The position numbers and the translations under genes were made by a program. Shown one piece after another: positions 1-64,000 of a DNA stretch of 64,000 nt. Under the pieces are notes generated by a model. That model made no database searches and was not told the DNA's origin. It saw only the letters and a program-made list of their open reading frames with translations. Source of the DNA: Promethearchaeota archaeon (GTDB lineage Archaea; Asgardarchaeota; Lokiarchaeia; Sigyniarchaeales; SOKP01); NCBI GenBank assembly GCA_016839555.1, contig JAEOUA010000005.1, positions 1-64,000 of the forward strand, read 5' to 3'. Position 1 is the first letter of the stretch. Every line of letters begins with the position of its first letter.

Positions 1-62
1 AATATCTAACCTTATTTTTATGATGTCAGGGTTTTTTCTATTTTTCACTTTCAATCACTTTT

Positions 63-125
63 ATTCACGATCTATGTATAATAGGTATTCAACTTCTTAT
101 TTAAATTTAGTGATAGATCGTGAAT
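63..125. promoter_or_regulatory. 13-bp perfect inverted repeat upstream of the RHH gene (candidate operator)
   Basis: ATTCACGATCTAT (63-75) and ATAGATCGTGAAT (113-125) with a 37-bp spacer; further TCAC/GTGA half-sites nearby. Confidence 0.5.
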
Positions 126-187
126 CTTTATTATGAAACGTGAAATAAATGGAATAATTCTAATATATAAAGGATTTATAATACATA

Positions 188-343
188 ATGGTTGAAAAAG
201 TGATCAAAATACGGATTAACTTAGAAGGAAAAAACAAGGAAATGTTCGAAAAAATTAAGGAGAAATATAATCTATCGACAAATACAGAGACTATTAGGCT
301 TATAATTAAATCTGCTTATGAAAATGAGTTTAGTAAGGATTAA
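188..343 (+). CDS. small ribbon-helix-helix (CopG/MetJ-like) DNA-binding protein, 51 aa
   Basis: Hand translation MVEKVIKIRINLEGKNKEMFEKIKEKYNLSTNTETIRLIIKSAYENEFSKD shows an alternating beta strand then two helices. It is below the ORF-track size cutoff. Confidence 0.65.
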   Translation: MVEKVIKIRINLEGKNKEMFEKIKEKYNLSTNTETIRLIIKSAYENEFSKD

Positions 344-1447
344 ACCATTAATGTTATCTCTTTTTTATATCATCTAATTGGTTTCTACTATTATTAATTA
401 AAAATATTTCAAGTAAATATATTTTAAAAGGACTAATGAGACCAAAACCTATAACTTTTAAGGTACTCAATTATCTCTAAAATCATATATAGGATAATGA
501 ATGGTGATGACATTATTGGCTAGAACAAAGTCTTACTGAAACTTAACAAAAAATTCTTTGATGTATTTTCCTTTTTTTCCTTCAATAAGTATTCTTTCTC
601 TCTTAAAGGTTCTCTGAATTCTATATTTCATTTTAATAATTTTTTTATGTCTTTATAATAAAGTGCAAATAATATTAAATTCTTAAGGTAAGATAAAGAA
701 TATTTTATTATTTTTATCCTTTTTAAATCCTTCACAAAATTTTTTGGCGCGTGGGTCTAATAGATTTTCTAATTCGCTATCCTTTGATGAGCGAAGATGA
801 TGAGTTCCGTCCAAATTATCCACATATTCAAGCCCTTTTGACGGATTTTTCAATGTTTTATAGGGTTGTTTATATAAGATTTTGCAAACTGAATGGGGAT
901 TTTGTTTTATTAATATCATTTCAAATTTTAATAATTTTTTTTTTATTATATAGATGTAATTATGGTTACCTTATAAATTTTTGTCGCAATCCTGAAAAAG
1001 ATTGATAAGATATGAAATTATTTTGATTCAAATGTTATCATTTATATAATAATTCCCTCTATTGATAAAAAAGAAGTTAAAACAATAAAAATCCATAAAA
1101 TATTTAGTTTAAAAAATTAACAATTTCTAATTAATTAGATTAAATTGTCGGAAATTTAGGTGGTTTTTTTTAAAAATTTTCAAATTTGCTCCAATCTAGA
1201 TTTTTACATTTTGGAGGATTAGTAAGTAAATATTCGTAGTAAATCCCTTTTCTTTTCAAATGGGATAAAATGAACAAGGTTTATTAAAAATAGATGAAAT
1301 TGAATATATTAATTATAAAGAAATTTTTAATAATTTAGATAATTTATCTTTTAATTTAAACTAATATCTTCCTAGCGGAAAGAAATCCGACTCAATTTAG
1401 AAGAATCCTTATACTATAAGATAAAATGAATTCAAACAAGTCAGAGA

Positions 1448-1657
1448 TTAACTACTGTCTTTACATTTATTAAGATACTCTCCATAATTTTTTAGTATTA
1501 AAATATCCTTTTTGGTTAACTTATTGGTAAAAATTAAAGTATTATAATCGATTTTGTCCAATCGATATGTTAATTGTACTAAATCATCTCTCATTTGATC
1601 GTAAGTTTCATTTATCTGTAAGATTTTTTGAAAAAATAAGTGAATATATTTATTCAA
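1448..1657 (-). pseudogene. hypothetical protein fragment, probably decayed
   Basis: The reading frame continues upstream through two in-frame TAG codons; no recognisable motif. Confidence 0.2.
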
Positions 1658-1849
1658 CCGTAAAAGCTTTTCGAGAGGAAATTTCTAATTCTAAATTACT
1701 TTTTTACTTTCGTTTATACTTAGCCTTTTTTTAATTTCTCTAACATTTTTTTTATAAGAGAGAAAGTTATTCTGATATAAATCTTTATTATAAAATTTAA
1801 AATTTTCAATTTTTGTCCAATAGATTTAAATATGTGCTTTTCATATGTA

Positions 1850-2120
1850 TGTTTGACAGACGCATCTCATGAATCGAGGTTTGTTAAAAAATAGAATCCT
1901 TACTTAAATCCCTGGATTTTTGTCTTTTGGTGTTCTACGATACGTATGTAGCGTAGAAATCTTCTTTAGTTCTCCTTGTAATGTTTGGTTTTAAGTGGGG
2001 ACCCCTATTTTTTGCTTCTTTTTCCTATTTTTAATTATACGATTTCATATTAAACCCACATATCTTTTTCTTTAAATAGAAGGAGTGTAAATAACTGCTA
2101 ACAATACTCATTTGAGGTGA
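1850..2120 (+). ncRNA. candidate structured leader RNA upstream of ORF 2133
   Basis: TATA TTTAAATA at 1825-1832; hairpin at 1933-1958; nested complementarity 1972-1980/2077-2085 and 1981-1994/2050-2061. Confidence 0.3.
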
Positions 2121-2132
2121 AATAATACAAAA

Positions 2133-2453
2133 ATGGCAGATGTCTATGCTCAGTTGGAAGACCACCTTCAAAATGGTGAGGATTGGGCGAAATTAGAAAC
2201 TCCGATTCCCGGAGTAAACATAGTGAAGGTACCCGCCACTAAGAATAGGGCTCCGATGCTCTTTTTGGAGATTAATCCGCTGAAGGATAATGGCACACCC
2301 ATGAAAAGAAAAGGATTGTTTATCAGGAATTATGAGATGCTGGTAAAATACGGCGAGGCGCTTACTGATGATAAAGTGATCCAGTTGATACAGTATATAG
2401 AAAATATTAATCCCCCTCCCGAAAAAAAGCAGGTGAAAACCTTACGAATGTAG
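2133..2453 (+). CDS. conserved-looking archaeal hypothetical protein (small beta-rich domain plus C-terminal helix)
   Basis: 106 aa; GAGGTGA RBS at about 2114-2120; GC higher than the flanks; motifs W..LETPIPGV.IVKVP and EINP...G.P.KRKGL. Confidence 0.75.
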   Translation: MADVYAQLEDHLQNGEDWAKLETPIPGVNIVKVPATKNRAPMLFLEINPLKDNGTPMKRKGLFIRNYEMLVKYGEALTDDKVIQLIQYIENINPPPEKKQVKTLRM

Positions 2454-2697
2454 GATTATTAAATATCTTTTTTATTTTTTAAATCTTTTTTTTTAGATAT
2501 TTTTATGCTTTTTTTTTAAATAGGTATATGAAAAATAATTAATTTTACCAAGAAGAGAGTTTCTTAAGGAAGGCAAAGATAAATGTAAGGAAATATTTAT
2601 GTATTTTGAAGGGAATTTTACAAAATCTTATAATTTCAAGTTATAGAAAATTATCAGAATTATGAATATTATCTAATATTAATAAAACAAAAAAAAT

Positions 2698-4401
2698 TTG
2701 AAAAACAAAAAAGAAGTAATAAACAAAATGAAAGATGAGCTTTTATTTAAAGACTGGATAGCAAAAAAAGAGTGGGAGGATCCCGATTGGATTATTATCT
2801 CAAGGTTTACTTATGGAGATGATAAATTCTGGACACATTCTGTATTACTATTTTTAGATCGTATTGGAGATAGGAACGAAAGTGTACCATATGAAATAAA
2901 ACCAGAAATTCGTAAAGAAATCCTCAAAAGATTATTTGATGACTATTACCTCGATAATGATCTTCTTGGTGATTTTGGAATTCCTTATTTTGGAACGAAT
3001 TATAATTTATTTTTTAACGATCACGTAGTAGATAAAAGAGAATTGAGATTTCGACCATTAATATATACTTATGATTTCAGCGAAAATATTATTAATAGAA
3101 GAGACCCATTGGAGATTTATTTATCCTCTGATTTTGTCACATTATATAAATTGAAAAGAATAGATAACGTTTTTAAACGTGTTGATGATATGGGAAATGA
3201 AGTGGAAGTTGTAAAAATTGAAACTAATGATAACGGTGACATTATAATGAAAGTCAGGACAAATTATATAAAAGACTTTATTACATCAGCTAATATGGCT
3301 TTAGTTCGAATTCATAGTCATCTAAGATATCGGAATACTGAATTCAAGATAGAACAAAATGAATATAAAATTAAAGATAAAACACACTTTTATAAAATAT
3401 GGTATATTGGTAAGCAATTAATGCTTCTCGATCCTGGACAAATGGCATCCCAATTAAGAGGTATAGATATTATTTTGCCCTACGATAATCCTATCAATGA
3501 AAATCGGATATTTGGACCAAAACCAGAATTAGATATCGAATTTATTGTAGGAAAAAATGATGATGGAACAAATAAGATGATGAATCTGAAAGACGCAAGT
3601 TATATAAAGCAGGCATTTCTTCAATTTGTCTGTTTTAAAAAAACCATTATGCAGAAGTTTTATCAAAGAACTGAACTATATTCAGTTGAAGAGGGTTCTC
3701 ATATAAGAGGTCCCAGGTATTTTCTTTCATATAATAACACACCAGAGGACTCAATAATGGTTTATTTAGGGGATTTAGCCAAATTACCTCCAAGAGAACT
3801 TCAATATTTCAAAAGTTATAATATAAATTGTCCAAAAAATTCAATCACAGAAGATAGATTCAGAAGAGATTTTTTAGCGGAATTTACTTCTCCTCAAGAT
3901 TTTGATTTTCAATTTAAAGAAAAAATTAATGATTTAAATCAGTTATTTAAAAATAAGTTTGGTTTCAACCTTTTTCAAATTAAAAAAGGAGCATCATCAA
4001 ATTATTTAAATCAGATTCATCTCCCTGTATCACTGGATAAGAAAGAGTTTAAGGATGTTATTCTTATAGCTAATAAAGCATTAGTTGAGTCTATTCCTAC
4101 ATCTAAATTAAAAAAATTATTAACTAATCCAAAAGAAGCAAAAAACTTAAAATCTTTAAAAACCCTGCAAAAATTTTTAGCAGAATCATTTCCAATATGG
4201 GTAAATCCAGTTGAATTTCTATTCCACCTTAATGATCTAAGAAATATATATGCCGCACATATACCAGGTACATCATATCAAAAATTTTTGGAAAACCATA
4301 ATTTATTATCAAAAAATACTAAAGAACTTTCAAAATGGCTTTTTTCTGGAATAATGGAATTTGTAAATACATTTATTGATAAACTAAAAGAAATATATTA
4401 A
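2698..4401 (+). CDS. hypothetical protein with C-terminal HEPN-like RNase motif
   Basis: 567 aa; LRNIYAAH (Rx5H) in a helical C-terminal domain; likely true start is ATG 2728. Confidence 0.6.
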   Translation: MKNKKEVINKMKDELLFKDWIAKKEWEDPDWIIISRFTYGDDKFWTHSVLLFLDRIGDRNESVPYEIKPEIRKEILKRLFDDYYLDNDLLGDFGIPYFGTNYNLFFNDHVVDKRELRFRPLIYTYDFSENIINRRDPLEIYLSSDFVTLYKLKRIDNVFKRVDDMGNEVEVVKIETNDNGDIIMKVRTNYIKDFITSANMALVRIHSHLRYRNTEFKIEQNEYKIKDKTHFYKIWYIGKQLMLLDPGQMASQLRGIDIILPYDNPINENRIFGPKPELDIEFIVGKNDDGTNKMMNLKDASYIKQAFLQFVCFKKTIMQKFYQRTELYSVEEGSHIRGPRYFLSYNNTPEDSIMVYLGDLAKLPPRELQYFKSYNINCPKNSITEDRFRRDFLAEFTSPQDFDFQFKEKINDLNQLFKNKFGFNLFQIKKGASSNYLNQIHLPVSLDKKEFKDVILIANKALVESIPTSKLKKLLTNPKEAKNLKSLKTLQKFLAESFPIWVNPVEFLFHLNDLRNIYAAHIPGTSYQKFLENHNLLSKNTKELSKWLFSGIMEFVNTFIDKLKEIY

Positions 4402-4497
4402 ATTCTGAACCATTTCTGTAAAGAAAAACTTAAGTAGTTATTTGATCTATTATTAATAAAAAAGATTTATAACAAGAATCCTAATAATTAAACATTA

Positions 4498-4716
4498 ATG
4501 GAAGAACTCAAAAGGTTCACTAAAAAAATGTCAATAAATGAAGAATGTATTTTGAAAATATTTTCAGAACGATGGGATGGCGAAATAAGTATAAGTGCAA
4601 AAAAAATGGTACTAATTGGGATCTATATAAAATTAAACAAGGCAATACAAAAATTATTTGATTTATACCGACCAGTACCAAAATATGATAATTTCCTCTT
4701 TTTTAGGAATCCTTAA
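4498..4716 (+). CDS. hypothetical protein or fragment
   Basis: 72 aa ORF with ATG start; no motif. Confidence 0.25.
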   Translation: MEELKRFTKKMSINEECILKIFSERWDGEISISAKKMVLIGIYIKLNKAIQKLFDLYRPVPKYDNFLFFRNP

Positions 4717-4750
4717 ATTATCTCATAAATCTTCTAAATCAAGTCCTTCT

Positions 4751-5527
4751 TCAAGAAGGAGAAATTACAATCTTTTTCTTATTTAAACGAATTTCTATTA
4801 TCTTTATTAAAAAGAATGATTCAATACTTTTTTTAAAAAACAATTTTAATTCAAGGTAAAAATCTAAAGCTTCTTCTAAGATCATTTTTTTTGTAAAATT
4901 ATCATATCTTTTATAAAATTTTTGGTCTTCATGTTTTAGATTATCCACTATATTATAAAGCTTTCCGAACAATTTGAAGAAACCTATTGAAGCAAGATCA
5001 AAAAATTTTTTCATTTCTGATTTTAGATCTCCTCTAGACATATCTTCCCATTCATAATCTAAGGATTTATCTTTGATGATATAAATCATCTTTTTTATAT
5101 AATTTTCAAACAAAGAACTTAAAAACAAGAGATATTCTGAATATATGATTAATTGTTTAGTCTTGGAATTAGAATGAATATAGAAATTTTGTTTAAATAT
5201 GGTAAAACTTTTAATCAATTTCGGCATATAATCATTTTTAAGATCTCGTAAATCCTTTGAGAACCTATCCATTAATTCTGTAGGAATAAGTTTTCTAATT
5301 TGATTCAAAATCTTAGAGAAATTATTGAACCAACTGGATTTTATAATAGACATCATACTTTGAACCATTGGATCCATCAGATCAGAAATATTAATAATTG
5401 TATCAATAAGGTCATTAGGCATTTGTATTTTCAAAATACTATTAAAAATTGGGCTTAAATCATTCAAATTTGGCAGATTATCAGTAATTTCATTAAGTTT
5501 TTCATTAATTTTTGGTTCTTTTTCCAT
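4751..5527 (-). CDS. helical protein with degenerate HEPN-like domain
   Basis: LSSLFENYIK helix with Glu, then NIVDNLKH (variant of RNxxxH lacking Arg). Confidence 0.5.
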   Translation of the reverse strand: MEKEPKINEKLNEITDNLPNLNDLSPIFNSILKIQMPNDLIDTIINISDLMDPMVQSMMSIIKSSWFNNFSKILNQIRKLIPTELMDRFSKDLRDLKNDYMPKLIKSFTIFKQNFYIHSNSKTKQLIIYSEYLLFLSSLFENYIKKMIYIIKDKSLDYEWEDMSRGDLKSEMKKFFDLASIGFFKLFGKLYNIVDNLKHEDQKFYKRYDNFTKKMILEEALDFYLELKLFFKKSIESFFLIKIIEIRLNKKKIVISPS

Positions 5528-5787
5528 TATTTAATTCTCATTTTATATTAAATTATTATTAAGATATATTAATTTGTATTAATATTTAAATCTATTTACC
5601 AAAACTATTATTTCACTAACAAGATTGATAAATAATAAGAATATTTTATATTTAAGAAAGATTATTATTATCCAATCAAACATCTAAAAGTTAATAAGCC
5701 TTTTTTATATTTAATTGCTTTTATTAAGGTTTAATTGAAAGTTTTTGAATGTTATTCATATAAATAAGATTAAATTCAAAAATTATA

Positions 5788-6645
5788 TTAAAAATCATCT
5801 AATGTTTTTATGTCCTTTCTCTTAAAAATATCCCAAAATTTTGGATCTATGGTATATGTATGAGGGAATATTTTAATTCCATAGCCATTAACTCTATCTC
5901 CTTCGCTTCGATGGAATAAATGACCTATCTCACTCAAAAATGTATCACAATGTTCATTAAAAAATGCTGTGGGGTTCCGATTTAAAATTTTATAAACATA
6001 TCTTCTCAAAACATAGGCTACAGCATCGGCAATCTGAACCCCTAAATGAACTTGAGAATCCACTATGAATGGTGTTTCAAAAACATTTTCAGCATATTCT
6101 TCCCATCCATGACCTGTCCCCGAAATCACAAATTCCTTCATCATTTCTCTTTTTTGATCATCAGAATCGGGTCCTTCAGAATCTAAAACTGTTAAAAGAA
6201 ATTGATCTAAATTTCCTTTATATCGGATAAATCTTTGAAGCCTTTCGACTAATAAAGTAAATGCCCACTTTTTTACATCTTCAAAGCCTTCTTCTTTGAA
6301 TTTATCCTTTATGATTATTGATGAAATTATATGAATATTCAATTTGCTTATTCTTTTAAAAATATTTTTCATTACGCTAAACCATTTTTCGTCATCATTT
6401 TCCAAACTTTTAAAAAAGTGTGTTCGATTACAAATTTCTTTCATATGTAATTCAAAATCATCGGGAGCAGTCGGTCTAGTTTTATCTCCAAGTAAATACC
6501 ATATCATTCCTTTTAATGATTTACATTCCTTTTGAAACTTGACTAGATTACTTTCATGAATGATAACTGCTACCAGAACAAATTCTAGAGAGGTTTGATC
6601 ATCCATACTATAATTTCCCGATTCGTCTATATACGCCAAATACAA
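5788..6645 (-). CDS. DUF3800-family protein (RNase H-like fold)
   Basis: N-terminal YIDESG, ELH motif, and QIADAVAY, all typical of DUF3800. Confidence 0.85.
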   Translation of the reverse strand: MYLAYIDESGNYSMDDQTSLEFVLVAVIIHESNLVKFQKECKSLKGMIWYLLGDKTRPTAPDDFELHMKEICNRTHFFKSLENDDEKWFSVMKNIFKRISKLNIHIISSIIIKDKFKEEGFEDVKKWAFTLLVERLQRFIRYKGNLDQFLLTVLDSEGPDSDDQKREMMKEFVISGTGHGWEEYAENVFETPFIVDSQVHLGVQIADAVAYVLRRYVYKILNRNPTAFFNEHCDTFLSEIGHLFHRSEGDRVNGYGIKIFPHTYTIDPKFWDIFKRKDIKTLDDF

Positions 6646-6805
6646 ATCTGTATCACTTTTTTTATTAATCTCTTCTTATAGAAAACTTATTTATCAAATA
6701 TAAAAGAAATTTCTACAATTGTGATTATAAATTATTTTAAAAGAATATCATTCAAATAATGAATAAAATTTATTATTTTATAAGGATGCTTCACTTGATG
6801 AAAAG

Positions 6806-7135
6806 TTATACTTCTCCCAATGATTCCCATGCTTTTTTCAACCCTGTAATTAGAGCCTCAATTAAAATACTATTATTATAGGGCTTCTTAGAATCTACTA
6901 ATGAGAGAGTTTTTTCATCGGAATCCGTAAAAATATATGTTTCGACTTCACCAATTGCCACATAATAATTTTGATCTTGATTAGACTTAAGAAAATCTTT
7001 AATACTCTTCAAAATTATCTGATATTTTTTTCTTAAAGATTCTGAATAAGCTTTAGTTGTTTTTTCCTCAAATTCTTTATCAATTTTGTGAAATTCTTTT
7101 ACTAAATTTTTCCCTTTACTGATGTTCTCATTCAT
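6806..7135 (-). CDS. hypothetical protein, paralog of 12130-12486
   Basis: Shared KKYQxILxxIKxFLKS, LxLVDxxKPY and LIEALIxxLxxxW. Confidence 0.7.
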   Translation of the reverse strand: MNENISKGKNLVKEFHKIDKEFEEKTTKAYSESLRKKYQIILKSIKDFLKSNQDQNYYVAIGEVETYIFTDSDEKTLSLVDSKKPYNNSILIEALITGLKKAWESLGEV

Positions 7136-7444
7136 TTATTTACATCTCTTTTTCTTTTAATTCTAATAAAAATCTTTTTTAATTTTATATATGTTTAAAA
7201 GTCTATAATATTGCTCAAAAGATTTATTGTATAAATCTAATTGATATATATAGTGCATATCTTATAAATACTTGCTTTATTACTTTTATGTAAAAGTAAA
7301 AATAAAAGTAAAAGTTTTAGTAAAAGTATTTTCTGTTAAATTAGAAAATTTCCTTGATTACTAAAGGATCTTATGAACCTATTATTCAAATAGTTTCATA
7401 TAATAAATAAATGATAATAATAATTATAAGCTAGTATATAGTTA

Positions 7445-7791
7445 TTAATCAGTATTTTTCTTCTCAATGAATCTTTTTCCTTTTTGAGTTAAATGGTATC
7501 CTTCAATATTATTATTATATTTATTTAAATGAGGAGTAATTAATCTTTTTTGTATATAATCCCATAATTTATCATTTAATTTATAGTAAGTACTTTGATC
7601 TAACTCTGAATGAGGTTCAATAAATTTTAAACTTTTAGCAATATCTTTCATACGTGAAATATTTATTCTTGTCTTTGATATCCTGTTTTATTTAAAGGGA
7701 TTTCTGTAAAATTATACAATCGTTTCATAAATTCATCCATCACTCTCTCAATCTGAATATCACTTAAATTTTCATATCTTCTTCTAATTAT
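7445..7791 (-). pseudogene. winged-helix protein, probably frameshifted
   Basis: 7445-7651 ends with the wing motif YHLTQKG; an overlapping upstream frame (7663-7791) follows a GGTGA RBS. Confidence 0.35.
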
Positions 7792-8089
7792 ATTTCACCT
7801 TTATAAATTTCTATATTCATTATTTGTCTTTTTACAAACAAAATAAAAATTTATGTAATATTTAAATTTTATTGACCTAATAAATTTAATTTAAGACTAC
7901 AAATCTATAATGAAATTTCAGATTAAAGAAAAGAAAGTTTTCTATCATTAATAATCGACTTAAAAAAAGTAGGAATGAATGTATAAATTTTCTTAAGATC
8001 TGGAGCTCCCGATATAATGTATCTAATTTCATAAAAAATGTTATTATCAATTTCCATTTTTCAATAAATTTATTGAATAAATATATATC

Positions 8090-8686
8090 CTATATTAATG
8101 AAATTATTAAACGTGGATACAACCACTCTAAATCATCCTTAAATTTTTTGGACCAATAATATTGTTTCTGCTTATATATCTCTTTAGCAATTGTTTCAAT
8201 AATTTTTTTATGAATAATTCCAAATTTTTTTCCCTTAATTTGACTTCGATAATCATCTCGGAAATCTTTAGGATCTTTAATCAATTCTTTTGGCGGTAAT
8301 TGAGAAACAAAATAATTCATCAACTCTTGGTATCTTTTTCGCCAAAATTTATAATCTTGACATATAAACCAAATGTTATCATTTAATTTGAATAATTTAA
8401 AATCAAAATACTTACATATTAAGATAATATTTCCTTCAGAAATTATTTCATTAAGATTTAATAATTCATAGAAATCGGTTGGAGAAATCAATTCTGGTTG
8501 AGTAAAGTCATTCCATATAATAAATGCTAAACTATCTATAAGCACTTTTTGACTATCCTTTGCTTTTTTCAAAAGATTGGATAATTCTTTTACGGCTAAA
8601 CTAAGGTTTTGAGTAAATAATTTCAACAAAATTTCATTTTTATTAAAAACATTGATTTTCGAAAAACGATACAATAACGACTCCAT
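8090..8686 (-). CDS. hypothetical protein (third gene of the operon)
   Basis: 198 aa; 24 bp downstream of the previous gene, same strand. Confidence 0.65.
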   Translation of the reverse strand: MESLLYRFSKINVFNKNEILLKLFTQNLSLAVKELSNLLKKAKDSQKVLIDSLAFIIWNDFTQPELISPTDFYELLNLNEIISEGNIILICKYFDFKLFKLNDNIWFICQDYKFWRKRYQELMNYFVSQLPPKELIKDPKDFRDDYRSQIKGKKFGIIHKKIIETIAKEIYKQKQYYWSKKFKDDLEWLYPRLIISLI

Positions 8687-8710
8687 TTCCGCTTCTGCTG
8701 CTTTGGGTAT

Positions 8711-9001
8711 TTAAACCTCAGGCATAGAAGTAAGTTCTTTCCAAAGATTCCAACCTAAATCACTAATAAAATATTTCGATGATTCTTCACCTTTAAGAAG
8801 TATTCCCATTTTTACAAATTCATTAATATATTGATAATAAGATGCCCGAACGCATATTGCATTTGTTCCGGTCGTAACACGCAAATACAATTCTACATTT
8901 GGAATAAATCGTCCCGCATCGTAATTTGGATCAAATTGAGCGATAAAATTTTTTTTCTTATCAGTTAAATTATCTAATATCTTATTAATTTTATTTTTCA
9001 T
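8711..9001 (-). CDS. winged helix-turn-helix protein
   Basis: YINEFVKMGIL...KYFISDLG recognition-helix and wing pattern. Confidence 0.55.
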   Translation of the reverse strand: MKNKINKILDNLTDKKKNFIAQFDPNYDAGRFIPNVELYLRVTTGTNAICVRASYYQYINEFVKMGILLKGEESSKYFISDLGWNLWKELTSMPEV

Positions 9002-9013
9002 AAAAACTCATTT

Positions 9014-9787
9014 TTATTTTATTATTATTTGAAATGCAAAGTCAATAATATGTGCTATTTTTAACATATAATTTATAAATTCTTCGTTAGAACTCTTTTC
9101 TTCCCAATAGTCTTCTAATTCATTGCAATCTCTCCTCAATTCATCCATTTTAAGCTCAAATTGAGTTAAGCGATCAATAAATGATGTGGGTATAACAATA
9201 TCCTTACGAGTTTCTAAAAATCGTGAATATATTTGGTCTTTTAAATTATCCCATCGAAAATCACACTTCTTTTCAAACTCTGAATGCCTTATTGCCAGAA
9301 TAACCAACCCTGCTGAACCTAAAACACCTGCTCCTACTAATGCCCCTTTCATGATTCCAAGTAGGGACTCTTTTAAGCCTTTTTCTGCATTTTTTAATCC
9401 CCCAATTAATCCACCTAAAAATGCACCTCCCCCTGCTAATGCCAGAACAGGATTTGATTTAGAGAGGAGTGAATGAGGAGGAGTGCCCCAATCCGCTATG
9501 TAATGGGATGCCCACCCTGCAAATCGTATCCAAGAAGGATCATTCTCTCTATATGCATGATATGCCTGTGTAATACATTTAATAGCCAGTTGTTTTGCTC
9601 TAATGGTATGGTTAATCAACCAATCAAAGGGAATTACTAAAGCATTTATCAAATCTTGAGCAATTAATGTTTTGTTTATCTGATCTGGTTCGATAGCTGA
9701 TTCCATTAAGGTTTGTAAATCGTGAGTATCCAAAATAGTCACGTTACCTACTATCTTTGCTAAACCTATGTGTGTATTTTCCTTTAT
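9014..9787 (-). CDS. Zn-dependent phospholipase C / S1-P1 nuclease-fold protein with glycine-rich hydrophobic insert
   Basis: N-terminal xKENTH (frame extends to ATA 9787, 8 nt after GGAGG), EPD, NH, GWASHYIADWGTPPH and HSEFE Zn-ligand motifs. Confidence 0.7.
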   Translation of the reverse strand: MKENTHIGLAKIVGNVTILDTHDLQTLMESAIEPDQINKTLIAQDLINALVIPFDWLINHTIRAKQLAIKCITQAYHAYRENDPSWIRFAGWASHYIADWGTPPHSLLSKSNPVLALAGGGAFLGGLIGGLKNAEKGLKESLLGIMKGALVGAGVLGSAGLVILAIRHSEFEKKCDFRWDNLKDQIYSRFLETRKDIVIPTSFIDRLTQFELKMDELRRDCNELEDYWEEKSSNEEFINYMLKIAHIIDFAFQIIIK

Positions 9788-9845
9788 TTTAAAAACCTCC
9801 TTTTTCCTTAAATAAAATTAGTATATTTAGATATTTAAATGCTCT

Positions 9846-9884
9846 ACTCCATTTTGGACTATGTTTAAGTCCATTTTGGACTTA
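9846..9884. promoter_or_regulatory. tandem palindromic operator pair upstream of the PLC-fold operon TATA box
   Basis: TCCATTTTGGACT at 9848 and 9870 (22-bp period); the second lies within the perfect palindrome TAAGTCCA-TTT-TGGACTTA; minus-strand TTTAAATA at 9832-9839. Confidence 0.6.
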
Positions 9885-10030
9885 TTTCTGAGAAAAAAAA
9901 TTAAAATAGGTGCTATTGCGGAAGTATTAATCATTAAGTGAATAAAATTTCGAAGATGATGGATATTATGATTTTATACTTATAATACACTCTCTTTTAA
10001 TTTAAATTGGATATGTTTTTCTAACAAAAT

Positions 10031-10186
10031 ATGGTAAAAATATTTATATCTCATAATACGAAGGATGCAAGATTTGTTTCTGGTTTGAAACAATATTTGA
10101 TTAAAAATAAGATTGTTCTATATATAGCTGACAGAGATCGTCAACCTGGAAAATATTTACCCGAAAAGAATATCAAAAATCCTTAA
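10031..10186 (+). pseudogene. truncated TIR-domain gene (N-terminal 51 aa)
   Basis: MVKIFISHNTKDARFVSGLKQYLIKNKIVLYIADRDRQPGKYLPEK matches TIR betaA-alphaA-betaB-BB loop; it stops before the catalytic Glu. Confidence 0.7.
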
Positions 10187-10259
10187 ATTTTTTAATATTT
10201 ATTGCTTTTTTATTGATGGAAATTCTTTTTCTATTATTTAATAATAAAGTTGATTTTGA

Positions 10260-11444
10260 TTGAATAAAAAGACAAAAAAGATAGGATATAAAGCGAAATA
10301 TCTAAAAGAAAATATTAATAATTTTGCTGGAACCCTCAATAACTTTATCCAATCTCTGGAAAAACTCATATCCTATTTAGATACCACAAATAAATTAAAA
10401 ATACTTAGTAGCTTATCAAAATATCCTCATGAAACCGAAAAATTTAATGCTGAAATTCGAGAATATGGTCTTGGTCTCTTTCTTTGGTTTGAAAAAGAAT
10501 ATCCTAACATATCGGATATATTTAAAAAATCTGGATTTCTATTTTCTTTAATAAAGATCAAAAATATAAAAAGATGTATTGTTGAATATAACCAATTAAT
10601 CGAAAAGACAAAACAAAAATATCAGGATATTACAGAATTAGAAATTAATAAATCTCAAGAACTTTTAACAAATACACATTTAAATCCGATTAAAATTTTA
10701 ACCATTAAGTCCCATTTGTGGCGTAAAATTGAGGAAAATACCTCCATATATATTGATAAACTTATTAAGTCAATCCCCGCATTGAAAATTTATTATGAAA
10801 TTTTTTTTAAAATTATAAGATTTGAAACAGCAAGGGATCGAGTAAAAAGAGGGAGAAGAAGCAGAAAAAGCCTATTTAGATCAACAGAAAAAATGTTTAA
10901 AAGAATAAAGAAAGAATTCGAAAAAAAATGCCCTCAAGGTATTCTTAATGAAGTCCAAGAATTAGGGCAATACGGAAATGTAATTATTGACGACTTAGAT
11001 TATATAGAAGAACATAAGAAAGAAGATTTTTATAATTTATTAGAATTATCTAAAGATTTATACGAATTTCATGTTGATTTTGTTAAATATATTTTACGTA
11101 TTTGGCATATTTATGAAAATGGAAATAGAGATTATGTAAATAATTATAAAATCAAACATAAATTTCCAAACATTAATACAATCATAAATCATTATATTAA
11201 TAAAAAATTAGATCAAGTTTGTCCTAGTTTGAGCAGAGCTTTAACAGGTTTCTTTTTTCCTTTTGAAAAATATCGACATATCGAATCTCATTCAGCACCG
11301 AAATTGGGTTTATCTGCAGATGGAAAATATATTTTTATTCCACAAAAAGGAAAGAAGCATAAACTCAAAGTAGAGATTAGTGAGATTAAGACATTCATCA
11401 GAACTTATCAATCCTTTATAGAAGCCTTAAAAATATATCGATAG
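10260..11444 (+). CDS. helical protein with C-terminal HEPN-like motif
   Basis: 394 aa; YRHIESH (Rx4H) followed by a beta hairpin and a terminal helix. Confidence 0.55.
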   Translation: MNKKTKKIGYKAKYLKENINNFAGTLNNFIQSLEKLISYLDTTNKLKILSSLSKYPHETEKFNAEIREYGLGLFLWFEKEYPNISDIFKKSGFLFSLIKIKNIKRCIVEYNQLIEKTKQKYQDITELEINKSQELLTNTHLNPIKILTIKSHLWRKIEENTSIYIDKLIKSIPALKIYYEIFFKIIRFETARDRVKRGRRSRKSLFRSTEKMFKRIKKEFEKKCPQGILNEVQELGQYGNVIIDDLDYIEEHKKEDFYNLLELSKDLYEFHVDFVKYILRIWHIYENGNRDYVNNYKIKHKFPNINTIINHYINKKLDQVCPSLSRALTGFFFPFEKYRHIESHSAPKLGLSADGKYIFIPQKGKKHKLKVEISEIKTFIRTYQSFIEALKIYR

Positions 11445-11460
11445 ATCACAATAATCACTA

Positions 11461-11994
11461 TTACCTTCTTTTAATTACTAGAGTGTGAAAATCTCCCTTT
11501 ATATTTTCAAGAAATTCATTTGTTTTGTAATTGAAACTTTTTATTTCTCCATCTCCAGGATCGAAAAAATACACTTCATAATTATTATATTCAATTGCCG
11601 TTCTTATATGTGCCTTTTCTTTACTCCTTATTTTTAATCCTCTTTCTGAATGCCACAATAGTTTATTCCCCCAAGCCTTAAATGAAACCAAAACGGGAAT
11701 CTTTTTATCTATATTTAATTTGATATATTCAATAACATTATCTATTGAGTTTCCAAAGTCAATTTTACCCTTAAACTTAAATTCAAAATCTGGTAATAAT
11801 GCTTTTAAATGAGGAACTGCCACATTAAACCCCAGTGCTCCAACAGTTCTAAAATAGAAATTTAATAAATCTAATTCATTATACCTATATTCACCATAAT
11901 AATGTAATACATTTACAATATTTACGGGTATACATCCATATTTTAGATTTTTTTGTCTTATTTTGGGATATTTTTTTAAATCAATTTTTGGCAT
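11461..11994 (-). CDS. C39-like (papain-fold) cysteine peptidase
   Basis: Q....GC...I.NVLHYYG, IPVLV, H(IRTAIEY), FFDPG: Gln/Cys/His/Asp set. Confidence 0.75.
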   Translation of the reverse strand: MPKIDLKKYPKIRQKNLKYGCIPVNIVNVLHYYGEYRYNELDLLNFYFRTVGALGFNVAVPHLKALLPDFEFKFKGKIDFGNSIDNVIEYIKLNIDKKIPVLVSFKAWGNKLLWHSERGLKIRSKEKAHIRTAIEYNNYEVYFFDPGDGEIKSFNYKTNEFLENIKGDFHTLVIKRR

Positions 11995-12129
11995 AAACCA
12001 TTATGAAATATTATTATCTTTATAAAGAATTATTGTTAGATGTACATATCTTAAGATTTATTTACTTATTAAATTAAAGTTATAGTTGGAGAAATGTTCT
12101 AAAATTAAAAAGAGGATCTGTGTTAAAAT

Positions 12130-12486
12130 CTATAGCTCTTCTAACAACCGCCAAGTTCTATTTAATTCTTTAATTAATGCTTCAATTAAAAAGGCAACTC
12201 CATATGGTTTTTCTACATCTACCAGAGTTAATCGTTTTTCAAAATCTACTAGTTGTTCTTTGTTTAGCTTTTCATATAAGATATAAATATCATTTTCACT
12301 TTCTATTACGTGATACGTTTGATCCCCATTCAGAGATTTAAGAAAATTTTTAATATAATCCAGAATTAGTTGATATTTTTTCTGTTCTCCCTTCCAGTAC
12401 TCTTTATGTATTCCTTTTTGAAATTCTTTTTCAATTTCTTTAAATTTTTTCATAAAGTGATTATCCGATTCAAATTCTTTGGTCAT
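12130..12486 (-). CDS. hypothetical protein, paralog of 6806-7135
   Basis: Shared motifs with the 6806 ORF. Confidence 0.7.
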   Translation of the reverse strand: MTKEFESDNHFMKKFKEIEKEFQKGIHKEYWKGEQKKYQLILDYIKNFLKSLNGDQTYHVIESENDIYILYEKLNKEQLVDFEKRLTLVDVEKPYGVAFLIEALIKELNRTWRLLEEL

Positions 12487-12810
12487 ATTTATATTTCCTT
12501 GTAAAGTTTAAACAATCTATTTATCTATGATTATAATAAAATAATTTTTGTGGATAATTAAGTCTTTGGTGATTCAATTTTTATTTAAATAATTTTCATA
12601 AATCAAAGGATGCTGTAATTTTATAAATAAAATAATCCAGATTTCTTATTGGTGGTCTTAAAATGATACATTCTAAAATTTGGCTTTTAGTATTGGAAAA
12701 ATTATATTTTACATAATCTTTGTTAATTTTAATAATAATAAAAACATCATCTGGTAATTTTTTGATAAAAGATTCTTTCCTTTTTTAGTTAAGTAAAATA
12801 ATCAAGAAAT

Positions 12811-14940
12811 TTATGCATAAGATAACAATCCTTCGGGTTTTTTTCTAAATTTATTTTCACACTTCTTAATAAATTCTTCCAGTTGTTTTATTTTCAAAAT
12901 ATCATTAGAGAATTGAATAAATACAGGATATATATTAGTAATTATATTATAGTTACCCATAACTTCATATAGCTTCTCTATGTCAGAAATACCTAATGAA
13001 TATTTTTTGTTAATACCATCTATCGTGGTCCTTTTTAATCGGCCTGTAGCATTCATTTTTCTTTCTTTAAATAATTTAACTAATAAATCCATACAAAGTT
13101 TGGATTCCAGAGGTAATTCTTTATCTTCTCTTTTTTTTTCTAACTTTTTTTCTTTTGTCTCACCATGTTTAATTGTCTTTATATAAGAAAAACCAAGTTC
13201 TGCTCTTATTTCTTGGTATTTGCGATTAAAATCTCCAAAGAAATCTAACCACCTTCCAAAATTTCTATAGAATTCTAATAATTTATCAAAATTACTCATT
13301 ACACTTTTTATACCAATTATAGGACAAAAAGCATAAGGATCCGGTATGTTTAAAATTTTTATTCGCTTGGTGTCTTCAGATGTAAATCCATTTTTTTCAG
13401 CATATTTTATTATTTCTTTATGAATATTTTCTAAATTATCTGGACAAAACACAATCATAATAATTGTATTTTTCCTAACTTGAGACCATTGAAGAGCCTG
13501 ATAAACTTTATCTCCTGAAAATTTTTTTACAAGTTTTATTTCCGCATGTGACTTAATTTCATTTTCTTCCTCGTCATAATTTATAAAATATCCATCAATT
13601 TTGTCATTTGTATTTTTTTCAGGGTCTATTAAAATGTCCTCTCTTGTAAATTTGATTTCAATCTCCTTTAAGATACGGTCTAAATATTCATGCATTAAAT
13701 TGCTGTATTCCTTAACATTATTTTCCCATTCTATTAGACCTTTTTTTAGTGGTAAATTAAGATTATGATAGATCTTTAAAATTTTAATAATTTGATCATT
13801 TGCAAGTCTTCGAGAATAAGTAAAATATTTTTCTTTTAACTTATTTAATGTTTTTATTAAGAAGACCTCATTTATCTTGATTTTATCATTTGAATGATGG
13901 AAGAAAGCTGAAATTTTGGAAAGTGCCTCCTCAATTTTTTCTCCATAATTTCCTGATTCAAGGACTTTTTCAGATCGATCATATATTTGTATTAATCTTG
14001 ATCCTGCTGATGAAGCTTCGGAATAAGTGTATCTATTCATATTAATTAGTGTATTAACTCTGTCTGTACAAGCAAATAAATGAAATAACTTAATCTCGCG
14101 TTGTGAAATCTCAAAAAGATATTTTAGTATATTCTCTAATTTTTTAAATTTTTCGCTAAAAAGCAGTTGGTCAGTCGTCTCGTTAATCCAGAGATCTAGT
14201 TCATCGTATAAAAATAAAAAGATAAATCCTTGTCTTGTTAATTCTTTCATAATTTCTAAAATCTTTTTCATTATAGATTCAGAATCTACGAATAAAGATG
14301 TCTTAATAATTCTCATAGTTTCTTTTAATTTTTTTTTTAATTCAGGATTCTTACTTAATCTATTTTTAACAAAACCTATTTCTTGAATAATTTTATTAAC
14401 GTTTGAAGATTGTCGTAAATCTACATTAATATCTGCTGAGATTGACTCAAGTTTATCGATTAAATTTATATATTTTCGTTCATCATTTTTAAATCGGGCT
14501 AAATTTGGAATAGTATAATATGCTGACTGTTTTAATTTATTAAAAAGTTTCAAAGGATTAAGTTCGGTAATGTCTTCAAATAATAATACTATACAATCAG
14601 GAATTTTTTCTTGAATTTCATTGATAATTAGATGCAAAAATTGGGTTTTACTGCCCCCATATCGGCAAAAATAGAACATACTTCCAGAGAATTTGATTTC
14701 GCTAGTTTTTATTTCTTTCAACTGATCATAGATATAATTTAAAGCACTTTCCATTTTAGCGGATAATATAAGAAAGTCCTTAACTTTTTTTTGACTCTCT
14801 TTTATTATATCTTTTGTGATTATTTGCGATTTTCCACTGCCTTCAAATATAGATATAACTTCTTTTACAATTGTATCACAATATGTAAAATCACTTCGAA
14901 ACTTATCGTAATCTTGAAATATTCCCATTTTATTCCACAC
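12811..14940 (-). CDS. P-loop ATPase fused to a PD-(D/E)xK nuclease domain and probable C-terminal wHTH
   Basis: Walker A-like CRYGGSKT, Walker B FLFLYDELD, KIDGYF...AEIK plus QALQW nuclease motifs; likely start is ATG 14928, 1 nt after the upstream stop. Confidence 0.65.
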   Translation of the reverse strand: MWNKMGIFQDYDKFRSDFTYCDTIVKEVISIFEGSGKSQIITKDIIKESQKKVKDFLILSAKMESALNYIYDQLKEIKTSEIKFSGSMFYFCRYGGSKTQFLHLIINEIQEKIPDCIVLLFEDITELNPLKLFNKLKQSAYYTIPNLARFKNDERKYINLIDKLESISADINVDLRQSSNVNKIIQEIGFVKNRLSKNPELKKKLKETMRIIKTSLFVDSESIMKKILEIMKELTRQGFIFLFLYDELDLWINETTDQLLFSEKFKKLENILKYLFEISQREIKLFHLFACTDRVNTLINMNRYTYSEASSAGSRLIQIYDRSEKVLESGNYGEKIEEALSKISAFFHHSNDKIKINEVFLIKTLNKLKEKYFTYSRRLANDQIIKILKIYHNLNLPLKKGLIEWENNVKEYSNLMHEYLDRILKEIEIKFTREDILIDPEKNTNDKIDGYFINYDEEENEIKSHAEIKLVKKFSGDKVYQALQWSQVRKNTIIMIVFCPDNLENIHKEIIKYAEKNGFTSEDTKRIKILNIPDPYAFCPIIGIKSVMSNFDKLLEFYRNFGRWLDFFGDFNRKYQEIRAELGFSYIKTIKHGETKEKKLEKKREDKELPLESKLCMDLLVKLFKERKMNATGRLKRTTIDGINKKYSLGISDIEKLYEVMGNYNIITNIYPVFIQFSNDILKIKQLEEFIKKCENKFRKKPEGLLSYA

Positions 14941-15631
14941 TCCATGCGCCCGTAAGTTTAAATTCTATTGGATGTATAAAAATCTGTTTTATGGTCAAAA
15001 GATCAGGCAGATGGCCAGTTCTTGAAGAACTCAGAGAAATAAATTCTGGATACTTATTAGATAATTTATTAATGAGATTTACAAATTCCTTAATATCTCT
15101 AAATCCTAATGACCTAAAAATTGAAAATGCCTCTTGGAAATCCATCGTGAGAGGATATTTAGTTGCCAAATCATCGGCATTTTTAATAATATAATTTAAA
15201 ATTCGAGAATAATCTCCATCTGGTACCTTTTCCATTCTTAATAACTCTTTATCTAAATTTCTTAAAAGAGCAAATACTAAATTCTTTTCTAAGACTCCTA
15301 ATGTGGAAAAAAAGTTCTGAATTTTACTAAATGAAGGATTTTGGCTGGATGAGATAAAAGAAAATATTAAAGAATCTATAAATTTTGGATGATCTACTAA
15401 ATTGAATGATGTTTTTTGAATTGGAATCTCGTCTAATTTCTTTTTATCTACAATTGAAGAATAAACATTAGCCTTACCTTTTTTTCCAACTACTTCTAGT
15501 TTTCCCTCTTTTTTTAATGTTGAAATATAAGAAGATGTTGTTCCTTTATTGAAATTCAATTTTTTGGAAACTTCTTTAGCTGTTAAATTTTCAAGTTTTA
15601 ATATTTCATAAATTTGGTTGCTCTTACTCAA
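14930..15631 (-). CDS. N-terminal wHTH protein coupled to the ATPase-nuclease
   Basis: LTAKEVSKKLNFNKGTTSSYISTLKKEGKLEVVG HTH-wing; AGGTGG RBS before a TTG start. Confidence 0.75.
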   Translation of the reverse strand: MSKSNQIYEILKLENLTAKEVSKKLNFNKGTTSSYISTLKKEGKLEVVGKKGKANVYSSIVDKKKLDEIPIQKTSFNLVDHPKFIDSLIFSFISSSQNPSFSKIQNFFSTLGVLEKNLVFALLRNLDKELLRMEKVPDGDYSRILNYIIKNADDLATKYPLTMDFQEAFSIFRSLGFRDIKEFVNLINKLSNKYPEFISLSSSRTGHLPDLLTIKQIFIHPIEFKLTGAWSVE

Positions 15632-16209
15632 TTAAAGCCACCTAATAAAAAATAATTGTTCTTTTTCGTTCTAGCAATACTTATAATAAACAAATATTTA
15701 GAATAGTTCGGGATTATTACATTAGATTCTATTATATTGCTTATCATCTTAATGAAGATTTTATTAAAGATTTAATCTTGTCTTCTCTAATATATATATT
15801 TTTAATAATTATTTAAATTTTATTTACTTAGCAAATTATTTTATTATTTCTCTTCGTAATTGAATTTTTTTATGAAGAAGGATTAATATTTTCTAAGTGC
15901 TGTATCAACTGGATGACTTATCATCCGTATATGTCTCGTTGTATGTTATCAGCATTTTTTAATTCTTGATAAACTTTTTTTTCATAAGAGTGTTATTGTA
16001 TTTTAGCGTTTTATTTCTATATTTATTTGAATTTCCTTTCCACAATAAGGACATTTGATTTTATCTTGCTTTATTCCCCTCTTTACCTTTGACTTATTTT
16101 TAGAACCCTTCCTCTTTTTTGTATATTCAAAAAAAATGTGTAATTTAAATAATTTCTAAAAACTTATAATTTAGTTTTTAAAAAAATAAATAATCAGTTT
16201 AAAAAGGTT

Positions 16210-16842
16210 GTGTGTAAAATGTTTGAATTAATACCAAATAATGTGAGAATTTTAGGCTCGAAAGATCGCCTTATTATTGATCTAATAGATCGGGGAAAAG
16301 AATTTATCGAACAATTTGATATTAACCAAGAATTAATCGTAGAAACAATCTCTATTATATATAAGTATTTAGAAAAAATACATAAAATCCCTCAAAATTT
16401 GTTTAAATTCTTTATTGCAGCATGTTATATTTCTTCTCGACATCCAAAAACTTTTCCTAACCAAGAATCAAAAGATACTTTTTGCCAGAGATTCCACATT
16501 AAGAAGAGTGCTTTGAAATATAGTGTTAATAAAATAATTTCAGAATTAAATTATATAAAAATTGTAGATGACATGAGCCGTCCTTATTTTCTGAATCCAG
16601 AAAGAGACATTGCCTATAAACTTTTAAAAAGCATAATAAAAAAGCAAGTGAATCTTGCGATGATGAATTTCTTAATTTATCATCAACCAATTAATTCGCA
16701 AATCTTAAGTGAAGATTTAGTATCAAAAACGATATTAGAAATGAAATTATTTCCCGAAGAATTATTTCGTCAATTTTATGATTTAACGTTTGAAATCATT
16801 GAGGATCAATTGCAGGACTATTATAGCTATATGGAACTTTAA
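16210..16842 (+). CDS. cyclin/TFIIB-repeat fold protein lacking a Zn ribbon
   Basis: FIAACYISSR resembles the TFB/cyclin helix (AAAxYIAxR); all-helical. Confidence 0.5.
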   Translation: MCKMFELIPNNVRILGSKDRLIIDLIDRGKEFIEQFDINQELIVETISIIYKYLEKIHKIPQNLFKFFIAACYISSRHPKTFPNQESKDTFCQRFHIKKSALKYSVNKIISELNYIKIVDDMSRPYFLNPERDIAYKLLKSIIKKQVNLAMMNFLIYHQPINSQILSEDLVSKTILEMKLFPEELFRQFYDLTFEIIEDQLQDYYSYMEL

Positions 16843-17188
16843 AACAAATATTTTATTAATTCTTTATACTCTGATTTTTATTTTTTACTTTTATAAATTT
16901 TATGATTTAATTCTTAATATGGTTGAAGATAATTTACGGGATTATAAACCTCTTATACCTTTTTTCTCTTAAAATATGGTAAAATTGGAAAATCTTTAGA
17001 AATTTTTCTTTAAATAATAATATCATAATAAGTATAATATACAATTAAAGTTCTTTTTCAAGAGGATTGCTTACTAAAACCAGAAAAGAAGCTTACTAAA
17101 TTGTGGCACTCCAGATATTTATATTGGATAGATTTAAAAAATACTTAAACATCATAATTCATGACAAAAAAATAAAAGAGTAAAAAAG

Positions 17189-17809
17189 ATGTATTGTCCC
17201 TTTTGTGGAGCAAAAATTGATAAAACTCAAAAATTTTGCCCTAATTGTGGAATTAGAATTAAAAAACCTTCCAAAGCAACTCAACCAATATCAACAATTA
17301 ATAATGTAGAATCTATTGTTTCTTCACCCAGCACACCATATACTAAGCTAGAATCGAAAAACCCAGTGGTAATGGGGGCGCTTTCCTGTGCCTTGGCTGT
17401 GGCAGGAGTTCTTCTCACCTTTTTTGTAGTATATGCCAACACTGATGTATTTCAAGATATTTTTCCCGATATGTATGCAGATCTCATCTCAAATATTTAT
17501 CGTAATGATTTTAAGGAGCTCGGTATCGTGTATAAACCCAACATCATTCACTTAATTTTACCCCTCATATGTTTTATATTAGGTCTGGTGCTGGGAATTT
17601 TTGGAGTAATCTCCGCAAAAAAAACTAAGGTGTGGGGAATCATTGGAATTATCCTTAACTCTATTATTTTGCTCTTATATAGTATTGATGCCTATTTGCG
17701 GTTTTATGTGGGAAAAACGTTAGGAGATTATATTTTTGGGAGCTCCATCTTTATTTTATTCCTCATCATTGGATTAATTTGCCTGAGAGGGAGAAGACGG
17801 CGATATTAA
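17189..17809 (+). CDS. zinc-ribbon membrane protein
   Basis: CPFCG...CPNCG, Pro/Ser/Thr linker, about 4 TM helices. Confidence 0.8.
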   Translation: MYCPFCGAKIDKTQKFCPNCGIRIKKPSKATQPISTINNVESIVSSPSTPYTKLESKNPVVMGALSCALAVAGVLLTFFVVYANTDVFQDIFPDMYADLISNIYRNDFKELGIVYKPNIIHLILPLICFILGLVLGIFGVISAKKTKVWGIIGIILNSIILLLYSIDAYLRFYVGKTLGDYIFGSSIFILFLIIGLICLRGRRRRY

Positions 17810-17845
17810 GAAAAAGGATCCCCAAGAAATTCGGGATCGTGGGAA

Positions 17846-18100
17846 ATGAGAATGTTTCCTTACTCAAATATGAGATTACATTATTTAAGTGCTTTTATTG
17901 AACAAGAACTTATACAACAATTATTAGAAGAAAAGATAAAAATACGCATCACCAAAGATTTTTGTAGAGATCAAGAAAAAATAAGAATAACCCTCACTAG
18001 AAAGGAAATAGAATTATTAATTAAGGAATACTCGGATTTAAAGAGAAAATGCAACCTTTTTCAACCTCGTATTGATATCTTGACTAAAATAATCAACTAA
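17846..18100 (+). CDS. hypothetical protein
   Basis: 84 aa ORF followed by a T-rich terminator-like tract. Confidence 0.4.
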   Translation: MRMFPYSNMRLHYLSAFIEQELIQQLLEEKIKIRITKDFCRDQEKIRITLTRKEIELLIKEYSDLKRKCNLFQPRIDILTKIIN

Positions 18101-18134
18101 TTAAATTTTAAATTTTTTTTCTATTTTTTACTGA

Positions 18135-18206
18135 TTTGAGAATATATAAGAACATATCTTAATTTTACTCAGTTATTATAAATATCCTCATTATAACTTT
18201 TCCCTT
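18135..18206. repeat. ~70-bp intergenic repeat, copy 1 (imperfect hairpin)
   Basis: TTTGAGAATATATAAGAACATATCTTAA...ATATCCTCA; matches 19757-19829. Confidence 0.75.
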
Positions 18207-18548
18207 ATTTTATCGATGAATATTCCCCAGAGTAAAACTTATTGATCGATTGAAGATCGGAATTTTTAAAATTTTACCTGATTTATTTTTTCTTTTTCCT
18301 TATATGTTCTTTTATTTTCATTTTAGAATAATGAATAACAAAAAAAGGATATAGCAGGATGAATTTTATTCAAAATAATTTTTATTCTAATCTATAAGTA
18401 GATAGCTTCCCTTTCCCTTAGAAGAGTCTTTAAAAACCTTAAAAAACCATAAAGGAAGCAAGTATTATTAAGATTCATTACTCTATATTGATTTAAAAGG
18501 GAGAATTGTTTTTAGAATCATAACACAATAAAAATAATGTGAATAAAA

Positions 18549-19730
18549 ATGGAAAAAACAAAAGTCTATCAAAACTATAAGATGAATGAAATGGTTAAGA
18601 AAGAAGAAAGCTCGGAGTCATTTTTTAAATTAAAGGATTTAGTCTTAGATACCATTAACAAAGTGAAATCAAGCGAAATTGAAAGGGAAGACTTATCAAA
18701 TAACTGGGTTTCCTACTTTAGATACTCCGAAAATCCTTTAAAATTGCTTGATCCCAAGCAAAAGCTTAACGAAAATAAGTTAAATTTATTTGTAAATCGA
18801 GAGAGGGAGATTGAACTACTCTCTAAATATATTGGAATGGCAAAAGAACTTAAAAACCCCCTACATTTAGCGATCATAGGATCTAAAGGGATTGGAAAGC
18901 ATACCACCTTAAAAGTAATCTCAGAAATCATACAAAATTCATTACCAGAAATTACTTTTGAGTTTTACGATCAATTAGGATTGTATAATTATAAAAAGAG
19001 TAAATCATTGACTTCAAGAGAAATTACAGAACTGAATGAGAAAGAATTGGATATGAGAATTTATTGTTATGCTGGAAAAAATAAGGGCTTATTACTTGAA
19101 AGGATTTACAATTTTAAGCAAAATACGAAGCTCACAACTTCAGCTTGGAACGCTTCGGAGTATTCCACCGATGATGATCTATTAATAGATAAGAAAATGT
19201 TCTTTGAAAGTTTTAGTAATGGGCAAATTGAAGAGATCTTAATGAAACGCATTGAGAACACTCTTCATATTTCCAACCATAATAGAGAATATTTTAACAC
19301 CCTTAAGGAAGCAACCATTCCAGAGATAATTAAGAATTATAAAGGTAATTTAAGGTTAGCCTTTAAAATGGTTGAAATCCTTCATCAGCAAGCCACCAAT
19401 AAAAGAGTAAAAACCATCAATAAAACTCTCACTAAGGAAGTAGTATACAAAATAAATATCATCAGGGAAATTAAGCTTACCAACAAAGAAAAGGAAATTT
19501 TAAATTATTATCTTCAAAATCCTAAGTTAAAATTCATTACCACCACGCATTTAGTCGAAGAGTTAGATTATAACCGCACTTTAGCGTGGAACTATTTAGA
19601 ACGACTTGTGCAAAAAGGGGTTTTACGAAATATCCAATATGGAAAGCCTTCAAAATACCAATTAAGTGAACTTTTTACCATTATTTATGAAGAACGACTA
19701 ATGAAAGAAATGGTAAAGACTTTTGTTTAA
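18549..19730 (+). CDS. Cdc6/Orc1-like architecture AAA+ protein with C-terminal wHTH (degenerate ATPase)
   Basis: LFVNREREI, GSKGIGKHT (Walker A variant), GNLR sensor-2-like motif, C-terminal HTH LERLVQKGVL; no clear Walker B. Confidence 0.65.
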   Translation: MEKTKVYQNYKMNEMVKKEESSESFFKLKDLVLDTINKVKSSEIEREDLSNNWVSYFRYSENPLKLLDPKQKLNENKLNLFVNREREIELLSKYIGMAKELKNPLHLAIIGSKGIGKHTTLKVISEIIQNSLPEITFEFYDQLGLYNYKKSKSLTSREITELNEKELDMRIYCYAGKNKGLLLERIYNFKQNTKLTTSAWNASEYSTDDDLLIDKKMFFESFSNGQIEEILMKRIENTLHISNHNREYFNTLKEATIPEIIKNYKGNLRLAFKMVEILHQQATNKRVKTINKTLTKEVVYKINIIREIKLTNKEKEILNYYLQNPKLKFITTTHLVEELDYNRTLAWNYLERLVQKGVLRNIQYGKPSKYQLSELFTIIYEERLMKEMVKTFV

Positions 19731-19756
19731 TATTTTTTTATTTATTTTCTTTGTTG

Positions 19757-19829
19757 TTTGAGAATACATAAGAGCATATCTTAACCTTACTCAATTATTA
19801 TAAGTATGCTCAATTTATCCTTTTTCCTT
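19757..19829. repeat. ~70-bp intergenic repeat, copy 2
   Basis: TTTGAGAATACATAAGAGCATATCTTAA...GTATGCTCAA. Confidence 0.75.
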
Positions 19830-19882
19830 TAATATTAGCATTATATCACTAAATCTAATTACAAAAAAAGAGTAAAGAAAAA

Positions 19883-19993
19883 ATGCTAAAATCCAAAAAA
19901 GAAGTTGTGAAATGTGCAAGGTGTGGATTTGAGGGATTAAAAGACATTGAATTATTAAAATGTGAAACCCTTTCTAAATGGGATGAATATTAA
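19883..19993 (+). CDS. 36-aa CxxC micro-ORF or gene remnant
   Basis: MLKSKKEVVKCARCGFEGLKDIELLKCETLSKWDEY. Confidence 0.3.
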   Translation: MLKSKKEVVKCARCGFEGLKDIELLKCETLSKWDEY

Positions 19994-20065
19994 CTGACGA
20001 ATAGAATCAATTTTAAAAATTTATTTAAAACCACGAAATGAAAAAAAAAACAAAAAAATTTCCTA

Positions 20066-20098
20066 TTTGAGAATTATTAAGAATACGTCTTAACTTAT
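20066..20098. repeat. partial third copy of the intergenic repeat
   Basis: TTTGAGAATTATTAAGAATACGTCTTAACTTAT keeps TAAGA-N5-TCTTA. Confidence 0.55.
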
Positions 20099-20334
20099 TT
20101 CCATCTTGGAAAATGATTTGGCACCAATTATTACTAAGACAATTCCAAAATGTATATTCTTCCCTAGTTCATTAAATTCTATGTTATATTTGTCAATAAT
20201 CGACATTATAATAAAAATGTTTAAAATTCTTTTATTTAAAATTTAATAGAATAGTAATTTTAAGTAAAAAAATTTAATAGAATTAGATATTTACGAATAA
20301 ATTATAAAAAAACATAAGTAAAAATAAAGGGACT

Positions 20335-21603
20335 ATGAGTCAGAAACCAAATAAAAAAATAACAAGGAGCATTATTTTTATTGCTTTAGCAGGACAAATT
20401 GCTTGGGCAGTAGAAAACCAATATTTTAATGTCTTTATGTATAACGAGATAGCGCCAATTCCTATTTTTATTTCGATTATGGTCGCCGCGAGCGCTATTG
20501 TAGCCACTGTTACTAGTATATTAATGGGATCCTATAGTGATGTTAAAGGGAAAAGAAGATCTTTAATGTTAATTGGGTTTATTTTTTGGACTATTACTAC
20601 TTCAATTTATCCTTTTTCAGCACTTTTTCCTAAAATTGAATTTGCTATAGCGATTGCTATTATTTTTGATTGTTTAATGACTTTTTTTGGCTCAACCGCG
20701 TATGACGCTAGTTTTAATGCATATATTACTGATGTAACAACTTTAGAAAATAGAGGAAAAGTTCTAAGTTTAGTTGAAATCATGACTATAATATCTATTT
20801 TAATCACTTATGGTTTTTCTGGATTTATTATAGCAGCTTGGGGTTATTTTATCTTATTTTTCATCGTTGGAACCCTTGTAGGAATCTTTGGAATCACAGG
20901 AGCTTACTTAGCAGAGGAACCAAAAAATTTAGAGCTTTTACAAATAAATATTTTAGATCATCTGAAAAGTACCTTCAAGAAAGAAAATCTCAGTAAAAAT
21001 AAAGATATATTTCTTGTTTTAACTGGAGCTACAATGTGGGGCATTGGTTTTAATGTATTCTTTCCATACGTATTAATATACTTACAAAATTATCCTTTGG
21101 TTTCTCTCGATGTGCTTGCTGCTTCACTTATAGTATTTATAGCATTTCTTGTAGCAATGATAGCCGCTTATCCTATAGGGATCATAATTGATAAAATCGG
21201 TAGGAAAAAAATTTCACTAATATCGATTGTTTTTGAGGCAGTAAGTCTCTTTATATTCGCTTTCATGGTTAATATAGTTCTATTATTTATTATGGGGACT
21301 ATATGGGTATTTTTCATGACAATTTGGACGATATCAACTAATACTTGGATTAAAGACCTATATCCTGAAAAAAAATACGGTCAATTTAGTGGTTATTTTA
21401 TACTTTTTACGGTTTTATTCACAATGGTTCCCGGTCCTCTTATTGGAGGATGGCTCTCTCAAGAGTTTGGAATTCCCTTTGTTGATGAAAATGGGATCCC
21501 TGGTTATATTCCTACACCTATAATATTTGTAGCTGCCGCCATAATTATTTTAATCTCCATGTTACCGATAATTTTTGCCAAAGAACATTCATTTAATTCT
21601 TAA
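20335..21603 (+). CDS. MFS transporter
   Basis: About 12 TM helices; motif A GSYSDVKGKRR and GIIIDKIGRKK. Confidence 0.9.
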   Translation: MSQKPNKKITRSIIFIALAGQIAWAVENQYFNVFMYNEIAPIPIFISIMVAASAIVATVTSILMGSYSDVKGKRRSLMLIGFIFWTITTSIYPFSALFPKIEFAIAIAIIFDCLMTFFGSTAYDASFNAYITDVTTLENRGKVLSLVEIMTIISILITYGFSGFIIAAWGYFILFFIVGTLVGIFGITGAYLAEEPKNLELLQINILDHLKSTFKKENLSKNKDIFLVLTGATMWGIGFNVFFPYVLIYLQNYPLVSLDVLAASLIVFIAFLVAMIAAYPIGIIIDKIGRKKISLISIVFEAVSLFIFAFMVNIVLLFIMGTIWVFFMTIWTISTNTWIKDLYPEKKYGQFSGYFILFTVLFTMVPGPLIGGWLSQEFGIPFVDENGIPGYIPTPIIFVAAAIIILISMLPIIFAKEHSFNS

Positions 21604-21715
21604 TGATTTTATTCTTTGTTAAAATTTTAGCAATTTTTTCAAATAAGAATATAAAATAAATTAGGAGAAAAAAGAAATAATTCAATAAGAAAAACAGACT
21701 AGGTAAAAAAAATAA

Positions 21716-23074
21716 CTATTTACCTATTTTTTCTTCAATAACATCAGCTATATGTTTACAATATTTTTCTGTTTCATTTTCACTGGATGCTTCTACCATT
21801 ACCCTACATAAAGGTTGAGTCCCTGAATAGCGTACTAATACTCTTCCTCTGTCAGAAAGTTCATTTTCTACATCTTCTATTATTTCTTTTATTTCTGGTA
21901 TTGAATCCAGATCGGGTTTATCTGTTACGGTGACATTTACAAGTTTCTGTGGATAGACTTTCATGATTTTTGCTAGCTCAGATAAGGGTTTACCTGTTTC
22001 TTTCATAACTTTTAAGACTTGTAATGCTGTTAAAATACCATCTCCGGTCGTATGATAATCTAGAAAGATAATATGACCTGATTCTTCACCTCCAATAACC
22101 GAACCTGATTTGATCATTTCTTCTAACACATATCTATCTCCTACCCTTGTTATGATATTGTTGATACCTAATTCTTTCATTGCAATTCTAAATCCATAAT
22201 TAGACATTTGAGTTGTAACTACTGTGTTATTTGTAAGCTTACCTTTTTCTTTAAGATAATTCGCGCATATAGCAATGACTTGATCTCCTGTTATGATATT
22301 TCCTTTTTCATCAATTGAGATTAATCGATCAGCATCTCCATCAAATGCTAATCCAATATCAAAACTCCCATTTACAACAGTGTCCCTTAGAGTCTCCACA
22401 TGTTGAGATCCACATTCTTTATTGATATTTATTCCATCAGGATTCGCATATAATGGTTTTACCATAGCCTCTAATTCATAAAATAATTGAGGTGCGATTC
22501 TAAACGCAGCTCCATTGGCACAATCGAGTGCGATTTTCATCCCCTCCAAAGTAATTTGTTTTGGAAAGTTGCTTTTTAAAAACCCAATGTAAAGACCTTT
22601 TGCGTCATCTAAAACAGAAGCTTTTCCTAAATCTTGAGGTTCTGGATAAAAATCATTTAATTTTTCTGGTTCTAAAATGAATTTTTCAATTTGTTCTTCT
22701 TTTTCATCTGATAATTTATATCCATCACCACCAATTATTTTAATTCCATTGTCCTCAAATGGATTATGAGACGCAGAAATAACAATTCCCGCATCAGCTC
22801 TTACACTCCATGATAAATATGCAATGCCAGGTGTTGTCATTACTCCAACCATTATCGCATCAACACCCATGCTACAAATGCCCGAAATAATAGCATGTTC
22901 CAGCAGATGACCCGAAATGCGAGTATCTCTACCCACAATAATTCGAGTATATGGTGATTCCCTTTTGAAGATATAGGCGACTGCCTTCCCTAAATTTAAT
23001 GCCATATCTGCAGTTATAGGATATTTGTTAGCCACTCCACGAATTCCATCCGTACCAAACAATTCTCGTCCCAA
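21716..23074 (-). CDS. glmM: phosphoglucosamine mutase
   Basis: FGTDGIRG, ISASHNP, DGDADR, GGEESGH, RYSGTQP. Confidence 0.95.
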   Translation of the reverse strand: MGRELFGTDGIRGVANKYPITADMALNLGKAVAYIFKRESPYTRIIVGRDTRISGHLLEHAIISGICSMGVDAIMVGVMTTPGIAYLSWSVRADAGIVISASHNPFEDNGIKIIGGDGYKLSDEKEEQIEKFILEPEKLNDFYPEPQDLGKASVLDDAKGLYIGFLKSNFPKQITLEGMKIALDCANGAAFRIAPQLFYELEAMVKPLYANPDGININKECGSQHVETLRDTVVNGSFDIGLAFDGDADRLISIDEKGNIITGDQVIAICANYLKEKGKLTNNTVVTTQMSNYGFRIAMKELGINNIITRVGDRYVLEEMIKSGSVIGGEESGHIIFLDYHTTGDGILTALQVLKVMKETGKPLSELAKIMKVYPQKLVNVTVTDKPDLDSIPEIKEIIEDVENELSDRGRVLVRYSGTQPLCRVMVEASSENETEKYCKHIADVIEEKIGK

Positions 23075-23105
23075 AATATCACCTTTTTTATTATTTTTTT
23101 ATTTA

Positions 23106-24392
23106 TTAAGTAAATGATGAAAGATATTTCAATGCACTATCCCTAATTTTCTTAATTATAGAAGATAGCCAATTAATTCCAACGTTTTTAGTACTTTCAT
23201 CTAAATTTTTTATAATTTTTATATAATTATTATTTTCTTTTTTAATATTATTGTCTATTTTTATTAGGAACTCTTTTTTCTTATCCTCATTACCCAGATA
23301 TGAAAGATGGGCTCTAAAAATATTTTCTATCTTTTGATAATTCTCAATAAGTTCATTTTTTTGCTTAATGAGTATTTCTGACGCTTCATTCCCCATGATT
23401 GATTTATATTGTTTTAACGATTGTTTCATTTTAGTCGCTAATTGGTTAAACCTATTAATTCTTTCATTTAAAACAAGATCAAGTTTTGCGAGTGCTCCTT
23501 CATAAAGTATGTGTTCCATATTACTTCTTTGAAAAAATTTCGAGCGTACAGTTATATACCATTGTCTAAGAGCAATAAGATTTGCAATATATTCAATAGA
23601 ATTTACAACTCTCCTTTTAACACTCCAATATACTCCGGGGTGAAAATCCATATCCTTTTTTTTAGAGTTATTACCAAATAAAAGTTTATTACCTTCCGGA
23701 CAATCCCCCCGATAAATAACACCCGCGGCAATCACAGTATTATAACCAATATTACTTGGACCTACTAAGCCTCCTTGACCGCCTAAAAAGATAGGTGGTT
23801 GATTAAGCATTACTCCATGAGCGACATCACCAATTAAAGATGCTGTTGCTTTATCTTGATTTGGGGTATAATTAAAATGGATATATGAACTGCCCACTTC
23901 ACTATGATCTTTTCTGCTTGTACCACCCGCCATCAATATATCACAAAAATTAATTAAACTTCCTAAGGTAACAAAAGGAAACAAGATTGTCTGTTTGAGT
24001 CCCACAGTATGTGCGCCATTTGCTTTTTCCTCTAATAGACATCCTTCCCGGACTTCAGCGCCATCCCCCATATTAGCAGAATCCAAAAAGGTGGAATTTT
24101 CAAAATAACCTCCTTTTAATTCAACATTCCTTCCTAATTGACAATTTTTTATCGTTACTGGAGATCTTGCGCCTAATTTAACTCCTGACATAATTAAAGT
24201 GTCTTTTCCGAAAATTTTACACCCAGAATGGATTACAACATCCTCAGCTGATATAAAGTCTAAATTGATTTCCTTCCCTATTTCCACCGAGCTGGGATTC
24301 GGTATTCTTACACCTTTTTCAATTAAAGCATATATTAATGAATTTTTTTTCTCATCCATCCTAAAAATTGTAATAGTTAGATATTTTTTCAA
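23106..24392 (-). CDS. GlmU-related left-handed beta-helix protein (probable glucosamine-1-P acetyltransferase)
   Basis: Hexapeptide-like repeats, GSLINFCD, FNY and IGD motifs like the GlmU C-terminal domain; lies between nagB and glmM; likely start ATG 24359. Confidence 0.7.
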   Translation of the reverse strand: MKKYLTITIFRMDEKKNSLIYALIEKGVRIPNPSSVEIGKEINLDFISAEDVVIHSGCKIFGKDTLIMSGVKLGARSPVTIKNCQLGRNVELKGGYFENSTFLDSANMGDGAEVREGCLLEEKANGAHTVGLKQTILFPFVTLGSLINFCDILMAGGTSRKDHSEVGSSYIHFNYTPNQDKATASLIGDVAHGVMLNQPPIFLGGQGGLVGPSNIGYNTVIAAGVIYRGDCPEGNKLLFGNNSKKKDMDFHPGVYWSVKRRVVNSIEYIANLIALRQWYITVRSKFFQRSNMEHILYEGALAKLDLVLNERINRFNQLATKMKQSLKQYKSIMGNEASEILIKQKNELIENYQKIENIFRAHLSYLGNEDKKKEFLIKIDNNIKKENNNYIKIIKNLDESTKNVGINWLSSIIKKIRDSALKYLSSFT

Positions 24393-24395
24393 TAA

Positions 24396-25208
24396 TTACA
24401 AGGAGAATTTTTTCTTTAAATTTTCAACATGTTTGTAATGTTTAATTCTTTTTAAAGATGATGCAGCATCTTCATCAAGTACGATGGTAACTTTTGGATG
24501 CAACTGCAATGAAGTGGAAGTAATTTGGGAAGTTAATGGGCCTTCAATTGCTTCAGCTACTATATCTGCTTTTCTCTTCCCGCTTGCAATTAATAAAGCA
24601 TGTCGAGAATCAAGTATGGTACCTATACCTATAGTAATAGCAAAATGAGGCATCTTTTCTCGAGGGATCCCACTCTTTTTATAAAAAAGTTCATAGTTAT
24701 CATCTAATGTTTGTTTAGTTAGCGCTGTGATATGTGTTTTAGAATTGAAAGAAGTTCCAGGTTCATTAAAACCCACATGACCATCGCCGCCAATTCCTAA
24801 TAATTGTATATCAATACCTCCCGCTTTTTTAATTTGCGCTTCATACCATTCACAATGTTTAAGTGGATCTTCTGTGAGTCCATCGGGAACGTAATAATTT
24901 CCTTTCTTAATATTTATATGTTTAAATAATTCCTCCCACATATAACGAGCATAACTCTGATCCTCATTATAAGGTTTATCAAGGTCAATACTTATCCCTA
25001 AATATTCATCAAGATTGAAGGATGTGACTTTTGAAAAATCTAAATTCTCTTCTTTATGTTGTCGTATAAGCTCTTTATATGTACCTATAGGAGTGCTACC
25101 CGTGGCCAATCCTAATATGCATTTTGAATTCATGCTGATTTGCTCAGCAATAATGTTCGCTGCAGTTCTACTAATTTCATCATAATTTTTTCGAATTAAA
25201 ACGTCCAT
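24396..25208 (-). CDS. nagB: glucosamine-6-phosphate deaminase
   Basis: LGLATGSTP, FNLDEY, LGIGGDGHVGFNEPG. Confidence 0.95.
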   Translation of the reverse strand: MDVLIRKNYDEISRTAANIIAEQISMNSKCILGLATGSTPIGTYKELIRQHKEENLDFSKVTSFNLDEYLGISIDLDKPYNEDQSYARYMWEELFKHINIKKGNYYVPDGLTEDPLKHCEWYEAQIKKAGGIDIQLLGIGGDGHVGFNEPGTSFNSKTHITALTKQTLDDNYELFYKKSGIPREKMPHFAITIGIGTILDSRHALLIASGKRKADIVAEAIEGPLTSQITSTSLQLHPKVTIVLDEDAASSLKRIKHYKHVENLKKKFSL

Positions 25209-25407
25209 GATATATCTATTTATGAAAACTTCTATTTTAACTTTTTATAATCAAAAATCCTTAATAAAAAAATGGGAATTAAATTAGTTAAACTGATTAA
25301 ACTAATAAAACTGATACAGCTTGTTTAACAAATCACTTATAAATTTAATTTCTATTAATAATTTAATAAATATTTGAATAAAAAAATAAACGTCTAGGTA
25401 ATACATA

Positions 25408-27255
25408 ATGTGTGGGATCTTTGGTTTAATTTCTAAAGAGTGCTTGGATATAGGAGAAATTGCACTCGAGGGGATAAAAAGTTTAGAATATCGCGGATAT
25501 GATTCCTGCGGAATTGCCTTTCAAAATGGAGGAAAATTAACGGTCAAGAAAGTGTCTGGAAAGATTAATGATATGCAAAAAAAGTTTAATTTAGAAACTT
25601 TATCCGGACATCTTGCGATAGCTCACACTCGATGGGCCACGCATGGGGCTCCAACTGAAAGGAACAGTCATCCTCATACAGATTGTACGGGAGATATCGC
25701 TTTAGTTCATAATGGAATTATAGAAAATTTCATGGAATTAAAAGACGAATTGAAATCAAAAGGGCATATTTTCAAATCGGAGACAGATACAGAAATTCTC
25801 CCTCATCTCATTGAAGATTTTTTGAAAGAGGGGTTCAATTTTAAAGAGGCTGTGATTCGAACTTTAAAAAGATGTAAAGGCGCATATGGAATCGCAGTGT
25901 GTTATACAAAAGAACCAGATGTTATAATTGTTGCCCGAAAAGAATCTCCGATTGTGATTGGAATAGAAGAGGGAAAAATAAGCTATTGTGCTTCCGATAT
26001 TCCTGCCATATTACCTCATACACGTTCTTGTTATATTTTAGAAGATGATGAATTGGCAATATTGCAACCTGGAAAAGCTGAATTTTATAATATTCAAAAT
26101 TCTGTAAATAAAATTGATAAAAAACCTGAATATATCAATTGGAGTGTAGATGATGCTAAAAAAAATGGGTACGAACATTTTATGCTTAAAGAAATTTTTG
26201 AAGAACCAACAGCAATAAGAAATACATTAAAAATTGAAATGAAAGATTTTCAAATCTTTGCAAAACATTTACTCTCGGCTGATCATATCTATATTACCGC
26301 AGCCGGCACATCATATTATGCTGCTTTAGCAGGAAAATATATGATCAATAAGTTTTTAGGAAAATATATTCAAGGAATTGAATGCAGTGAATTTCAAAAT
26401 AATCTTATTGGTGCTTTGGAGAAAAATTCAGTCATTCTTGCAGTCAGTCAATCTGGAGAAACTGCTGATACTATTGAAGCTATCCGGTGGGCTAAAAAAA
26501 CTCAAAATGATATTAAAATCTTATCAATCACAAATGTGGTAGGATCTTCACTCACAAGATACTCGGATCATTATATAGTTACCAGAGCAGGTCCAGAAAT
26601 TGGAGTAGCATCAACCAAAACATATGTAACCCAAGTAATTGTCCTTGCATTAATCGCATTAGAGATAGCAAAACTGAAAAAAGCCATCTCTAAGGAGGAA
26701 ATTCAAAAATATTATGATGCGCTTATCTCAACTCCAGATATTATAGAAAATTTTCTCGATAAAAATATTCATTCAGTTAAAAACTTGGTAAGAAATTTGG
26801 AGAAAAATATAAATTATTTCTTTTTAGCTCGAGGAATCTCTATAGCCACAGCAAAGGAAGGGGGATTAAAACTAAAAGAAGTTGCATGCCGATTTATAGA
26901 AGGATATTCGGCAGCTCATGCCAAACATGGACCTATATCTCTTGTTAGAAAAGGATTTCCTATTATTTTTATTGCTCCTCCAGATGAAACTTATGAGAGA
27001 TTAGTTGGTAATGTCATGGAATTCAAGGCGAGAGGAGGTTATATTATTTCTGTTGTTTCGGAATCAGATAAAAAAGTTACTGAATTAAGTAATGTCACAA
27101 TTCGTATTCCACAGCCATCAAATAAGTATTTTAATTTACTTACGCCAATTACCTTTATTCCTGCACTTCAATTACTTGCGTATTATGCTGCCTTAGAACA
27201 TGGTCTAGATCCTGATAAACCTCTAAATTTAGCTAAAACAGTGACTGTTCATTAA
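25408..27255 (+). CDS. glmS: glutamine--fructose-6-phosphate aminotransferase (isomerizing)
   Basis: MCGIFG, LEYRGYDS, HTRWATHG, SQSGETADT, NLAKTVTV. Confidence 0.97.
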   Translation: MCGIFGLISKECLDIGEIALEGIKSLEYRGYDSCGIAFQNGGKLTVKKVSGKINDMQKKFNLETLSGHLAIAHTRWATHGAPTERNSHPHTDCTGDIALVHNGIIENFMELKDELKSKGHIFKSETDTEILPHLIEDFLKEGFNFKEAVIRTLKRCKGAYGIAVCYTKEPDVIIVARKESPIVIGIEEGKISYCASDIPAILPHTRSCYILEDDELAILQPGKAEFYNIQNSVNKIDKKPEYINWSVDDAKKNGYEHFMLKEIFEEPTAIRNTLKIEMKDFQIFAKHLLSADHIYITAAGTSYYAALAGKYMINKFLGKYIQGIECSEFQNNLIGALEKNSVILAVSQSGETADTIEAIRWAKKTQNDIKILSITNVVGSSLTRYSDHYIVTRAGPEIGVASTKTYVTQVIVLALIALEIAKLKKAISKEEIQKYYDALISTPDIIENFLDKNIHSVKNLVRNLEKNINYFFLARGISIATAKEGGLKLKEVACRFIEGYSAAHAKHGPISLVRKGFPIIFIAPPDETYERLVGNVMEFKARGGYIISVVSESDKKVTELSNVTIRIPQPSNKYFNLLTPITFIPALQLLAYYAALEHGLDPDKPLNLAKTVTVH

Positions 27256-27300
27256 ATTATTCTATTTCTGAGAGAGATCTTAATTTCTTTGGAAAGAAAT

Positions 27301-28185
27301 CTATTTGAAATTATTCTTTTTTAATCTGTATTCCGTATCTTGCTTTTTCCTCTTAAATATCATCCATTTTAAAATTTCCAGACTTTCCTTTATATTGCCG
27401 ATCCCATGAACCTCAAAAAGTTTCTTTAAACTTTTGCGATTCTCTTTCTTTAGTTTTTCATATTTAGCATATATTTTTTTAAATGCTTTATTAGTGTTTG
27501 TTCGTTCAACTTCTATTATTGCATCTGAGAGTCTTTTCACGATTTCATTTAAGATTTTTTCACCTTTTTCAATAGTGGATTGCGTCTTAGGGTCAATTCC
27601 CCATATTCCGTGTCTTATGGTCCTCTCAGGATAAGTTAAACCTTCTGGAAGTTGCTCCAAATCAACAAAATTAGAATCTATAGCCATCATCATCGATGTT
27701 TCCCAATAGGCAGCATGATCCCCAAAATACCCCCAATCTGGAATTAATTTTTGCTCGGGTATACCTAAGGCAAAACAATCTTTATGTTTTTTGGAAATTT
27801 TTTTTGCTGCTTTCATAACTTGTTTAATTTGGCCTTCAGGGTAATGCCCGGTCAATAAAATAATAATTTTAAAGCCCCATTGATAAAGTTGTTTCACAAG
27901 GTTTTTAGTCATTTTTTTTAGAGATCGTTTTGAAAAATGAAAGGTGAATGGAAATTTCATGGTACCAAATGCCCCATAATTGACGCAGGGAAATAATACG
28001 CCCCCAGTAATTTCTACGGATCTTCTGCAAATTTCTTCAGCTTTTATACTGTCAACCCCAAGAATCATATGTTCTCCATGCCACTCCAGAGCTCCAAAAG
28101 GAATATAAGCAATAGAATGTTGATTAAGCATGGTCTCTAATTCTTTTGGAAAAGATTCCATGTAATGTATATACTTTTTTGTCAT
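27301..28185 (-). CDS. creatininase / creatinine amidohydrolase family protein
   Basis: PFGALEWHGEH...GVD, TGH, DHAAYWETS. Confidence 0.9.
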   Translation of the reverse strand: MTKKYIHYMESFPKELETMLNQHSIAYIPFGALEWHGEHMILGVDSIKAEEICRRSVEITGGVLFPCVNYGAFGTMKFPFTFHFSKRSLKKMTKNLVKQLYQWGFKIIILLTGHYPEGQIKQVMKAAKKISKKHKDCFALGIPEQKLIPDWGYFGDHAAYWETSMMMAIDSNFVDLEQLPEGLTYPERTIRHGIWGIDPKTQSTIEKGEKILNEIVKRLSDAIIEVERTNTNKAFKKIYAKYEKLKKENRKSLKKLFEVHGIGNIKESLEILKWMIFKRKKQDTEYRLKKNNFK

Positions 28186-28252
28186 TATTTTTGATTTTTA
28201 ACTCTTTAGAAGAATGAATTAATAATTTTAACTAAAAAAAGTAATATCAAAA

Positions 28253-29728
28253 TTATATAGTTTGTTGGTGAATTTGAAAAATTAGGAAATCGTAATCGTT
28301 TAACTCCACTAAAAGCCCAACTTTTTTAATAACATCTGTTATATGTCTCGATTTTTTTTCTGTGATTAAATCTTTAAATTGGACGTTTTCTGAATTAACT
28401 TGCAAATGAGGGATATTAATGTAGGTTTTTACATTTTGATTGCTCATATTAATAACAATAAGATATTCGCCGCTTTTATCCCACCAATGGTAGGAAATTA
28501 TTTTCTCATCCTCAGTTCCCTCACATAATTCCCATTGACCTGCTTTAATATTATTATTTCCAATAATCTGCAATATTTTTTGATAAAAATTGAATAATTG
28601 AGTATTTTTTTCTTCAATTTTTCTTCTTTTTAATTGAACTGGGACCTTAATTTTATAACCTTTCATTTGACCTTCATGAATAAGACCCATTCCTGGTAAG
28701 GATAAAACCAATACAGCAGCAACTTTTGATTCTTTCTCTTCTAATCGCTTAGCTACCCTTTGTTCATCATGATTTTCTATAAATCTCACCAATCTTTTCT
28801 GATAATCAAAATCTGCAGTTAAATGATCCTTTATGCCCTTTATATTATAATCCATTATTCTATCATATAAACGCTTGTCGTAACAATAGTCAATTCCTTG
28901 TTGCAGTAAATCCCACTCCATATCCCAATAGACTTCTGCAATAAATTTAAAATCGGGATACTTTTCCTTGATTCTTGGTATAATATCTTCCCAGAATTCC
29001 TTTTCAGGAACTTTATCCACCTTGTCTTTCCACGTATTTTTAAAAACTTCATTTGTCATTAACATAGCCATATCACATCTAACTCCATCACATTGCTCAG
29101 CAATCAACAGCAAGGTGTCAATAGCTTTTTGTCTTGCTCTTGGAGAGAATGCATTGATTTGGATCGTATCTGTCCATGCAGGAAAATTGGGATCTTTTCC
29201 ATGAGCATAAATCTTATCATACATTTTAAAATAAGCATCTGGACTTCTTCTTAAATCTTCTTTAGTGCCTTCAACAAAAATATCCAAGGTTTCTAAAGTC
29301 CAAAGATGATCCCTGGCGACGTGATTTGGGACATAATCTAAAATCAATTTTATATTTCTTTTTTTTAAATTCTCCCTAAAAGTTTGAAGAGCTTCTGGTC
29401 CACCTAAATGCGAATCGACATGATAATAATAAACCGCGTAGGGAGAACCTATTATATCACCGAAAACAAAATCGTCTAGAGCCGCATGGAACTCTTTTTG
29501 GAGTCCTAAGTGTTCTTGCGCGATTTTCTTGCTTGCAAGGCTTCTTTCCCAAACACCCATAAGCCAGACCGCATCAAATTTATTTAAATAAGTATCAAAA
29601 ATCTCTTCAGGAACAGTATCAAGCTTGATTTGTTTGTTGTAATTTTTCGTTAATTCTTCTAACCAAACCCAAGTGTTAATCTCGATTATATTCGGATGAG
29701 ATTCCCAATAATTAACTGAATTTTTCAT
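28253..29728 (-). CDS. GH13 alpha-amylase family glycosidase
   Basis: LDYVPNH, DGVRCDMA, AEVYW, ENHDE. Confidence 0.9.
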   Translation of the reverse strand: MKNSVNYWESHPNIIEINTWVWLEELTKNYNKQIKLDTVPEEIFDTYLNKFDAVWLMGVWERSLASKKIAQEHLGLQKEFHAALDDFVFGDIIGSPYAVYYYHVDSHLGGPEALQTFRENLKKRNIKLILDYVPNHVARDHLWTLETLDIFVEGTKEDLRRSPDAYFKMYDKIYAHGKDPNFPAWTDTIQINAFSPRARQKAIDTLLLIAEQCDGVRCDMAMLMTNEVFKNTWKDKVDKVPEKEFWEDIIPRIKEKYPDFKFIAEVYWDMEWDLLQQGIDYCYDKRLYDRIMDYNIKGIKDHLTADFDYQKRLVRFIENHDEQRVAKRLEEKESKVAAVLVLSLPGMGLIHEGQMKGYKIKVPVQLKRRKIEEKNTQLFNFYQKILQIIGNNNIKAGQWELCEGTEDEKIISYHWWDKSGEYLIVINMSNQNVKTYINIPHLQVNSENVQFKDLITEKKSRHITDVIKKVGLLVELNDYDFLIFQIHQQTI

Positions 29729-29954
29729 TTCAAATCATTTTTTTAGTATTATTATTTTAATTTACTATATTATATTTTAAATTAAGATGTCTCCCTTTTA
29801 ATTATTTAATGATTTTACTTATTCACTAACCTTAGAAATTAATTTGAATTTAGATTGGAATCGAAAGATTAAAAAAAGGAATAAATTAAATAATCATAAT
29901 TTTTATAGTATAATAGATTAGAACTAATGAAAAAATAATAAAAGGAGTAATAAA

Positions 29955-30521
29955 ATGAGTGAAAAAGAAGACTTACGGAAACTAATCATGCTTATAAGCG
30001 AATTGAGAGCGAAAGATGAAGAACGATATGGTGCACACGTACAATTTATGAATGAAGTCATTAAAATGATTAGAGCTATAGAATCCCAAATCAATAAACA
30101 TTTAAATACAGTAATGGATACATTAAACGATTTAAATGAAGATATTAAACAGAAATTAGATACATTACTCACTGGTATTAATCCAAAAGGTTTAAAGGAG
30201 ACTTCAAGCTCCTTAAAAGAAATAATGGAAACTATGAATAAAAGCGTCCAATCCATGAATCTTGAAAAAATTTTAAGTGAAATAAAATATATTCAATCAC
30301 AACAAATTCCTGCAGCTTCCAGATCTACTTCATCGGGAGAACACCCAGAACAAATAAGCACAAACCTTAAACAACCTGGCTATCAAACCCCATCAAAGGC
30401 TCAAGCCTCTCAAGGGCAAGATACCGCGGATGAAGAATGGGTTGATCCACATGAGAAAAAGAAAAAGGAAGAGGATGAAGAGCCACATTTGCTTAAACCC
30501 AGCGATTTCTTCGGAGATTAA
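29955..30521 (+). CDS. coiled-coil protein with disordered C-terminal tail
   Basis: AGGAG RBS; heptad N-terminus, low-complexity linker, terminal LLKPSDFFG. Confidence 0.75.
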   Translation: MSEKEDLRKLIMLISELRAKDEERYGAHVQFMNEVIKMIRAIESQINKHLNTVMDTLNDLNEDIKQKLDTLLTGINPKGLKETSSSLKEIMETMNKSVQSMNLEKILSEIKYIQSQQIPAASRSTSSGEHPEQISTNLKQPGYQTPSKAQASQGQDTADEEWVDPHEKKKKEEDEEPHLLKPSDFFGD

Positions 30522-30688
30522 AATAAATAAAGATCTAGTGAATTGTAAGAAAGATCATAATTATTAGATAAATTGATTTAATCAAGATAAATAATATCTA
30601 GATTTTCTTAATTTTAATATTTCTTTTTGTTTCAGAGAAAAATATTAAAGTACTCATCTTTAAATATTAAAAGATCCCCCCATTGGAA

Positions 30689-32029
30689 TTAATGAAACAT
30701 TTCAATGAAGGCGCCTAGCCTGGTCTTAACCTGTTCCACGTTATCCCCAATCTTATTGAAATTTATAACGGTTGTAGGTATTTCAAGTTTATTTCTTATT
30801 TTTTTACGTAGTAATGAATAACAATTAGAGATAGAATGGCAACCAAATATTTGATTGAATACAAGCCCATCTACATTTAATGCTTTTGCTGTCTCAATAT
30901 AGCTGTCAGTGAGAGCATCTTGGTCATATCCTACTCCATTAACTGTTGCGTTAAATAAAAACTTTGCATATTCTTCTACGGGATTAGAGTTTTTTGAAAC
31001 GGGAATAATTTCCAAAAGTTTAAGAATTTCCCAATCTGCGTATATAGTTCGTGCTCCTAATTTATAGAGAATTTCATGAGTTTCGGGCTCCCATCCACCA
31101 AAAACAGGAGTTAATAAAATTCTCGGCATATTAGATACATCCATTCCAATTCCTTTTTCTATTCTTTCTCTGATTTCTTTTACCAAATAGCTAAAATTCT
31201 CCAAATATCTCTGATTATCAGAGTTATAGTCTTGGAAAGATAATCCCAGAAGTGCTAAAATTTCGGCAAATGTCGCGGGATTACATGGATAAAAATCAGA
31301 AGCACTTAATTCAAATAGAATGGTTTTGTAAAATCTCTTAATTTGATTCCCTATACGAAATTGTTTATTAAGACTATTATCTGTAACAATATTTCCAGTT
31401 ACATCTTCAAGCTCAGAAATCGCTTTTGAAACATTATCGGTTAATAATTCTAAGGCATTATTAATATCTCGTGGTGGTATATCCACCCATATTTGTCGCG
31501 GAACAAATTCCTTCAAAGATTCTGAATATTTATTCCACGCACTGCAACGAATCGTAAAATTGATATTAGCATCTAAATTCTTTGCTTTCGATATAAACAT
31601 TCCTGTAAGCGCTGTAATTCCATAACAAAAATCACTTGATATCCCATGTTCAATACCCAAATCATAAAGATCATTATATTTATCATTAATAGTATGAATC
31701 ACATCATCCAGCACTGTATCAAGTATCTTTAATACATCGAATTTCCTTACAAATGAAAGTAATTTTGTGGTTAAATCCCATCCAATCAAACTAGTAGCAG
31801 AATTTAAAGCCGAAAGATAGGAATGAACCTTGAATTTTTCCATCCTTATAGGAAATACAGGAACTCCTCCGGACGCGAAGACTAAATCTGAAAATGGCAG
31901 TGCAACTGATATAAGTTTTTTTCTTTCTTGGAATTTCTTTTTCTTTAAATAGTCTCTCCCTGCTAAGAAATTATAGGCTAGCTGAAGGACAGACTTAAAA
32001 TTCACTACATCATCCGTAAATACACTCAT
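30689..32029 (-). CDS. 2-hydroxyacyl-CoA dehydratase subunit (HgdA/FldB family)
   Basis: Three Fe-S Cys (DFCYG, IRCS, GCHS); C-terminal EQVKTRLGAFIEM. Confidence 0.85.
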   Translation of the reverse strand: MSVFTDDVVNFKSVLQLAYNFLAGRDYLKKKKFQERKKLISVALPFSDLVFASGGVPVFPIRMEKFKVHSYLSALNSATSLIGWDLTTKLLSFVRKFDVLKILDTVLDDVIHTINDKYNDLYDLGIEHGISSDFCYGITALTGMFISKAKNLDANINFTIRCSAWNKYSESLKEFVPRQIWVDIPPRDINNALELLTDNVSKAISELEDVTGNIVTDNSLNKQFRIGNQIKRFYKTILFELSASDFYPCNPATFAEILALLGLSFQDYNSDNQRYLENFSYLVKEIRERIEKGIGMDVSNMPRILLTPVFGGWEPETHEILYKLGARTIYADWEILKLLEIIPVSKNSNPVEEYAKFLFNATVNGVGYDQDALTDSYIETAKALNVDGLVFNQIFGCHSISNCYSLLRKKIRNKLEIPTTVINFNKIGDNVEQVKTRLGAFIEMFH

Positions 32030-32033
32030 TTAA

Positions 32034-33167
32034 TCAAATCATCTCCATAAATGCTTCTATTCTTGTAGATAATTGCCCCCTAATAGAACGGGAATAATCA
32101 CGTTCCAGATTTAATACTTGAACCCCTCGCTCCTGAAGTCTCTCTTTAAATGCAGACTGGAAAAGGCTGAAATGATCGCAGAATTTAATAATGTGGTTAA
32201 TAACTCCGAGCTTGTTGCCGAATTTCTTATGATAATCGTTTACATAATTTTCAATGAAGATAATTTTGTTTTCCAGCGAATTCGGGACACAATGGTCACC
32301 ATAGACATTATTTTCAAATCTATTCGTTAGCAACTCCATGGGATCATCAATAGAATTTAATATTTTGTCAGAGAAAGTTTGAGAATAATAATTATTTCCT
32401 ATCCATGTATCAAATAGTATAATATTACCTCCAATTTCTTCTATTAAATCAATCAAATAATCTCCAATAAAAATGGAGCATCCGGTAAAAATAATTTTTT
32501 TAGAATTATTCTTAGATTGAGATGTATTTCTATGGGTTTCAATGAACTGTTCTATTTCAGGTTGTATTTCTGGTCCAAATAGCATTGCTTCTTGATACAT
32601 TTTTAACTTTTCAGATCCCATAATATTTAGTTTACTTACTTCTTCAACTTTTTTCTTAAAATCATTACGCCTAATTATATTTTCCTTAATTTTATAGTCT
32701 GGAATTCGTTCTCTTGTGATATCCTCAATTTTCTTCTTTAAATGATTTAGTTCTATTTTGTAATATTTTAATGCATTAGAATTTCGAGTATAAGACACAT
32801 AAAAATCTAATCTATCAAGATTAAAATTATCGGAAATAACCTCCGAAACGCATATATTTGAAACGCAATGATTTGATAATAAGATATAATCTGCCAGATT
32901 TAAAAATTCATACATCCTTGGAGCGGAAGAAAAGTATCCAATACAACTCTGAGCATAACTACACGTTGAAGGAGGTAAATATGTATGGCTTGCATCCATT
33001 AATTCGTCATTTCCAGCAAAAATCAATGGTAATGGAGTGAAGCCCGCTGCTTCCAGAAGTTCTATAGGAATATTATCATGAGCGAGAAATGCGATAATTT
33101 TGCTTCCATTGGATTTCTTTTCTTCCAAAAATGAATCGAAACGAGACAAAAGCTCAACTGAGGACAT
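32034..33167 (-). CDS. 2-hydroxyacyl-CoA dehydratase subunit (HgdB/FldC family)
   Basis: PIELLEAAG, TCSY, KFCD, GQLSTRIEAFMEM. Confidence 0.88.
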   Translation of the reverse strand: MSSVELLSRFDSFLEEKKSNGSKIIAFLAHDNIPIELLEAAGFTPLPLIFAGNDELMDASHTYLPPSTCSYAQSCIGYFSSAPRMYEFLNLADYILLSNHCVSNICVSEVISDNFNLDRLDFYVSYTRNSNALKYYKIELNHLKKKIEDITRERIPDYKIKENIIRRNDFKKKVEEVSKLNIMGSEKLKMYQEAMLFGPEIQPEIEQFIETHRNTSQSKNNSKKIIFTGCSIFIGDYLIDLIEEIGGNIILFDTWIGNNYYSQTFSDKILNSIDDPMELLTNRFENNVYGDHCVPNSLENKIIFIENYVNDYHKKFGNKLGVINHIIKFCDHFSLFQSAFKERLQERGVQVLNLERDYSRSIRGQLSTRIEAFMEMI

Positions 33168-33302
33168 ATTGAATTATAAATAATAAATGATATTAATCAA
33201 AAAAAGATAAAATTCTTGATAAAATTTATTGATTTTTATAAAAATAATAATCTATTTATGATATTTATTCATTATATTTTTTTAAATAATCATTATATGG
33301 TT

Positions 33303-34082
33303 TTAATTCGCATTTTTTTCCATTGCTATTAACGCAGCTCCAATAGCTCCCGTTAATTGAGGATATTTTGGGCGGACAATTTCGAAACCCAGTTCTTTTT
33401 CTAAATATTTCTTGACCGCTATATTCTGAGCGACCCCACCAGTAAATACTAATTGTTGCTCAACACCGATTCGCTTTGCCATACTTGCTACTCTTTTTGC
33501 AATTGATTTGTGAATCCCTGCAGCTATATCCTTTTTAAGGCTTCCTTGAGCAAATAAACTAATTACCTCACTTTCAGCAAATACAGTACAAGTAGAACTG
33601 ATCGCGGCAGGTTTATGTGATTCTAAAGCAAGTGTTCCCATATTATCAATTGGGATTTCTAATGCATGTGCCATCACTTCTAAAAAGCGTCCTGTTCCCG
33701 CAGCGCACTTATCGTTCATTTGAAAGTCGATTACATTGCCATTCTTCCTAGATATTAAGATTGCTTTACTATCCTGCCCTCCGATATCAATAACAGATCT
33801 TGCTTCAGGATAAAAATATTGGGCTCCACGAGCATGTGCACTTATTTCAGTGATTCTGTCATCCGCAAATTCTATTGTATTCCGCCCATATCCCGTACTC
33901 ATGATAAACACATCAGTTCTGGAGAGGTTGTTTTTCGTCAATATATCTTTTAATAAATCGCGCCCGACCTTTTTAAAATCATAAGTAGATCGATTTTGAC
34001 GCCAATCTATCATTGTTTTATTCCCGTTGACCAAAACCACTTTAGTTTCTAAAGAACCTATGTCAATACCTATAAATTTCAT
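33303..34082 (-). CDS. 2-hydroxyacyl-CoA dehydratase activator (HgdC/FldI, ASKHA ATPase)
   Basis: GIDIGS, TGYGR, IDIGGQDSK, MNDKCAAGTGRFLE, CTVFAESEVIS. Confidence 0.95.
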   Translation of the reverse strand: MKFIGIDIGSLETKVVLVNGNKTMIDWRQNRSTYDFKKVGRDLLKDILTKNNLSRTDVFIMSTGYGRNTIEFADDRITEISAHARGAQYFYPEARSVIDIGGQDSKAILISRKNGNVIDFQMNDKCAAGTGRFLEVMAHALEIPIDNMGTLALESHKPAAISSTCTVFAESEVISLFAQGSLKKDIAAGIHKSIAKRVASMAKRIGVEQQLVFTGGVAQNIAVKKYLEKELGFEIVRPKYPQLTGAIGAALIAMEKNAN

Positions 34083-34232
34083 CGAAAATGACCAAGAATA
34101 TTAATTTGAGTTAAAAAATGAAATATTCCTAAAAAATTAATCGTCTAACTCAATTTCTTAGGTAGAAATAAAAAAAATAGATTTTTATAGAGAAAAGAAT
34201 AAATATAGAAAAAATAAATATTCATATATAAA

Positions 34233-36293
34233 ATGGAGTCCTTTAAAAAAAAATTTAAGAAAATAGACTCTAATGTCGTTCTTTTGAGTATCCTATTTTT
34301 ATTCTTTTTGCAGTTGATATCAGATTTCTTAGAGACAATTTATGCTCTAAATTTAATTGAAGTAGAACTCAATGAAAATATTCTGGCGCTTTTATTCTTA
34401 TTAACTCCTATTATTTTATTGTTTTTCAAAAAGGGAGTTCCAGACAAATATATTGTCGTTATCGGAGAAATTTTGGTCATTTCGAGAATCTTAGAGGTGT
34501 TTTTCAATGGAACGGTGAAAATGGTTATTACGGGCATCGGGTCAGGAGTGTTTTTACTATTTTTTCCCCTTTATCTTCAAAAGCTCTCAATTGGAAATAA
34601 GGAAAAGTATGGAATAGAGTTTGGGTTAGGTCTCGCGATTGCAGTGTTACTCTCAATATTTTTTAGAGTTTTGGGTTCTTCGGTAGATATTTCAATTTTT
34701 AGTTGGTTTCAATCAATCGGGTGGATTTTAGCGATTATCGAGGCAATTCTTATATATAATATAATTAATCGTGAGGAATTTAAAGTAGCTTCTAGTTCTA
34801 ATAGTTCAAAAGAATATAGTAAACCTGTGAGTACTCTTAAAGTATTGGGATTATGCATCGGAATCATAGGAATAATCGTATTGATATATTTTGTATTCAG
34901 CAGTCCCACTGTGATTTCCCGATGGGCGGAAGGTAATTATTTTTCTATTATTTACCTTCTTGCTATTGAAATCTCGATATTTATTTTATTAATGGTCTAT
35001 AAGCCTGAATTATTAAACGCCCTAAAATTTTGGATGCTATTACTATGGAATGTTCTCTTTATATTTGCCCTTGTCGTATTAATTATGGTAAATCAAACAT
35101 TTTTTATCCTTGTAGAATATTATCCCGTGATTGCTGCTCCTACATCCCTATGGAGTTATATATTGTTATATATGATGTTAGCTCTTTCTCCCATAATTTT
35201 GATTGATTTCGTTTTACTGTCAAGAGAAATAATAAAAGGTCAACCATCAGTGCGAAAAATAGGCGGAAGCTTTACCGTTGCATCAGTAGTTTTTTTAATT
35301 CTTATCTTAGCAAATGTCTTCACCATCGTTTGGGATTATATTCCACTTATTGGTAATTTTTTCAGAGATATGTATTGGTTTGTATTTTTATTGACTGGAA
35401 TCTTCATAGCAATTCCCATATTATTAGTAAGAAAGAGTAGAGTTGATTTTACAACAGTATTTTCGAAGCTAAAAATAAAGCTCCTATTGACGGCAATAAT
35501 ATCAATTATTTTGAGCTCAGTTATCATTGTAGGATTTGTATTAAAATATCCTTACGAGCAACCTATTGGATTTGAACCTAATATTAGAGTATTATCTTAC
35601 AATATTCAGCAAGGATTTGATGAATCTGGGAATAAAAACTTCGAAGGGCAAACACAAGTGATATTAAAGGCGAATCCCACAATAATAGGGTTACAAGAAT
35701 CAGACACTTGTCGAATTTCAAGCGGAAATTTAGATATTGTAAGATATATTAATAATAGACTTGGTTATTATAGCTATTTTGGTCCAAAAACTACTACTGG
35801 CACTTTTGGTATCGCTTTATTATCCAAATATCCGATTCTTAACCCTAGAACATTTTACATGGAGACTAAGGGAGAACAAACAGCCACAATAGAGGCGCAA
35901 ATTATTATTAATGCAAAAATTTATTTTGTATACGTAACCCATTTGGGGAACTATAAACATCCCTTAATCGATCCATCGCAATATATAGAACAAGAACAAC
36001 TTTTACGTAGGATTGTAGGGAGAAAAAACGTTATTTTAATGGGAGATTTTAATTTTAACCCTAATACAGAACAGTATAACCTCACGACTACTCTATTAAA
36101 TGATTGTTGGGAAATTGCAAATACTAGCCTTATAGGGGATATTCCAATTGGGTGGCGATTTAGATTGCCTTATCTAAGAATAGACCATATCTTTGTCTCG
36201 GATGAGTTAAATACCTCAATTACTGGATGCTATTATTTTGGTGGCACTGCCTCAGATCATCCTGCGGTAGCGATTGACATTAGAGCATTCTAG
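34233..36293 (+). CDS. polytopic membrane protein with C-terminal EEP domain (Cwh43/PGAP2IP-like)
   Basis: About 12-13 TM helices, then SYNIQQG, GLQESD..RI..GN.D, GIALLSKYPI, THLGN, GDFN, IDHIF, SDH. Confidence 0.85.
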   Translation: MESFKKKFKKIDSNVVLLSILFLFFLQLISDFLETIYALNLIEVELNENILALLFLLTPIILLFFKKGVPDKYIVVIGEILVISRILEVFFNGTVKMVITGIGSGVFLLFFPLYLQKLSIGNKEKYGIEFGLGLAIAVLLSIFFRVLGSSVDISIFSWFQSIGWILAIIEAILIYNIINREEFKVASSSNSSKEYSKPVSTLKVLGLCIGIIGIIVLIYFVFSSPTVISRWAEGNYFSIIYLLAIEISIFILLMVYKPELLNALKFWMLLLWNVLFIFALVVLIMVNQTFFILVEYYPVIAAPTSLWSYILLYMMLALSPIILIDFVLLSREIIKGQPSVRKIGGSFTVASVVFLILILANVFTIVWDYIPLIGNFFRDMYWFVFLLTGIFIAIPILLVRKSRVDFTTVFSKLKIKLLLTAIISIILSSVIIVGFVLKYPYEQPIGFEPNIRVLSYNIQQGFDESGNKNFEGQTQVILKANPTIIGLQESDTCRISSGNLDIVRYINNRLGYYSYFGPKTTTGTFGIALLSKYPILNPRTFYMETKGEQTATIEAQIIINAKIYFVYVTHLGNYKHPLIDPSQYIEQEQLLRRIVGRKNVILMGDFNFNPNTEQYNLTTTLLNDCWEIANTSLIGDIPIGWRFRLPYLRIDHIFVSDELNTSITGCYYFGGTASDHPAVAIDIRAF

Positions 36294-36349
36294 CAATAAA
36301 ACAAATAAGAGTTAATTTAACTCTTTAATTTTTTTTATTTTTATATAGT

Positions 36350-37048
36350 CTATCCAGCAGAAGTGAATAAAAGGATTGGCACTATCAACAGAAAAGTTAT
36401 AATAAAGGCGGCTATCATTTGAAAAATGTTTTTTAGGATAGATTCTTTAGAGATTTTTCCTAAGAAAACTCCAAGCAACACAATGATACCTAGTATTATT
36501 ATAAATGAAATTATAAATGCAGGGATCTCTGCTTCTGTAACGAAAAAGAAGGGTATCAAAGGAACAAAACCGCCTAAGAATGGTGCCCCGCCATTGACCA
36601 GAGAAACCACTTTATTAGCAAGACTCTCTGCTTTCTCATATAAGGTCTCCACTTTTGTTTTTTCTTCAGGTTCTTTTTTCTGCTTTCGCCTAAATTTTTT
36701 AATTTTTATTTTTTTTAACATCGCTTTTTGAATTTCTTCTTCATCCATTTCAGCCTCCGCGTCTTCTAATTCCGTTCCTAACTGACCCATAGCTCTTTCA
36801 ATCTCAAACTTTATCTTTTTTTGTTCTGCTTTTTCTGATAAATAAGAACCAGAAAATCCCGAGATAAACATTGAAATGCAAGTACCCAGACCAGTCATTA
36901 TGATTATGTATGAATCGACACTAGATTCCTCTCCTTTAAGAATTATTGTTAGAAAGGCAATTAAACTTCCCGTGATTGTTATTGCACCATCATAGAAATT
37001 ATTTACAAAATATCTACGTGCGATGGCTGCAAGATTAGTTATTTTCAC
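36350..37048 (-). CDS. VIT1/CCC1-family membrane protein (archaeal TIGR00267-like)
   Basis: ARRYFVNNFYDG, SG..GSYLSEKAE, PLIPFF. Confidence 0.8.
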   Translation of the reverse strand: MKITNLAAIARRYFVNNFYDGAITITGSLIAFLTIILKGEESSVDSYIIIMTGLGTCISMFISGFSGSYLSEKAEQKKIKFEIERAMGQLGTELEDAEAEMDEEEIQKAMLKKIKIKKFRRKQKKEPEEKTKVETLYEKAESLANKVVSLVNGGAPFLGGFVPLIPFFFVTEAEIPAFIISFIIILGIIVLLGVFLGKISKESILKNIFQMIAAFIITFLLIVPILLFTSAG

Positions 37049-37252
37049 ATAAGTTTTCCATCTACTTATTTCTGAAATTGAAAATCCCCTTGTATCGTAA
37101 ATTAAAATTCTTTTTCATTTTACTATAATTATTAAATTGTTCAATTAAAAAAAATATAAAGAATTAAATAATTAAAAATATAGCTACTAATTTATATTAC
37201 GAGACTTGTTTTTAACCTCAAAAACGCACCGAATTTAAAAAAAACAGGGAAA

Positions 37253-38206
37253 ATGAGCAAAAAAATTATTATTATAGATCTTGGAACTTATAGCGTAAAG
37301 GTTGGGATAGCAGGAGCCGCAAAACCTCAATATAACATAAGAACTATAATGGGATATTCAAAGAATTCTGAACATCTCCTTTATGGAAATGAAGCATTAA
37401 AAAAGAGTCAAGAGCCGCTTCCATTAATAGATTATAAGTGGGATATCATGGAAATACGATGGAGTAAGATCTTCGAATTTTTTCGCTTTATTTTTGAGGA
37501 AAAATTAAGATTTTCTATCTCTGAATTGAAAAATTATTCTATTGTTTTTTTAATTGGTCCTTTACAACCGCGTTCTCATTTTTTAAAATATTATGAATCT
37601 TTTTTTTCTAAATTTAAAATAGCGAAAATGCTAGTTTTGTCAGCAACCAGGATTGCTTTATTAGCTTCAAGGAAAACAACGGGTATTGTTGTAGATATTG
37701 GATATAAATCAACTCGCGTTGTTCCTTTTTATGAGGGATTTAGACTTCCGCATGCGTTTAATCATCAAGATCTAGCTGGAAAAGATATTGATGATTATGA
37801 TGAAAATATTCTTGAATATCCCACAATTCCAGAGAAAGATTATCTCGCCCCAACTTCAGAATTAATTTTAAAAGCAATTGAAAGATGTGATGAGTCTATA
37901 AAAGATGAATTATATTCGAATATAATACTTTCGGGATGGTGGAGTGCAGATAAAAAAGTCGTAACTTTATTGAAAGAGTCATTGGAAAAAGAAAGGAGTG
38001 ATAAGGATATTAATGTCGTTATTCCTTCTTCTCATTATTATAACTGGTTTTCGGCTTCTCTACTAGCTACTAAAAAATTAAAGAAGATAGCAAAAATAAG
38101 GTATCTTTCAAAAAAAAAATACTATGCTAAGAAAGAATTAGATACTTATCTCACCCTTGCGGGTATTAAAACAAAAAAATGGGGTCTCATTTCATATCCA
38201 TTATGA
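37253..38206 (+). CDS. divergent actin-family protein (actin-related, shortened)
   Basis: IDLGTYSVKVGIAG, LASRKTTGIVVDIG..STRVVPFYEG..LPHA...DLAGKDI.DY and CD..IK.ELYSNIILSG align with actin phosphate-1, phosphate-2 and adenosine motifs. Confidence 0.9.
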   Translation: MSKKIIIIDLGTYSVKVGIAGAAKPQYNIRTIMGYSKNSEHLLYGNEALKKSQEPLPLIDYKWDIMEIRWSKIFEFFRFIFEEKLRFSISELKNYSIVFLIGPLQPRSHFLKYYESFFSKFKIAKMLVLSATRIALLASRKTTGIVVDIGYKSTRVVPFYEGFRLPHAFNHQDLAGKDIDDYDENILEYPTIPEKDYLAPTSELILKAIERCDESIKDELYSNIILSGWWSADKKVVTLLKESLEKERSDKDINVVIPSSHYYNWFSASLLATKKLKKIAKIRYLSKKKYYAKKELDTYLTLAGIKTKKWGLISYPL

Positions 38207-38418
38207 TTTGGAAAAGACTTTGGGAAAATGTGAATAATATCAAAAAAATTAGACTTAAAGAATTTTTTATTTTTAAATTAAGAAAATTATGATTTACCCA
38301 TCTATGAAGATTTAAATATTACTAAATTATTTTCTATATGTTTAAAAATTAAATTAACAAAATCATTTAATTAAGCAAACCTTTTAATTCAGAAAAAGTG
38401 ATTTATAAAGTGAGATAA

Positions 38419-39078
38419 ATGAGTTTAAAAAAGAATACCATAAAAAAAACAAAAAACCAAATTCTTACATTACTAATTGAACATTCAAGGATTATTTATA
38501 GCGTTATATCAGAGATGGGAGTATTTTATACCTCATGGAAAGAAAACCCTGAGGGAAATAAAGAAGAAATGGAAAAGAAGAAAAATAAATTACAAATGTT
38601 AGAAGAAGATGCAGATGCTATTAAAATAAGATTGATTAAAGAATTTTCCGAAGCAGGTACTCAAGGTATGGGGAATTATATGACCTTAATCTTACGGATG
38701 GATAATGTAATAAATTCTGCCTTAGAATTCGTTGATCTTTTATCAAAAATTCATAATCTCAATGAAATTAATAATAATATTGAGTCGCGGTATGACAAAC
38801 TTATAAATGAATTACTTAAAATGACAGATATTTTAAAATTAGCAATTAAAAATTTGCAAAATAAACCTCAAAAAGTGTTAGAAAATACGACCACAATCCA
38901 TGAAATCGAAAATGAAATCGATATAATATTCAGAGAATTTTTAGATTATTTATATGATAATGACAATATAAGTATTAGATTAATCTTCAGACTAAGAGAT
39001 AGTATTAAGGTTTTGGAGGAGCTTGCAGATAGAATACATGATATCGGAGATTTAATTAGAGTCATCAGATACTCTTAA
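38419..39078 (+). CDS. DUF47 / PhoU-like phosphate transport regulator
   Basis: LEEDADAIK, IENEIDII, LEELADRIHD repeats. Confidence 0.85.
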   Translation: MSLKKNTIKKTKNQILTLLIEHSRIIYSVISEMGVFYTSWKENPEGNKEEMEKKKNKLQMLEEDADAIKIRLIKEFSEAGTQGMGNYMTLILRMDNVINSALEFVDLLSKIHNLNEINNNIESRYDKLINELLKMTDILKLAIKNLQNKPQKVLENTTTIHEIENEIDIIFREFLDYLYDNDNISIRLIFRLRDSIKVLEELADRIHDIGDLIRVIRYS

Positions 39079-39243
39079 AATAGATACATCTGAATTCATA
39101 GATAATTTATAATAAGCTCATTTATACCCTATTTTAAGTTTTTATTAGCTATATTTTTTGTTAAACGATATATTTTGTGATCTCTTCTTCTTTATTTTAT
39201 AAAAAACATTGCTCTTCATAAATCTGAGACTTAGATTATTTTA

Positions 39244-40281
39244 TTACCAGCGCCAATAAATATCCTCAGCATGACCAAGCATATTTTCGATATGGATTTT
39301 TTTTCCATCATCCAATATTATATCTCCTGAATAGAAACCATGCATTAAAGCAGAATTCAAATAGATAATACCAAAATTTAGTTTTTCTTTATGTGGAATA
39401 ATCGGTTCTATCACCATATTAAACCTGTCATCATTGCTCGTAAATTTCCATGGTTTGGTAGGATCACGATTCTCATGATGGAAAATAACCTCATCCAGCT
39501 TATGAGCTTTTCCATTATAAAAAACTATATTTTCAGTATGAGTTGCTCCTTCTTTGCTTCCCACTTGACCAAAACCATACCCAATATTAAACGCGACGGG
39601 AAGATCATTTACTTTGCCACAAGCACTTCCCCATAACCAATGTGTCTTATAGGGCCAAATTCCACGACCCCAATCCATTAATCCAAAGGATCTATCTGAT
39701 GTAAATTCATAATTCTCAGTACCAATTGTTATCTTACCTGTAGCAGGCATCATGTTAATTTTATGATTATAATAGAATAATTTGGGCTTTTCATAGCCCG
39801 TTATAACAACAGTATTATCCCATTCTGGTTTATCATCTAAAACGATGCTTCCTTCAATTCCTTTATCTAAAAATGTAGGATCATCGATAGTAAGGATTCT
39901 TTTATTCCCTTTTTTCTCTAAACTAGCATTAAAATCTTCCGTTGGGAATTCTATTAAGCTATCTTCTACTGAACTTTGGGGCAATAATTTAGCTTTCGTG
40001 AAGAATTTGAATGTACCTTTATTAAATCTTTCTTTTTTATTGAAATCAAGCCATACATAACTCATTTGTGTAAGATACCCGATATCTCCAATTGTTAATT
40101 GGATTCCAAAATCTTTATTTAAAATAGAATAATGATCCCATTCCTTTATTCTCCACCAGCTTTTTCCAATATTTTCTTTATTATATGTTATTATCGGTTT
40201 TTTTGCCCAACCCGTCTGAACAAGTGAGCCATCCTCATTAAAGAGCTTTGATGGTTCGGTTATTTCTATTTGTTTACCCAT
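39244..40281 (-). CDS. DUF2804 family protein
   Basis: GWAK, RIKEWDHY, DWGRGIWPY.THW.W, ENI..Y.GK.HKL. Confidence 0.85.
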   Translation of the reverse strand: MGKQIEITEPSKLFNEDGSLVQTGWAKKPIITYNKENIGKSWWRIKEWDHYSILNKDFGIQLTIGDIGYLTQMSYVWLDFNKKERFNKGTFKFFTKAKLLPQSSVEDSLIEFPTEDFNASLEKKGNKRILTIDDPTFLDKGIEGSIVLDDKPEWDNTVVITGYEKPKLFYYNHKINMMPATGKITIGTENYEFTSDRSFGLMDWGRGIWPYKTHWLWGSACGKVNDLPVAFNIGYGFGQVGSKEGATHTENIVFYNGKAHKLDEVIFHHENRDPTKPWKFTSNDDRFNMVIEPIIPHKEKLNFGIIYLNSALMHGFYSGDIILDDGKKIHIENMLGHAEDIYWRW

Positions 40282-40350
40282 TTTCCCAAGTATGATTTAT
40301 TTATTTATTTGTTTGATTCAATTAATATTTTGAAATTAATATAAGTTTTT

Positions 40351-41751
40351 TTATTTATACGTAATCTCTACAGTAGAGAGTTTTTTAATTGCTGGTTTCT
40401 TTTGGCTCCATAATTTTTCTGCTTTATCAACCCATGATTCAAAGTCTTCCGGTGATTCGGGGAATTTTTCATAATGGACCTTAATTTTATTTGCTAAACT
40501 ATTGGCTTTTAATAGTTTCCTAATGTTTTTGAGAGAAAGCTTCCTTGTAATCAATCCCCATAAAATCTTCATTATAAATCCCATCATTTCGCCTAAACTC
40601 ATTTCTTGCTCATATTCTTTATTTGGTTCTGGAAGCTCATCATCCTCGCCAGTTTTATAGATTAATCCCTTTTTAAGAAAATAATTCCATTCTTTTTTGG
40701 AAAAATTTAGTATTCCCGATAATTGCGTAAGTAATCCGGCAAATTTAGCCCCCTGATCCCTAAAATATTCCACATTAATATCCCATAATCTTTCTCGAGT
40801 TAAATAACCTCCTTTCTGAAGCTCCCTATCAATAATCTCCGCAGCAATCATACATAACATCCATGTCGCTGTAACTCCATGTCCAGAGAAGGGGTAAGTT
40901 ACAGCAGCTGCGTCGCCTATACATAAAAATCCATCTGCGACTAAGGAATAGGGAGGTCTTCTATATGGTGTGAAACCTCTTTCCTTTTTGATCACCTCAT
41001 AAGGGGGCAGATCAATTTGATTGAGGAAATCCTCTCGCGCAAGCCGCGCATTTTCATAGGAGCCAGGTTGCCCAACTCCAAGAATAGCCTCATCTTCACT
41101 CAGCGAAGGTCCAAACCATAAAATCCAATAAATATAGTTTGTATCTCTCTCAGGATGTGGCAAATTGGGTTTTGTCCATTTTATATATTGTAGTAAAACA
41201 TACATCACATCATACGGTCCTAATGAAAAAGTTTCGACCCCATAATCCTTAGGTAAGGAGGTTCGAACAACAGCTTTTGTTCCTGAGGCATCTACGATCA
41301 ATTTCGCGTAGTATTCCTTCATTTCTCCATTTTTAGTTGCTTTAATGCCAACTATTTTATTCTCTTGAAAAATTAGGCTTTCAAATTTAGTGGAGAATTC
41401 TAATTGAACTCCATCTGATTCTAAAATTTTATACATTTTGTTAAGAAAGGGAGTTAATCTTACGATTGATAGTAAAGCCCGTGTTTTAATCTCTGTTTCA
41501 AAATCAGGAGTAATTACCGTGGAAGTATCTCGAATTTCAATGCAATCTGGATCTTCAGGATTAAATGGCGGTAAGCCCGCTTTTTTAACTCTATCCGACT
41601 CAAAATGAATCACATCGAGTCGGTTTCCCACATCTTCTCTCTTATCTTTTTCAATAATTTTAACGGAATGACCTTTTTTCGCTAAAATCCAGCCTAAATA
41701 GGTGCCTGCCGTACCGGCGCCAATTATTAGTACATCTATACTTTCACTCAC
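40351..41751 (-). CDS. FAD-dependent oxidoreductase, geranylgeranyl reductase-like
   Basis: IIGAGTAG, VDASG, IGDAA...PFSGHG; GTG start. Confidence 0.85.
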   Translation of the reverse strand: MSESIDVLIIGAGTAGTYLGWILAKKGHSVKIIEKDKREDVGNRLDVIHFESDRVKKAGLPPFNPEDPDCIEIRDTSTVITPDFETEIKTRALLSIVRLTPFLNKMYKILESDGVQLEFSTKFESLIFQENKIVGIKATKNGEMKEYYAKLIVDASGTKAVVRTSLPKDYGVETFSLGPYDVMYVLLQYIKWTKPNLPHPERDTNYIYWILWFGPSLSEDEAILGVGQPGSYENARLAREDFLNQIDLPPYEVIKKERGFTPYRRPPYSLVADGFLCIGDAAAVTYPFSGHGVTATWMLCMIAAEIIDRELQKGGYLTRERLWDINVEYFRDQGAKFAGLLTQLSGILNFSKKEWNYFLKKGLIYKTGEDDELPEPNKEYEQEMSLGEMMGFIMKILWGLITRKLSLKNIRKLLKANSLANKIKVHYEKFPESPEDFESWVDKAEKLWSQKKPAIKKLSTVEITYK

Positions 41752-41890
41752 TTTTTAATTCACATCTTTCTGTATTAAAATCATTTAATCTAATATTATA
41801 ATCCTAAATTATAAATAATATTTAAATGTTAAAAAATTAAAGAATTACATGGACAATTTATAAAAAATAAACCTAATTTGTATATTAACA

Positions 41891-42907
41891 ATGCAAGAAA
41901 AAATTACAGAAAAAACACATATACTTGATGAACAAGGGCATGTAATTCGTCCTGGCTGGTCGAATAGAGATGTATTTATTTATGAACGTGAAAAAATTGC
42001 GAAAAGCAGTTTGCGAATTAAGGAATGGGATTACTGGGAAGTTTTTAATGACCAAGCCCGTGTAATCTTTAATATCTATGATATTGGTTATCTAGGAGTT
42101 GCGGAATATTCTATTCTTGATTTTAATACCAAGGAGTCATATCATGCACAGAGTACACGGCTATTTACACGGGGATCTATTGGGTCTCCTTCTTCTTGGC
42201 AATATGATGAACCATTGGTATTTAAAAAGAAGAAGAATACCATGATATTTGACCGAAATGGAGATAACATCCTTCTTTCTGTGGATTTTCAAAAGGAAGG
42301 TATTAAGGGGGAATTTACATTATATAAAGATCCAAAAATGGATATTATGGTAAATCTTATTCCTTTTGAGGATCCGCGACAGTTCGTATATGTGGTTAAA
42401 ATAATGTGTATGCCAGCAAAAGGAGAGATCACTAAAAAAAATAAGAAATATGTATTTAATGAATCAAATAATAGCTGGGGAATATTAGACTGGACTCGTG
42501 CAGTTTTTCCCTATAAAAATCATTGGAAATGGAGTGTTTCTTCAGGAAAAGTAAATGGTGTTAACTTCGGATTTAATCTGGACTATGGTTTTGGGACGGA
42601 ATCTAGTAAAAGTATGATATTCTACGATGGCGTGGGGCATCATTTAGATGAAGTGTATTATCAGCATGATAAGAAAAATCTTAAAAAGCCACTTAAAATT
42701 ACGAGTCCTGATGATCGTGTCAATTTAGTGCTTAAGCCCAAATGCGTGGATAAACACAGTATTAATTATGGAATTTTATATATGAAAGGATTTAATACGT
42801 ATGGATATTTCACAGGGGAGGTTGTTCTTGATGATGGGACTGTTGTAGAAATAAAGGAAAAAGATAAACTCTTTGGATGGGCTGAAGAGTTCTCTCAAAA
42901 ATGGTAA
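41891..42907 (+). CDS. DUF2804 family protein (paralog)
   Basis: RIKEWDYW, DWTRAVFPYKNHWKW; divergent from the oxidoreductase. Confidence 0.85.
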   Translation: MQEKITEKTHILDEQGHVIRPGWSNRDVFIYEREKIAKSSLRIKEWDYWEVFNDQARVIFNIYDIGYLGVAEYSILDFNTKESYHAQSTRLFTRGSIGSPSSWQYDEPLVFKKKKNTMIFDRNGDNILLSVDFQKEGIKGEFTLYKDPKMDIMVNLIPFEDPRQFVYVVKIMCMPAKGEITKKNKKYVFNESNNSWGILDWTRAVFPYKNHWKWSVSSGKVNGVNFGFNLDYGFGTESSKSMIFYDGVGHHLDEVYYQHDKKNLKKPLKITSPDDRVNLVLKPKCVDKHSINYGILYMKGFNTYGYFTGEVVLDDGTVVEIKEKDKLFGWAEEFSQKW

Positions 42908-43338
42908 TTTTTATCTTTCTGATTTTTTTTTTATTATAATCAATAGCATATTGAAATGAGTTTTTTGGGTTTCATATGATCTTATATTTTTTTATTTTTT
43001 TTTAAACACATTAATTTTCTATGTTCAATTAATGATAAATAAAACTATCTATTAAGATTCTCATCACTTAATTTTGCTTGCCTACAAATATTTTTTATTG
43101 ATCTTTTACCCGGAGTTCATTTTACATCTTAAACTGTACTCTGAAGCCTGTAGGCATTTTAAACCCGATTAACACGTAATATACGGTAAAGTAGATATTT
43201 TGGGCTCAATTCGAGAGCTGCTATCACATCGATTAGGATCGTTTATTCCGATATTAAACAATAAACTATAAATAATAATTAAACAATTTAAATAGTAATT
43301 TTTAAAAATAAAAAAATTCTCATTAATGGAATAAAAAA

Positions 43339-44799
43339 ATGAAGAAAAAAGAAAAAGAAGTATATGAACATTCAAAACCCATTATGGCAAGCTATGGATC
43401 AAGAGAGATGTTCGGGCAATTTATCACAGCCGCATTTGGATTTAATGTGCTATTTTATTATGAGTCTGTTATAGGATTAAGTTCAATATATGTCATGCTG
43501 GGTTTCATCATTTATAGCGTGTGGAATGCTGTGAATGATCCTTTGGTTGGATATATCATGGAAAGAATAAAAATGCCCTGGGAAAAAACTAAGGGATATC
43601 GTAGAATTCCATGGATATTTATTGCCGCAATACCATGGCTGTTTTCGTATTTTTTGATTTATCTGGTACCCGCAGAATGGGATCCGACTATAGATGCTTC
43701 TTACAATCTTCCAGTATTTTTATGGTATATGATCTCTATGTTAATATACGATACGTTGTTAACAATATATGATGTGAATGCCGTTTCACTTTATCCAGTG
43801 AAATTTAGAGGACTTAATGAACGTAGAACAGTTCAGGGTTTTGGAACGATATTAGGGATAGTTGGCTTGGTGCTTGCTGTAGTTTTGCCGTCATTATTTA
43901 TAGATCAAGCCATCGCATCAACTTATGTATTAGCAGCCTTGGTAAGTGTGGCGTTTGGACTCGTATTTTTTATTTTGATATTACCTGGTGTCTGGGAAAC
44001 TAAAAAAATGAGAGAGGAGAATAAAGAAAGGGTATTGGAACCAGAGAAAGCAGAAGTTGATACCTTTTTTAAAGAAACATTTAAGGCAGTTAAGGAACAT
44101 AGATTTATGATGAAAGTATTGTTCTTTTATGGGTACCAGGTGGCTGCAGTAATGATACAAAATTCTGCCCGCTATGTCATAGCATATGTAATTGGAGAAA
44201 CGGGAGAAGCAGCAGATTTTTCATTTATACTCCTTTTAGGATTTATGTTGTTAGGTGCGTTAATATCTGTTCCTTTATGGACCATCTTATCAAAACGAGT
44301 AAATAATAATAGGAAAATGAGTCTAGCTGCTGGAATCTTTATGTTTCTGACATTTCTCCCTATGATTTTCATGGATGTGATGTGGGGATGGATGATAACC
44401 CTTCTATTTTTTGGAATTGGATTAGGAGGACAATGGTTTATGGATCCTCCCACGATGGGCGATGTGCTTGATGATATTGCGGTAAGAGCTGGTAAGAGAC
44501 AACAATCAATCTATTATGGATTCCAGGCACTCTTTATAAGGCTTGGCTACGCAACAATAGTAATTACTATTACATTAGTCCATATTCTCACTGGTTTTGT
44601 TGAGGGTGCTCCAACTTACGCAGAATTAGTCCAACTAAGTCCAACTCCAGAATTAGCAATCTTTGGGATTCGAATTCACTCTGCCATTGTTCCCGCAATT
44701 ATCGTAATTATTACAGTTATTCTTTTCTGGAAATATTATGACTTAACGCCTGAGAAGGTTGCTGAAAATAAAAAAAAGCTGAAAGAAATGAATTTATAG
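43339..44799 (+). CDS. MFS transporter, glycoside-pentoside-hexuronide (MFS_2) family
   Basis: WNAVNDPLVG, RRIPW; about 12 TM helices. Confidence 0.9.
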   Translation: MKKKEKEVYEHSKPIMASYGSREMFGQFITAAFGFNVLFYYESVIGLSSIYVMLGFIIYSVWNAVNDPLVGYIMERIKMPWEKTKGYRRIPWIFIAAIPWLFSYFLIYLVPAEWDPTIDASYNLPVFLWYMISMLIYDTLLTIYDVNAVSLYPVKFRGLNERRTVQGFGTILGIVGLVLAVVLPSLFIDQAIASTYVLAALVSVAFGLVFFILILPGVWETKKMREENKERVLEPEKAEVDTFFKETFKAVKEHRFMMKVLFFYGYQVAAVMIQNSARYVIAYVIGETGEAADFSFILLLGFMLLGALISVPLWTILSKRVNNNRKMSLAAGIFMFLTFLPMIFMDVMWGWMITLLFFGIGLGGQWFMDPPTMGDVLDDIAVRAGKRQQSIYYGFQALFIRLGYATIVITITLVHILTGFVEGAPTYAELVQLSPTPELAIFGIRIHSAIVPAIIVIITVILFWKYYDLTPEKVAENKKKLKEMNL

Positions 44800-44865
44800 A
44801 TAAAATATTAAATATCTTTATTTTTATTTTCTATTTTTTGTTGAGCTATAAGACTCTTAATTAAA

Positions 44866-45462
44866 TTATGGTTTAAACCATTCGAAGAAATAATAACTTG
44901 TTGTAGAAGGATTTGCGATCACAAACTTCTTTCTAACGGATGTGGCTAATCTACCCGCCCGAACAATGCCGACCGCACTGATGCTTGAGTCATGAGGGAG
45001 CACGTGTACGATAAACGGGGAATGTTCTAATCCTGGACCCTTTTTATACACTACAAAATCAGCTCCAAATTTTAAACCTGGACGGGGTATGTATCCTTTT
45101 TCTCTTAAATCTTTGTAAATGATATATTTCTCTTCAAATTTATCGTGAATTTGTACTGCTTGTTCATAAAATTCTTCTGCTGTTAAGTTTTTTCCTTCAG
45201 CATTAGAAATTGAGATCCTTCCCTTTTTAAGTAAATAATAAGCCTCAATGAGCGATAATTCGGAAGGTTTTGAAAAATATTCTAATTTAGGCTTGCTAAT
45301 TCCCAATGGAGCTCCGAAAAACTTTTCTTTCACATATAGATAAGAAGCATAGAGGGGATTAAATACCACTACTCTTGAATTCACAAATTTAGCAGGAATT
45401 TGTTTTGGAATATCTTTTTCATCAATCTCATCCAATACTATCTCTTTTCCTTCTTCGGTCAT
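44866..45462 (-). CDS. endA: tRNA-intron (splicing) endonuclease, catalytic subunit
   Basis: LSLIEAYYL, YKDLREKGY, GLKFGADFVVY..GPG.EHS, RLATSVRKK (Tyr/His/Lys triad). Confidence 0.93.
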   Translation of the reverse strand: MTEEGKEIVLDEIDEKDIPKQIPAKFVNSRVVVFNPLYASYLYVKEKFFGAPLGISKPKLEYFSKPSELSLIEAYYLLKKGRISISNAEGKNLTAEEFYEQAVQIHDKFEEKYIIYKDLREKGYIPRPGLKFGADFVVYKKGPGLEHSPFIVHVLPHDSSISAVGIVRAGRLATSVRKKFVIANPSTTSYYFFEWFKP

Positions 45463-45810
45463 CTTTCGAGGTCTAGTTATTTGATTGTATTAATTATTTT
45501 CATTTAAATAAAATTAAACCCAATTTGGCTTTTAATTCGAGTATTATTTATTGATGCGTATTTGATAATTTATAATAAAGATATCCTTTTGAAACTTAGC
45601 TAAGGAAACACATAACTTTAAAATCTAAAAAAGACTAATTAAGAATGATTAATCAATTTATCCATAAGTTATAAATTAAACAAAATTAAGATAATTTTTA
45701 AAAAATTAATATTATTAAGTTATTTTAAAAAAATATATATACATCTAAAAATCATTAAATTAGTAGAAATATATATAAAGTATCAAGAAAAAAAATTACC
45801 GTGAAAAAGA

Positions 45811-46698
45811 ATGGTTGAAATTAGAAGAGCTATTCACGCAGGCACTTGGTATCCCCGATTTGAGCCAGATTTAATTAATACGATGGATGAGTTATTTTCT
45901 AATCAAGAATTTGGTCCAGGAGAAAAACCTTCTGTATTAAATCAAAAACGAACAATAATTGGAGGGGTTACGCCTCATGCTGGGTATGCATATTCTGGAT
46001 GTTGTGCAGCACATACGTATTTAAATCTTTTTAAAGAAACAATTCCCGATACAGTTATTATCTTGGGAACAGATCACCAAGGATATGGCAAAATAGGTTT
46101 AATGAAAGAAGGTATATGGGAAACACCGTTAGGAAATTTAAATATAGATTCTGAGTTAGCTACTCAAATCTTAAACAATTCTGATCAAATAATAGAAGAT
46201 AATTCTGCTTTTATAGGATTCCCGAATGAAAACGAACATAATATTGAAATCCAATTGCCTTTTATAAAGTATTGTTCAAAAGATAAAGAGGTGAAAATCC
46301 TTCCCATTAAGATCGCCGTTACAAAAGATTTTAAGCTTATGGATGAAATTGCTACTGATATTTCAAAATCCCTATCTCAACTTGATAAAGATATTATAAT
46401 TCTTGCATCTTCAGATATGTCTCATAAAAATGTAAATGGAGCTTCAGAATTAAAAAAATTTAAAACATATGATGAAGAAGTATTAGAAAATTTAGTAGCG
46501 ATTGACCCAAAAAAAACACTGAAAGCTTGTTTAAACACTACTGTGTGTGGACCCCAAACTATAACAACACTATTATTAACTTGCCAAAAGCTAGGTGTCG
46601 ATAAAGCAAAAGCCTTAAAATATTATACCAGCCATGATATCACTGGTAAGACGTCTGGTTATTGCGTTGGCTACTTATCGGCAATAATAATTAAATAA
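45811..46698 (+). CDS. MEMO1 family protein (AmmeMemoRadiSam protein B)
   Basis: AGTWYP, PHAGYAYSG, EHNIEIQLPF, SSDMSH, CG, VGY. Confidence 0.92.
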   Translation: MVEIRRAIHAGTWYPRFEPDLINTMDELFSNQEFGPGEKPSVLNQKRTIIGGVTPHAGYAYSGCCAAHTYLNLFKETIPDTVIILGTDHQGYGKIGLMKEGIWETPLGNLNIDSELATQILNNSDQIIEDNSAFIGFPNENEHNIEIQLPFIKYCSKDKEVKILPIKIAVTKDFKLMDEIATDISKSLSQLDKDIIILASSDMSHKNVNGASELKKFKTYDEEVLENLVAIDPKKTLKACLNTTVCGPQTITTLLLTCQKLGVDKAKALKYYTSHDITGKTSGYCVGYLSAIIIK

Positions 46699-46755
46699 AT
46701 TTAATAATCATAAACAAGATATTTTTACTATAAAAATCACAAGAGGAAAACAAAT

Positions 46756-47307
46756 ATGAGTTTTTTAACCAATTATCGAAAAAAGATGGAAGAAGAAATG
46801 AAAAAACCTTCGCTTATAGAAGAAACAATAGAAAAACTTAAAAAAATTACCGAAGAAAGGGATAACCTGAAGCAAAAACTTAATGAATATGAACAAAATG
46901 TCGATGAAACTGAAAAATTAGAAAAAGAAAAGACTCAACTTAAAAAGGAAATTGAAGCTTTAAAAAATCAATTAGAGGAAAAAAATACAAATATCTTAGA
47001 TAAAATCGACCAAATTAAAGAGAAAAATGAAAAAATTGAGAAATTAACTATTAAAATTGATAAATTTGAATCTCAAATGATTACTGTAGATGAAAAAATG
47101 AAGGATTTACTTAATAAATTCGAAGAGACAAAAAGAGAAAATGAGAAATTGAAAGAAGATTTATTAAATCAAAAAATAGAGAGTGCAAAAGCTCAAGAAG
47201 GACAAGTTTCTGGCTTAATTGACACCTTACAACTCAAAATTATAAAATTAGAGAGAGAGATAAACGAAAAAAATTTAATGATTGAACAATTAAAGGCTAG
47301 TAAATGA
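46756..47307 (+). CDS. coiled-coil protein
   Basis: E/K-rich heptads throughout. Confidence 0.75.
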   Translation: MSFLTNYRKKMEEEMKKPSLIEETIEKLKKITEERDNLKQKLNEYEQNVDETEKLEKEKTQLKKEIEALKNQLEEKNTNILDKIDQIKEKNEKIEKLTIKIDKFESQMITVDEKMKDLLNKFEETKRENEKLKEDLLNQKIESAKAQEGQVSGLIDTLQLKIIKLEREINEKNLMIEQLKASK

Positions 47308-48296
47308 TTAAGAAATTGCATAAACAAAACTTCACTTCTCTTTTTTTTGTGGGGCATATTGCCATTGATGAAGTTTTAAAGGAAAATAAACCTCATAAGC
47401 CTAATGAGCAATTAGGAGGCTCAGTAAGTTATTGCTCCTTATCTTTAAAAAAATATTCTGAAAAGGTAAAAATATGTATTATTTCTAATTTTAATGATTC
47501 TGCTTCTTATAATTCAATATTACAATTATTTGATCATAAAAATATTATCTTAGATGGAATAAAACATTTAGATACTAATAATACAAGATTTGTTTTAGAT
47601 TATTATAATCATTCTCGTACATTGATGTTAAAATCTCGATGTCCCGACTTAAAATTTAAAGAGATCCCAAACAAACTTTTAAATGCGAATCCAGATGCCA
47701 TTGTGCTGGTACCTTTATGTAATGAAATATCATATGAATATATTTCAAAAATGGTCCAAAACTTCCCGAATGCGTATTATGGAATAGATATTCAAGGATT
47801 TATTAGGAGTATTGATGAGAATGGACATGTTTCACTTGTTCGCAATAAGGAAAATATTACCATAATGCATCGTATAATAGAATTGTTAGGAGATCGGCTT
47901 ATTCTAAAAGGTTCTGAAGAGGAAATGAAAATTCTCTCTGGTAAGCAAGATTGGAATGAAGTTATGCATTATTTTCAACAATTTAAGGGAATTTCTATAA
48001 TGACCTTGGGGGAAAAAGGTTCAATGATCACCAAAAAAGGAGAGGGAATTTTGAAAATTCCAGCATTTAAACCAAAGCGAGTACAAGATGAAACTGGTGC
48101 GGGAGATATATATTTAGCAATCTTTCTTTATGAATTTATTAATTCTCCTAAAACTTGGCAAGCTATTGAAAAAGCAGGGCATCTTGCATCTGCTGCTGCA
48201 TCTTTTGAAATAGAAAAAAAAGGAGTTAAGGGATTTGTAGCTAAGAATAGAGTATTACAAAGAGTAAATAAAAAGAATTATCTAAATAATTATTAA
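47304..48296 (+). CDS. PfkB/ribokinase family carbohydrate kinase
   Basis: GHIAID, LGGS, DIQG, TLGEKG, DETGAGD. Confidence 0.9.
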   Translation: MIKKLHKQNFTSLFFVGHIAIDEVLKENKPHKPNEQLGGSVSYCSLSLKKYSEKVKICIISNFNDSASYNSILQLFDHKNIILDGIKHLDTNNTRFVLDYYNHSRTLMLKSRCPDLKFKEIPNKLLNANPDAIVLVPLCNEISYEYISKMVQNFPNAYYGIDIQGFIRSIDENGHVSLVRNKENITIMHRIIELLGDRLILKGSEEEMKILSGKQDWNEVMHYFQQFKGISIMTLGEKGSMITKKGEGILKIPAFKPKRVQDETGAGDIYLAIFLYEFINSPKTWQAIEKAGHLASAAASFEIEKKGVKGFVAKNRVLQRVNKKNYLNNY

Positions 48297-48328
48297 GAAA
48301 GTAATAATTAACACTCAAAAAGCTTTAT

Positions 48329-48919
48329 ATGCAAATAAATAATCACTTCGCTATTGGACTAATTCTTGCCTCAATAACTCATTATTTTTTTGATTTTACT
48401 CTTCTTGAATTTAGTATGATTTGTTTTTTTTCGTTTGTGAGCGATTTTGATGTAATTTTCACTAAATTTGCAATAGACCAGAATCATAGAAATTTATTTA
48501 CTCATTCAATAATTCCGAGTATAATAATTATTATAATTGGAGTTCTGATAAATTGGATCGCTTTAATTATAAGTGGGATTTCATATTTTATACATATACT
48601 AGTAGATACTTTTGATTGGGGAACTAATTTATTTTATTTTGGTCATCGAAATGTTGGTTTACGCTTATTAATTTCAAAAGAAGAGCAAGAAAATCTTATT
48701 TTCTATTTAGGTCAATATAAAAATCCTGCATCTTTTTTTGATTTCAAACGGTATAGAAGTAAGATTTGGCTTTCTATGAATGTTATTATCTTTTTATTAA
48801 TGATGATTTTTGTTCTTATTTATGCTCTTGAATATAGCTATTTAATTTCTTTTTATTTTATTAGTTTATTTTTCCACCTTTATAGACATTTTCATTTAAA
48901 GAAAATTGAAGCATCTTAA
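48329..48919 (+). CDS. membrane-bound metal-dependent hydrolase (YdjM-like)
   Basis: H near the N-terminus, DFD, HR..FTHS, HILVD. Confidence 0.8.
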   Translation: MQINNHFAIGLILASITHYFFDFTLLEFSMICFFSFVSDFDVIFTKFAIDQNHRNLFTHSIIPSIIIIIIGVLINWIALIISGISYFIHILVDTFDWGTNLFYFGHRNVGLRLLISKEEQENLIFYLGQYKNPASFFDFKRYRSKIWLSMNVIIFLLMMIFVLIYALEYSYLISFYFISLFFHLYRHFHLKKIEAS

Positions 48920-49014
48920 ATTAATTGAATTTATATAATCTCTATATTTAGTAAAACAATACATTGTTTTTAATTTATGATACAATGTAGACCTAATTAA
49001 CTAAGTAGTTAAAA

Positions 49015-49740
49015 TTAGAAAAGATAAGTTTTTCCAACTATTCCCATTGATGCCTTTTCTTTAAATTGTCGTTCATAAGTTTTCACATGGGTAGTACAAT
49101 GACACAAAATGATGTTTTGTAGTTTAGGATATAATTTCTCTGCTTCTTGGATAGAGAATCTAAAACCATGCAAGCCCCCTATAATAGATAAATGGGAATT
49201 TGGTGGAATGGTCAGTTTTTTTTGTTCATTTAAAAATGTAGTTAATCCAGGATGGCAACAACCAGTGATGAGGACATAAGAATCTTTTTGCTCATTTTTA
49301 AGAAAACACGCATGTTCGTCAATTCCCCCGTAATCATTAGAATAATAGGGGTTTGTAATAATTATATTATTTGAGATTTGATATAATTTTCCCCTCTGAT
49401 TTATAAATCTTTTATTTTCTTCTGGAACTTGAAATCCCATAAAGCTAACTTTTCTATCCCAATCTCTATGAATATATACAGGAATGGTTTCATTTTCTTG
49501 CAGTATTCCTGGAAGTCCATCTGTATGATCATCATGATTATGACTTAAAATTACACAATCTAAATCTTTTGGGGTATAGCCTAAGACTTTAAGATTGTAT
49601 AATAAAGGTTTCGAATTACTTCCTGTATCAAATAAAATTTTTTTGTTATCTATTTCAATAAGAGCTGAAAATCCATAAGATTTAATAAAACCTTGAGCAG
49701 ATGCATTTAAATTGTCCACTAAAATAGTAATTTTAAACAT
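49015..49740 (-). CDS. metallo-beta-lactamase fold hydrolase
   Basis: FDTG, SHNHDDHTDG, GCCHPG, GGLH, CHCT. Confidence 0.9.
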   Translation of the reverse strand: MFKITILVDNLNASAQGFIKSYGFSALIEIDNKKILFDTGSNSKPLLYNLKVLGYTPKDLDCVILSHNHDDHTDGLPGILQENETIPVYIHRDWDRKVSFMGFQVPEENKRFINQRGKLYQISNNIIITNPYYSNDYGGIDEHACFLKNEQKDSYVLITGCCHPGLTTFLNEQKKLTIPPNSHLSIIGGLHGFRFSIQEAEKLYPKLQNIILCHCTTHVKTYERQFKEKASMGIVGKTYLF

Positions 49741-49765
49741 TTTTTCTCTGCTTATATGGTTTTAA

Positions 49766-50776
49766 TTAATCAGTTATTCCTTCATCAACAATACTAAATA
49801 CAGCATCGGCTTCTGGAAGATGAGGGGCATCAATAACCTTAGCTACTCTCTGTTCTCCTTTACCTTTTCTCAGATATACACGAATTGTAGCCCCGTGAGC
49901 GACGATATTACCTCCCGTTGCGCCAATTGGATTCCCATAAAATACGTTAGGATTCGCCGATACTTGATTAGTGAACACAATTGCTAATTCATCATATGTC
50001 TCACTCAATCGTAATAGATCATGAATATGATTGTTTAATATTTGTTGTCGATTTGCAAGAGTACCTCTCCCAATATATTCGCTTCTAAAATGCGTTATGA
50101 TGGAATCAACTATTATAAGTTTTATATTACTTTTTTCGATAATTTTTGGAGCTTCTCTTACTAATAATATTTGGTGATCGCTGTTATATGCTCGACCCAC
50201 AGTAATACCATTTAAAATATTATTATAATCTAAATCCTTTCCCTCTGCCATATCTATTATTCGTTCTGGTCTAAAGGTACCCTCTGAATCTATATATAAT
50301 GCATTTCCTTCAAGCCCCCCTTGTTCATAAGGCAATTGCACATTGACACATAATTGATGGGCTAATTGTGTCTTTCCCGTTCTATATTCACCGAATAACT
50401 CGGTAAGCGCTCCTGTTTCTATTCCTCCTCCTAATAATTCATCTAAATTGCTACTCCCCGTAGTTAATTTTTTCAATTCTCTCCTTTTATTCCATATCGC
50501 TTTTGCGGATTTAAAACCCATCTTCTCAACATCTTGTGCGGCTTTGATAATATTTAATGATGTCTTTTCTCCTAATCCCACTTCTTCTTGTAATTTTATT
50601 AAGGGATACAAAGCAAGAGAACGTACACTTGTGATTCCTGCGTCTAGTAATTTCTGTAAGGTAGCCTCTCCAACACCTGGTAAATCCTCAAGCTTATATT
50701 CTTTCTTTTTTTGTTCGGAATCTTTTTCTGAATTAGATTTTTTTTCAGATTCAGAATTGTCCTCAGAATTGGTCAT
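49766..50776 (-). CDS. radA: DNA repair and recombination protein RadA
   Basis: N-terminal HhH LPGVG, GF polymerisation motif, [31 protein letters not shown]. Confidence 0.97.
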
Positions 50777-50877
50777 AATCTTATTTTATAATTAATAATT
50801 AGATTCTCTATTCTTATATTATAAACCAAAATATAAAAATAATAATTAAAAAAATAAATTAATCAAAAAAACGGAAA

Positions 50878-51582
50878 TTAAAGTTTTATTTGTGCCTCCT
50901 TTCCAGACTTAGTAATCATTAGCAACGCAACAAAGAATATAACAGAAATTAATAGCGTCAATACGGGCCATCCTTCTCCTATCCAAATAAAACTGAAGAG
51001 CATAATTGGCACAATGAAAATGGCAGTTATTACAACAAGAACAGGAAGCGGAAGTGCTTCGTCTTTTATGTCAAGGAGCAAGGGAACTATTATAAAAATG
51101 CCAAGAGCAGTTACTAATATTCGAAATGCTAAACCTAAGCTAGAACTCAAGGCAGGATCAAATATATCGGGTGTATAGAAGTACCAGAACTTTGCTGTAA
51201 AATTATTTCCAAGACCGAAAACTTCATAAGGCTTTAAGTAGGGAAGTACCTCGGGTAAAATTGCAGAGAGGATTATCTGTAAAACAACTGCCATAACGAA
51301 AAATGCGAATATATCATCATATTCCTTCGTTTTCCTATATACAAGTATCATATCACGGAGAATACACAAAATCCATAGAATGAAAAGGATAATATACACG
51401 TATATAATGGAATATGCTCCAAATAATTCTACCCCCCATAGATAATTAACGGGTAGAAGTGCTACTATGTATGCCAAATAGCGGTATCTCTCATTTCTCT
51501 TAAAGATATCAAAAAAGAGAAACACCCCAAATAAAATGATAAAAGTGATAAGAACAATCAGACTATTTGTATCGAGAGCCAT
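50878..51582 (-). CDS. hypothetical membrane protein
   Basis: About 7 hydrophobic helices. Confidence 0.8.
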   Translation of the reverse strand: MALDTNSLIVLITFIILFGVFLFFDIFKRNERYRYLAYIVALLPVNYLWGVELFGAYSIIYVYIILFILWILCILRDMILVYRKTKEYDDIFAFFVMAVVLQIILSAILPEVLPYLKPYEVFGLGNNFTAKFWYFYTPDIFDPALSSSLGLAFRILVTALGIFIIVPLLLDIKDEALPLPVLVVITAIFIVPIMLFSFIWIGEGWPVLTLLISVIFFVALLMITKSGKEAQIKL

Positions 51583-51767
51583 AATAAATTCAACTTTTTA
51601 TTTTTTTAAATCATAAAAATTGGTTTTTTTTATATATAAATATTGCTTTAACCTTATTTAATTTATCATAATCCAATTTTTAAAAAATAAAATAATTATT
51701 TTCTATCCTTTAACACAATTTCAATTTTATCAATCATTTCTTTTTTTTTGTTAATATCATCTGATTC
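51572..51767. repeat. ~200-bp direct repeat, left copy
   Basis: TCGAGAGCCATAATAAATTCAACTTTTTATTTTTTTAA...TAATATCATCTGATTC; matches 53514-53713. Confidence 0.85.
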
Positions 51768-52056
51768 GCTTATGATTAAAAAAATTGTTCAAGGTTATAG
51801 TTCTGCTTAAAATGGCTTTAAAGTAAAAAGTAAAAAATGTTTAAAATCACCATAGAAAAAAAATTATTTACTAAAAGTGCAAAAAAATAAAAAAATAAAT
51901 TATGTTGTAAAAATATATATTTTTTGAAGTTCCACTTGCCGATATTTATATTTTTGAGGTTCTAAGATGGAAAAGCTTTCAATTAAATTAGAAAGATTAT
52001 TTCATTATTGGAGCAAAGTTATTAGATATAAATATTATTAAAGAGAATACATTAAT

Positions 52057-53439
52057 ATGAAAAATATAAATGAAAAAAATAATAAGGAAATTCATTCTTT
52101 AAGAGGTCATCTATTTTACTCACTAGGTGCTATTCCATCAGCTCTCCCCTATAATATGATTTCTGGGAGTATTTTACTATTTTATGAAACTATTGTACTC
52201 TTGGAACCATACTTATTTGGAATCGTGTGGATTCTTTATGGAATATGGAATGCTATTAATGACCCGCTAATTGGATATTTTATGGATAAAATTCATTTGA
52301 AAAAAGGTCGGAGAATTCCATATATTATATATGGGACAATACCTTTAACATTAGGTTTCATATTTTTATGGTGGGTTCCTTATCCGAGTTCAGCACAAGC
52401 TTTAATTTTTTTTCATTGCTTAATCATGTTATTCCTTTTTGATTTGGGTTTTACATTATGCATGATAAGCTGGTCAGCATTATACACTGAAATGTACGAA
52501 ACAGAAAAAGAAAGAGCTTCTGTCGTAGCGATTAAAGACTTAATAGCATTTATTTCATCTTTTGTGGGAATACTTTTACCTACATTATTAGCAGCAGCAA
52601 TTAGTTGGGAATTGACTGGTATTATAATAGGTGCTACTATACCTATTACAATGCTTCTTTCAATCCGTGGAAGTCAAGAAAAGAAAGAATATCAAATTGA
52701 TAAGCCACTATCCTTTATTTCTGCGTATAAGGAATCATTTTCTAATAAACCATTTATTATTATCGCTTTAACTTATACATTAATTGATTTTACTTTTGGA
52801 TTAACAATCATGGTTTTGCCTTTATTTGCTAAATTTGTACTTTTAGTTCCTAAAGGAATGGAAGGAATTACGGCTGCAGGCGTAGCTATTGGAGTCATAG
52901 CAAGTGTTCCTATATGGAAATGGTTTTATGCTAACAAAGGTCCTAAATTTGGTTTATTGGCAGCACTTTTATTTTATTCTCTAACAATTTGGCCCTTATT
53001 TCTCTTTTCGGACATGATAACATTAATAATATTCACCATTATTCCTGGGCTTGGAATAGGCGGTATGTTAATGACTGAACCAGCAATCAGTGCTGCTATA
53101 GATTATGACGAAATTAAAATAAAAAAACGTAGAGAAGCCACATTTAATGGTATTCTTACACTAATTGCAAGATTTTCTATTGTTCTTTCAGGAATTACTC
53201 TAATAATAGTGCAAGAACTGACTGGATTCGACCAAAATATAGAAAATCCCGCCATGCAACCTACATCAGCAGTTATGGGTTTGAAAGCTTTGGTTTCACT
53301 AGTTCCAATTTTAGGAGGTATTTGCGCCGCCGTAATTTTCTTTTTCTTCCCAATTAATCTCAAAGCTTTCAATGAAATGCAGCAAAAACTAGAAATTCTT
53401 CATGAAGAAAGAAGAGAAAAATTAAATCAAATCAATTAA
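52057..53439 (+). CDS. MFS transporter, GPH (MFS_2) family
   Basis: WNAINDPLIG, GRRIPY, IDYDE...RREA. Confidence 0.9.
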   Translation: MKNINEKNNKEIHSLRGHLFYSLGAIPSALPYNMISGSILLFYETIVLLEPYLFGIVWILYGIWNAINDPLIGYFMDKIHLKKGRRIPYIIYGTIPLTLGFIFLWWVPYPSSAQALIFFHCLIMLFLFDLGFTLCMISWSALYTEMYETEKERASVVAIKDLIAFISSFVGILLPTLLAAAISWELTGIIIGATIPITMLLSIRGSQEKKEYQIDKPLSFISAYKESFSNKPFIIIALTYTLIDFTFGLTIMVLPLFAKFVLLVPKGMEGITAAGVAIGVIASVPIWKWFYANKGPKFGLLAALLFYSLTIWPLFLFSDMITLIIFTIIPGLGIGGMLMTEPAISAAIDYDEIKIKKRREATFNGILTLIARFSIVLSGITLIIVQELTGFDQNIENPAMQPTSAVMGLKALVSLVPILGGICAAVIFFFFPINLKAFNEMQQKLEILHEERREKLNQIN

Positions 53440-53513
53440 ATTAGGCACATATAAAAAATTAGTTATTTGTTAATATGAATATTAAGGGGAAAAATGTCTA
53501 ACCTTCTACTCTG

Positions 53514-53713
53514 TCGAGAGCCATAATAAATTCAACTTTTTATTTTTTTAATCCATAATGATTAGTTTTTTTATATATTGAATAATATAGCTTTAACTTT
53601 ATTTAATTTATTAATAATCCAATGGTTAAAAATGAAAATAATTACTTTCCATCCTTTAACACATTTGCAATTTCATTAATCATTTCTCTTGCTTTTTTAA
53701 TATCATCTGATTC
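53514..53713. repeat. ~200-bp direct repeat, right copy
   Basis: Includes the 3' end of the phosphomutase-like gene and a stub ATG GCT CTC GAC of the membrane gene. Confidence 0.85.
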
Positions 53714-55039
53714 TGCACTCAATAATATCGCATCTCGATATAGAGCAACTTTAACATTAGTAAAGACATCTTCTTTAATGATTTTAAGTTCATTGATAAT
53801 ATCGTGAAATGTATATCCATGCTCCTCTGCAATTTCTCGTAAACGGTTATGAAAATTACTTATCATTTCAGGAGTGGATGGAATAGTTTTATTTACTTTA
53901 ATTCCTTTGGGAAATCCTCGTGTTAGAGTGCTTAATAAATCTTTTTGCTCGGTCATTATTTTCAATAATTTTATTAATGTAAAATTGCCATCAGCGAAAG
54001 GTGCGAATTCAGGAAAATAGAATTTTAACGTATCAGAAGCGGCAAAACATGCTCGTTCTTGTTTTATTTGTCTCGATAATTCCCCAGGATAATTTTCGAC
54101 TTTTTTCACGGGAAACCCATTTTCTTTTATAAAATCTTTTACCACCGATGAAATAGCAGGAGTACATATAATTGGACTTCCCTTAGATCCTTGAATAGTT
54201 TCATCATAAGTCACAAATAGCATAAAAAGATCTTCAAAGCTTAATTCTAGTCCATTTTCATCTATATAGATGCTTCTACTCCCGTCTACATCAAAACAAA
54301 CGCCTAGATGACTATTAGATGCTTTTACTATATCCGCAGTATTTCTTATAGTTCTTATATTGGGTACGGGATAATCTCGTTGGCGATAATGAGTATTTAA
54401 TGCTATGGTTTCAACTCCAATTTCATTGAGTAATAAGGGAGTTATTCTCCCAGTAGGGCCATAGGAACAATCGACGACAATTTTTAAATCCTGTTTTTTA
54501 ATTGAATCTTTATCTATGAATTGTTGTAAAGACTTAATATAAATATCCTCAGTTTGTGGAATTGCAGTAAGTCGTCCAATTGAATTGGGTTCAATTCTTC
54601 GGATATTTTTAGGATAGCCATTATATAGATTAATAAATTTCTGAATTTCAGATGGAGAAATTTCTATTCCTTGAGCATCTAATAAGCGAATTCCCACATC
54701 TTCACTATAAAGATGCCCTCCCGAAAAATATATGCCACCACTGGCACCAAATCGCCTAATGGTAAATTGAAGTAACGGTAAAGTGCAATCCGAGAGATTA
54801 AGGAGATTAGTTCCTGTTGACATAAAACCACTGGAATATCCACGTTTAAGCATGCGACTATCATTATGATAATCTCGTCCAAACACAATAGATTCATTTA
54901 CATCAAACATACTTCCATGAACTACTCCAATCTCAGCAGCTAACTCTGGAGTAAAGACAAAATTAGCTCTTCCTACAATACGTCCATTTCTAAGAAGTTG
55001 GGATAAATCTTCTATTTCAATCTTTTCTTCAAATGGCAT
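53642..55039 (-). CDS. phosphomannomutase/phosphoglucomutase-superfamily protein with atypical active site
   Basis: GRD...SRMLKR, VVDCSYG, DVDGSR; the SASHNP loop is replaced by FSGGHLY. Confidence 0.8.
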   Translation of the reverse strand: MPFEEKIEIEDLSQLLRNGRIVGRANFVFTPELAAEIGVVHGSMFDVNESIVFGRDYHNDSRMLKRGYSSGFMSTGTNLLNLSDCTLPLLQFTIRRFGASGGIYFSGGHLYSEDVGIRLLDAQGIEISPSEIQKFINLYNGYPKNIRRIEPNSIGRLTAIPQTEDIYIKSLQQFIDKDSIKKQDLKIVVDCSYGPTGRITPLLLNEIGVETIALNTHYRQRDYPVPNIRTIRNTADIVKASNSHLGVCFDVDGSRSIYIDENGLELSFEDLFMLFVTYDETIQGSKGSPIICTPAISSVVKDFIKENGFPVKKVENYPGELSRQIKQERACFAASDTLKFYFPEFAPFADGNFTLIKLLKIMTEQKDLLSTLTRGFPKGIKVNKTIPSTPEMISNFHNRLREIAEEHGYTFHDIINELKIIKEDVFTNVKVALYRDAILLSAESDDIKKAREMINEIANVLKDGK

Positions 55040-55131
55040 ACCTATCTATAATAAATACTTTCTAATAATAACTATTCTTCCAATATATTAATGCTTATCT
55101 TTTCTTAAAATTCTGATTCTTATAAAATAAT

Positions 55132-55923
55132 TTATTCAAAATTATAAATAGAATTTTTTGTTGCTAAATGGTAATAAATATCTTTTTTTTTAAAATATTG
55201 ATTTAATCTTTTCATACCGCGATTGATAGTTAAATGCCTGCCGCTTGTGAGCACAGAAAGAAAATTAAGGGTTTTTATTTTCCCTCTTTTTAATTTCCTT
55301 TTTAAATATAATAGAGAATCAGTAAAAACCTTGTCAATCCCAAGTGAATTTGGTGGGTTTTTAAATCCTCCTGCTTTATAAAATATTTTTTTCCTAACAA
55401 TTAAATTCATTCCGGTAAGTTCGGGATATCCAAATAAATTTTTAAAAAAATAATAAATATGGGATGCGAGATTAATGAAAAAATAAGGCGTTATTGTGAA
55501 TGTTAATGAGCCTAATTTGAAATAAATTGCTTTTCCATCATAGTATTTGAATCTCGCGCTGCAGGCAAATAAGTCTTTATCTTTTTGAAATTTTTTATAG
55601 ATATTTTGTAAAAAGAAAGGTCCTATTAAGGTATCAGCATCTAAAAATAGGAGTAATTCACTTCTAGTTTTCGAAACGCCGAAATTTAATTGAAATGCTT
55701 TACCCCTTTTAGGAGCGATATATAATTTTGCATACTGCACCCTTTTTATAAAGTTATTAATGATCAAAACCGTATTATCAGAACTTTTCCCATCAATAAT
55801 AATAATTTCGTAAACAAAATTACAATTTTGATTTTTAACAGCATTCAATGTGTCTTTTATGTAGAATTCTTCATTAAAGGTGGGAATAACTACTGATATT
55901 TTTGGCTGATCTCTTTGAGGCAT
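55132..55923 (-). CDS. glycosyltransferase family 2
   Basis: SVVIPTFNEE, IDGKSSDNT, FLDADT. Confidence 0.9.
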   Translation of the reverse strand: MPQRDQPKISVVIPTFNEEFYIKDTLNAVKNQNCNFVYEIIIIDGKSSDNTVLIINNFIKRVQYAKLYIAPKRGKAFQLNFGVSKTRSELLLFLDADTLIGPFFLQNIYKKFQKDKDLFACSARFKYYDGKAIYFKLGSLTFTITPYFFINLASHIYYFFKNLFGYPELTGMNLIVRKKIFYKAGGFKNPPNSLGIDKVFTDSLLYLKRKLKRGKIKTLNFLSVLTSGRHLTINRGMKRLNQYFKKKDIYYHLATKNSIYNFE

Positions 55924-56085
55924 GGTCCTTAAATTTAATTCGCTAATTACATTAAATAGTTCTAAAAAGTTTAAATTTTTTCAATAGAACTGAAATATAT
56001 ATTTATAATTAAAAAATACTTTCATTTATTATTGCATTTTTAATAAAAAAGAGCCCCAATATACTTATAAGAAGCCACTTGAAAA

Positions 56086-57135
56086 ATGAACAAAAAAATT
56101 GTATTTTCATTACTATTATTATTATTCAATGCTATCTGTTTTATACTCTTTATTATAAATCAGTTATTTTTTGCAATTCCTCTAATAGATATCGTATGTG
56201 ATAAAATTTCTTTTTGGATGACGCTACTTTTCTATGAATATAGTATATATGTATATGGAGTCATCTTAATAGCTTATATGCTCTTATTTGTCTTTTATGC
56301 TTATGGTTATAGTTTAACATCCCGGTTTCAATTAACAGGCTCAATCTTTTATGTTTTTAGTTTATTGGGATTTGTCATAACTACTTTATTTATCTCAATT
56401 TATGCGTATATTGGGTTATTTTTTAATTATGATTTAACTCTTACTACAAGAGTTATGCTCTTCCTTCTATTTTTACCTATTATATTTGCATTTAGCCTAT
56501 TACTATTTCTTGTATGTCTCGATTATTTAATATTTCTCAATGATTTATTTACTGCCCGCCATATTTGGAAACACCGAAAACCTAAATTCGAGGTAAGAAA
56601 AGAAGGAAAAATGACATATATTGATATTAAAACAGAAGATTTTGTATTTACGCCCGTACCAATGTTAATAATTGCAAAATATCTACAGGATAAGGATTTT
56701 TCTGTTTCTTGGTTTATAAAAGGTGCGTTTAATCACGTCCTATCATTAATTATCAGATATTTAATCGGATGGCCGCGTGCTAGGAATGCATTATTTCGAT
56801 TTATGGGAATGAAAATAGGAAAAAATTGTCATATCTCTCAAAATGCTGTACCAGACCCCTTGCTTCCTGAATTAATTGAATTCAAAGATGGAAGTGGTTG
56901 TGGAATTGGAGTCAAATTATTAACCCATAATGTTATGCAAATTAAACACGCTAGCTTTTCTTTTGGAAAAATTGTTATTGAAGAAAATGCTCGTATTGGA
57001 GCGTATTCAATTATAATGCCGGGCGTTTCTATTGGAAAAAACTCTATTATAGGCGCTAATTCTGTAGTAACCAAGGATATTCCGCCTAACTCTATCGCAT
57101 ATGGAACACCTGCGAAAGTTATTAAGAAACTTTAA
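56086..57135 (+). CDS. membrane-anchored hexapeptide-repeat acyltransferase
   Basis: 4 TM helices, then GMKIG, LTH, IGAYSIIMPGVSIG..SIIGANSVVTKDIP...G.PA. Confidence 0.85.
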   Translation: MNKKIVFSLLLLLFNAICFILFIINQLFFAIPLIDIVCDKISFWMTLLFYEYSIYVYGVILIAYMLLFVFYAYGYSLTSRFQLTGSIFYVFSLLGFVITTLFISIYAYIGLFFNYDLTLTTRVMLFLLFLPIIFAFSLLLFLVCLDYLIFLNDLFTARHIWKHRKPKFEVRKEGKMTYIDIKTEDFVFTPVPMLIIAKYLQDKDFSVSWFIKGAFNHVLSLIIRYLIGWPRARNALFRFMGMKIGKNCHISQNAVPDPLLPELIEFKDGSGCGIGVKLLTHNVMQIKHASFSFGKIVIEENARIGAYSIIMPGVSIGKNSIIGANSVVTKDIPPNSIAYGTPAKVIKKL

Positions 57136-57374
57136 CGTGTAATTGGAATTATGATTTATTAATTTATATCCAGAATGAAACTTCTCTTAAGGAAAGTGTA
57201 AATGATCTATATAGGACGAACATTTTTAAGTTTAACAGGATTAGGACGTTCATTTTTATTAATGCAGAAGAAATCCAAATTACTTCTTACTATGATAATT
57301 TTAAATTATATCTGAATTTTTTATTAGGTAATCTTATAAATTAAAAAAAAAAAGATTGGTTTTGTAGAATATTT

Positions 57375-57641
57375 TTATAAACTCATAACATAACCAATTA
57401 ATAAGTAAGATACAGCAATTTCAATAATAAGCACGATTATACCGAGAATTAAACCAGCAATTCCAGCACCTCTTGAATCATCTTTTGCTATTCCGATTGC
57501 TCCAAAAATTATACCAAGAACAGCCACAAGAACAGCCACAAGAACAGCCAATATATATCCAATAAGCATCGAAAGAATCCACCAAACCACTAGACTTGCT
57601 AGAGAAAGTATTATTCCAGCGATTCCAAATCCATGTCCCAT
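57375..57641 (-). CDS. small membrane protein (DUF4190-like)
   Basis: GIIFGAIGI and AGIAGLILGII; GGGGG RBS-like run before ATG. Confidence 0.7.
   Translation of the reverse strand: MGHGFGIAGIILSLASLVVWWILSMLIGYILAVLVAVLVAVLGIIFGAIGIAKDDSRGAGIAGLILGIIVLIIEIAVSYLLIGYVMSL
57515..57550. repeat. perfect 12-bp tandem repeat x3 within a CDS
   Basis: CAAGAACAGCCA x3, encoding LAVL-VAVL-VAVL. Confidence 0.85.
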
Positions 57642-58217
57642 TTCTTTTCCCCCCTTTTTGATTTTTTTTTATGAATTAATATTCTTCTTTAAAAATTTCT
57701 AATATAAATAATTTTTATGATAGAATATTTGATGAATAAAGTAAAATTATATTATATAAAAATATTTTTTTCAATGCATTAAATAGTGAGTTGATTTTAA
57801 ATAAGTTAGTCAATTATTTTCTTACTTTTGTTGCTCATAAAATGTGATAAATAACTTTATAATCAAGTTTTAATATATTTCATTATCATTATAAACGTGG
57901 CATTTTACATTGAATCTATTATATATATCGTGATATTAATTCCAGTAAAAAAAAATTCCATCCAATAAGCAATTGCTGGCAATTATAATTTTAATGTGGA
58001 TCCCACAAAAATTATGGCATTTGCATTTTTATTAACCTTAAACACCAAGGCACATAAAAAAGCAATGGGATAATCAAGTTTAATATCTAATTTTTTTTAT
58101 TATATTCTAATTAAAAAAATAATTCTTAATAGAACATATAATCTATAAAATATTTCACATAATGTAAAAATCAAAAATTTTTAATTAGAAGTTATAAAAT
58201 TAAGATGAAGAATTACT

Positions 58218-59702
58218 TTGAAAGTTGTATTAATTAATCCTAGTCCAGTAACAGGAAAGAATGAAAAATATTATGGACAAAGCTGGCCCCCTTTGGGTAT
58301 ATTATTAATAGGAACAATTCTAAAAAAGAAAGGACATCGAGTTTTATTATTGGATCAAGCTTCCAATGGATTTAATTATGAAAAATTAATGAGATTGATA
58401 AAAAGATTTGATCCCGATGTTCTTGGAATATCTTCCATGACTATGGCATTTTTATCAAGTATAAAGATCGCTCATATGGTAAAAGCATGGAATCTAAATA
58501 TTAAAATAGTGCTGGGTCATTATCATCCAACGGTTTGTGCTAAAAAAATATTGGAAAAATATGGTCATTTAATAGATTATTGTGTGCGAGGAGAAAATGA
58601 ATATATCTTGGCAAATTTATTAGATCATCTCGAAAAAAGTCCTAACAAAAAACCAAATGATATTCTTGGAATAAGTTATAGAAACAATGACATAGTTAAA
58701 AATACTTCTGATTGTCCACTAACAATAAATTTAGATGATCTTCCCTTTTTCGACTTTTCTCTTCTCAATAAAAAATATCATCAAAATTTAGCAGGTATTG
58801 AACTTATGGATTCTAATTTTATGGGCCCTTTTTTTTCGCGTGGGTGTCCTTATTCATGTACTTATTGCGCAGTATCAAAATTTTCTAAAAGACAATATAG
58901 AATAAAATCTCCAGAACGAATGGTTGAGGAATTCTTATATTTAAATTCAAAAGGATTTACAGAGATTGCTTTTGTTGATGATAACTTTATTATTAACCGT
59001 AAAAAAGTCCTAAAATTTTGTAAATTATTAAGCAAAGAAAATCTTGATATAAATTGGCATATTGAAATAAGGGTAGATAGTGTCTCAAAACCTCTTCTAG
59101 ATCAATTAGTTTCCGCAGGTTGTAAATCCATCAATTTTGGAATCGAAAGCGCGAATCAAAGAATTTTGGACTATTATAATAAGGGGATCACTCCAGAGCA
59201 ATCCCTTAGAGCGATTAAAACAGCAAAACAAGCTAATATTAATTTCGTTATTGGTTTATTTATGCTTGGTGCTCCTTTCGAAACATTAACAGAATGTCAA
59301 AATACCATACAATTTGCTCTTAACTCTGGTCTTGATTACTTTTTCTTAAATATTGTTGAAATATTTCCTGGAATTCCAATTTGGGAAGACTTAATTTCAA
59401 GAAACCTTATCAATGAAAATCAAGGCTGGGAAACTTCTACTAGGATAATAGATTTAACACATTCAGAAGCACAGAGACAAATGCTTTTAAGTATGATTAA
59501 AAAAGCCTATAAAGAATTTATTTCCTTTAAACGAGTGAAATGGATATTCAAAACAATACCTGAAATTTTAACTAGCTCATATAAACGAAGAATTGGAATA
59601 AATTTTTTAAAAAATATTGGAAATGGAGCTAAAACCATAGTTCGATTACGTAATATGCAACTTTCTGGCTTTGGGAGATTTAAAGTAGATAAGAAAGCTT
59701 AA
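58218..59702 (+). CDS. cobalamin-binding (class B) radical SAM protein
   Basis: PPLG B12-domain start, RGCPYSCTYC, DDNF, GIESANQRIL. Confidence 0.92.
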   Translation: MKVVLINPSPVTGKNEKYYGQSWPPLGILLIGTILKKKGHRVLLLDQASNGFNYEKLMRLIKRFDPDVLGISSMTMAFLSSIKIAHMVKAWNLNIKIVLGHYHPTVCAKKILEKYGHLIDYCVRGENEYILANLLDHLEKSPNKKPNDILGISYRNNDIVKNTSDCPLTINLDDLPFFDFSLLNKKYHQNLAGIELMDSNFMGPFFSRGCPYSCTYCAVSKFSKRQYRIKSPERMVEEFLYLNSKGFTEIAFVDDNFIINRKKVLKFCKLLSKENLDINWHIEIRVDSVSKPLLDQLVSAGCKSINFGIESANQRILDYYNKGITPEQSLRAIKTAKQANINFVIGLFMLGAPFETLTECQNTIQFALNSGLDYFFLNIVEIFPGIPIWEDLISRNLINENQGWETSTRIIDLTHSEAQRQMLLSMIKKAYKEFISFKRVKWIFKTIPEILTSSYKRRIGINFLKNIGNGAKTIVRLRNMQLSGFGRFKVDKKA

Positions 59703-59765
59703 AATTTATATTTCTTAAAGCATAATTTAAGATAACATCTCTCTTAAAACACGCTGGTAATCAAC

Positions 59766-61232
59766 TTGAAATACTTTGATATTATTTTTGTTCATGCTCC
59801 AATTTTATCAGACTTAGAATTAAAAAAAAAATCAAAAATTAAACGTGGAGCATATATTTTTATTCCTATGGGAGTATTTGCCATTGCAGATTACCTTGAA
59901 AGAGAAGGATTTGGAGTTAAAATTATAAATTATCCATTAGAAAGATATCTGAATGCTCATTGGTGTTTATCTAATTATCTTAAAAATATTGAATTTAAAA
60001 TATGTGCGATAGATTTACATTGGGTTCATAATTCATTTGGTGCTATCCACGTAGTAAATGAGGTTAAAAAGGTGAATCCGAATGCGAAAATAGTCCTTGG
60101 TGGATATAGTGCTTCATATTACCATAGAGAACTCTTAAATTATTATAAAAATATTGATTGTGTAGTAAAAGGAGATGGGGAAGTCCCTCTTTTACAATAT
60201 GCTAAAGCACTTAATAACGATTTCCAATATTTAGAATCTATACCTAATATTACATATAGAAATAATCGAAATCATATAAAAGTAAATAAAATTTCTTATA
60301 TTGCAAAAAATTTAGATAATTTAAATTTTACAAATATCTCCCTCTTGGAAAATCATCGAAAATATATAGGTGATAGTAGAAAAATTATGGGAATATCATT
60401 TAATCTTGGAATTGGAAGAGGATGTCCATATAATTGTCCTCTATGCGGAGGGGGTCAGAGGGCCCAAGAGAGAATATCTGGCAGAAAAAAAGTTGTTCTC
60501 AGAAGCCCTGAAAAAGTGGTTGAGGATATTAAAACAATATTGGATAACTATCATACTAACAGCTTTTTTTTTGGACACGGGAGCTATCCCGCTAATTTAT
60601 CATATTGGAAAAAATTATTTCAACTTATCCGAAAGGAGGATTTTGATTTAAGCGCAGACTTAGAAATATGGCGATTACCATTTCCGCGAGATATGTGGTA
60701 TGAATATTATAAAACATTTAATCGTAAGCACTCATCAATTAGTATTTCTCCTCGCACAACTTCATCCAAGGTACATCAACAAGTTGCTAAGATATGCGAC
60801 CCCACTTTTAATTTTCCATTAAATCAAATCCAAGATTTAATAAAAAATGCCAACTTTTTCCGAATGCCACTACGTATCTGGCTAACTCTTGGTTATCCAT
60901 TCCAAACTCATTTAGATGTGCTTAACGATTTTCGATTCACCTTTAAATGTCTTCTCAAATATGGCACATCAATAGTAAAACCAATTACTATCATGAATGA
61001 ACCTTATTATATCTTTCCTGGATCCCCTGCCCATGAAAATCCTGAAGATTTTAACGTCTCTTTAAATCATAAATCGCTTTTACAAGTGATTCACAGTTTT
61101 AAACAATCGAAAATCTCATTCTTTTATAATGTAATAAATTACAATAATCAATATTTTTCTGGTACTACTATTCAGAATTTAAATAAGCTTTTATTCTTGT
61201 GCGCAGCACCTATGTTCTTAACGGGGTCTTGA
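59766..61232 (+). CDS. cobalamin-binding radical SAM protein (divergent)
   Basis: IPMG, DLHW, GGYSAS, GDGE, RGCPYNCPLC. Confidence 0.88.
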   Translation: MKYFDIIFVHAPILSDLELKKKSKIKRGAYIFIPMGVFAIADYLEREGFGVKIINYPLERYLNAHWCLSNYLKNIEFKICAIDLHWVHNSFGAIHVVNEVKKVNPNAKIVLGGYSASYYHRELLNYYKNIDCVVKGDGEVPLLQYAKALNNDFQYLESIPNITYRNNRNHIKVNKISYIAKNLDNLNFTNISLLENHRKYIGDSRKIMGISFNLGIGRGCPYNCPLCGGGQRAQERISGRKKVVLRSPEKVVEDIKTILDNYHTNSFFFGHGSYPANLSYWKKLFQLIRKEDFDLSADLEIWRLPFPRDMWYEYYKTFNRKHSSISISPRTTSSKVHQQVAKICDPTFNFPLNQIQDLIKNANFFRMPLRIWLTLGYPFQTHLDVLNDFRFTFKCLLKYGTSIVKPITIMNEPYYIFPGSPAHENPEDFNVSLNHKSLLQVIHSFKQSKISFFYNVINYNNQYFSGTTIQNLNKLLFLCAAPMFLTGS

Positions 61233-61236
61233 TATT

Positions 61237-62235
61237 TTAATATACTATTTTTTTATAGATTTCATATAATTTAACCGCAATTTTATTAATATCAAATTGC
61301 TTAACAGTCTTTAAACCGTTTTCGATTATTTTATTTTTCTCTTTTGGATTTTCTAATAAATAATAGATATTTTCAATAAATTCCTTATTATTTCTGGCTT
61401 TTAAACAATTTTTACCATCACAAAACCTTTTTTTAAAAACAGGTAAATCACGAATAATAACTGGTAAACCGCAACACATTGCCTCTAAAACTGCAAGACC
61501 CTCACCCTCATAATAAGATGGAAAGCAAAAAATGTCCGCGGCAGAATAAGCTGCGCGAATATCATTAATATAACCAGGCATAATCAAATTATCTTTATTA
61601 ATAATATTATTAGGCTGGATTATTGGAAAGATTCGCTTTCCAACCCATAAGTAGATATTTTCTTTATTTTTTTTTGAAATTTTAATAAAATCCATAATTC
61701 ATTTCCGAGATGTTGGCATTCCAACAGATAATATGGTAGATTTATTAATTCCAAATCTTTTTCTAAATTCTTTTCTTTTTTTTTGAGATTTTTTAAAATT
61801 TTGAATGTCAACGCCATTAGAAATCACCCTTATTGGTTGTGTAACTTTTAATTCTTTTTTTACTAAATTTTTCGAATTTTCTGTGGGACAAATAATTAAA
61901 TTCGCAAGCTTTAAATATCTAATTATGTATTGTTTCACAATTTCATGAATTGATTTTGAAAATATAAAAGAAATATCTGTATCCATGTTAGTTTGATGAG
62001 CGGTTATGATAATTGGGATTCTTGATTTTAATGTCTTCCTCATAATTCGATAAGTGTAAAGAAAATTCCCGTGAGAATGAATCAAATCACAATCCATTTT
62101 ACTCCTATTAATTGAAACATTTACATGTTTTTTCATAACTTCTGCTTGATTTTTTGCTGCTACCCATGCTCCATTAATACCAATGCCAAAATCTTTAAAT
62201 TTAATATAGTCTGATAGAAAATTTACCTTTATCAT
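61237..62235 (-). pseudogene. GT4 (GT-B) glycosyltransferase interrupted by one in-frame TGA
   Basis: The two ORFs share a frame: VGMPTSRK-TGA(61699-61701)-IMDFI; the C-terminal half has PSYYEGEGLAVLEAM. Confidence 0.8.
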
Positions 62236-62333
62236 AACTCTTTATTTAATTCGATCTTGGAATCAAGTTTAAATAATTTAAAAAAGTATTTTAGAAAAGA
62301 AAAAGCTTAATAAAATTTTCTAAATTTTTCACT

Positions 62334-63806
62334 TTGTCTATGAAAATTTGTTTTATTAATCCCGCCCCTTTATCTTATATTATTGAGCGAGGAAATGAAA
62401 AATCTGGGGCTTATCCTCCATTAGGGATACTTTCCATAATCGCATACCTTAAACAGAACGGATATGAACACTGTTATTTATTTGATCAACACGCAACGAA
62501 AATTCAAACGAAATATTTACTAGAATTAATTAAAAGTATTAATCCTAATGTCATCGGATTTAATTCTTTAACAGATATTAGTATGGCGTTACGTTCTGTA
62601 TATATTGCCCAGAAGGTTAAAAAATGGAATCCAAATGTTAAAGTTATATTTGGAAATTATCATGCTACTTTCAATCATTACAGAATTCTTCAAAAATATC
62701 CATTTATTGATATATGTGTGAGAGGAGAAGGAGAAAAAACCTTTTTAGAAATCCTTGAAAAATTGGAAAGGAGTAAAAAATTAAATGATATAAAAGGAAT
62801 CACATATAGAGATTATAATGGTAGAATAAGAATTAATGAAGAGAGACCATTAATTAAAAATCTGGATGAGTTACCTTTTCCTGATAGAACTGCATTAAGA
62901 GATGTGAAATATTGTCAAAATTACGGGGGATTAAATGCAAGTTATGGAAAATTTACCACAATACAATCGAGCAGAGGATGTACTTTTAACTGTTCATTCT
63001 GTTCTCAAGCGAAAGTTTCCCACCAAAAGTGGAGAGCTAAATCAATTGATCGTGTTATTGAGGAATTACAATACTTAGAAGAACTAGGCTATACGAATCT
63101 TTACTGGGTTGATGATAATTTTACTAATATTCCAAAAAGAACCATAGAGTTGTGTCGAGCCATCCGTAAAAATCATCTTGATTTCGTATGGCTAAGCGAA
63201 CAACGTGTTGATCTCGTGGAGCGCAAATTAATTCAAGAAATGAGAAAAGCTGGCTGTCGGACGCTCTCTCTTGGGATTGAGAGTGCAAATCAAAGAATTT
63301 TAGATTATTTTAATAAAAGAATAACACCAGAAATGTCGAAAGACGCTGCTCGTACTGTCAAAAATGCAGGAATAGATTTTATTATGGGGGCCTTTATTAT
63401 TGGAGCTCCCACAGAGACATTAACAGAAATTAAAAGAACTCTTTCTTTTGCTTTTCAATTAGATATTGATTTTCCTCAATTTCATATCTTTGGGGCTATA
63501 CCTGGAACTGATGTGTGGAATCGATTAGTCGAAAAAGGAAAGATTGACCCTGAAAAATATTGGGAAACAGGTGTAAAAACTCTTGAAGTTCCTTTAGAAA
63601 TGGTAGAAAAAGAGACGCGTGAAGCATATGTAAAATTTTTAACCCGTTCAGGATTTATTTTGGATCAGTTTCGCCGGACTTTAACAAGTAGGCACCGCTT
63701 AAAAATTTTTCTTTCAAATTTGGATATATTTTGGAGTAGAAAAAGGGTAGAGAAATTTTTTAACTTCGCAACAACCACGTGGACCCACGGTATAACTCCG
63801 GAGTGA
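62334..63806 (+). CDS. cobalamin-binding (class B) radical SAM protein
   Basis: YPPLG, RGEGE, RGCTFNCSFC, DDNF, GIESANQRIL; paralog of 58218. Confidence 0.92.
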   Translation: MSMKICFINPAPLSYIIERGNEKSGAYPPLGILSIIAYLKQNGYEHCYLFDQHATKIQTKYLLELIKSINPNVIGFNSLTDISMALRSVYIAQKVKKWNPNVKVIFGNYHATFNHYRILQKYPFIDICVRGEGEKTFLEILEKLERSKKLNDIKGITYRDYNGRIRINEERPLIKNLDELPFPDRTALRDVKYCQNYGGLNASYGKFTTIQSSRGCTFNCSFCSQAKVSHQKWRAKSIDRVIEELQYLEELGYTNLYWVDDNFTNIPKRTIELCRAIRKNHLDFVWLSEQRVDLVERKLIQEMRKAGCRTLSLGIESANQRILDYFNKRITPEMSKDAARTVKNAGIDFIMGAFIIGAPTETLTEIKRTLSFAFQLDIDFPQFHIFGAIPGTDVWNRLVEKGKIDPEKYWETGVKTLEVPLEMVEKETREAYVKFLTRSGFILDQFRRTLTSRHRLKIFLSNLDIFWSRKRVEKFFNFATTTWTHGITPE

Positions 63807-64000
63807 TAATTATTCTGAATAAAGTTAGTTAAAATCACATATTCTCTATATGATAATAAAATTCCTACTAGTAGCATTTTTATAATTTCCAAAAAATTAA
63901 AAATTTTTAAATAAAATCAAATTGCTTTTTTCCCATCAGATTATTAAAAAAATAAAGTATTAAATATATTGAAGACTTTTTTTTAATTAATTTGGTAAAC

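What the first reader, a model, noticed from the sequence alone, without database searches (positions are those of the whole stretch)
37253..38206. Minimal actin: subdomain 4 deleted, D-loop shortened, adenosine loop altered
Seen: a 317-aa actin homolog. Only 20 residues separate AGKDIDDY from ELILKAIERCD, whereas actin has about 87 (residues 189-275), so roughly 65-70 aa of subdomain 4 and the hydrophobic plug are missing. The D-loop is about 10 aa shorter, LSGGT becomes LSGWW, DNGSG/DSGDG become DLGTY/DIGYK, and there is a basic C-terminal extension. Established: subdomains 2 and 4 and the plug make filament contacts. Inference: a non-polymerising Asgard actin-related protein, possibly a filament capper or a decoy for profilin/gelsolin.
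Basis: partly seen in the sequence, partly recalled or inferred. Interest (0 to 1): 0.7.

Follow-up and report, generated by a model that had tools for sequence, protein, structure and literature searches.

The report
Archaeal actin relative missing one subdomain
A Lokiarchaeal (Asgard) genome encodes a small, conserved actin relative that has cleanly lost one of actin's four subdomains; this is a rare, natural "three-quarter actin" whose job (capping, partner binding or a simplified filament) is still untested.

Summary
Window 37253-38206 (+) encodes a 317-aa protein that passes Pfam Actin (112.6 bits). It matches actin in two blocks, with about 67 residues of subdomain 4 and the plug replaced by a 20-residue linker. 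The D-loop is 9-10 residues shorter. DLGTY, DIGYK and LSGWW are present as described.

It is not an artefact or a lone decaying copy:
- Seven further homologs (38-85% identity, 295-328 aa) share the same deletion boundaries and form one clade (SH-aLRT 99).
- Contigs from three samples cross the junction unchanged.
- dN/dS is 0.23-0.27.
- An exhaustive profile search found no close full-length relative.

An AlphaFold model (pLDDT 94.9) superposes on actin at Z 33.9, 2.0 Å over 290 residues.

The family is rare: 4 of 161 genomes of the class, and one of those copies is frameshifted.

Function is inferred only. The phosphate-binding Asp/Lys and the barbed-face W-loop are kept. The catalytic Gln/His and the adenosine Gly-Gly are not.

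My leading reading is a non-propagating actin-related protein that works through its barbed face. The bacterial actin AlfA also lacks this subdomain yet polymerises, so "non-polymerising" is unproven.

The same scan flagged this same stretch once before in an overlapping window.

The parts
37253..38206 (+). Coding sequence of the 317-aa mini-actin (P0001), stop codon included
   Evidence: ORF list and translation; Pfam Actin 112.6 bits; AlphaFold model pLDDT 94.9, matching actin at Z 33.9
37277..37291 (+). Phosphate-1 motif DLGTY (residues 9-13). D9, G11, Y13 and K16 are invariant in the family. Tyr replaces actin Gly15.
   Evidence: Alignment A1; positions. Tyr sits at Asp+4, the same position as Phe12 of AlfA (D8, G10, F12). 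The full-length paralog C10_374 also has Tyr here.
37361..37375 (+). Remnant of the D-loop (residues ~37-41, KNSEH), a tight turn 9-10 residues shorter than in Lokiactin
   Evidence: Alignment with the genome's own paralogs; secondary structure of the model, strands 32-36 and 42-44
37694..37717 (+). Phosphate-2 motif DIGYKSTR (residues 148-155). D148, G150, K152, S153, T154 and R155 are invariant. Actin Gly158 is replaced by Lys and His161 by Arg.
37730..37756 (+). W-loop of the barbed face, YEGFRLPHA (residues 160-168), one of the stretches most like Lokiactin (EGFALSHA)
   Evidence: Identity profile against Lokiactin: residues 137-184 score 0.35-0.45 against an overall 0.25; P158, Y160, G162, H167 and A168 are invariant
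37799..37858 (+). 20-residue linker (residues 183-202) standing in for about 87 residues of actin subdomain 4 and the hydrophobic plug. P190 and K195 are invariant.
   Evidence: Contigs of three samples cross it with no joint and no differences.
37928..37942 (+). Adenosine motif changed from LSGG(S/T) to LSGWW (residues 226-230)
   Evidence: G228 and W229 are invariant in the 8 full-length members. The split copy of G155 has GQV instead.
38156..38203 (+). C-terminal extension LAGIKTKKWGLISYPL (residues 302-317). It is conserved in 6 of 8 members and lies outside the actin fold.
   Evidence: Alignment A1. Atlas and PDB alignments cover residues 1-304/305 in many rows. The motif occurs nowhere else in the genome.
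38419..39078 (+). Downstream neighbour: a 219-aa helical protein with a weak PhoU_div/DUF47 match. It is listed as context only; no functional link is shown.
   Evidence: Pfam 28.4 bits. It lies downstream of the mini-actin in the loci of P0002, P0003 and P0006 at 74-92% identity, but the wider synteny is kept there too, and it is absent from the loci of P0004, P0007 and P0008.

Best explanation
The gene encodes a real, selected, three-subdomain member of the eukaryote-type actin/ARP family. One ancestral deletion removed subdomain 4 and the hydrophobic plug, and the D-loop was trimmed. Subdomains 1 and 3 remain actin-like. That covers the phosphate-binding Asp/Lys core and the barbed face (W-loop YEGF.LPHA and the CD..I..LYSNI stretch). 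Inferred mechanism: the protein acts as a non-propagating actin-fold unit. It would dock through its barbed face onto the pointed face of Lokiactin (monomer or filament end), or onto barbed-face ligands such as profilin. Because it lacks the pointed-face elements, it would offer no site for the next subunit, so it would behave as a terminal cap or sequestering partner. It probably still binds the phosphate part of a nucleotide but hydrolyses poorly, because the residues aligned with actin Gln137 and His161 are Ala and Arg. The adenine pocket is remodelled (Gly-Gly to Gly-Trp). What is shown: the architecture, its conservation, selection, and rarity. What is inferred: the binding partners, capping, and the nucleotide state.
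For: Architecture:
- Pfam Actin matches in two blocks.
- About 67 residues are missing relative to the genome's own Lokiactin.
- The model has pLDDT 94.9 and matches actin at Z 33.9, 2.0 Å over 290 residues.

A real, conserved family:
- Eight members at 38-85% identity share the same boundaries.
- They form one clade, SH-aLRT 99.
- No closer full-length relative appeared among 1.84 billion representatives.
- The junction is identical in contigs of three samples.
- dN/dS is 0.23-0.27.
- No separate subdomain-4 gene exists in the genome.

Core and barbed face kept:
- D9, G11, K16, D148, G150, T154, Y160, G162, H167, A168, D213, L220, S222, N223 and I224 are invariant.
- The stretches most like Lokiactin are residues 137-184 and 209-232.

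Pointed face lost: subdomain 4 is gone, the D-loop is short, and P0007 has lost a further 17 residues of subdomain 2.

Catalytic residues changed: Gln to Ala131 and His to Arg155.

Partner lead: a Loki-profilin homolog (5yed, E 1.2e-10) lies beside the mini-actin in two divergent branches. In G155 the mini-actin is frameshifted and that profilin is gone.

That subdomains 2 and 4 form the pointed face, and that the barbed-face groove accepts the D-loop, profilin and WH2, is established actin structural knowledge, not tested here.
Against: - No binding, capping, nucleotide or expression data exist.
- AlfA shows that an actin without subdomain IIB can still polymerise and hydrolyse ATP.
- The C-terminal half of the barbed-face groove is poorly conserved: identity to Lokiactin is 0.07-0.15 over residues 272-299, and there is a 3-residue basic insertion.
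- The profilin paralog is absent from this genome and from four of the six distinct loci. It also occurs in about 55 genomes that have no mini-actin.
- The family evolves faster than all six neighbouring genes tested.
- It is present in only 4 of 161 genomes, and one copy is broken. That fits a dispensable accessory role at best.
Confidence: 0.4

Rival explanations
1. An AlfA-like simplified filament. The mini-actin would polymerise on its own with rebuilt longitudinal and cross-strand contacts, binding ATP with the adenine swung away from the adenosine motif and stacked on Tyr13 of the phosphate-1 loop. This would be a convergent repeat, inside the eukaryote-type actin family, of what AlfA did among bacterial actins.
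For: AlfA (275 aa) lacks subdomain IIB, forms double-helical filaments and hydrolyses ATP. Its adenine is rotated about 120 degrees and sandwiched by Phe12 and Tyr255, with phosphate-1 formed by D8 and G10. The mini-actin has an invariant Tyr at the same Asp+4 position (D9, G11, Y13). It keeps invariant phosphate-binding D9, K16 and D148, and its Gly-Gly adenosine doublet is no longer kept, as expected if the base no longer sits there.
Against: Tyr at Asp+4 is also present in a full-length paralog that retains subdomain 4 (C10_374, DIGAYSSK), so it is not an adaptation to the deletion. AlfA keeps its Gly-Gly, whereas here a bulky Trp replaces the second Gly. The residues aligned with the catalytic Gln and His are lost. 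The D-loop and subdomain 2, which carry much of AlfA's compensating contacts, are reduced here and further deleted in P0007. No adaptor or centromere-like partner is evident. Self-assembly could not be modelled.
Confidence: 0.2
2. A dedicated partner or decoy for barbed-face actin-binding proteins, above all profilin. The mini-actin would bind a profilin paralog (or gelsolin) through its retained W-loop and subdomain-3 surface, and so buffer or redirect those regulators rather than touching Lokiactin filaments.
For: A 126-aa homolog of Loki profilin (5yed E 1.2e-10; 5zzb is the LokiProfilin2-actin complex) lies 100 nt downstream on the same strand in the P0008-type loci (L013, G152). A 47.6% identical copy lies 1.25 kb away in the P0004 locus. 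In other genomes this profilin sits in varied contexts with no actin nearby. In G155 the mini-actin is frameshifted and the profilin is missing. H167, the aromatic at position 163 and D213 correspond to actin H173, Y169 and D286, which contact profilin according to my own knowledge of the profilin-actin structures.
Against: There are only two independent neighbourhoods. This window's genome has no ortholog of that profilin (the best match is 35%, the canonical profilin on another contig). About 55 genomes carry the profilin without a mini-actin. The C-terminal actin residues that contact profilin are not conserved. No binding test was possible.
Confidence: 0.2
3. A nearly neutral, decaying paralog. 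After the deletion the gene would have lost its cytoskeletal role and now persist in a few lineages on its way to loss.
For: It is present in 4 of 161 genomes of the class, and one copy is split by a frameshift. It has the highest dN/dS of the genes compared in the region, 0.23 against 0.06-0.16. Charge is variable, and one member carries an extra deletion.
Against: dN/dS is well below 1. The frame stays open in eight members down to 38% identity, with 53 invariant columns that include the functional motifs, a conserved linker and a conserved C-terminal motif. The fold prediction is confident.
Confidence: 0.08

Closest known systems
Lokiactin and eukaryotic actin / actin-related proteins (Pfam PF00022)
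   Same: Same family by sequence (112.6 bits; 25-31% identity) and by fold (Z 33.9, 2.0 Å over 290 residues). Subdomains 1, 2 (reduced) and 3, the DxG phosphate motifs, the W-loop and connect-2 (YNW) are kept.
   Different: Subdomain 4 and the hydrophobic plug are absent, and the D-loop is 9-10 residues shorter. The adenosine Gly-Gly has become Gly-Trp. The residues aligned with the catalytic Gln and His are Ala and Arg. There is an extra conserved C-terminal motif. The protein lies outside the Lokiactin clade on a long stem.
AlfA, plasmid-segregating bacterial actin of Bacillus subtilis pLS32
   Same: It is the only described actin lacking subdomain IIB (= subdomain 4). It is a small protein (275 aa) in which a short loop replaces the subdomain, and it has an aromatic residue at Asp+4 of the phosphate-1 motif.
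   Different: AlfA belongs to the ParM/Alp-like bacterial actins and is plasmid-borne with the adaptor AlfB. It keeps the Gly-Gly doublet and its catalytic residues, and it is shown to polymerise. The mini-actin is nested by sequence and fold among eukaryote-type actins and is chromosomal. Its loss of the subdomain is therefore most likely independent. Its assembly is untested.
Arp10/Arp11 at the pointed end of the dynactin Arp1 filament (functional analogy only, from my own knowledge)
   Same: It is an actin-fold protein that joins a filament through its barbed face and ends it, because its pointed face cannot accept another subunit.
   Different: Arp11 keeps all four subdomains and is blocked by partner proteins. 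No orthology is shown here (the tree is unresolved), and no capping has been tested.
FtsA
   Same: It is an actin-fold protein that has lost one canonical subdomain (IB), which shows that the fold tolerates subdomain loss.
   Different: FtsA lost a different subdomain, gained a compensating inserted domain and has a membrane-targeting helix. It is bacterial and only remotely related.

Membership tests
Actin family (Pfam PF00022) | Whole-protein score above the curated gathering threshold | tested here: met
   112.6 bits against a cut-off of 27, E 2.2e-32. All eight members carry PF00022.
Actin family (Pfam PF00022) | Phosphate-1 and phosphate-2 DxG motifs | tested here: met
   D9-L-G11 and D148-I-G150 are invariant in the family. 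The following residues differ from actin (TY for SG, YK for DG).
Actin family (Pfam PF00022) | Adenosine motif Gly-Gly doublet | tested here: not met
   The motif is LSGWW. G228 is kept, but the second Gly is Trp229 in all 8 full-length members. It is nearly invariant Gly in 86 other actins.
Actin family (Pfam PF00022) | Four-subdomain architecture (1, 2, 3, 4) | tested here: not met
   About 67 residues of subdomain 4 are replaced by a 20-residue linker. 290 of 317 residues superpose on the rest of actin.
Lokiactin (conserved Asgard actin clade) | Groups with Lokiactins in a phylogeny | tested here: not met
   The two Lokiactins of this genome cluster with other Asgard actins. The mini-actins form a separate clade (SH-aLRT 99) on a stem of 0.76, and their weak placement beside C4_398 and P0121 is unresolved at 78.
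Eukaryotic ARP classes (Arp1-Arp10) | Orthology to a named ARP class | tested here: inconclusive
   The nearest full-length hits are a mix of eukaryotic actins/centractin and Asgard ARPs at similar scores. The deep branches of the tree are unsupported.
AlfA-type actins lacking subdomain IIB | Absence of subdomain IIB | tested here: met
   for the mini-actin; the AlfA feature is taken.
AlfA-type actins lacking subdomain IIB | Sequence or fold relationship closer to AlfA/ParM-like actins than to other actins | tested here: inconclusive
   All listed PDB matches, by sequence and by fold, are eukaryotic actins or ARPs. AlfA was not listed, which does not exclude it. No AlfA sequence could be fetched.
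AlfA-type actins lacking subdomain IIB | Nucleotide-dependent polymerisation | not testable with these tools
   It needs purified protein.
Syringactin (NCBIfam NF040575) | Score above the curated cut-off of 300 bits | tested here: not met
   23.1 bits on residues 196-275 only. The genome's Lokiactins score 100-105 bits on the same profile part, so the hit reflects only the general actin C-terminus.
Pointed-end capping actin-fold proteins (functional class) | Binds the pointed end of an actin-type filament and blocks subunit exchange | not testable with these tools
   It requires TIRF or sedimentation assays with Lokiactin.

The most novel reading that the evidence does not exclude
A eukaryote-type actin fold reduced to three subdomains that has acquired a new working mode. 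One possibility is the first archaeal pointed-end cap for Lokiactin filaments, with a Trp-remodelled (possibly nucleotide-independent) cleft. The other is an independently evolved AlfA-like minimal filament inside the lineage that gave rise to eukaryotic actin.
Probability: 0.2. Interest if true: 0.8.

Novelty: new variant of a known kind. Interest (0 to 1): 0.55.

Why it matters
Asgard archaea are the model for how the regulated eukaryotic actin cytoskeleton arose, yet none of their actin-related proteins has a known function. This family is a natural deletion experiment. It is a eukaryote-type actin without subdomain 4, kept by selection, with an actin-like barbed face and a rebuilt nucleotide cleft.

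I found no description of such a form among eukaryote-type actins in the searched literature. The only precedent is bacterial AlfA.

If it caps or sequesters, it would add a new class of regulator to the archaeal actin toolkit. If it polymerises, it would show that loss of subdomain IIB is a repeatable route to minimal filaments. Either way it gives a small, well-predicted protein with clear, cheap biochemical tests.

Its weight for eukaryogenesis is limited by its rarity: 4 of 161 genomes of the class.

Tried and rejected
- **Complex prediction.** No verdict.
- **RNA evidence.** No RNA holder was listed among public runs, so nothing can be said about expression.
- **First AlphaFold run.** The run with only the 8 family sequences gave pLDDT 70.5 with a disordered linker. 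It was superseded by the 94-sequence alignment.
- **'Syringactin' NCBIfam hit.** This is a general actin C-terminus match, far below the cut-off, and no paper holds the word.
- **Other short actins.** P0064, P0033 and P0050 from the profile search (316-333 aa) carry canonical or near-canonical phosphate-1 (DNGSG / DIGSF) and LSGGSS motifs. They look like ordinary actins with missing internal segments, not members of this family.
- **AlfA sequence.** An attempt to fetch it by a remembered plasmid accession failed. The positional comparison therefore rests on residue numbers given in the paper.
- **ESM Atlas shape search.** Only full-length actin clusters were found.
- **Metagenome scan.** Only further copies of P0002 were found.
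- **Subdomain 4 supplied in trans.** Only the five full-length paralogs match, so none was found with this query.
- **C-terminal motif elsewhere in the genome.** None found.
- **Extra contig pieces piling up at 37143-37199.** These come from AT-rich low-complexity intergenic sequence, not from a repeat element.
- **Sigma-70 promoter scan.** It gave no more sites than shuffles and does not apply to archaea. A TATA-like TTTATATT lies about 45 nt upstream of the ATG (read by eye).
- **Downstream DUF47-like gene as a partner.** It is conserved only where the whole neighbourhood is conserved, so this is not independent evidence.

Full report
**The observation**

Window 37253-38206 (+) is an open frame of 317 codons from an ATG. 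It passes Pfam Actin at 112.6 bits against a cut-off of 27. The match comes in two pieces. Residues 4-190 cover profile positions 5-190, and the C-terminal part (about residues 200-275) covers positions 305-385.

The best sequence matches among solved structures are eukaryotic actins (E 2e-24). Query 5-~190 aligns to chain 10-~200 of Plasmodium actin, and query 206-274 to chain 282-352.

- DLGTY at 9-13
- DIGYK at 148-152
- LSGWW at 226-230
- AGKDIDDY at 175-182
- ELILKAIERCD at 203-213, exactly 20 residues after AGKDIDDY

I aligned the protein with the five other actin-family proteins of the same genome. Query 185-208 spans Lokiactin 198-288, a net loss of about 67 residues. The D-loop is 9-10 residues shorter. 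All five paralogs keep a full subdomain 4.

**Artefact or lone decay?**

Neither.
- A word-indexed search of 5.8 billion proteins returned seven relatives of 295-328 aa at 38-85% identity, all called actin by Pfam. They come from several metagenomes and from an NCBI Lokiarchaeota MAG.
- All have the same deletion boundaries, within two residues, and 53 invariant columns.
- An exhaustive profile search of 1.84 billion representatives, with no length limit, found the family and three fragments. Scores then dropped steeply to ordinary actins (at most 174 bits, in two or more stretches). So there is no close full-length relative.
- Contigs of three samples of one marine-sediment study cross 37790-37860 with no joint and no differences. 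One of these samples may be the source of the assembly.
- Nei-Gojobori dN/dS among the three closest members is 0.23-0.27. That is purifying selection, but weaker than on six neighbouring genes compared between the same two genomes, which score 0.06-0.16.
- No separate gene for subdomain 4 exists in the genome.

**Structure**

With the family alone, AlphaFold was unsure: pLDDT 70.5 with a disordered linker. With a 94-sequence alignment that adds diverse actins, the model reaches pLDDT 94.9 and pTM 0.92.

The model superposes on Dictyostelium actin 3ci5 at Z 33.9, rmsd 2.0 Å, over 290 of its 317 residues and spanning actin residues 4-375. In ESM Atlas it matches only full-length actin clusters, at TM 0.85 by query.

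The protein is therefore actin subdomains 1, 2 (reduced) and 3, plus the first helix of subdomain 4, joined by a 13-residue loop. A C-terminal hairpin lies outside the actin fold.

**Family and distribution**

In a quick maximum-likelihood tree of 99 actins the eight mini-actins form one clade (SH-aLRT 99) on a long stem of 0.76. They lie outside the Lokiactin clade. Their weak pairing with a divergent paralog of the same genome is unresolved. One ancestral deletion is the simplest reading.

There are two subtypes:
- Type A comprises P0001-P0007 and has the GWW motif. All but the shorter P0007 also carry the LAGIKTKKWGLISYPL tail.
- Type B comprises P0008 and the G155 fragments. It has GWN or GQV and no such tail.

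Only four of 161 species-representative genomes of the class carry a member:
- this genome;
- one genome of another family, at 63% identity;
- two genomes of the same genus, at 39% identity.

The records are named Promethearchaeota or Promethearchaeia, that is, Lokiarchaeal Asgard archaea.

In one of the same-genus genomes the gene is split by a frameshift into ORFs of 129 and 175 aa.

**What the residues say**

Kept and invariant:
- D9, G11 and K16 (actin D11, G13, K18), and D148, G150 and T154 (D154, G156, T160). These are the phosphate- and metal-binding core.
- The W-loop Y160, G162, H167 and A168.
- D213, L220, S222, N223 and I224 in the subdomain-3 stretch that faces the next subunit.
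- Y263, N264 and W265 of connect-2.

The stretches most like Lokiactin are residues 137-184 and 209-232.

Changed:
- The residues aligned with the catalytic Gln137 and His161 are Ala131 and Arg155.
- Gly158 is an invariant Lys.
- The second Gly of the adenosine doublet is Trp.

The odd P-loops are not special to this protein. Full-length ARPs of the same genome read DIGAYSSK and EIGESSTR. Only the Gly-Trp change and the deletion are unique. Charge is not conserved, with pI ranging from 6.3 to 9.4.

**Mechanism**

Established actin structural knowledge is this. Subdomains 2 and 4 form the pointed face that receives the next subunit. The groove between subdomains 1 and 3 (the barbed face) receives the D-loop of the neighbouring subunit and also binds profilin, gelsolin and WH2 motifs.

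A protein with a preserved barbed face and a removed pointed face can join an actin assembly but cannot be extended. That makes a pointed-end cap or a sequestering partner the most economical reading, at about 0.4. It would retain phosphate binding but have poor hydrolysis.

AlfA of Bacillus plasmid pLS32 lacks subdomain IIB, still forms double-helical filaments and hydrolyses ATP. It holds the adenine rotated about 120 degrees between Phe12 and Tyr255, with phosphate-1 formed by D8 and G10. The mini-actin has an invariant Tyr at the same Asp+4 position and no longer keeps the Gly-Gly doublet. An AlfA-like mode is therefore a live rival, at about 0.2. It is weakened because the same Tyr occurs in a paralog that keeps subdomain 4.

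**A partner lead**

In the type B loci the gene 100 nt downstream encodes a 126-aa protein that matches Loki profilin structures (5yed E 1.2e-10; 5zzb). A 47.6% identical copy lies 1.25 kb from the type A gene P0004.

This profilin paralog is common. About 55 of 161 genomes have a match above 100 bits. In the genomes I inspected that lack a mini-actin, it has no actin beside it. In G155 the frameshifted mini-actin lies directly before the thermosome gene, and the profilin is absent from the genome.

This is suggestive of a barbed-face interaction. But it rests on two neighbourhoods, and this window's genome lacks that paralog altogether. The window's own downstream gene is a DUF47-like helical protein. 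It is conserved only where the whole neighbourhood is conserved.

**Comparison and verdict**

By sequence and fold this is a member of the actin/ARP family. It fails two of that family's structural hallmarks: four subdomains, and the Gly-Gly adenosine motif.

It is not a Lokiactin, not a member of NCBIfam 'syringactin' (23 bits against a cut-off of 300), and not assignable to a eukaryotic ARP class. The closest functional and architectural precedent is AlfA, most likely by convergence.

I found no description of a eukaryote-type actin lacking subdomain 4 in the literature searches.

I rate it a new variant of a known kind and real. It is moderately interesting: a rare but selected minimal actin with clear tests, whose function remains inferred.

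The same stretch was flagged once before by this scan, in an overlapping window.

Noticed in passing
L013:5445-9243 (also L032/L050 = G152, SHMW01000020): The type B mini-actin sits in a fixed order: AsnC-type regulator, mini-actin, 126-aa profilin paralog, thermosome (Cpn60/TCP1) gene. An actin-fold gene beside a group II chaperonin is notable, because eukaryotic actin folding depends on CCT. The order is seen only within one genus.
   Followed up: partly
L051:3989-4926 (JAWOFX010000093, G155): The mini-actin is split by a frameshift into ORFs of 129 and 175 aa, the adenosine motif reads GQV, and the neighbouring profilin gene is missing. This is either decay of the pair or an assembly error.
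   Followed up: partly
L033-L043 and table: A distinct profilin paralog of 126-132 aa (45-60% identical to L013:7050-7427, about 35% to the canonical Loki profilin) is present in roughly 55 of 161 genomes of the class, in varied contexts. It is absent from this window's genome.
   Followed up: partly
L004:1477-2976 (G000 contig C4, 500-aa actin-related protein): This full-length ARP carries an insertion of about 110 residues in subdomain 3 with four CxxC pairs (CPKC, CPEC, CPLC, CPYC). That amounts to two zinc-ribbon-like motifs inside an actin fold.
   Followed up: no
window 39244-42907: Two DUF2804 paralogs (345 and 338 aa) flank an FAD-dependent oxidoreductase. This block is present here and in L009 but absent from the otherwise syntenic locus L012, so it is an insertion relative to that relative.
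   Followed up: no
L014:6001-6888 (P0007): One family member has lost a further 17 residues of subdomain 2 and lacks the C-terminal WGLISYPL end, so the pointed-face side of the fold is further reduced.
   Followed up: no
window 30689-34082: There are two HGD-D (2-hydroxyacyl-CoA dehydratase D-component) genes and a BcrAD/BadFG-type activator ATPase upstream on the minus strand. This is an ordinary fermentative gene set, syntenic in relatives.
   Followed up: no
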